DNA from: Octopus bimaculoides
Taxonomy: Eukaryota
DNA: 45,043 bases
Assembly: GCF_001194135.2 (NCBI RefSeq)
Contig: NC_068986.1
Location: 7,672,372-7,717,414, forward strand
Direction of reading: 5' to 3'
Position 1 is the first letter of the stretch; the number at the start of each line of letters is the position of its first letter. Below the pieces are notes generated by a model that saw nothing but the letters and a program-made list of their open reading frames with translations, was not told where the DNA came from and did no database searches. This document shows positions 1 through 45,043 of the stretch, piece by piece. The position numbers were made by a program, and so were the translations under genes.

Positions 1-150
1 ATATATATATATATACATACACACGCATACATACATGCATACATACATATATACGTGCACACATGCGCGCGCATGCACAATCATATGTGTGTGTGTGTGC
101 GTGGGTGGGTGTATATGTGTGTATGTGTGTATGTGTGTGTGTGTTTGTGT
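1..150. repeat. Compound (TA)n/(CA)n/(TG)n microsatellite
   Basis: Direct inspection. Confidence 0.95.
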
Positions 151-1036
151 GTAACATATTGGCGTCTGAAATACCTAACAAGCCTAAAAAGTTGAACTAA
201 GATTTTGTTTTGATTAAATTCCTATATTACAGATCAATATCTGCTTTAAGCAAGTTCCTTTCTCAGTAGAATATTAGCTGGCAGAAATTATATGTTTACA
301 GTTAAAATATTCCGAAAATAAAACCTGTTATGAAAGTAAGAAAAACATATTTCATCTGAATTTGATAAACAAATTTCCTTAAAAAGAGAGGAATGGACGA
401 ACGAAATAAAACTAAACTATTTCAGCGAAATAAATGTCGGATAAATATCAAATCTATAGCATAAACTTCTAAAGGAAATAGGAATTTACATTTATTTCAC
501 GTTAAGAAGACTAATCAATATTTGATAAACAACTAGGAACAATATTAAGAACAACAATGAATGTAGCGAAAACAGATGTGGCAGTTGCAGCGACGGTAAC
601 ATCAAAAACAAGAGCAGCAAAACCAACGATATATGTTGACTGAAGATAATAGAAATGTGAAAAGCGAACACATACAATAAGAAATATAACAATACCTGCT
701 ACATCAACAACAAATCAAGAACAAACAGCAAGCTAACAATAATAAATTACAAACAGCAATAGAGGGATAAATGCAGATTTCTACATTAACAAGAAAATAT
801 GAAAATTTAATAGAAATCAACTATAGATGTGTGCATAAAGAGGGGGAATAATATGTAACTGATCTATTTGAAAATATGCGAAATAGAAAAAGGTACAGAT
901 TCAATAGGAAATATAGTGAAATGAATAAAATGTCAGAGAGATATCTGAAATCAACAGTTATCTTTCCACTATTAAGAAAAATTGTGTGGTACAGTTAATA
1001 CCTCTCATGAAACGTAGTAGTAATATACATACATAA

Positions 1037-1235
1037 TACCTACCTACCTACCTACCTACCTACCTACCTATTTACCTATCTATCTACCTACCTACCTACC
1101 TACCTACCTACCTATCTATCTACCTACCTACCTACCTACCTACCTACCTGCCTACTTACTTACCTATCTACCTACCTACCTACCTACATACCTACCTACC
1201 TACCCACCTACCTACCTACCTACATACATACATAC
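1037..1235. repeat. (CCTA)n tetranucleotide microsatellite grading into (CATA)n
   Basis: About 50 imperfect TACC units. Confidence 0.95.
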
Positions 1236-1334
1236 AAAATTGTTTCGAATGTCATATAATATCCGTTCGGCAACATCTTGTAACCACCAAGTGTCGAAAT
1301 GCATCCCTTGACCAAGTTTGCTTACATGAGGCTG

Positions 1335-1619
1335 ATAACATCTTGAATTTCAGTCTGGTCAGATTAAAAACATTCCTTGTTGTTCGATATTTTATGTAAA
1401 TACCCTCTTCAGAGTTTTGAAAAGCATGTGACAACACAACAGCAAAGTATATTGCAAAGAGTGTGGGTGAATCAAGGTCTCCTTGCTTTGCTCCATTTTC
1501 CACAGCACAAGGCATTGCTACACAAGAGCATGCCTTTATCGTGCTACCAAAATTAACTCTAGCTTTCATATATTGATGCAAAGCCCTGACCATGCTTACA
1601 ATTTTTTTGTGGGCAACAT
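1335..1619 (-). mobile_element. RTE-clade (BovB-like) LINE reverse transcriptase fragment, degraded
   Basis: Minus-strand peptide CPQKIVSMVRALHQYMKARVNFGS...AVENGAKQGDLDSPTLFAIYFAVVLSHAFQNSEEGIYIKYRTTRNVFNLTRLK matches the RTE RT region around the GVKQG..LAPTLF motif, including the RTE-typical GIYIRYR..G.LFNL.RL segment. Confidence 0.85.
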
Positions 1620-1641
1620 ACATACATACGTACATAAATAC

Positions 1642-1930
1642 GGAGCCTTGAATCATTATTAGAAACTGGCTCCCTCCTCAGTGGAAGATTTCTAATAATG
1701 AAAAAATTGAAGAGACATACAAATAAAAGTACCCTGTTGTTGATGTTGAAATTCCAAGGAAGGAGCCTTGGATCTAGGTTAGAAACCGGCTCTTTCTCTA
1801 TTGGCAAGGAATCTTGAAATAAACAGAATAATGACATGCATACAAAAAATACCCCGCTATTGATGTTGAAATTCCAATGAAGGCGCTTTGAATCTAGGAT
1901 AGAAACCGGTTCTTTAGTTGGTAGCGGAAA
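1642..1930. repeat. 120-bp-period tandem repeat, about 2.4 copies
   Basis: GG(A/C)GC(C/T)TTG(A/G)ATC starts at 1642, 1762 and 1882; TGATGTTGAAATTCCAA at 1741 and 1861. Confidence 0.9.
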
Positions 1931-2654
1931 TAGTACTGAATCTTTTGATACCCCATACGTCAAAATCGGCAACTCGGTTNNNNNNNNNNTATATATATAT
2001 ATATATATATATATACATGAATATATATTCATATATTCGCTTAAAAGCCGCACTTTCTGCGGACTTTTAAAGTAGATCCTGCGGAGGTCAAATTGTGCTG
2101 CGGCCCAAAACTAGCGAGAACTAGCTAGCATGACTATAATACGTTCATAATGACAATATACCCCGGTGGTGTTTGATCAGAATCTAAGAACGGATGAGAA
2201 ATAATTCTCTAATGCAATCATTCTATTGTTCTGGGTCCTAGTTGAATTCCAGTTGTTGGCTAATTTATCCTAACGTTCTTATCTTCACGTAAAATTAACG
2301 AAATGAATGTCATTAATCTCCCCCTTCATCTCTGACGCCATCTCACGAACACCATCAAGATGACGTGAGTCAACAAAGTTTTAGCTGCTAAAAATAGCAA
2401 CCCAAATGCTTTTATATCAGTTACCAATGCTGGATGTTCAAGAACCAAATGGCGTAAATATCAGATGGTGGATCCTCGTTTTTTTTTCCGTAGAGTGGCA
2501 CCTTTTTTCTTGACTAAAGTAACAGAGATCACAGATTGCAGAGCAAAACACTTTCTTAACTTCTCTCAAGGTATTGTGGATGATGCAGTGATAAATCTGT
2601 CGTTTTCTTTGTGGACATTACCCCCCCCCCCCNNNNNNNNNNNNNNNNNNNNTT

Positions 2655-3176
2655 CTATTTAGACGGGGCAGCAATGGCAAAAAGTCAACTGAATCTTGCT
2701 AAGGGATCTTATATGCTGGAATCTGCGACTAGTTCTCTATTTTGTTGGCAAACGTCACATAAAATTTATGAGTTCATAAATGTTGTCTGAAATGATAAAA
2801 CTATTTCCCAAAACGAGAAAATGCAAAATAAATATGGCAAACATTTTAGAATTTCTCTATTGTTTGTTGTTGGCAAGGTTTCCTTGGAATTTATGTGCTT
2901 CATGAATCTCATCAAGGTTTCCCTCCTGGTAGAGAAAACAATAGATATCATTTTCGCAATAAGAAAAAGTTACATAGGTGCCAGAAGAACCTTTATATCT
3001 TTCATGTTTATATTGAGTTAACAAGTCTTGTGTACAGGGAATCCCTGCTGAAAATATTTTACAAACTTTTTTTTTTTTCAGATCACTTTATATTATGATG
3101 AAATAGAAACATAAGTCAGTGTCTCTGTAAGGACTTATTTCTATACAAAAGTGAGTCAAACAAAGTGACATCCCCT
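2655..3176. mobile_element. Possible non-autonomous TTAA-targeting DNA transposon end (Kolobok/piggyBac-like)
   Basis: Segment ends GTGACATCCCCT followed by TTAA (3177-3180), i.e. TTAA-AGGGGATGTCAC on the minus strand. The second terminus was not found (an N-gap lies at 2633-2652). Confidence 0.25.
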
Positions 3177-3211
3177 TTAACTTTGATTTTTTTCTATTCT
3201 GCACCATGCAG

Positions 3212-3330
3212 ATGCTTTTGCCACCGATTGCTCTTCTGCGAGCTATATTGCCTACTCTACACATATATTGACTACTCTGCACCTCTGGGCGCTTCTTCTC
3301 TTTGTTCTTCAAGTTAAAGTGTCTTGCTAA
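3212..3330 (+). CDS. Candidate terminal coding exon with a GPI-signal-like C-terminus; host gene unidentified
   Basis: Polypyrimidine tract plus CAG acceptor (3209-3211); phase-1 frame (D)AFATDCSSASYIAYSTHILTTLHLWALLLFVLQVKVSC*; about 43% GC, above the flanks. No upstream exon established. Confidence 0.3.
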
Positions 3331-3623
3331 CCATGAAGAAGTATTTTAATTCGTTTTGAAATTTCTTTTCTACAAATGTCTGAGATGTTGTGACACATAT
3401 TCGAAAATTAAGTAAATTCTCTTGGGTTATATTTCAACATCTTGTAAAGTATTTGAATTTAGCATCAGTTAGGATAGGATTCCTGAAATGGCTCAAGGTG
3501 TCGGAAAAGCACAGAGTAGAAAGAACAGAACAGAAAGTGGTACACAAGTTTTTTCTGTGGTAGTGGTGGGGGGAGATAGAACCCGCAGCTATTTTTGTTT
3601 TGTAGATGGGGGACAAAAATATA

Positions 3624-4784
3624 TCAGGTTATCCCATAAGTAATGTCCAGACTTCTATATTTCCCAATTTGTAAACGCTTTAACAGTATTTTGGAATGTC
3701 TAATGGCATCAAGTAACATTTATATGTATTTGGACATAGTTAAATTGATTAAATTTCATGTTGCTGGATAATCATTAATTACAGCTCTTCAAACAAGGAA
3801 GTGACTAAAGAGTATTTGAGGTACAGTATGCTTTATGAGTATAAAAAGTGGAACTCTACAGCTGAAGCAACTTGAAATATTTACTCAGAAGAGTGCCTGA
3901 ATGAAAAAAAACTTGCAGAAGTGGAGATTTCAGCATTGAATATGAGGCCCAAACAGGACGTCCAATTGAGTTTGAGGACAAGCTCCTTTTGGCAGAACCT
4001 GTAAAATATCCTGCACTTTCAGCCATACAGCTATTCACCACCATCCTCAACTGCTTGGAAAGGTTTCAAAATTCAGAAAATGGGTGCCTCATGATTTATC
4101 TAAAACCAACCGCAAATCCCAAGTGGACAGCTGCTCTTTTCATCCTTCTCGTGAACTCATCTCGCTCTTTTTAAACAGACTGACGATATGTTAAGAGTCG
4201 TAAACATTGGCTTAGCGAAGAGGAAAAGGCCTAACTACAACCGAAAACGGAATTTCAGGCGAAGAAGGTTCTTCTCTCTGTTTGGTGGGATTGCAAAGGA
4301 GTCATCCACTTTGAGTTGCTACCAACTAATGCAAAAATCAATGCTGGAATCTACTATCAGCAATTAGAACATCTGAACGCTGCATTTAAGAAAACAAAGG
4401 CCTGCTTTAGTGAATCGAATGGGAGTGGTGTTTCATCAGGACAATGCAAGACCCCACACCACACAGATCACGTCACAGAAGATCGAGGAAATTGCTGGGA
4501 GGAAATTGCTCATTCACCTTATTTCCAAGACCTTGCTCCTTCAGATTTGTTCCATAGTTTACAGAATCATTTGGATGGATTAACTCTCGAAACTGACCTT
4601 CCAGAATTCTTCACTTCGAAACCGAAGGACTTTTTCACTAATAGGATTTAAAAGCTTATGGATAGACAGAAAGATGTCATAGATGACCATGGAAACAATA
4701 TTGATCACGAATTTTCATTAAAATATACATTTCATCATTTGTTTTCCTTCATTAAAATCTGGATACACTTATGAGATGACCTGA
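3624..4784 (+). mobile_element. Mariner (DD34D) transposon, both ends present, decayed
   Basis: TIRs TCAGGTTATCCCATAAGTAATGTCCAGA (3624-3651) and its near reverse complement (4758-4784), TA on both sides. Transposase motifs WVPHDL (4081), WWDCKGVIHFELLP, HQDNARPH, HSPYFQDLAPSD, with stops, frameshifts and deletions. Confidence 0.95.
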
Positions 4785-5733
4785 TATATTCTAATTTATC
4801 AACTTTATACTGGAGGTTCACAGATATTTCAGAACCTTTCTGTCGTATTTCTCTTTCCAGCGTTGATTGCACAAGGCATTGCTACACAAGAGCATGCCTT
4901 TATCATGCTACCAACCATTCTTACACCTATTCATAAATACGTACTAACTCACACATACACACACACGCACACACACACACGCACACATACACACATACAC
5001 ACTTATGTATGTCTCAGAATCTACCCTACCATAATTACTAGCTAATACCTAAACAGTAAATCTTGTAACCACTAAATTCCTGAGGAACTGACACTAATAA
5101 CAAACGAAATCCTTGATCTATATCCAATAATTACACACGCTCACATACACACACACACATATATATCTACATACATACAACACACATACATATATTCGAA
5201 CACACACACGCACACACACACATTCTTCTAATTGAAAACAACGTCTAACAGCGAGTTTCGAGAAAAAAAACAAAACTCAATGTACGAAAACAAAAAACTG
5301 TGTTGCATTCCTATAAGTGGACTAATTTGGTGTTTGAGTTGCAAACTACAAACTGAGGTGGAGCACGTCATTATATGAAACATCAATAGAGAAGCCTATC
5401 ATGCAAATATTAACTACCGCATTAATTACCTTGTGGAGATCTATATAAATGAAAATAGTAAAAAGAAATAATAGTTGATAATTACAAGAGATAGATCGAC
5501 GTATTGATCAACTGCTACCGAGCAGGCGGTGGTAGGTAAATGAAAGAATTTTTCTCCACAGTCCGCTTCATGGTGGTAAGAAGATGAGAGAATTTCTCTT
5601 TGTTATGCGCTACACAGTTTATGCCTCAAGACCTCGCTTACGCTAATAACATCGAAATACTATTTTCGGTTTGTTGCCTTGTTTTTAATTAAGAAACGAA
5701 ATAATAAACGACGATATTATTTTACATCTTTGA

Positions 5734-5736
<3 letters not shown>

Positions 5737-5784
<48 letters not shown>

Positions 5785-5988
5785 ATATGTACATGTGTGC
5801 ACATATATCTTTTATCTTTCATTTGTTTTGCCTATTTCACTGCGGCCAAGTTGGAGCATGGTCTTGAAGGTGTCATCGAGCCCAGTACACTGTTTCAAAG
5901 TTCGATATGTTTTCTATCGGCCTCCTTCACCGAATCGGTACAAACACAAACATACTCACACACAAAAGCACACCCACACAGACAGACA

Positions 5989-6040
<52 letters not shown>

Positions 6041-6453
6041 NNNNNNNNNNNNNNNNNNNNNNNNNNNNNNNNNNNNNNNNNNNNNNNNNNNNNNNNNNNN
6101 NNNNNNNNNNNNNNNNNNNNNNNNNNNNNNNNNNNNNNNNNNNNNNNNNNNNNNNNNNNNNNNNNNNNNNNNNNNNNNNNNNNNNNNNNNNNNNNNNNNN
6201 NNNNNNNNNNNNNNNNNNNNNNNNNNNNNNNNNNNNNNNNNNNNNNNNNNNNNNNNNNNNNNNNNNNNNNNNNNNNNNNNNNNNNNNNNNNNNNNNNNNN
6301 NNNNNNNNNNNNNNNNNNNNNNNNNNNNNNNNNNNNNNNNNNNNNNNNNNNNNNNNNNNNNNNNNNNNNNNNNNNNNNNNNNNNNNNNNNNNNNNNNNNN
6401 NNNNNNNNNNNNNNNNNNNNNNNNNNNNNNNNNNNNNNNNNNNNNNNNNNNNN

Positions 6454-6528
<75 letters not shown>

Positions 6529-6559
6529 CATACATACATACAAACATACATACATACAA

Positions 6560-6590
<31 letters not shown>
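5737..6590. repeat. (TG)n, (CA)n, (TA)n, (CATA)n microsatellite cluster around gap 6041-6453
   Basis: Direct inspection; the source of the many spurious ORFs here. Confidence 0.9.
5808..5955 (-). mobile_element. Diverged 3' part of tRNA-headed SINE family A
   Basis: ACTGCGGCCAAGTTGGAGCA...TCTATCGG...CCGAA aligns with the tail of the copy at 14745-14935. Confidence 0.7.
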
Positions 6591-6593
<3 letters not shown>

Positions 6594-7297
6594 TCCATCC
6601 TTAAACTCCATCCTGTCAATACCTCAAATGTAAAATTTTACCGAATGTATACCCAAGACAATTATAATGAATATGGAGGTTTGCACATGTGCATATATTT
6701 TAATTCTTCAGTCACTTATACATCATATTCTGCTTGAAATTCATCCGACGCACGTTTCTGCTGCATTGACACCTAGCAATTGCATCTTCATTCAGTTACT
6801 TTCAACTGGTTATTAATCTATGCAACTTTATTCAAGGTCTCTTCACTGATGTGGTTCGGAGAGAACTAACGCTAGGGTTTTTAAAAAATATACTTTGACC
6901 TAATTAAATGTCTAGTATTTTATTCTGGAACCTCAAACCTACGGTCATGATAAGGTCAACCTCATAGCAGCTACAAATTAAAACAATTCTATAATGTGTG
7001 GACGTATAACACAATTGAATTGACTGCTAAAACATTCAATATTTCAGTTTTAAAGAATTAATGAAATGACAAAACCTCATTGAAAGAATAGATAAATTAC
7101 AGTGCATTGAAATAAACAGCTTCTGGCGGTGTCTGACTTTATTTGTACCCAAAATTTTAAATGTACAGCAAATGGAATTAACAATCTGGCTATGTTATCT
7201 CTCTAAAAATACCGAATAATGTATGTAGTTTAGAAGGCTTTGTCGGCGTGTAAATGTGTGTCACCTGAAAGGCATTATTTAATCTTCTTATTCTTTA

Positions 7298-7415
7298 TGA
7301 TTTCGCATCCTGCTGGGGTGGATAAAATCAATACCAGTCAAGTATTGGGATTTGAGTTAATCGACTTTGTTCTTTTTCAAAATGTGTAGTCCTGTGGCAA
7401 TGATAGAAAGCACTG
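7298..7415 (+). mobile_element. Degraded SINE family C fragment
   Basis: CATCCTGCTGGGGTGGATAAAATCAATACCAGTCAAGTATTGGG...TTAATCGACTT shares the GGGGTCGATAAA(A)TAAAGTA core with 15444-15484 (-) and 31590-31690. Confidence 0.55.
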
Positions 7416-8465
7416 TAATAAACCTGGTTACTTGCACTCATAACAGATTTCACATATTATATGTCTTTCAGATTACAGTTGGATATTATTTAGAAAAATT
7501 TATTTTGAAATAGATATTTTTATAGTTTTTTTAAAACTAATCTTTGAGAAGCTAAAATAAGGAAGTCGATAAAAGTATTTTCTCTTGGTTAATTCATTTC
7601 GTATATTTGTAGTGATAAATAATCGCATACTCTCTTCATCTCATTTCGACATTTTAAAAGTGTTTGCAATCATGTTGTATTTTTCTCTCGCTGACAAAAC
7701 GGTAATTCCAAAGATCTATGTCTTCCTATGTAAACTGATACATTTAGCTTGTTTGATATTCGCGAGAAAGCTAATAACTTCGCGAATTTTCTACGTATTG
7801 AATATTTCCTTGGTGATTATATGAATTCTAATTCAATTAAAAATTGACAGATTTCGGGCGTGGGGAAGGATTTTTAAATTTTAGAATGGAATAACCTATA
7901 GGTACACAATATTATCTCTCTGAAAACAGATTATCACTTCAGAAATATTCTACAGATGGTCTAATTAAAATTCCTCTCTTCGGAAACGAAAATACGTATG
8001 CAAATATGCTAATAAGATTATACAGGAATATTAACTATTTTCACTATATATGCTGTGAAACGTAAGTGAAGCCACAGTAAGTCATAGTGTTTATATATAC
8101 AAGATATATTTTCATAAACTATTTAAATAATTTTTATGCATTATTTGTTTTGTTTTCTTCCTAAGTTGGTTTTTTTTATATATTGATATATTTTGATGAC
8201 TTCCTGCACATTCAGGATGAAATGGACTATATTCCGATTCACATAAATCATTAAAGAACACAGCTATCACATGGTTCATCCAATCTGAGTTTCTCAAATT
8301 ATTCCTAACAACAAACGTATCTACATCATAGAGATATATGCCTGTGTGCTTACACGTAGAACTCAAAGTTACAAGGGCTGCCTTAAACAAAATAAAATAT
8401 GATTATTCACTATCATGGTATTGAGTATTTGATTTTTGTTACGACAGTTAATGCTAAACGTGCGC

Positions 8466-8770
8466 ATTACTCAAATAACTTAGATTGGTTTCGGCCATTA
8501 TCGGCCCATGTCCCGACTAACTCAAAAGCACCACCAAGCGAGGTCTTTTAAGTCAGGTTTTGAAACACCACGGACCACTGTAGCAAAGAGTTGTGGGCTG
8601 AGACATATCCAGTTGTTGGTAGTTTATTTGGCAATTCTTGAAGGGATTTGTTCAGGTACTGTTTGAATGTTGTAGGGTTTCTTTCTGCTTCACGAATAAC
8701 ATTGAATAAAACAAGACCATTTACGATGGGAAAAGTTGGCGCAATGTTATCATGTGACGTGAACTCCACT
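8466..8770 (-). mobile_element. CR1/L2-group LINE 3' end (ORF2 C-terminus plus 3' UTR), degraded
   Basis: VNGLVLFNVIREAERNPTTFKQYLNKSLQELPNKLPTTGYVSAHNSLLQW resembles the CR1-group C-terminal GP.LFN.LP...FK..LDK.L..IPD.P..PGY..A.NSL..W; followed by GGTGGTGC...ATGGCCGAAACC and a TAAG-like tail. Confidence 0.65.
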
Positions 8771-9178
8771 TTGTAGGGGGACTTATGACACGTATACACA
8801 CATCTACATACATACACACATATACATACACACATATACATATGTTACACACACACATGCACTTGCGCGCACGCACACACATACCCCCACACATACACAT
8901 ACCCACCCACACTCGTATAACCGAGTTTGTATGATTGTATATAGAATATATTAATCAATGAAATTCCATTTAGTCTGATTTTCACGTTTTATTATTTACA
9001 ATTTTTACAATTTTACAATATTGAAATAAACCAGTACTTGGATGCTTTCCGCAAGCATCAGGTTTACGTAGTGACAGTCGTGTTCCACAATTAACAACTG
9101 TAATGAAATGGTTAGATTTGTCTTTTAAGTACCCTCCAAAGGGCTCCACCAAGCTGAATCTTACGAACGGTATTTTGA

Positions 9179-9388
9179 ATGTATCTAAGTATATGGCTTA
9201 GATGTCACGGTTTGGTGAGCACGCGCCAAGTAAGTTCTAAATGTATTTCGACCAATCAATTTGTGACTTTGATGTCATGGTTTGGTGAATGCGCCAGTTT
9301 AGTTAGCATGTATCCCGCATTTTTCAACGAGATATTTTAGTCAATTGGTGTGCGGCTTGGAGGTCACGGTTTGGTGGGCGCGTCAAGA
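9179..9388. repeat. Three-copy degenerate repeat with variable spacers
   Basis: GA(T/G)GTCA(C/T)GGTTTGGTG...GCG(C/T)CA at 9201, 9271 and 9360. Confidence 0.8.
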
Positions 9389-9542
9389 ATTCTTTACTTT
9401 AACTGCACCTAAGGGAATAATTGTTGTAAACAACATTCCTGTTTTCATTGAATTCTATTGTTACAATTTTCCAGAAAGTCGATGTTGAGATGGTTAGCAC
9501 AACTACCATCCTCGCCATCGCTTTCATTATTGTTGATATTAG

Positions 9543-9640
9543 TGATGGCAGTGGTAGTAGTGGTAATAGCAGTAGTAGTTATCATAATTACTATTATCAT
9601 TATTATAATTATCACCGTTACTATAACTTATTATTATTAG
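9543..9640. repeat. Degenerate (AGT)n/(TAT)n trinucleotide tract
   Basis: Direct inspection. Confidence 0.8.
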
Positions 9641-9642
9641 TA

Positions 9643-10210
9643 GGAAAGTCTATTTGCCAACGCAACATGGCACTCCTACGCAGGACGATATTACTAATTT
9701 TCAGCTCCAGGAAAACACCTACTCCAGCTGACTACCGACACACGACCTGTGTCCGTATACTGTGAGGAAAGGAGTCTACCGCTCCCTTTCTAGCCGTAGT
9801 AATGCCTGTAGACTAATGGTTTCTTGGTAATTTCCCCCTCTTCGGTACAGGACAACCACCGGCTAGAGATAGCAGTGACTCGCATAGAGATTTAAAACTA
9901 GTTGGTTTTTGTCTTTATGAGGTCAGCAACTGTGTCGCTGTAAAGGTACATACCATACTGTAAGCAAGAGCGATTAACTGCTATCTCTAGCCGGCGGTTG
10001 TCCTCTACTGAAGAAGGGAAATTACTCAGAAACCGTTGGTCTACAGGTATCACTACGGCTAGAAAGGAAGCGGTAGACTCCCTTGCCCACAGTATGTGGG
10101 CACATATCCTATGTCGGTAACCAGCTGGAAAAGATGTTTTCCTGGGTCTAAAATGTAGTAATATCGTTCTGCGTAGGACTGTCACGTTGCGTTGGCAAAT
10201 ATACTTTACC
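9643..10210. mobile_element. Fold-back/MITE with about 240-bp inverted arms
   Basis: 9643-9883 is the reverse complement of 9970-10210 (roughly 80-85% identical by eye); 86-bp spacer; GTA flanks both ends. Confidence 0.9.
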
Positions 10211-10266
10211 GTACGGTACTGTTACTACACATTTCTCGTTCAGAGGTTTAAAACTTGTTATTATTA

Positions 10267-10745
10267 TTATTGTCCACTTAAAACGAGTTTGAATTTATTA
10301 ATAAAATTCTTTTCTCTGACTTTTGTCTCAACTTCACTTGAGTTGTGTAGTTTGTAAAATAGGAACGTTATAAACTTTTTCTGATTATATGTTGTCAGAT
10401 GGTTGCATAAAGGTTTCTGAGGAGCATCAGGGTCTCTAATTTGTTGTCGGTGCACATTTGAAAGTTCCAATAAGTTCCAATGCATCCCCGGTCGGACCAA
10501 TGCATATCTCTTCCGCTGAATATCCTGTCTTTAACGGATGACTACGACTAGATTTCTAAATAAAGCGAGAGGGTTGGTTAGAGTTTCTGTGGATATACAC
10601 AGTTTCTTCGTTGGAATTTCTGTATCGGTAATACTTTCCCATTTTCAGTTCTAAGATTACATCCAGGGAAGTCAACCTTTGTCAAGTTGGAGGTAACGTT
10701 ATGGACAAAATCATTAGATCCTTCCTCAACTTGTCCATGGCATGG
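10267..10745 (-). mobile_element. Penelope-like element remnant (RT C-terminus plus GIY-YIG endonuclease end), internally deleted
   Basis: DKLRKDLMIL...NLTKVDF.DV.LELKMGKYYRYRNSNEETVYIHRNSNQP (RT end), then ICIGPTGDAL..VHRQQIRDP...FYKLHNS...EKNFINKFKLVL (endonuclease end). Confidence 0.8.
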
Positions 10746-10765
10746 CCATGCATATATACACATGG

Positions 10766-10769
<4 letters not shown>

Positions 10770-10799
<30 letters not shown>

Positions 10800-10954
10800 N
10801 NNNNNNNNNNNNNNNNNNNNNNNNNNNNNNNNNNNNNNNNNNNNNNNNNNNNNNNNNNNNNNNNNNNNNNNNNNNNNNNNNNNNNNNNNNNNNNNNNNNN
10901 NNNNNNNNNNNNNNNNNNNNNNNNNNNNNNNNNNNNNNNNNNNNNNNNNNNNNN

Positions 10955-11026
<72 letters not shown>

Positions 11027-11030
11027 TGAA
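10770..11030. repeat. (TA)n/(GA)n microsatellite around gap 10800-10954
   Basis: Direct inspection. Confidence 0.9.
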
Positions 11031-11874
11031 AGGCAGACAGAGAGGGAGAATAGTGTATCACAGAGTCCCTTACAGCTGTTTCTAGAATGTGTGTATCTTA
11101 GAAACCGTTGCAAGAGACTCTATACCTATATATGTATATATGAGTATGAATATATATTTATATGTTTATATATGTATATACATGTGTATAGAAAAGGCAA
11201 AGAAAGACGCAGAAAGATTGATATAGAGAAGGACAGATATGTGTACGACTCTATGAGTGTGTGTGTGTTGTGTGCTTGAGTAAGTTAACAATATTTTTGC
11301 TTGTATCGCTATATGTATACACGTATTCTTAACTACAATAATTTACAACAAGCTAAATATTACATGATTGGAGTAACTCACTGATGTCATTGTCAGCATG
11401 TGCATATATCAATGTTGAACAGTACCGGAAAGCGTATTTGGCAATGTCATTAAAACCAGTCTGTCAGAAAGAATTTTAAATTACCCATGAAGGTTCATCC
11501 CTTGAGAGGTATTAGAAAGATTGAAATACTTGGGCAGAACTCAGCTTAAAGCAGTTATGGCACTGTTTATTGAAATGAGTCTTAGGTATAATTGCAGTGC
11601 TCGTTGCACACACGCAGACACAAACGCGCGCGCGTGGTTATCACACATAGCTTCTCTCACGGACTCGACTAACAGATACTCGATTAACAGAGTAATCTAA
11701 TAGAAGAAGTATAATGTAGGATGCCATTACAGCTAAAGTCCAGGAGTTAGGAGAGGTGAAGGGTTACGGCTGTTTCGCTGCCAATATCATGTAATAATCC
11801 TAAAGATCGCAAGCACTTAACTAAATATTTCCACCTCTCATACATCCTATCTTTTTACCGTTTCTTCTGTATAT

Positions 11875-12053
11875 AGGTGCAGGCGTGGCTAGGTGGTAAG
11901 AAGCTTGCTTCCTAACCATATGCTTCCGGGTTCAGTCCTACTGCGTGCACGTTGGACAAGTCTGTGTTATAATACCTTGTGGCCAACAAAATCCTTGTGA
12001 GTGGATTTAGTAGACGGAAACTGAAAGACGCTTGTCGTGTATATATATATATA
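11875..12053 (+). mobile_element. tRNA-headed SINE family A, 5' half
   Basis: AGGTGCAGGCGTGGCTAGGTGGTAAG (A-box-like), GGGTTCAGTCCT (B-box-like), CCTTGTGAGTGGATTT.GTAGACGGAAACTGAAAG; matches the minus strand of 14995-15157. Confidence 0.9.
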
Positions 12054-12055
12054 TA

Positions 12056-12381
12056 TCGGTTCTTTTCCCCTCTTTATATATTTATTTATATATTCTATAT
12101 TACACACACCATTTTCTTTAAACAGAACTGATGTGATTACGTAGTTTAAGATACCATTATGAGGAAAAACCAAGGAGAGTTTTTTCAAATGCTTTTCATC
12201 CTATATTTGACTTTGCGGCTATATTAAGATTAAAAAACGGCATATACAGAAAGAAATTTAAAAATAATTAAGGGATTAGGAAATTCAAAAAGTATATATA
12301 TCATGTGACAACAGAAACAGAAATAGAAATAAGATTCAAGTCCCAACTAAAATTTGTTATTGATGATTTGAATCTTTATTC

Positions 12382-12435
<54 letters not shown>

Positions 12436-12460
12436 ATGTGTGTGTGCATGTGTGTGTGTA

Positions 12461-12491
<31 letters not shown>

Positions 12492-12720
12492 GTCCATTTT
12501 GAATTACCTAGTTCCTTAATTATCTTTAAAATTCTTTCTGTATATGCTGTTTTTTAATCTTAAAATAGCCGTAAAGTCAAATATAGGATGAAAAGCAATT
12601 GAAAAAACTGTCCTTGGTTTTTCGTCATAATGGTATCTTAAACTACGTAATCACATCAGTTCTTGTTTGAAGGAAATAGTGTGTGTAATAGAGAGTATAT
12701 AAAGAGGGGAAAAGAACCGA
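12056..12720. mobile_element. Fold-back/MITE with about 225-235-bp inverted arms and TA target duplication
   Basis: TA|TCGGTTCTTTTCCCCTCTTT...AAAGAGGGGAAAAGAACCGA|TA; arms 12056-12290 and 12497-12720 about 90% identical by eye; spacer holds a (TA)n(TG)n tract. Confidence 0.9.
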
Positions 12721-13959
12721 TAAGTCTATAAATCACCAAAAGAAACTGGACAGTATTTGGAAGCATCGATTGCTAAAGATGATATAATTTGGTAAATTTT
12801 GTTGGTAGGCGCCATGGAAACTAGAATTATGTTAGGATGGAGCTTCAGTGGAAAGAAAACGACCGCGGTTAAGATGAATAGATAAACAAAGTAAAGAGCA
12901 CGAGTGGGTTGTCATTGAAGAACCATCTTTAGGGTAATGAGAAGAACCGACAAGACAAGAGAAGGAGTATCTATAAAACCTCTGAGAACTTGAAACTGAT
13001 TTGCGTACAGAGAAAAGAAAAAGGGAGGAAAAGAGAGAGAGTGAGAGAGAAAATAAGGAAGGGGAGGAAAGAGAGAATTTGATGTTTCTATTTAGTGGAG
13101 CAATAATACAAAGTTCCCCTCCACACACACACACACACGTACATTCACCCTCATTGAGTCGCAATATTTCTGTTATCTTTCTCATTGGCTATGTTTATCC
13201 AATAATCGACGAAAGCAATAATATGAAATATGGGATGGAATATGAACACGCCCCGCCGAAGCAACTTTTAAGCAACACTCTAAAGACGTGCATCTGATTC
13301 TTTGGTCGGCAATGGCCATTAGTGTAAGCCATCGACTAACATGTTAACCGATCGCCGATAATACTAGTTATAACTCATGATTTTCATTGCCAACGAATCC
13401 TAACTTTTTAAAGGGAGAAATTGTTTATTATACAAAGTATTTTTAAGATTAAATATATTCTATACGAAATGCAAAGGTTATGATTGAAAGCTTGTAATTA
13501 TATAAAATAAATACCAATTACTAGCAGATAAGGCTTTAACAGATCATTTCTAATGCTAATACCACAGCATCTGCTATTATGAATATCTTACATTTATAAT
13601 TCTTCCAGTGAAACCACGCTGAGGCGATAAACGTCCGTCTATTCGTCATCCATATTACTCCATGATTTCCTACTCTTTCTCAACTTCCTTGCATCGTTGG
13701 CTTTTCTTTCCGGGACACGAAACTATCATTAACTGTATTGAACACCATTCCACAGTGTTTACAATTGCCAATTATACAGCAATGAATTGACTAAAACTCA
13801 CAACAGTATCAAGTAAGAATTCTCAGCAGGTATATTGATTCATTTCCATTAAAATTTAATAAATGCTTCCAGATAGCACCGGATATATTTTCGAGAAAGA
13901 TAGATTTTCGTTCAGGATTTCCGACCTCTCTCGCATATATTCTACAATGAAAAAATCCT

Positions 13960-14172
<213 letters not shown>

Positions 14173-14744
14173 CAGGGATGGGGAAGAGAGAGGAAGAGGA
14201 TTACACTTAAATATGCATAAGTGCACTACGCTCTGCATGATAGAATTTGAAAATTAAAATTCAGGAAAAACTGCATCAGCTCATTAAATATTCTACATTA
14301 AATATGTCCACACATGAATACATGTGCTACTTTGGAAGTATAATCTTCCCTTTTGGATGACCTAAGACCTCTACCAATTTACATATGAGAATATTTTAAC
14401 CTACTGCACTGGAACATGGCGTAGTATCTGTTTCATACAGATTGGTGAGAACTGCATAAATAAGCATTTAAATCATGGCCCTGGCATGGATCATTGTCTA
14501 AGTGAGTGCAATCGATATTATCTCAGATAGTAGACTCCTTAGTGATGGGGCATTCACTGTTCTGCAATCTGCTAAATGTTATAAGCATTTCTGAATTCAT
14601 ACGACATATTTCAAGTTAGTTTCCTTTTCCGTGCTAAAATGTCCTTCCGAACAAATACGTGGGTGTGATTCAGTCAAACCATATTATATTATTATCATTT
14701 TGGTACTCTTCTAGCTTACACGCATAGTTTGATCGTTTTATGTT

Positions 14745-15157
14745 TTGTTTACTCTTTTACTTGTTTCAGTCATTTGACTGCGGCCATGCTGGAGCACCAC
14801 CTTTAGTCGAGCAAATCAACCCCGGGACTTATTCTTTGTAAGCCTAGTACTTATTCTATCGGTGTCTTTTGCCGAACCGCTAAGTTTCGGGGACGTAAAC
14901 ACACCAGCATCGGTTGTCAAGCAATGCTAAGGGGACAAACACAGACACAAACACACACACACACATATATATACATATATATATACATATATACGACGGG
15001 CTTCTTTCAGTTTCCGTCTACCAAATCCACTCACAAGGCTTTGGTCGGCCCGAGGCTATAGTAGAAGATACTTGCCCAAGATGCCACGCAGTGGGACTGA
15101 ACCCGGAACCATGTGGTTGGTAAGCAAGCTACTTACCACACAGCCACTCCTGCGCCT
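14745..15157 (-). mobile_element. Near-complete tRNA-headed SINE family A (head, internal microsatellite, tail)
   Basis: Minus strand AGGCGCAGGAGTGGCTGTGTGGTAAG (A box), GGTTCAGTCCC (B box), TTGGGCAAGTATCTT (CORE-like), internal (TA/TG)n, A-rich tail; homologues at 5808, 11875, 42985. Confidence 0.92.
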
Positions 15158-15443
15158 GTTTATGCATTATTTCTATTCCAGATCATCGTATTTATCGCAA
15201 AACCATTGAACCTGCATCTATAAAGTTCTTCTCCAATGCATATGTCTAGGCAACTTTTATAGGCAACTATTATAGGAGACCAGCAGTTTCATTTATAAGG
15301 TTCTCTCCACGATGCCAAACAAGATCAAGAAAATGACAAGCACTGTGAAGATTTGATGCCAGTGTCATCGTAAACTTTGCTGTCAGGAAGCAAAATGACG
15401 GAACAGATATTGCAAGGCAACTATTCCGCCAACTCATTATGAT

Positions 15444-15484
15444 GTTACTTTATTTATCGACCCCGAATGACGAAGCGCAAAGTA
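15444..15484 (-). mobile_element. SINE family C fragment
   Basis: Minus strand TTTGCGCTTCGTCATTCGGGGTCGATAAATAAAGTAAC. Confidence 0.5.
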
Positions 15485-17813
15485 ACAGTGTTTTCTTTAT
15501 CCTGATCATTTTTATGTTATTTTTCTTTAACCTTTGCAGCTATAGCTTTAACAATATTGTACTTGGATATATTCCGTAACCTAGGCGTCAATAATTAAAT
15601 ATAAAATTATTCTACACATTTTCTATTATCCTTGTTATATCACCACTATTCTTACCGTATATCAAGAATTAAAATGAACAAAATCAATATTCATCACTAT
15701 TATCTTATGGGTCAGTACACAGTTATACTTGTTTTTAATGAAGCTGCGCCCACCATTTTAATTTAAGGTGATTTTATATATTTCTACACTGACATAATGT
15801 CAGGAATTTATGCAGTAAATCAGAACTAAAATTATCATGTTTTCCCAAGGGTCTTACCAACAAAAGAGAAGCAATTCTGGGAATAGGAATTAGGTTCAGT
15901 TCTTTGTTTCGAATAAATAACCACCAGATTAGTATGACAATGAACAACAAATCGCTTACGAAATTCAAAATACTGATTCTTATAGAATAAAATATCTGCT
16001 AACTTTCAAGATAATTAGAGCATCTCTATAGATTTCGTATTTGAATAGCAGCATATTCTTTGTCTTTTCAGAGTATCCTTAGGGTTCATAGAATCTGAAA
16101 CACGAATTTAATGTGTATAAAGTTTTAACCTAAAAGCAGATAACCGTAAATTTGATATATTTATGAGTCTTGCTGCAGAAATCATAACAAGAAACCATTT
16201 AGAGCATTTGTTATTTCTATTGATTCTTGAAATTGAATGTATTCAACCTGCTTAATTGTATTCAAGCAGAATTGAATTGAAACGTTTTCAATAGTCATAT
16301 AATCTAATACCTTTCCGGTATACACCAGCATTATGCATATATCGCCTATACAACTTGTTTCTCTCTATACTAGTATCACAATATCAGAATATTCAATACA
16401 CAATTGCTGTGGAGTATAGCCGGTAGAATTCTGTTTCAGTAATTATAGACGGACAAAAACAGACAAATCACTCGAAGTATAACGTTTAAGCAAATTCATT
16501 TAGACCTTATCAGAAAGATATGGTCTTCAGTTGGTTGATGACAAGAAACCATTCAAAATGCATATCAGGATCAAATCTAAACTTAATATTTATTCCTATA
16601 CTTAAAGAATTAATGCAGATAAAGATCTAAAATTGTTAGAAATCCCGAATATTGGAGTAAAATTGAAAACACATACGCAGTTATACAAACACACACAACA
16701 CAAGCATAAATATGGAATTATGGGTCCACGTGTCACGATATATAACAACCTGGAAAATGTAGTTTTTACAGCCAAGAAAAGATCAGTTAATTCACTTTAA
16801 AAAATAATATGGAAAAGAAAAAGAATGTGAGATTTTACTCGCATCTATAACTATGGAACATTTGTTTCTTAGTTATAAACTGCATTATTTCTTCTAAAAA
16901 AATTCTAATAAATTGAAAAGTCATATATACATATCTGTACAAAAACATACCAATACATACACGATGTATTTGTGTGTCTATGTATGAAGCGGTCCTAAAG
17001 CACAATAAATAACCATACATATTAGACATCAATTTATCACATCATATTAAACTCCGAAAATTCACAAGCTAAATACATTTCCACGAACAGTGTGGCCTAT
17101 AATGTGGAATAAGCGATAATGGATGAAAGAATCAAAACATGTTTGAAAGAATAAAGGAAAACAATTCTCACAGATGTTTCAATAATTCTTAGGTAATATT
17201 TTAATAAAACCTACCATAGTTATATGATTATAACATAATTATACAGAAACCGCAGAACATATTATCAAAGAATATTTTTTTTATGTACGACTTCTAAACA
17301 ATAAAATGGTCCAAACATAGAGAAGAATATAGAAGGAAAAGAGAAGCAAGCTGGAGTTAAAGAGAAGAAGAAAATAAAGAAATAGTAAAAAGCAAAAGAT
17401 AAAAAATATATACTAATGACAACAAAAACAGCAACAAAAAATAAGAAATAAAGACGAATATTAAAGGTTCTGTAGGTCTCCACCGGAAGAATATAGATTA
17501 TAAATTATTAATATTCTGACTACATGGATGTCACTAGGCTTCACTGTCATGTCTGTCAAAGCGTTTGTAGAGTCGTTTGGCTATATACTAGAATATAACA
17601 GCAATATACTGGACATAAAGCAATATACGAGACTATAACAAATAACAATATTCGGAATACGAAACATTAAACTGCATTATTAGAAATCACAGAAGTACAA
17701 TGTAGACAACATTCAATGTAGACGACTATACGAATCTATATTAACACACGCTCGCACACACACACACACACACACGACAGAGGCATTATCATTCATGTTA
17801 ACAGATATGAGTG

Positions 17814-17831
17814 TCTATCTATCTATCTATC

Positions 17832-17898
<67 letters not shown>

Positions 17899-17899
17899 A
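17814..17899. repeat. (TCTA)n microsatellite
   Basis: Direct inspection. Confidence 0.95.
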
Positions 17900-18715
17900 T
17901 ACTGACATGACAGAAGTAAATAGACATTCCATAAAACATCGTTTCATGTTTATTCCAACTTGTAAAGACTTATATTTTTTAATAACATTTTTGTTACAAG
18001 TTCTCTATGTGACTGTTTCATCATGCCATGCATAAAAGCAGTCTTGGAACTGTTTGAATTTCAAATACGTCGTTTTGTGGGTCATTCTGAATGTGGACAT
18101 AATGAGTTTAAAATCGCAGAAAACCTTGCGATCCTGCTTCCTACAGTCAATATAGTGAGTGTGCAATTCACCAGAGTGGGGAGGAAGGCCACATCACCTT
18201 GATCAGATCAACCAGAGCCCTCTGACAGGACCTTTTGCTTTGTTAAAAGAAGTGTGGAGGATAATCTTCGCAGTAAGTCCTCTGACAAAGCTCAACAAGT
18301 TGGCGTCAGTCCCAGAACATCTAACCGGTATCCCCACAACCTTGTTTCTATGGCAGAGCTGCAAGATAGAAGCCACTTCTTCGACCAGCCAACATCAAGT
18401 GGAACAAAGATTGGGCCAGTGAGATGGTAGAGAGGCCATTAGCATTTTGGGACACTGTCATATTCTCTGATGAGCCCAGATTTGCTGTATTTTCTGAAAG
18501 TGGTCGAGTGTGGGTCTGGAGACTGTGATCAAGAATTCGATGTGGAAAGATTGTAGCCCAAAATGAAACACGACAGCTATCCTGTGTTGGTCTGAGGAGC
18601 AATTTGTAGCAATGTTTGATCAGAGCCACACACTGATTGGTCAGAATACAGTTTGGAAAACTTAACATTCCGGAGTCTATACAAAATGTATTTAAGGCAA
18701 CCATTTTAGCCATCT
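17900..18715 (+). mobile_element. Tc1-like transposon remnant
   Basis: Across frameshifts: GRP..., YGRAAR.KPLLRPANIK..KDWASEMVERPLAFWDTVIFSDEPRFAVFSESGRVWVWR, KHDS..VLV*GAI; the central DDE part is missing. A TIR-like start lies near 17900; the right TIR was not seen. Confidence 0.85.
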
Positions 18716-18851
18716 CACTACAGTCTTAAATTGTATGGCATAACTGTCACCGCTACTACACGAACCTGAAGATTGCATAGTTTAATGCATGAAAGTACTA
18801 GTTCAATCAGAATGAACAGTTAATATTCTATCATTTTATTATATTTTATTA

Positions 18852-19254
18852 CTAGCTCAAAGCCACCCTATCAAGCGGCTTTTCAGCTAGCTCCTGTGGA
18901 GAGCTCTTCATTGGCCTTTGGGCTCAACAATGACGCTTCATGCATTGAGTACATATTGAATTTAATTAAACTTGAACAATATTTTTCGAGCAATGAAAAA
19001 TTTTCATCAAAACAATGATATAATTTGTCGACTTGGAACTTATTGCAAAGCTGCAGGATAAACAAAATTTTTTGTCTTCCCATTCGGGGTAAGTACAAAT
19101 ACATTGTTTCCATTCTCTCCCCTTGAAAAACCAATATATAGCTGGTCGTAGGCAACAATAAACTTACCTTTTAAAAGTTCAATGATTATTCGTCTGCCGT
19201 CACTTACTTTAAAGACAATTTGATGTACGTAGTGCCTTACTTTTCCTACAAACA
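18852..19254 (-). mobile_element. Helitron 3' end: helicase C-terminus, hairpin and CTAG terminus
   Basis: DQLYIGFSRGENGNNVFVLTPNGKTKNFVYPAALQ* (19147-19040) matches the Helitron Pif1 end GQLYVA.SRV...NL.V..PNGKTKN.VY..L; hairpin AAAGCCGC-ttgatagg-GTGGCTTT (18882-18859); CTAG|T at 18855-18851. Confidence 0.8.
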
Positions 19255-19380
19255 GTTATTCGTAGTAGCTGGTACGTATCTAGACTCCTGTTCGTAGTTT
19301 GAAGGAAAATTACACCACCGTCGCTAACAATTGTTTTAGAGTGCGATTTTTATGGTTTGAAATTGCTCTAAATGTATATG

Positions 19381-19568
19381 ATCATAAAGGTGTTTGAAAT
19401 TTAGTATTTTTTAGTATTTTTTAAGGTAATGATAAAATTAGTCGAATCTGTTTTCATGCAGTCGGAGTGCGCTAAGTTTCCATAGCTCAGACGGTCGACG
19501 GCATGAAAATAGTTCGACAAATTTTATTAATATCTGAAAAAATACTAAGTTTCGAACATTTTTATGAT
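19381..19568. repeat. About 190-bp palindromic element
   Basis: 19381-19459 pairs with 19501-19568 (ATCATAAA..TGTT.GAAA.TTAGTATTTT...GTCGAA.CT.TTTTCATGC). Confidence 0.85.
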
Positions 19569-20385
19569 AGAGAGTTATGAGAGGTAATATTATATGAGAG
19601 AGTGAGTTCGATACGTATTTCAGTTCCGAAAGTTATGAAGCACGTGTTATGGTTAAATTACTTGATACAGTTATATTTAGAGAAAGATTTTTTTCAAAAA
19701 TGAATAGTGAGAGAGGGGTAAAGTATGAGGAATAGTAGAAGTGTCATCGAATAATGAGAGAAGGGGTCGGAGGAATAAAGTTGAACATGTATGACACACT
19801 GACACACTGACATTCGCTTTCGCATCTATTATTATAGATATTATATTATTGCAAGATTGTAAATAAATCGTGAAAATCAAAGTTGGAATTCCTTTGATTA
19901 ATATATTCTTCTATACACATTCATACACCCTCGTGTGTGTGTGTATATATATATATATGTTGAGAGAGATAGAGATAGAGAGACAGAAATATANNNNNNN
20001 NNNNNNNNNNNNNNNNNNNNNNNNNNNNNNNNNNNNNNNNNNNNNNNNNNNNNNNNNNNNNNNNNNNNNNNNNNNNNNNNNNNNNNNNNNNNNNNNNNNN
20101 NNNNNNNNNNNNNNNNNNNNNNNNNNNNNNNNNNNNNNNNNNNNNNNNNNNNNNNNNNNNNNNNNNNNNNNNNNNNNNNNNNNNNNNNNNNNNNNNNNNN
20201 NNNNNNNNNNNNNNNNNNNNNNNNNNNNNNNNNNNNNNNNNNNNNNNNNNNNNNNNNNNNNNNNNNNNNNNNNNNNNNNNNNNNNNNNNNNNNNNNNNNN
20301 NNNNNNNNNNNNNNNNNNNNNNGTGAAACATGAAGTCAATCATATTTATGGCAGATTCCTCTATGGCCACAGCCTCAGGATGAAA

Positions 20386-20430
<45 letters not shown>

Positions 20431-20432
<2 letters not shown>

Positions 20433-21637
20433 AGGCTCGGCTAAAAAGTTCATGGAATGTGACCATATGAGGTTTATTTTTTGACAGTCTCCCTTGCGGT
20501 CCATACACTTCCTCAATCAGTGTAGCGGTTCTTGGATCCCATTGATGAAAAGCTTTCATCTTTTTGCTAAAAAAGCTACCAACAGTATCTACGATACCAG
20601 CATCATTATGATGCTGGCTCGCAGCCAAGTATACTTGCACGTCGGGAGACAGATGTGGCCAAATTACAAGAAAAAGGAGGGGGGATCAAACAGTTCAAAG
20701 CCATAGTCACGCCCAACAACCATTGAAAGCAAGGACTTGTGTGCTGGAGCATTATCTTGATGAAACAATACTACTTCTGCCAGTTTTTCTGTGTATTTGG
20801 TCTTGATAGCTTTTCTTAACTGCCTCCACAAGTTGGCATAGTTCTCTCCATTGGTGGTGAGGCTCTTTTGAAGGAAGTCAATAAATACAAAGTCTTTTGC
20901 ATCTCAAACCTGAGGATCACCTTCTCTGCAAATGAAACAGTGTTGGCTCTCTTTGAAGCAAGTAAGGCGGGATGTATCTGCCGCATAGATTGTCACTTTG
21001 TCTCTGGCTCAAAGTGATGAACTCAACGCTCATTCTTTCATCCTGTGTTGGGAAACCAGCTGGATTTGACTGAGACAATCAGCCTGGTGCATTTTTGATC
21101 AGGTGTTAGAAAACGTGGGGAACTTTTTTCATGCCAAGTTCATTCTTCAGAATATTCACAACTTCCTCACAAGATATGCTAAAATCATTGGCTATTTGAT
21201 TTATAGTGAATCGCCTGTCATCCATCAGCATGTGGTGAACACGGTCATTATTTTCCTCGGTGGTGGCAGGTGCAGGACGTCCAGAGCCTGGATCATCTTC
21301 CAGGCTTTCCCTTCCCCTCCTTAGTTCAGCAGCCCGATTTTTCTCTGTTGATGAAACTGGATCGTCATCCCCTAATGTAACAACTATGTCAGTATGAATG
21401 TTCTTCGGGGTTAAACGCTTTGCCTGCAAGTACTTGACAACACCACGATGCTAAATTTTGTCCATTTTCAAGAGAAGCCACAACTAGTTACTTTTGAAGT
21501 CTTCTTTGATCTGTCAGGTGTCAGGTTATCTGGAAGGAAACAATTTAGTTGCAGAGTTGAAATTAAGGCATACAAGATTTCACAGCTCCAGCATCACCCA
21601 TTCATAGTTAGCCTATGAGCTTTTCAACCCGCTCTTG
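20431..21637 (-). mobile_element. Mariner transposon (second family), both ends present, decayed
   Basis: Imperfect TIRs CGAGGCTCGGCTAAAAAGTTCATGG and CAAGAGCGGGTTGAAAAGCTCATAGG. Transposase from ATG at 21465: MDKI*HRGVVKYLQAKRLTPKNIHTDIVVTLGDDDP...ELRRGRESLEDDPGSGRP...DDRRFTINQIA; later FHQDNAPAHKS. Confidence 0.93.
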
Positions 21638-22161
21638 TAAACCGTAAAAATGTTTTGTGTTAATTGAGCATTGAAAAAGTGTTTCATATGGAATTAATCG
21701 AGTTTGGATGCAGTCACAATTATAAAATATGAAAGAAATCCAAAAGACCCAAATTGGATTTAAAATGCAAGCATATAATCGCTCAAATGTCGATTAATTT
21801 GTCACAAAAAGGATACGCTTGAAGAAGGTCATAAGTGAGTATTCAAGTACTCTCATTTGATTATCTCATGCATAAACCATGTGTGACTCCAACCACATTT
21901 TCCATAAAAGTAAGCTAAGTACAGTTAGCTAGGTATGGGTTAACAGTGTAAAATGACGTCCATAACTTGTCCAATTTCAGTGAGTGTCCACGTATGTTAT
22001 CATTGGTATAAATATGACTCAGTTTTTCAGAATCCCGTTACATGTCTCTTTTTGATTTATATTTTTGTACAGGTTTAGTTTAGGTAAGAATGTTTTTATG
22101 AAATGTTCTGTTGTCTTCCGGTACTTTGAGTCATTCCTTAGGCATTTGTATATACAGTCAT

Positions 22162-22232
22162 TCATACATACATACATACATACATACATACATACATACA
22201 TACAAACATACATACATATATACATACATATA

Positions 22233-22262
<30 letters not shown>
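22162..22262. repeat. (CATA)n microsatellite
   Basis: Direct inspection. Confidence 0.95.
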
Positions 22263-22263
<1 letters not shown>

Positions 22264-22862
22264 CTATATATGGATATATTGATGTTTGTTTTTATGCCAT
22301 AAGAAAACAATTTTACATTAAACTGAAGGATTACCCAATACATTTGGCAGAGTACAAATTTATCATTCTTTAACAGTACTATTCATTCCACTGTGGTGCA
22401 CACGAGTCCATCTTAGCCTTATATAGTCTTAATTAAGATAAAATTTTCTAGAGTATGCGATGGTCTGTTGAATGATAATTAGCTTGTATGTTAGGTTGTG
22501 GTGGCAAAGCGTTATAGGGAATTTTTATTGATTAAATTTGGGGTTGTGTTATTGTTGAGAATTTATTCATGCATGTAGAACTTTGTAATCAGGTGTGTAC
22601 GCTTATGTGTGTCATCTTCAGGTCACAGGGGTGCACACAAGAATGTAGTTAGGTTGAAGGTGTATGTTGATTAGCAGATGTGGCAGACTTTCGGCAATGA
22701 AATTTTTAAAGGTTCACAAGAGAATGGAAGTAGGTGGTAAAATTTAGTTTGTTGGCAAGCTGGTACTATTTAAGGTCTTTCACCTATTTGTATTGGAAGA
22801 GTATTGGTTTTATATATAAGTATATATAAATATGTGCGAGTATCTATACACACAAATTTTAC

Positions 22863-22867
<5 letters not shown>

Positions 22868-22930
<63 letters not shown>
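22868..22930. repeat. (CA)n microsatellite
   Basis: Direct inspection. Confidence 0.95.
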
Positions 22931-22932
<2 letters not shown>

Positions 22933-23340
22933 GTTGTTCCCTAAAACTTTATATAACCCATTAGAACTATTGAAGGTGGCCACGCAAAGATTTCAATAAT
23001 ACAAATTATTCCAGAGAACAACTGGAATTTAGAAAATACAGTCGATTAGCAAAGACAGTTTCAAAGAGTTTCAGACAGAATGAGTAGTATTTGAAACGTT
23101 TTGTCACAGTTTTTGAAAATGCACAAGCATGCCAAGAAATACCAAAACGAAATAATCCTTTATGTTTGCAGTTCTATTGCTTCAGGTAATTATCTGTGCC
23201 TTGACATGAATGGTTATCAGTTTGAAAACAGGCATTCATAATAATTTAAATTCTGTCTGTAAATTTTATAAAAGTTTGAAAATGAAATACATTTAAATAA
23301 ACAGAGACTTTTTAATTATTCATATGCTGATACATTCTTT

Positions 23341-24375
23341 TCCACTCTGTGCTTTGCTCTTCGCATCATCTTAGAGCAAAGCGCAGAGTGGATATTAATT
23401 TTATTGATTTCGAAAAAGCATTCGATAGTGTAGACAGGGAAGGCTTATGGAGAATTATGCAGCACTACGGCATACCAGGCAAGTATATATCTATAATAAG
23501 AGCAACTTACCAACAAATGTCATACCGAGTCTTGCATGGAAACGGAGCTACGGATAAATTCGAAGTAAAAACAGGAGTTCGACAGGGCTGTATACTTTCT
23601 CCCTTTTTATTTCTACTAGTTATAGATTGGATTATGAAGGAAACAACGGTTGAAAGCCAAACAGGCATTGAATGGGCGGATGCAGAAGCTCTAGAAGATC
23701 TCAACTTTGCAGATGATATCGCGCTACTTTCACAAACACATAGCCAAATGCAAAATAAAACGTCAAAATTAGAAGCAATAGCTGCCAAACTAGGGTTGAA
23801 AGTCAACCGCGACAAATCAAAAATTATGCGCGTTTATGAAGAAAACAGTGAACGTATTAAACTAGAAATCGGTGAACTAGAGGACGTAGCCGAATTTACG
23901 TACTTGGGTAGTAAGATAACGTTCTCAGGCGGCACCGACGAAGATACTAAGATGATAATAAGTAAGGCAAGGACCGCTTTCCACCTGTTAAAAAAACTAT
24001 GGAGCGCAAATGTAATTTCAATAAAGAACAAAATAAGAATTTTTAACACTAACGTAAAAGCGGTGTTATTGTATGGGGCTGAGACATGGCGAACAACAAT
24101 TAAGTCAAATAAGCAAATACAATCATTCATCAACAGGTGCTTGCGTAGTATACTTAAAATCAGATGGCCTGAACACATAAGAAATATGGAGATATGGCAA
24201 AGAACCAATCAAGTTTCGATTAGGGAGCAAATATTTAAGAGAAAGTGGAAGTGGATTGGTAGCACAATTAGAATGCACACACCAAATGCAGCGAAAAGTG
24301 CTTTACAGTGGAATCCGGATGGGCCTAAGAACTCATGGCGTAGATCAACACAAAAGGAACTAGAGAAAGGGGGAC
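23341..24375 (+). mobile_element. 5'-truncated RTE-clade LINE (SR2-like) reverse transcriptase; open frame of about 330 codons running into a gap
   Basis: LRIILEQSAEW, INFIDFEKAFDSV, GVRQGCILSPFLF, LEDLNFADDIALL, LGLKVNRDKSK, FTYLGSKI, VKAVLLYGAETW, FINRCLRSILKIRW, WKWIGSTIR; no stop from about 23394 to the gap at 24376. Confidence 0.97.
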
Positions 24376-24836
24376 NNNNNNNNNNNNNNNNNNNNNNNNN
24401 NNNNNNNNNNNNNNNNNNNNNNNNNNNNNNNNNNNNNNNNNNNNNNNNNNNNNNNNNNNNNNNNNNNNNNNNNNNNNNNNNNNNNNNNNNNNNNNNNNNN
24501 NNNNNNNNNNNNNNNNNNNNNNNNNNNNNNNNNNNNNNNNNNNNNNNNNNNNNNNNNNNNNNNNNNNNNNNNNNNNNNNNNNNNNNNNNNNNNNNNNNNN
24601 NNNNNNNNNNNNNNNNNNNNNNNNNNNNNNNNNNNNNNNNNNNNNNNNNNNNNNNNNNNNNNNNNNNNNNNNNNNNNNNNNNNNNNNNNNNNNNNNNNNN
24701 NNNNNNNNNNNNNNNNNNNNNNNNNNNNNNNNNNNNNNNNNNNNNNNNNNNNNNNNNNNNNNNNNNNNNNNNNNNNNNNNNNNNNNNNNNNNNNNNNNNN
24801 NNNNNNNNNNNNNNNNNNNNNNNNNNNNNNNNNNNN

Positions 24837-24871
<35 letters not shown>

Positions 24872-25416
24872 CATCTATTTATACATACATATATATATAT
24901 GTGTGTATGTCTCTTTGTGTATGTATATATACTTACACACATACGTAAGAAAACATACACACATATATACAGCCTATATGTATAAATGTATGTATGCAAA
25001 TACACATGTACTCATACAAACATATATATTTTTATTCACACACACACATACATGTATGCAAATCGGAATACACACATACACATGTATATTCACTTAAGTT
25101 CACTCGTGCTGAGATTATGAAATATGTCATCGTTTCCCGCTTTATGTCTAAATTTCTTTTTTTTTTTTTTCCTCTTTTATGTTCTAATGTTTCGTTTATT
25201 TTTCTCTCTATATGGGTCGTTTTGTTATTTGTGGATCATATTTCAAGGCTCTTCAATAATAATACTCTTGAATTCTGTAGAATTATTTTGTAATTATAAA
25301 ACTATATAACACTTTTTGGTGTTCTACTGTTACGGAAGAATTACTGAAACAAGAATCATAATTGAATATTTGAAACATCACTGAAATTGCTTGTTATTCT
25401 TTCAAACACACACACG

Positions 25417-25451
<35 letters not shown>

Positions 25452-26369
25452 GCGCGCACACGCGCACACACACACATATATTCGCATACGTGTTTGCGTG
25501 TAAATGTGTGTGTGTGAAAGTATATGTGTACGTGTATGAACGTATTACTATGTACCAGTTCGTGAGAAAAAGGCTTACATATGCACAATTTAGGGCTCAA
25601 TACTCGAGGAACAGAATGTGAAATGATATATTTCGCACCCTGTCTGCAGAGTGTATTTGGTACCTATTTTGGTATCTAACACAGAGCTTATTCCAAATCA
25701 ATCTATTAACAGCTATTGTAATTTCTTTAAGGAAACCAAATCTATGTATTTGCCGCTTGAAGTTCGTGTGGTGTGGTGGGGCAGTGCGGGAGTATATTTC
25801 CCTTAAAGAACCTGAAATTCGACACTTTTTGACCCACTTTACCTGACTAGCATGCTTCACTTCTTTCAACTATATATACACATGCACACACACATGTCCA
25901 TATACAGACAGGGCTTCACTAATTGGTCCCCAAATCATGTCCGTGACTGACTAAAGAGATAGTCATTTGTACATACAACGTTTTATTCAGATCACACATG
26001 TTAATATACAAAACGGTATTTTAAAGTAAATATATCCAAACGTACACAGGAATGTAGAGATCCATTCCCTTCACTCGGTCTCAAAATACACACAAAAGCT
26101 AATTACAAGAATTCTGCTTTTCATCCACACACATGCAAAATTTTAAAGATGAGCACATACGTGTACATCCATAGATGTATGTATGTACCTATATATATAT
26201 ATATATGCATGTATACATATACGTACATATGTGTGTGATTTGTGTATGTATGCATGTATGTATGTATGTATGTATGTATGAATGTATATATATATATATA
26301 TATATATATACTTTTGTTATTTACACCACCTGTCCTCGTCTGTTGTTATTATTTGTATATTCTCCCATA

Positions 26370-26411
<42 letters not shown>

Positions 26412-26545
26412 NNNNNNNNNNNNNNNNNNNNNNNNNNNNNNNNNNNNNNNNNNNNNNNNNNNNNNNNNNNNNNNNNNNNNNNNNNNNNNNNNNNNNNNNN
26501 NNNNNNNNNNNNNNNNNNNNNNNNNNNNNNNNNNNNNNNNNNNNN

Positions 26546-26600
<55 letters not shown>

Positions 26601-26638
26601 CATACATGCGCGTGCACACTCACACACGCATATATATA

Positions 26639-26969
26639 CGAGGGGACGTCAAAAATTATCCGCACTTTCACCATAATATACCTTTATTATTGTCACACTG
26701 CCTTCTGCGCATGCGTTCTTATAGTTGGTACTGTTGTGGTCACGTTACCGAAGTCTGAGCCTCATTGCGTCATTTTTCTTTGGTACACATCGTTAGTGGA
26801 ACGACCATGCTTACACTGTAAAGCCAGAAAGAAAAATAATGCGATCAGGCTCAGACTTCGATTACGTAACCACAATAGTACCAACTATAATCACGCATGC
26901 GCAGAACGCAGTGTGACAATAATAAAGATATGTCATGGCGAAAGTGCGGATAATTTTTGACTTCCCTCG
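26639..26969. mobile_element. Mariner-type MITE, 331 bp, about 145-bp inverted arms
   Basis: TA|CGAGGGGACGTCAAAAATTATCCGCACTTT...AAAGTGCGGATAATTTTTGACTTCCCTCG|TA. Confidence 0.93.
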
Positions 26970-28317
26970 TATATATATATATCTGTATATACTTGTGAAG
27001 GCGAATATATAAACACAAATACGGTTATATTAATGTTTGTGTGTTTGTATGAATGTACGCATGTTTGTGTATACATATGTGTATATGTCTGAGTTTTAAT
27101 GAATGCATGTGTATGTGTGTCATATGTATGTGAATATGTGTTTGTGAAATGGTTTATTACCAAACTCTGTGTATTCAAAATACATTTGAGCGAAAAGTTG
27201 AGCCATAATGTATGTTTGTCTCTTTATCATTTGAAAAGGCCAGGATTAATTCCACATCTATTACAGAAACAATTGTTATTATTTCAATAGAATATTTTAC
27301 AAGATGAACAGGTTTTATTTTTTCCTGTTATTTGTTTGTACACATCCCTGAAGCAGTAAGGATTATTAATATTTCTGACAAGTTTTAAAATATAATACCG
27401 AATACATCTTTGTCCTGTGTCCAATGTAAACAATATCGTATTCATTGTTGCTTGTCAGTCTTCGATGCCAGTACAGTCAGGTGTTAGAATTGTTTCTTTT
27501 CTATTATTAGGTAGTATTGTTTGTCGCATATCTTATTTAATTGCTCTTTGTCAAGGAACAATGTTGTGTACTGTAATTATTGAGAAAGGAACAATGTGCT
27601 GTGTATTAGTATTGTTGAAAAGATCCAGTTGGGAATTTATGTTTAATAGTGTTACGCACTATCAGTCTCTGCACTCTTTTCAACTTTGCTGTTGTTTTCA
27701 TTACTCAGCTTTTCATGTTATTCGTTGAAAATAATATTAGTGTTCCTTCCAGTATATATATATATAACGATTCTTTCTTTAATCTAATCGTTATTTGTTG
27801 CTGGTTTCGTATTTCACCTTATGTACAAGGAATGTAGCTGTTACAAAGATTAAAGTAGTATTTTCGATAGTCTCAACTTGATAATGATACCACAACAATA
27901 TTTTTAAAAACGTTGCACCTCCACTATATATATATATATATATAAANNNNNNNNNNNNNNNNNNNNNNNNNNNNNNNNNNNNNNNNNNNNNNNNNNNNNN
28001 NNNNNNNNNNNNNNNNNNNNNNNNNNNNNNNNNNNNNNNNNNNNNNNNNNNNNNNNNNNNNNNNNNNNNNNNNNNNNNNNNNNNNNNNNNNNNNNNNNNN
28101 NNNNNNNNNNNNNNNNNNNNNNNNNNNNNNNNNNNNNNNNNNNNNNNNNNNNNNNNNNNNNNNNNNNNNNNNNNNNNNNNNNNNNNNNNNNNNNNNNNNN
28201 NNNNNNNNNNNNNNNNNNNNNNNNNNNNNNNNNNNNNNNNNNNNNNNNNNNNNNNNNNNNNNNNNNNNNNNNNNNNNNNNNNNNNNNNNNNNNNNNNNNN
28301 NNNNNNNNNNNNNNNNN

Positions 28318-28362
<45 letters not shown>

Positions 28363-28770
28363 ATGTGTATGTGTATGTATGTATGTATGTATGTATACAA
28401 CAGATTAATTTGTGATGGATTATCAATCCGGGATTATAAGCTCTCTGTTAGTATACCAAGCTAACAACAGCGGGTACATTAGTAAAGATTTCTGCGTATT
28501 CTTGTGAGAAGGACCGAGGTTATACGTTATCACTATCCTATATTGTAAATCCATGGTTGTGTTTCCAGTTAGACTTTTCTTTATTGTAGTAAATTTGATT
28601 TACATCACGTTCTAGTAGCCATTATAGGTTCGTTATTGATAAGTTTACTCAATCGGCCCATTGATCGGGTGAGAAAAATTAAACAACCTAGAAAATTAAT
28701 GCTACTGTAGTCACAAAAATGTAATGACTATGTAATGACTATTATTTATGTCTCGTCTCTTACTTATATA

Positions 28771-29382
28771 CAAGCTTCGGTGAATAAACTGTCATCTAAA
28801 TTAAATGAAAAAAACACTGACATCTTATTTTAGCAGATATATTTACCAAAATTACATAAAACTATCTTGAAATATTAAAGCCTAAATTTATTCAATAATA
28901 AAGGCCTTTGGCTTTAACAACTTCGGAATCTCCTGTAACTCTACTCTTATGGGCTGTCTCCTTGTTTAAGTTGGTGAATGCTGCCACAATCATTGCCTTA
29001 AGATCATCTTTGGTGTTACAAGGAGTTTTTTTGGTCTCTCGCTCAACTGCGCCCCACACATAATAATCAAGGGTCTTACAGTGTGGGAAGTTAGATGGCC
29101 AGATGTTAGGCGTGGTGTGGTCGCAGAAATTGTCTGACGGCAATGACTGGGTTCTCTTGCTTGTGTAGCAGGGTGCGCAGTCCTGTTGCCAGACATAGGG
29201 TCTTCCAGCAGCCACCTTCTTGACACAGGACAGTACTACTTCCTCCAGGAAGAAATGAATTATTGTCGATGGGAATGCTATCTAAAATCACTATATTAAG
29301 TAGTCGACAAAATTCAAAAGAAACAATGTGCATGCACAAAATTAAAAATGTAAAATGGGAACAATTTCCCCATCGCACCCTG
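28771..29382 (-). mobile_element. Internally deleted Tc1/mariner (maT/DD37D-like) element
   Basis: 5' TIR CAGGGTGCGATGGGGAAATTGTTCCC at 29382-29357 and a weak partner at 28771. Only the transposase C-terminus remains: LEEVVLSCVKKVAAGRPYVWQQDCAPCYTSKRTQ...IWPSNFPHCKTLDYYVWGAVERET. 37 residues separate the D of QQD from the D of LDY. Confidence 0.88.
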
Positions 29383-29384
29383 TT

Positions 29385-29423
<39 letters not shown>

Positions 29424-31130
29424 ATATATANNNNNNNNNNNNNNNNNNNNNNNNNNNNNNNNNNNNNNNNNNNNNNNNNNNNNNNNNNNNNNNNNNNNNN
29501 NNNNNNNNNNNNNNNNNNNNNNNNNNNNNNNNNNNNNNNNNNNNNNNNNNNNNNNNNNNNNNNNNNNNNNNNNNNNNNNNNNNNNNNNNNNNNNNNNNNN
29601 NNNNNNNNNNNNNNNNNNNNNNNNNNNNNNNNNNNNNNNNNNNNNNNNNNNNNNNNNNNNNNNNNNNNNNNNNNNNNNNNNNNNNNNNNNNNNNNNNNNN
29701 NNNNNNNNNNNNNNNNNNNNNNNNNNNNNNNNNNNNNNNNNNNNNNNNNNNNNNNNNNNNNNNNNNNNNNNNNNNNNNNNNNNNNNNNNNNNNNNNNNNN
29801 NNNNNNNNNNNNNNNNNNNNNNNNNNNNNNNNNNNNNNNNNNNNNNNNNNNNNNNNNNNNNNNNNNNNNNNNNNNNNNNNNNNNNNNNNNNNNNNNNNNN
29901 NNNNNNNNNNNNNNNNNNNNNNNNNNNNNNNNNNNNNNNNNNNNNNNNNNNNNNNNNNNNNNNNNNNNNNNNNNNNNNNNNNNNNNNNNNNNNNNNNNNN
30001 NNNNNNNNNNNNNNNNNNNNNNNNNNNNNNNNNNNNNNNNNNNNNCTGCGATTGGATTGAGAAGAATTAGACACACATTTTCAATGCTTCTATTTTCCTC
30101 TTCTATATAACATTTCTATATGCTCTTTTGTCACCAAACAAATCTAGAGAAAAATTTAAATACCTTATCGGAATGTAGTTATTAGAAATGAAAAACGAAC
30201 ACATTTAAATGGTTTTATTAAATATCAGAACAGCTATCTGTAATTATGAGAATCGCAAGATATAAATCAAAATTTTATTAGTTGCAGATTGGGGGAGGAA
30301 GCATTAATCTTGCCTTCTCGTCATCTGATTTGGAGCAGAAAGTATTTGCCATGATATTCTACTCCAATATAGCATTTCTTCATCAGATATGTTGATACTG
30401 TCAGTAAAGTCCTGGCAGGAAGAAATGAATTATTGTCGATGGGAATGCTATCTAAAATCACTCTATTAAATTTCTACATCCTTACCTGATTTGCCACTGC
30501 ATTCGCATAGCTAATTAACTAATTATCTACTTACGGATTTGATATAATTAGGTAATTACCCAAAGCTGTAAGTAGAGTTTGTTATTCTAAGAACACGGGA
30601 AATAATTAATATCAAATAAAACTTTAGTTGTGATGAATATGAGTAACCATAGACATATTAATTATTGTTGAAAATCAATGACTCATTTGCGAAGTTGAAA
30701 ATACATTTCGATTTAATCAAACTGGAAATATCAATAAATTAATTTTAGAACAACAGACATCTGTTGAAGTGATTCAATTACATTCCCCAGAATTAGGAAT
30801 TAATCTATTCTATACAGGGGGAATATCAAAGGGATTACAGTACATGGTTACAATATTTCCGCTAGTCCCTTATTTCAAGAGCAGTCTCATGAGGGTTATA
30901 GCAAACTTTTTGTTTATTTTATGGCTTATATACTTCGACTATTTTTTCAGTTGCACTATATCTTCATATTAAATGTTCTTTTTACCTGATGCCCTAGATT
31001 TCTTACAGGGGAATCCAGTGTAATAATTAAACTCATGTAGCCCACAGCTCTCATATGTATATAATTGAATATTACATTTTTTAAAAAATCAGGTTGATTA
31101 ATTTTCAGTCTGTTATTTAGAGCGATGGTA

Positions 31131-31510
31131 GAGGCGCAATGGCCCAGTGGTTAGGATAGCGGACTCGCGGTCATAGGATCGCAGTTTCGATTCTCAGACC
31201 GGGCGTTGTGAGTGTTTATTGAGCGAAAACACCTAAAGCTCCACGAGGCTCCGGCAGGGGATGGTAGCGAGCCCTGCTGTACTCTTTCACCACAACTTTC
31301 TCTCACTCTTACTTCCTGTTTCTGTTGTGCCTGTAATTCAAAGGGTCAGCCTTGTCACACTCTGTGTCACACTGAATATCCCCGAGAACTACGTTAAGAG
31401 TACACGTGTCTGTGGAGTGCTCAGTCACTTGCACGTTTATTTCACGAGCAGGCTGTTCCGTTGATCGGATCAACTGGAACCCTCGACTTCGTAAGCGACG
31501 GAGTGCCAAC
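31131..31510 (+). mobile_element. tRNA-derived SINE family B, apparently complete (about 380 bp)
   Basis: GAGGCGCAATGGCCCAGTGGTTAGG (A box), GACTCGCGGTC anticodon-arm-like, GTTTCGATTC (B-box-like), then about 300 bp of GC-richer non-tRNA body ending GACGGAGTGCCAAC. Confidence 0.88.
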
Positions 31511-31589
31511 ATTTAGAGAAATATATCATATCTGACTGGCAGACTCATTAGGGCACCGAGCAAAATTCATTGTGGTAGTTATCCAGAGC

Positions 31590-31690
31590 TCTTTTACGTT
31601 CTCAGTTCAAATCCCGCAAGAATTAACTCTTCTTATTTTTCTGGGGATAGATGAATAAAGTAGAGTTCAATAAAAATAATCGATCTAATC
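31590..31690 (+). mobile_element. Degraded SINE family C fragment
   Basis: TTTACGTTCTCAGTTCAAATCCCGC (B-box-like) then GGGGATAGATGAATAAAGTA...TAATCGA. Confidence 0.5.
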
Positions 31691-33591
31691 CTTTCAAAGC
31701 ATACATGCTTTTGCGCAAGTATTACAATCTGCCATTTATAGAGATATGTTGTCATAGTTTCTCTTTAACTAAATACAATATCTGTTTTTGTTAGGAAAGA
31801 GGGTAACAGGAATAAATGTATTTCAGATAGCATGGACACCAAGCAACAGCAAGACACCGTTACATTTTAATGTATCAGCAATGATACGTTGACCTAGAAT
31901 TATTGATTTGGAATTTATTTAGAATATTCTACACTCTAAATTGTCCAAATGTATTGATGTCTTATAATTTATCATGAAGCTATATCTACTGTGAATTGTA
32001 TTCAACTGATTTTAATTGTAGGTTCTCTTATTCGTAAACCTACAAACTTTTCCTTCTGTTCGGTTGCATACAGTCCTTATTATCTCTTGGTGGAGACTAT
32101 ATAAGGTTTTATGTAGTGCTGCTTCTGAATAGGCGTTTTATGGATGTGTGCACCTTTACTGGAAATATGTGAACAATTTAAAACTGTTAGCAGTACTTAG
32201 TAGCTTGAATTATTAATTATTTTTCACATAATTCCCTCCGAGCGTTTTCTGAAATATTAAGTTTCGTAATGGAAACCTTAGTTATAGCTGCCTGTGTTAG
32301 AAGAAGTACTAAGTTCAGTCATTGAAGAAACATTTTGCACGCCATCATTCTCACCAAAACTTACAGTTATGATAGATTTTTAGAGTTTCCAACAAACATA
32401 TACTGTGGAGTCAACTGCTTCAAACTTCAAGGCCTGACTCCATAACATTGTACATTCTTTAAAATAGAACAGGAAATAGCATCTGAGATCTCAATGGATT
32501 ACCGCATTTTCATGGATTCATTTAGTTAATGTTTCTACCTATAGAGGAACTGTAATTTGTGCTCGGTAGAAGGACTGAAACTTCTTAATTGTAGATCCGA
32601 TTAATCAAGATGAAGTCTTAATCAAGATGAAGTGTCCACACTTATTTATTTAATAAATCTTTCTCAAACTTTCCACATAAATAACCTACATAAACAAAGT
32701 ATTTATGTCCAACAAACTTTAATACCTGTTGGATTTTCTTATGAATTATCCTCCGCTCGTCATTGAATTATATCTTGTGTAACATATCTATTACATTTTT
32801 CTTTAACTAATCTTCGATCTAATCCTTAACTATTGCATCTAATTTAATCCATTGCAACTGTAGTACACCTAATATCATTTAATGTTGATCACAGACGACG
32901 TGGGAAATAGTTTAATATTTACACTTGTTACAACGATCGTCTGCTTCCGTTTTTTACTTCGTTTCTTTCAAATTTCTTCTCTTATTAACTGCTCTCTATA
33001 CTGTATTTTGATTACCCCTCCCCTTCCATTGATTCTAGTAGTGAATATATTATAGCAAATTTCCCTTTCTATTTATATTCACTGCACCAGCGTACTTTAA
33101 AAATTGATGACACCCTGACCTTTGAGGTGCTGCGCATTCTAAATCAAAGAAGATGGTTTCATATGTCACTTATCTACAACCTCCATCTACTGAATTATTT
33201 TGACGGAAAGAATACTTGATGTTGATAACTTTAATAGCATGCAACTCTGTTGAAAACTCTAGACAAAACTACCATAACAATTCTAAGGTCTGATGAGAAT
33301 GATGGAGGGTAAGCTATTTAATTAATTAATTAATTAATTAATTAATTGATACCAATTTTCCTCNNNNNNNNNNNNNNNNNNNNNNNNNNNNNNNNNNNNN
33401 NNNNNNNNNNNNNNNNNNNNNNNNNNNNNNNNNNNNNNNNNNNNNNNNNNNNNNNNNNNNNNNNNNNNNNNNNNNNNNNNNNNNNNNNNNNNNNNNNNNN
33501 NNNNNNNNNNNNNNNNNNNNNNNNNNNNNNNNNNNNNNNNNNNNNNNNNNNNNNNNNNNNNNNNNNNNNNNNNNNNNNNNNNNNNNNNNNN

Positions 33592-33627
<36 letters not shown>

Positions 33628-33631
33628 GCGT

Positions 33632-34910
33632 CCCGAAATGTACGCATGCAGTGGAAAATCTGTCCATCAAATGTTACATATTCCACTCTGAGTGTGCCAA
33701 CAAATCAGCATCATCAGCATAAAGTAATTCTCTAACAATTAATTTGGAGAAAAACCAAAGTAATGTTTACTCCCGTGCCTAGACAAACATTCTGAACCAA
33801 ACATTTTTGTGAATGCAACAAGGTTAGAAGTCGTTGAAACCTTTGTTTACCTAGGAAGCATACTATCAAGAGATGGTAGTTTGATGCAGAGATATGCTCT
33901 CAACCAGGGAAGGGAAGTGCTGCATTTGGAAAGTTCGAAAAGCGAGTATGGGCGGACAGAGGTATTGCCCTGCAGTCAAAAAATCAGTGTCTATAAAGCG
34001 TGTGTATTGTCTGCACCTCTTTATTCAAGTGACACATGGATCATTTACAAGTATCATATAAAGCTTCTGGAGAAATTTCATCAAAAGTGTTTCAGACGTA
34101 TCTTAAGAGTCAAATGGGAATGTTTCATACCAGATACAAAGGTTTTGCGCATGGAACGTTGCAGCTCAATTGAACAACATGTTATCTTGGCTGAAATGAG
34201 ATGGAATGGACATGTTATTAGAATGAAAGACGAGCGTTTGCCAAAGCATCTTTTTTTATGATGAGCTCACCTCTGGTAAGCGACCACAACATAAGCCGAG
34301 GAAAACGTATAAAGTCTGTTTCAAGGAAAATCTGAAGAAACTAGATATGAATAAAAGTGATTTGGAAAATGGTGTTCTAGATCGAAACAAGTGGAGAGGT
34401 GCTGTTAGGACAGGTTTCCAAGCCTGGGAGGAACAGATGATTCAGCACTCTTAAACTGAAAAGGGTCTGTCGCAAAGGAACAATTGGAACTGTAATCAAC
34501 AGAGAACATTGGATATGTATTATATGTGACCGTTCTCTGTTGTCAAAAGCAGGATACGTGAAACATATGAAGTCACATGAAAATCGTAATGCCTAGACAG
34601 GTAATGATCTTGGACACCAACCACCTCTTATGACTTGTATCATATGTCAAAAAACTCGTAAGACAATATCTGGACTTAAAAAACATACTAGTTCACAAAA
34701 ACATTCCTTCAGAATCAGATTCCAAAGGTCAAAGATATAGAAGAAACTTGAATAATATCTGTCACTTGTGTTTTAAACCCTGTCAGTCAGCAGCTGGTCT
34801 TAGAAGTCATCTGAGGGCTCATCAACGGAGTGATCGTACTGTGTGATGGGTTGTGGTGTGTGTTGATGGGAAGGCTATCATCTCTCAAGATGAAGCAATC
34901 GTCATATATA
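33632..34910 (+). mobile_element. 5'-truncated, 5'-inverted RTE (BovB-like) LINE with three C-terminal C2H2 fingers; decayed
   Basis: Plus strand from 33732: LTINLEKTKVM, VETFVYLGSILSRDG, KISVYKACVLSAPLYSSDTW, LEKFHQKCFRRIL, MRWNGHVIRMKDERLPKHLF, DRNKWRGAV. Minus strand 33742-33632: IVRELLYADDADLLAHSE..M*HLMDRFSTACVHFG. 3' end GATGAAGCAATCGTCA then (TA)n. Confidence 0.95.
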
Positions 34911-36623
34911 TATATATANNNNNNNNNNNNNNNNNNNNNNNNNNNNNNNNNNNNNNNNNNNNNNNNNNNNNNNNNNNNNNNNNNNNNNNNNNNNNNNNNN
35001 NNNNNNNNNNNNNNNNNNNNNNNNNNNNNNNNNNNNNNNNNNNNNNNNNNNNNNNNNNNNNNNNNNNNNNNNNNNNNNNNNNNNNNNNNNNNNNNNNNNN
35101 NNNNNNNNNNNNNNNNNNNNNNNNNNNNNNNNNNNNNNNNNNNNNNNNNNNNNNNNNGAGAGAGAGAGAGAGAGAGAGAGAGGAAGAGAAAGAAAGAGAT
35201 CGATCGATCGATAGATAAATAGAAAATAAAATTGACAAATATAACGGTCATTCATATACTTTCCTCTGCTTATATATAACAATCTTGACTTTAGCCTAAA
35301 TGTTATATGGCATACGCGTTCACGATATTCCTTTCAATCATTTTATATTTTCTATTATAATTTTGTACAAAATTCATTATCATAATTTTTTATAGTTCAA
35401 TGATACTTGGAATTCCTTCTGCTCGCTCATTGTTTAACAACTCTCTTCGTTTCACTAAGAGCTATGATATAATATGTTATCTATTTCAAAGCTGCAAATT
35501 TTATAGTTAACAAAAATTTATAGGTTCTTTTAGAATATATATCAATATCTGACATTTATAACTTTTTAATATTTCTAACCTTGAAGATCGTAAACATTAA
35601 ATATTTCCCTTCATTTTATTGGATGTATTCAAAAGATCTACGTTCCGCTTTTATTGCGGTTGTCAAGCAATTACCGTTTATTAGAAAATCGTAAATCGAA
35701 ATATATTGAGCCTTAATGGTGGAATATTTCATTCATTTGAAGCTGGCTTGAATGCACCATTGGAGATAATTCTGCAAAATTGTTGTTAATATTAGAAAGT
35801 AAATTGGTTGCTTCTCAAACAGATTCCTTCTTGGTGTGGCCATTGATAGAATAACATCAAAGCACACAAAATTCTAATCAGCATGTAGAACTATAACAAA
35901 AAAGAAATCCTACTAAACGAGAATAAATTCTGTAATATTATATATTATTACAGAATTTACTGGAAAATCCAATGAAAACTTAATAAAATATCAAATTAAA
36001 TTTGTCTGGTAGTATGCGATTTGACATATTTACTTTAATAAATGTTTTTTATGCACATGCGCACATATTCATACTCACACACATACACAGACACTCCCAC
36101 ACATGTAAACATATACACATACGCACAGATACGCACATATATTGGTAAATTATTAGCACCGTTCCGTTACATTACTCATGCATTCCATAGCAAAGGAAAA
36201 TTCGAGAAGTGGCTATCTCAGAATCAATTCTGAAATGGTTCACCAAAACTCCTTCGCTGAAACTATTTCATTTGTTTCTAGTTAGATATGAAGCCGAAGA
36301 TCTGGAACGATCTGGATCTTGTTTAGGCATTGTATTATTGTAGCATGTTTGGCTGTACTATGCAGAATTATACTAATAGCGTCCACAAAATGCTTATAGT
36401 TTCTCGGTATGGTATTCCCAGTAATGTTTACAGTTCATCAATGTGTGATTACGCAATTAAATGGCAGTCTAGGAAATATTGGTTTAGATAGCTATTAATT
36501 AATTAATGTGTATAAAAAATAATTCAGTTTGCGGTAATATTTAATACAATGGATATTAAAGCTTAACTGGAAATAACTATTCAGTTGAAATATTTTTGTG
36601 GTTCACTAATAATAAATTGTTTT

Positions 36624-36690
36624 GAATAGGCAAATAAAGAGAAATAATTTTGGCTATATTTCGGTTTATTATCACCTCATCAGTGAAGTA
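36624..36690 (-). ncRNA. Hammerhead-ribozyme-like core, probably inactive
   Basis: Minus strand CTGATGA-GGT-gataataa-ACC-GAAA-t-ATAGCCAAA...TTTGCCTAT-TC. Stems II and III are visible; stem I and the cleavage-site pairing are defective. Confidence 0.4.
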
Positions 36691-38625
36691 CAGTCTTCAT
36701 CATATTTGTGAAGGTAATGATGAAAGCGTCGCTAAGTGAACGTAAAGGAGTATTCACTGATTGAGTAGGGAAATAACTATGTTTACAGAATAACTGAATT
36801 ATTCTCAAAACAATTCGTTGCAGAAAGAAACCCCAATTATGTTAGCGTTAACATATTTAATGCCAGGAGCATTAAGACACTAATAATAATAATAATACAC
36901 GGTTGCAATCAATAATACATTTAAAAGTATTCCAGCAAGTACAGAAAAAAATCCTATTTGAGTTAAACATTCAAGAAATAATTCTAATTTTCATTATATT
37001 CAATTAATGTACAACAGTTGGACCCAGAGGGGATTTTTGCTTCTTATAGAAACGCATTTCTAAAGCAACATATTTTACTAGAATATAGAGTAGGCGGAAC
37101 AAAGATTACGTTGAGTATATATATAACGAAAAAAAAAAAAGAAATACGTACACATATGGAACACAAGCGATTTAGGTTAGAAGTATAGTTTATAGGTGAT
37201 GTTTATTTCCCTTTTTTTTTGCTCTCCACTTCTTATCTGTAGCGTTAAGTAGATAAGAAATACCTCTTCTTCAGCTCAGAATTTTCTGCTAAACAAATTG
37301 GATTCAACACTGAAGGTAAAGGATCCGCTATTCACTCGATAAATATTCATTCCTTACATTGTCAAGCTAAACTATCTGTTGTCTATTTAGTTTTATGTTG
37401 GAATGGAGTGCGATAACTGAGCATGTGGCGGAAATCACTAGTCCAAATAACATATTTTATATGAGACTCTTCATATTTTCTACTTCTGACTTGCTGGTGT
37501 TGCGTTTCCTTCTTTGGTGAGGAAGCCAACCAATACAAGCTAGTTCTGGTTATCGAACTTCTTCGTAATTATTCTCGTCCCCTCGTTATATTTCCCACAG
37601 ATTCAGAAACACTACATCTATTATACTATAGAGTCACCTGCATTTATATTACGATGCATCCCATTATGGTGTATCTACGGAAGTTTATTAAATGCTTTCA
37701 ACCATTATTTTCATCAGTAATTCCCCAAACATATAAGAAACTATTCGGATGATAAATGCACTCAATGTGTTAGCAAATTTATTCTTTAACATATTTATAT
37801 ACCTCATAGAAAAATTATTTATGAACATTTGAAATTACTTCAGCAAGAAGCAATATTTCCCAAATGGTGCAATAAGTTGATTGAATTTTTAGAATATTTT
37901 GAACTTTTTTTGTAATACTTCGCAATGAGTCTCAACGTTTAAAATTGTTTGTCAAGGCGAGTCATTAAATAACTCTACAACGAAAACCATATTTGGAACA
38001 AACATATAACATACTTCTTCATTAAACACATAGATTTAATTGAAATTAAACTTCATTAAGGATATTTGTACAAACCAATTGATTGAATCGTGTTGTTTAG
38101 TTAAATTAATTACCGACATCAACTGTAATGATTAGTAGTATAATAAATAATTTAGTTATTCAGCCATGTCGATGTTGAAAAACCAGTTTTAAAATGTGTC
38201 ACATGTTTCTCTTGAATATATTATTGAAATAACTAAGATTCTTTTCTCCGCGTGCTTTTATTTCAACAGTCGATTATTGTTTCATACAAAACAGATATAG
38301 AACGTAGTTGTGGTTAGTCATTAGTATTTGAAACTTTTATCTTTATGTCTTACATTGCAATGACAGTTATGAGAATAACCTTTTCCCAAATATTAAAAGA
38401 TGTAACGAAATGAGATCAAATTCACTTAGGAATATTATATTTGTAGAAAGATAAGTTATTTTATTATAACAAAATATCGAATTTTGATGTAGTTGGCACC
38501 AAGGCTGGAAGGTTTGCAACAGAAACGGCGTTTGATAACAGACGTGACGCTTCAACGTTTCCATCTTCTACAACATAATAAGCTACATATAATGTCCTAC
38601 TTAGATGCAGTGCGGTTTGAGTTCG

Positions 38626-38908
38626 CCAATGACAAGTCATTTGCATGTATACTCTTAACTTGATAGCTTAAGGCTTCTAATTTGGAGGTGGTCACAGATG
38701 CGGTATTTTCTGGATGTACAAGTTAGCGCGGCTTTGTGATTTATAACAGACACAGCAGTCATTTCCTTTTGGCGAGATTACAAGATTTCCCATCTTGTGT
38801 ATTTGTTATATCAAAGTTAACAGCGTACACTGAGTTTCACCCGAGCAGCGCTGTTGATGAGCGTCGTCAACAGACAAAGCCGAACGAAGACTGACACGCA
38901 AAGTAGGT
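38626..38908 (+). promoter_or_regulatory. Candidate Pol II promoter and first exon
   Basis: CCAAT (38626), octamer ATTTGCAT (38639), TATAA (38742), CpG-rich non-repetitive-looking sequence, donor AAA|GTAGGT at 38902/38903. Motif arrangement only. Confidence 0.25.
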
Positions 38909-39031
38909 TGTCGACGTCGGTATTATAAATATAAATTTATTTATATTTCCTAACGTATTCTCTGTACTATGTGAAATATATTATTGATATATTTTACTAT
39001 TGTAACATTATATATATTACACATTATAAAT

Positions 39032-39034
<3 letters not shown>

Positions 39035-39080
<46 letters not shown>

Positions 39081-39475
39081 GGAGATGTTTCTATGTGGCT
39101 TGCTTGTTTGTTGTACCCTGTTTATCATTTTGTCCATGTTCTTTTGCTACGTCATGTACCCAGTTATGTATCTATATGTACATGTGGATGAAGGTATGTA
39201 CATACATGTACATATATATGCATATACTCATATATTGTTTATATATATATATATATATATATACATACATATAAATCAAAGTGTTCAGTATTATATATCT
39301 ATTACGGCCGACTTACAAATCGGTTCCGCACCAGGAGTTCAACAGTGTGTTAGATAACAGTCCGATTATGTAACCCTGCACACTTCAGTGATACCCGTTA
39401 TGAAATGAAATATGGGGAGTGCTCTCTCTGTATACACACACACACACACACACATACACACACACACACACACAT

Positions 39476-39512
<37 letters not shown>

Positions 39513-39545
39513 ATATATATATACATATACACATACATATATGTG
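39035..39545. repeat. (TA)n and (CA)n microsatellite patches
   Basis: Tracts at about 39035-39077, 39240-39270 and 39431-39545. Confidence 0.85.
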
Positions 39546-40224
39546 TGAGCTGTGCATATGTATATTTGTATGCATGTTAGATGCAATCACTGGTGCGCTC
39601 TACTGTATTTTACATTGTATATCACTAATCATTTAGATTTTATATTGCAAAAATAAAACTACATTTCTAGGAACAGTAAATGTGACTCTCCTCTCTAGGA
39701 AAAAATATTTCATAGTTTTGCTTTTAAAATTAAACTTTCCAAGTAAAATAGTATTATATGAACCACTAATATTTTGAAATTTGGTTAACTGAATATATTT
39801 ATTCAGAAAATCTATAAGAAATGGAAAATTATAAGGACTTTCAAGATAACAGTTAACAATGTGTTAAGGAAGTCTGTCTTTCAATGCAATGCGATAAAAG
39901 TACATTTGACATGGGTTTTAATGAGAAATAACGAGTCATCCTCTTTGTATACAATAAATTTTACTGAGAAGTTGAAGATTGATTCAATACTAATATAATG
40001 ATTGCCAATCTTCTTTTATGATATTACGACTACAATATTCTATGAAAACTTGTTCCGTTTGATTGTATTTGAACTAACTACAAAACCACTATGAGAAAAA
40101 TACGAAAATTAGATCACCTTGGGTCAATGGAGCTAAACAACAGTGTAAAGTAACACGTCTTTACGTTCTATCCGTTTTTATATATATGTATGTGTATATA
40201 TGTATGCATGTATGTTTGTACATA

Positions 40225-41390
40225 CAAACTATACCTTGTTTGAACCTTGTAATGGGCTATTTAGAATTTGAAATATACCAAGTATCACGACGAAAATGTG
40301 GCACCTCATTTCGTTGCTATTTAAAGGAAAACTGGAAAAGGTACTTGGATGATTGTTTTATACTTTATACTTTATACTTATAGTATGGACAAACTCCTCG
40401 ATTTCAAAATAATGCTCAACGATATCAATAGCAACATACAATTCACCATGGAACAGAGTAATAAACAACTTCCTTTTCTTGACATCCTAATTGAAAGTCA
40501 CTAACCACATCGAAACGGACATCATTTATAAATCCAGATTCAAAACAATACCTATTATTCAACTCATGCACCCCAAACACATAAAAATTAATATTCCTTA
40601 TAATCTAGCGAAAAGAATCTGTACCGTAGTTTCGGATACCAATACCCGTGAACTAAGACATCATGAACTTAAATCGACACTAATTAGGAGACTACCCCAC
40701 ATCATTAATAGATGATGGGATTAAATGAGCAAAGAAAATAGACTTACAAACATTAAGGGAAGTCAACCGAAATGTCACACCAGATTTAAAAGTACTTCCC
40801 TACATCTCCACTCAACCCAAGAAACAATGACGCATTCAACATCATCATCCAAAATCGATCCGTTCTCACCAGAGATAAAACACACAGATTTATCAAAAGC
40901 AAAATACAACCGAATTCATTGAAAACGACATTAATCAGTGCAAAACCATAACCCTTAACAACGGAACTGAAAGTGGAGAAATGCAGGCGTCCTAACTGTG
41001 ACACATGCCCCGACCTTTTGGAGGTTCAGAATTTCACTTCAAACAAGGTAAAATATTTAAGATATTAAGACAAATTTCACTTATGCCTCTGAAAACTTAA
41101 GCTATGTTATTACCTGCTTAGGTTGCGAAAACCACCATACAGGCCAAACATGAATGTCCCTCAGACGAAGAAAAACACTTCACAAGGAACAAATCTGCTT
41201 TCCACAGTAGAGACAAATGCAGGCTAGTGAACACATAGATAGATGTGCTAGGAACCTCAAACCAAACTTCCTAATCTTTCATTTTTATCAATGTTCTCAG
41301 GATGCCTGAGTGCAGCAAATGTTAAATAGACAAGCAACTTTTATTGACAAATATCAACCACAACTTAATAATATGAACACACAACTCAAT
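40225..41390 (+). mobile_element. Penelope-like element (RT plus GIY-YIG endonuclease), decayed
   Basis: NLVMGYLE, WKRYLDDCF (YLDD 40342-40353), QFTMEQSNKQLPFLDILI, KINIPYNLAKRICTVVSD, KCRRPNCDTC, YVITCLGCENHHTGQT, FIDKYQPQLN; many stops and frameshifts. Confidence 0.93.
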
Positions 41391-42984
41391 ACAAGACACT
41401 ACTAACCTTACTAATATAAATAATCCCACTAGTCGTCATATATATCTCAAATATTACTTTAAATTGTAGCAATCGTATCTACATTAATTACCTCCCTTTC
41501 AGACTGTTTACTTCCCTTGCATCCATTTTTTTCTTCACTTAAGTATATGTTTATACCCAACGACACTTGACAACCAGTGTTGATTGACAGTCAGTGATCA
41601 CCTATAGCAAAACCGGTATGACCTTTTGTTATGATTTTTATACATCTTAATATAACTTCAACTCACTTGTTTGTGCATTAATATATATTTATTTTTGTTT
41701 CTTTTTACTTTTCACTTAATTACACCACGTTGGTCCTTTTTCCTTAAAATCTGTTTCAATTATATATATATAGTTACAATGATAATAGCCCTTGGATGGA
41801 ATTTATAAACATATAATGCATCGCCACGCGCGTTTCCACAAATTAGATGTCTTTTAAGATCACAGTCGTATTCTTGGGATGATTGCAGTTTAGTCTGTAG
41901 TATCCATGGGCATCGGGTAAATCATGTCTATGGATTCATTTCTTCTATATATATAATTATCAGATTTATGTGTCGAAACCAATTTCTTGGTCTACTAAGA
42001 CCAGTTTTGTTCTCTGTAGAGTCTTCCGTATCTGTTCCTACCTGTCTGTTTGTTATGAGAATAATATATATATATCAACCTTTTATCTCTATGTTGTATA
42101 CATATATTTTCCTCTATACAACCACAAACTGAGTTTTATTTGACATCTGTATCCGATCCAAGAGTTCTCGTATTACTGAAGGAAGATCTACGAGATTATT
42201 GAAATTGATTGCAGGCTATTTTCCTTACAATCATATTTTGTCATAGTTAGGAAGCTCACTTCTATGATGTAATTCCTGAGGCATTATGTATTAATATGAT
42301 ATTGAAATATCAAGGTTGTAATAACTTTGTTTATAGATGTGGTTAGTCAGAGATGACCTGGTGGATGAGGGGAACAACAGCTGAAGTAGAGACGACGATA
42401 CTTAAAACATTTGGCCACTTTTAGCTAATTACGAAAGTTATTAAAATTATTCGATTAACATTGTCTGTTTTCATATGTCTCAGAAGGGCAAAACAAGAGA
42501 AAGAGAGACAATGTCTTTGTATGTTTATGAGGAGTTAAGTATTTTATGCATAAAAGAAGAGGAACAGTAATGATAACATTTATCTCAATGGATATCTACA
42601 TCATTATGGAACATAAAAGCTGTAATTTAATCAAAAAATATCTAGAGATATATTTTTGTTGTATGAAACTGAAAGTGATTGGTTATTGGAGGTAGGTTTA
42701 TTTTGTTCCTTCACATTTCAGTTTCTCCTAAATGACAGAATACCAGAAATTAATAATGGAGGAATGTTAATACTTCTATTTAAAGCCTCAATAATTCGGC
42801 TCCTTTTCCGTATGTAATTCAATGAAATATTGTTTGTTATTGATCTGCAATAGCAAACGATAATCTTAAAATAGAGAAAAGTAATTGTTATAGTTTTTAA
42901 ATTAAAAATAAAATACACCAGACTTGTATATAAATCTATTTAAACCTAATATGACGAGTGGCCCAGCATGTTACCTTTTGTCTT

Positions 42985-43332
42985 TATATTCTATCTTTTA
43001 CTTGTTTCAATCATCAAACTGCCGCCATGCTGGTCGCTGCCATGAAGGATTTTAGTCGAACGAAGATTTTAGTCGTACTTTTTCCCATAGCCTGGTCCTT
43101 ATTCTATCACTCTCTTTTACTGAGGCACTAAGTTACGGGAACGTAAACACACCTACACACACACACACATGCATGCATGTTTATACGACGAAGTTTCCTT
43201 CAACCAAATCTACCTCCAAGGCTTTGGTTGGCTCGAGGCTAGAGTAGAATATACTCGCCCATGCAGTGGAACGGATCACTAAACTATGTGGTTGAGTAGC
43301 AAAATTCTTACCATGTAGCCATGCCTACGCCT
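42985..43332 (-). mobile_element. Diverged copy of SINE family A
   Basis: Collinear with 14745-15157 (TTTTACTTGTTTCA.TCA, GCCATGCTGG, CTAAGTTACGGGAACGTAAACACACC, CAAGGCTTTGGT.GGC.CGAGGCTA.AGTAGAA). Confidence 0.88.
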
Positions 43333-45043
43333 CTATTAAGTGATTCTTTTCCATTACATTAAGAATTTCTAAATTCTTGTTTTCTAGCCTTTTATAATTC
43401 AGTGAATCAAACTCCATTAGGGAATACAATAAGAAAAAAATATTAACCTTCGCCTGAATGAACATAGTTTTTGTCGCCAGATTAAATCCATATCAGATGC
43501 ATTTATATAATATATGCTTGTATTGTTTGTTTTCCAAAAGAATGCAATCGAATTTACAACATGGAACTTACTGGAAAACTTGATTTCTCGTTACGGAATT
43601 GTCTGGTTTGGAAATCTACCACACTGTAACGAGAAAATTTTCCTGCACATATATTTAATGAATTGTTTTTAATCATTGTAAAATTCATTCATTTCTTTCT
43701 TTTTCTAAAGGTTTGTTAGGTTTGTCTCCTATCTAAATGACTTTCAATCAACTCCTCTCGGCTAAATATTTTCCCTTGTTGCTATATTTCATATTTATTG
43801 CTGGTCTCGTGCAAAATTCTCTTTTGCGAAAAAAGAAACCGTTTTTTACACGATCAAAGTCATTTTCATCCTACGTCAGCCACCAATTTTTCATCAAAGA
43901 CAACATTTCTTATGGAACCAATTCACGTATATGACTCGTACCATTATCATTGCTTTCTTTTAACATCGTAAAAAATGGCGAGAACTGATAATTGCTTTGC
44001 CTGTAATTACAAGACAATTTTCTAACTCTCTTCTCTCATCTACACGCCTTTCAATTCTTTTGAAAGTAACGAAGAACTCGTGTGTTAGTTCGCTCACATT
44101 TCCAACTACTACAATCAAAATATTGTTTCTTTACTTGTCCTACTCACACAATATATGGCTTTATTAATTTCAATAAATTACGAACTAGCTCCAGAAATGG
44201 CCAGTATTTTCTATCAACTCTCTTCGTATATTAATAGAAGGTATTGTTTAAAGAAAACAAACCAGAAACGACCTGTGAATACATTTGACTATAAAATTAC
44301 CCTTGGTCATTTGTATTTATTTCTGACGTTTAATTATAGGAACAGTTTTATAATTTATTTCCCTTCAAATTAATATCTATATTCATGTGTTGTATGCATA
44401 TGAATATATATATTAATTTGAATGTATGTACTAATCCTTAAGATTAATTATATTAACTGTGTCTTTTTTTAGCGATGGATCATTTATTCCGTACGAATAT
44501 TATATTTCATATATATATACAGTTATTCAAAGATTGTCTTTAAACTAATCATTTCTAAAACAAAATATGATTTAAAGCTTCAGAATAAACTGAATAAACT
44601 CCTGGATAGAAGGAGACATGCGAGATGGAGATGCGTTGAAGGGGTTACAGCATGTGTGACGACATAATTCCGGGACAAAGGACACCAAAATAAGAACAAT
44701 AGTAAAACTATATATACAGGCAGACGTATATACTTACATACATATATATATATAATTATGTGTATTTCTTCTATCTTAATGAATAAAAATTCTTCTGATA
44801 GAATAAATGGGTTAATAGAAACCAATGTAGCAAAGAACACAAAATAACTGTGGTTAGCTCCTGTTTTTAAGGCAGGAACTCCTTGAAATTTTGGGTATTT
44901 GAGTATATTTAAGAATTTAAGGATTGGAGAAAACGCATGTTATAATTGCATACTTTATTCCTACATATGTTTCAAAGGATTACAACCTGTGTGATCCATA
45001 GGGATCTTTGATATATATACAAACACACACACACACACACACA

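What the first reader, a model, noticed from the sequence alone, without database searches (positions are those of the whole stretch)
33632..33760. Exact twin-priming-type 5' inversion in an RTE-clade LINE
Seen: the minus strand of 33742-33632 reads LIVRELLYADDADLLAHSEWNM*HLMDRFSTACVHFG, and the plus strand from 33732 reads LTINLEKTKVM. Re-inverting the first piece gives ...ACVHFG|LTINLEKTKVM with no apparent loss or gain, the contiguous RTE RT sequence after YADD. The inversion junction overlaps by up to 11 nt (CTAACAATTAA, 33732-33742), which reads as sensible RT on both strands. Established: this geometry (flank joined to point b, inverted segment, microhomology join to b+1) is the twin-priming product described for mammalian L1. 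Inference: a mollusc RTE element can do the same; I am not aware of this being well documented for RTE, but I cannot search.
Basis: partly seen in the sequence, partly recalled or inferred. Interest (0 to 1): 0.75.

Follow-up and report, generated by a model that had tools for sequence, protein, structure and literature searches.

The report
Inverted 5′ end in octopus LINE
A decayed, 5′-truncated copy of an RTE-like jumping gene in an octopus-type genome has its first ~116 bases flipped, as expected if reverse transcription started from both cut DNA ends ("twin priming"), a process documented almost only for mammalian L1; the assembly could not be checked with reads.

Summary
Minus strand 33738..33623 and plus strand from 33735 are adjacent pieces of one LINE reverse transcriptase. 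This was shown against protein homologues and against two uninverted octopus DNA copies (L002, L001). The join is not exact. The plus-strand reading needs a 1-nt frameshift. Five bases (ACAAT) occur in both arms. The junction microhomology is 4 nt (ACAA), or 8 of 10 if read loosely.

Both arms are equally diverged from the reference copies. The direct arm runs to a genuine 3′ end: a conserved hairpin, a GCAATCGTC box and an (AT)n tail. The outer end of the inverted arm abuts (TA)n, not LINE sequence.

Twin priming is the best explanation (about 0.75). It is unproven.

A survey of 22 truncated relatives in metagenome contigs found one more 5′-inverted copy. It has a 523-nt inverted arm, a 386-nt deletion and 2-nt microhomology, and it appears in five independently assembled contigs.

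This is a known mechanism in a clade where I found no report of it. Interest is modest.

The parts
33592..33624 (.). (TA)n microsatellite directly left of the inverted arm. Presumed target DNA or top-strand primer. The contig starts inside it, after gap 33364-33591.
   Evidence: (TA)n is its own reverse complement and is very common here: 19 runs of at least 8 units in 42 kb.
33623..33738 (-). Inverted 5' arm. It is the RT segment from ..(L)VRELLYADD.. to ..ACVHFG plus the first 8 nt of the LTI codons, equal to L002 16634-16748 read on the minus strand.
   Evidence: 101/110 identical to L002 and 88/110 to L001.
33623..33624 (.). 5'-junction microhomology AT, assignable either to (TA)n or to the element (rc of A7 T8 of CTCACAAT).
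   Evidence: alignment, read directly.
33735..33738 (.). Inversion-junction microhomology ACAA. It sits inside a looser 8/10 match (CTAACAATTA, 33732-33741) between the reverse complement of the a-region and the b+1 region.
   Evidence: Position 33734 (A) fits only the inverted arm. Position 33739 (T) fits only the direct arm.
33735..34903 (+). Direct 3' arm: RT from LTINLEK.. through the RT C-terminal region, three decayed C2H2 fingers and the 3' UTR to the element's end. It carries several frameshifts and stops.
   Evidence: 84-91% identical to L002 in 110-nt blocks.
33735..33739 (+). ACAAT, the direct-arm copy of the 5 nt that also lie inverted at 33623-33627. This is a small duplication at the inversion point.
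34516..34822 (+). Three degenerate C-terminal C2H2 zinc fingers (34516-34578, 34636-34704, 34760-34822).
34874..34896 (+). 3' UTR hairpin: GCT..TCATCT-CTCA-AGATGA..AGC.
   Evidence: 10 pairs, 2 with compensatory changes in 3 sequences. Further variants CGTCT/AGACG appear in L009-L011.
34895..34903 (+). Conserved terminal box GCAATCGTC. Relatives have GCAATCAWC, directly before the tail.
34904..34918 (+). (AT)n microsatellite tail, running into gap 34919-35157.
   Evidence: Relatives carry (ATGT)n at the same point.

Best explanation
This is one old retrotransposition event of an RTE-like LINE (endonuclease, RT and C2H2 fingers in one ORF) into a (TA)n microsatellite, resolved by twin priming.

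Inferred steps:
1. The nicked bottom strand primed on the (AU)n tail and copied the RNA from its 3' end up to position b+4.
2. The top strand, also ending in (TA)n after second-strand cleavage, annealed internally at the AU-rich ..ACAAUUAAU.. site through 2 nt (AT). It copied the RNA from b+8 back to position a, about 116 nt.
3. The two cDNA 3' ends (..TTGT and ..ACAA) paired through 4 nt and were joined.

What is shown:
- the two arms and their coordinates;
- the microhomologies;
- equal divergence of the arms;
- the intact 3' end.

What is inferred:
- the order of events;
- that (TA)n was the target;
- that the assembly is right.
For: - The arms are adjacent in the RT at protein level and at DNA level against two uninverted copies.
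- The inverted arm is an internal fragment with no 3' end of its own, so it cannot be a separate TPRT insertion.
- Its outer end meets (TA)n, not the next element bases.
- There is 4-nt microhomology at the inversion junction and 2-nt at the 5' junction. This is the pattern described for 5'-inverted L1 (PMC2912911).
- The arms are equally diverged.
- The direct arm ends with the family's conserved hairpin, terminal box and microsatellite tail.
- A second 5'-inverted copy exists in a related family. L022 3479-4001 equals L019 653..131, and L022 4000-4703 equals L019 1040 to the end, with 2-nt microhomology. It is present in five contigs from five samples. It was 1 of 22 truncated copies surveyed.
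Against:
- The contig is 1.3 kb, of a repeated family, with gaps on both sides.
- No target-site duplication is visible.
- (TA)n is so common here that a (TA)n flank alone says little, and being palindromic it hides its orientation.
- A simple inversion between ATTGT (33623-33627) and ACAAT (33735-33739) would give the identical sequence.
- In cell assays 5' inversions were nearly confined to human L1 in human cells (PMC4245944).
- This is a single locus.
Confidence: 0.75

Rival explanations
1. Post-insertion inversion. An ordinary 5'-truncated copy began at ..TTGTTAGAGAA.. next to (TA)n. Later its first ~110 bp were inverted by a replication template switch between the 5-nt inverted repeats ATTGT and ACAAT.
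For: The final sequence is exactly what such an inversion predicts, with no duplication needed. (TA)n tracts are fragile and prone to forming hairpins (general knowledge).
Against: The left breakpoint must fall within about 3 nt of the element's 5' end, which is roughly 5e-3 for a breakpoint anywhere in a 1.3-kb copy. That factor comes on top of the rarity of 100-bp inversions. The L022 copy has the same overall layout but with a 386-nt deletion, which a simple inversion does not produce.
Confidence: 0.08
2. Assembly artefact. The short contig is a chimera of reads from different copies of the family.
For: The contig is 1327 bp, bounded by gaps, and comes from a multi-copy family in a gap-rich draft. 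No reads could be laid on it. No ORF of the contig is in the protein collection, and the junction 27-mer is absent from JGI metagenome contigs.
Against: Two coordinated misjoins would be needed, one at (TA)n|b+8 and one at a|b+4. Each would rest on 2-5 nt of shared sequence, far below any assembler word size. The arms show the same divergence. The same kind of structure is reproduced in five independent assemblies for L022.
Confidence: 0.07
3. Two independent insertions of the same family in opposite orientation that happen to abut.
For: LINE-rich genome. Other LINE fragments lie in the window.
Against: The minus-strand piece lacks the 3' end that every TPRT copy keeps. The end points coincide within 8 nt in a roughly 3.5-kb element. 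The divergence is equal.
Confidence: 0.02

Closest known systems
Twin priming of mammalian L1 (Ostertag & Kazazian 2001, Genome Res 11:2059; as summarised in PMC2912911 and PMC4245944)
   Same: The layout is flank, inverted 5' arm, then direct 3' arm starting next to the inverted arm's far coordinate. There are short microhomologies at the 5' junction and at the inversion junction. There is a small duplication at the inversion point. That last feature of L1 is recalled from memory of the 2001 paper, which was not held.
   Different: The element is RTE-like (single ORF, 3' hairpin, microsatellite tail) rather than L1 with poly(A). The target and primer are (TA)n rather than a T-rich site. The inverted arm is only about 116 nt. 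A 10-20-bp target-site duplication, typical of L1 inversions (PMC4245944), cannot be seen here.
Single Nimb-2_DR 5' inversion recovered in chicken DT40 cells (PMC4245944)
   Same: A non-L1 LINE giving a 5'-inverted insert. It shows that the outcome is possible but rare outside L1.
   Different: It was an experimental de novo insert of a zebrafish element of another clade. Here the copy is an old genomic one.
RTE-2_OV of Octopus vulgaris (PMC9115989)
   Same: An octopus RTE-clade LINE with one ORF of 1109 aa carrying endonuclease, RT and C2H2 finger. This is the architecture of the full-length relatives found here (L009, 1165 aa).
   Different: No 5' inversions are discussed there.
L022-group copy found here (JGI metagenome contigs Ga0099801/05/06/08 and Ga0126339)
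   Same: Same RT group. It has an inverted 5' arm joined to a direct 3' arm with 2-nt microhomology, the arms are equally diverged (94.3% and 93.5% to L019), and the left flank is non-element.
   Different: The family has a (CAA)n tail. The inverted arm is 523 nt. 386 nt between the arms are missing. The host organism is unknown. The candidate target-site duplication is not significant.

Membership tests
Twin-priming product (5'-inverted LINE insertion) | An inverted 5' arm and a direct 3' arm that are contiguous, or nearly so, in the element's own coordinates | tested here: met
   Inverted arm = L002 16634-16748. Direct arm starts at L002 16744. The overlap is 5 nt. Protein continuity ..ACVHFG|LTI...
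Twin-priming product (5'-inverted LINE insertion) | The outer end of the inverted arm joins non-element (target) DNA | tested here: met
   (TA)n begins where the element would continue TAGTTTGG. Only 33 nt of flank are visible before the gap.
Twin-priming product (5'-inverted LINE insertion) | Microhomology at the inversion junction and at the 5' junction | tested here: met
   ACAA (4 nt) and AT (2 nt). Compare PMC2912911.
Twin-priming product (5'-inverted LINE insertion) | Both arms of the same age and subfamily | tested here: met
   92% against 87% to L002 (p 0.17). 80% against 77% to L001 (p 0.55).
Twin-priming product (5'-inverted LINE insertion) | The direct arm keeps the element's true 3' end and tail | tested here: met
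   Hairpin, GCAATCGTC and (AT)n, aligned with relatives.
Twin-priming product (5'-inverted LINE insertion) | One target-site duplication bracketing both arms | not testable with these tools
   Both flanks run into N gaps after (TA)n / (AT)n. Reads were unavailable.
Twin-priming product (5'-inverted LINE insertion) | The junction is real in the genome (read or independent-assembly support) | not testable with these tools
Exact ORF look-up and junction search were negative.
RTE-clade LINE | Single ORF with N-terminal AP-type endonuclease followed by RT | tested here: met
   L009 has a 1165-aa ORF with Exo_endo_phos at 26-248 and RVT_1 at 562-831. L004 agrees. This was shown for relatives, not for the truncated window copy.
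RTE-clade LINE | Very short 3' UTR ending in a microsatellite-like tail | tested here: met
   About 60-nt UTR plus (AT)n here. Relatives carry (ATGT)n or (CAA)n. RTE tails such as (CAA)n, (TA)n and (GTT)n are listed in PMC6007223.
RTE-clade LINE | Placement inside the RTE clade in an RT phylogeny with reference elements | not tested
The support is indirect: an octopus element with the same EN-RT-C2H2 architecture was placed in RTE by PMC9115989.

The most novel reading that the evidence does not exclude
RTE-group LINEs, which normally start reverse transcription only at their own 3' hairpin and tail, also perform twin priming at a measurable rate (about 1 in 20 truncated copies in the small survey). 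In families with an (AU)n tail, a (TA)n target may favour it. Because the repeat is self-complementary, both nicked strands end in the sequence the RT normally uses as primer, and either can pair with an internal AU-rich stretch of the RNA. This would show internal initiation without the 3' recognition signal, and second-strand cleavage before first-strand completion, in a clade other than L1.
Probability: 0.3. Interest if true: 0.5.

Novelty: new member of a known kind. Interest (0 to 1): 0.35.

Why it matters
Cell-culture work concluded that 5' inversions depend on both the LINE and the host. They were seen almost only with human L1 in human cells (PMC4245944). Four full-text searches pairing 'twin priming' with RTE, BovB, CR1 or invertebrate, plus one on plant non-LTR elements, found no report for RTE-clade elements.

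Genomic 5'-inverted RTE-like copies would have three consequences:
- They would show that the timing of second-strand cleavage and the ability to prime internally are not L1 peculiarities.
- They would give a sequence signature (arm lengths, microhomology, deletions or duplications) for comparing TPRT resolution across clades and hosts.
- They would warn annotators that short antisense LINE fragments next to truncated copies can belong to the same insertion.

With one unverified locus and one metagenomic example, this remains a lead, not a result.

Tried and rejected
This is the main hole in the analysis.
- Independent contigs through exact protein look-up. Seven ORF variants of the contig are not in the collection.
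- Junction 27-mer in JGI metagenome contigs: no match.
- Other copies inside the window: none by blastn.
- Rfam on 33000-35400: no match.
- RTE-2_OV sequence in the supplements of PMC9115989: not present.
- The original twin-priming paper (PMC311219) and Ichiyanagi 2007 (PMC1716264): not held.
- Target-site duplication for the second example. The best candidate, AGCTTTTAGTAATGG / AGCTGATAAAAATGG (11 of 15), is not significant (p 0.07-0.2).
- A mistaken first reading. I briefly read the blastn result as showing that L001 and L002 share the inversion. tblastn showed that both are uninverted, so they serve as references.
- Snap-back self-priming of the cDNA: rejected, because segment a..b is present once and inverted, not duplicated.
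- Dong/R4 clade: rejected, because relatives carry an AP-type endonuclease.

Full report
**What is there.**
- Region 33592-34918 is a single 1327-bp contig between two N gaps, 33364-33591 and 34919-35157.
- It starts in (TA)n and ends in (AT)n. Eight of the window's eleven gaps border (TA)n. Runs of at least 8 TA units occur 19 times in 42 kb.
- The plus strand from 33732 reads LTINLEKNQSNV. It becomes LTINLEKTKVM only after removing one A from a run, a 1-nt insertion relative to copy L002.
- The rest of the plus strand is a decayed RT C-terminal region with several frameshifts. It is followed by three degenerate C2H2 fingers.

**The two pieces are neighbours in the element.**
- A stitched protein found 100 homologues. 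The best named one is Octopus bimaculoides LOC106869505.
- In the alignment the consensus runs ..LVRELLYADDADFxAHTExDMQxIMDxFSxACxAFG|LTISLKKTKVMFTP.. without a break.
- Two octopus genomic copies were fetched: L002 (O. vulgaris OX597825) and L001 (O. bimaculoides CM046607).
- Both carry this region uninverted.
- The window's inverted arm matches L002 16739..16631 on the opposite strand (92.7%, E 1e-41). The direct arm matches L002 from 16746 onward (82%, 919 nt).
- This is far beyond chance.

**Exact anatomy.**
- Past the FG codons the minus strand continues GGGACGCACAAT and then (AT)n. The element reads GGACTCACAAT there, a 7 of 8 match in fixed register (chance about 5e-4).
- The inverted arm is therefore 33623-33738, equal to L002 16634-16748. 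Its last two bases (AT) are shared with the (TA)n flank.
- At the inner junction, base 33734 (A) fits only the inverted arm and base 33739 (T) fits only the direct arm.
- The strict microhomology is therefore ACAA (33735-33738), inside a looser 8 of 10 match.
- The direct arm starts at b+4. ACAAT therefore occurs in both arms, a 5-nt duplication.

**Same copy, same age.** Identity was measured in 110-nt blocks.

| Reference | Inverted arm | Direct arm | Fisher p |
|---|---|---|---|
| L002 | 92% | 84-91% (pooled 87%) | 0.17 |
| L001 | 80% | 77% (pooled) | 0.55 |

L001 and L002 compared with each other show the same mild excess in the YADD segment. There is no sign of two subfamilies.

**A genuine 3' end.**
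- Relatives L003, L004 and L006-L011 end with a short UTR. It holds a hairpin (CATCT/AGATG, CGTCT/AGACG or CTTCT/AGAAG, with compensatory changes), a box GCAATCAWC, and then (ATGT)n.
- The window copy has the same hairpin (34874-34896), then GCAATCGTC, then (AT)n from 34904.
- The direct arm is thus a normal 5'-truncated TPRT product. The (AT)n is its tail.

**What kind of LINE.**
- Full-length relative L009 has a single 1165-aa ORF with Exo_endo_phos, RVT_1 and C-terminal C2H2 fingers.
- A single ORF, a short UTR and microsatellite tails are the RTE pattern. PMC6007223 lists (CAA)n, (TA)n and (GTT)n tails.
- An O. vulgaris RTE-clade element with EN, RT and C2H2 in a 1109-aa ORF is published (PMC9115989).
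- I did not make a phylogeny, so clade membership is consistent but not proven.

**Mechanism.**
- Twin priming (described in PMC2912911 and PMC4245944) predicts every feature seen:
  - an internal fragment lacking its own 3' end, in antisense;
  - its far coordinate next to the direct arm's start;
  - its outer end on target DNA;
  - microhomologies at both joins.
- A further inference follows from the target. A (TA)n target is self-complementary, so the top-strand 3' end has the same sequence as the bottom-strand primer that normally pairs with the (AU)n tail. It can also pair with the internal ..ACAAUUAAU.. stretch.
- The two cDNA ends (..TTGT-3' and ..ACAA-3') are complementary.

**Rivals.**
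- A later inversion between ATTGT and ACAAT gives the identical sequence. It needs a breakpoint exactly at the element's 5' end.
- A misassembly needs two coordinated joins on 2-5 nt of shared sequence.
- Two independent insertions are excluded by the missing 3' end of the antisense piece and by the coordinate coincidence.

**A second case.**
- Scanning JGI metagenome contigs with the protein alignment returned 56 loci.
- Among 22 distinct 5'-truncated copies with a visible 5' junction, one has an antisense arm. The family ends in a CTTCG/CGAAG hairpin and a (CAA)n tail.
- Its structure:
  - L022 3479-4001 equals L019 653..131 (94.3%).
  - L022 4000-4703 equals L019 1040 to the end (93.5%).
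  - The join has 2-nt microhomology (GA).
  - L019 654-1039 is missing.
  - The left flank is non-element.
- The same structure is present in five contigs from five samples at 98.9-99.9% identity (L022, L023, L024, L026, L032). It is therefore not an assembly accident.
- Its candidate target-site duplication is not significant.

**Literature.**
- Searches pairing 'twin priming' with RTE, BovB, CR1, invertebrate or plant non-LTR elements returned only L1-centred work or bare citations.
- PMC4245944 found 5' inversions only with L1 in human cells, apart from one Nimb-2_DR insert. It concluded that they depend on the LINE and the host.

**Limits.**
- The gaps hide any target-site duplication.
- The organism is inferred only from best hits (octopus).
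- The survey is small.

**Verdict.** This is a real and non-random structure, best explained by twin priming (about 0.75) in an RTE-like LINE. It is a known mechanism in a clade where it is not documented, and of modest interest until a genome-wide census is done.

Noticed in passing
L022 3479-4703 (also L023, L024, L026, L032): A second 5'-inverted copy in a related (CAA)n-tailed family. It has a 523-nt antisense arm, a 386-nt internal deletion and a 2-nt junction microhomology. It is identical in structure in five metagenome contigs from five samples. The host organism is unknown.
   Followed up: yes
window 34874-34903; L003 1770-1803; L004 2930-2966; L006-L011 3' ends: A conserved 3' UTR hairpin with compensatory stem changes, followed by a GCAATCAWC box. 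The tail motif differs by family: (ATGT)n, (AT)n or (CAA)n. This looks like the RT recognition signal of this LINE group.
   Followed up: partly
window 23349-24375 (+): A long RT ORF of a different LINE family (..GVRQGCILSPFLF.., ..LNFADDIALLS..), about 27% identical to the family studied. It runs into gap 24376-24836, which is followed by (AT)n.
   Followed up: no
window 1342-1665 (-): A fragment of the same RT group covering only the part upstream of the YADD region (aa 52-133 of P0008), with no downstream RT next to it. It is a 3'-truncated piece, which is unusual for a LINE copy.
   Followed up: no
window, all gaps: Eight of eleven assembly gaps border (TA)n and one borders (CA)n. (TA)n runs of at least 8 units occur 19 times in 42 kb. 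Some may be LINE tails.
   Followed up: partly
L001 4001-23387: The NCBI gene model LOC106869505 (P0002) is assembled from a decayed LINE copy. It skips the YADD segment as an 'intron' and reaches a last exon 18 kb away. It is probably not a real gene.
   Followed up: partly
L048, L049/L050, L052, L058, L061: Several distinct copies join the endonuclease N-terminal part (aa 8-161) directly to the RT C-terminal part (aa 742-890). This looks like an internally deleted, presumably non-autonomous, subfamily that has itself multiplied.
   Followed up: no
window 33318-33346: A (TTAA)n/(TAAT)n run just before gap 33364-33591, on the contig to the left of the element.
   Followed up: no
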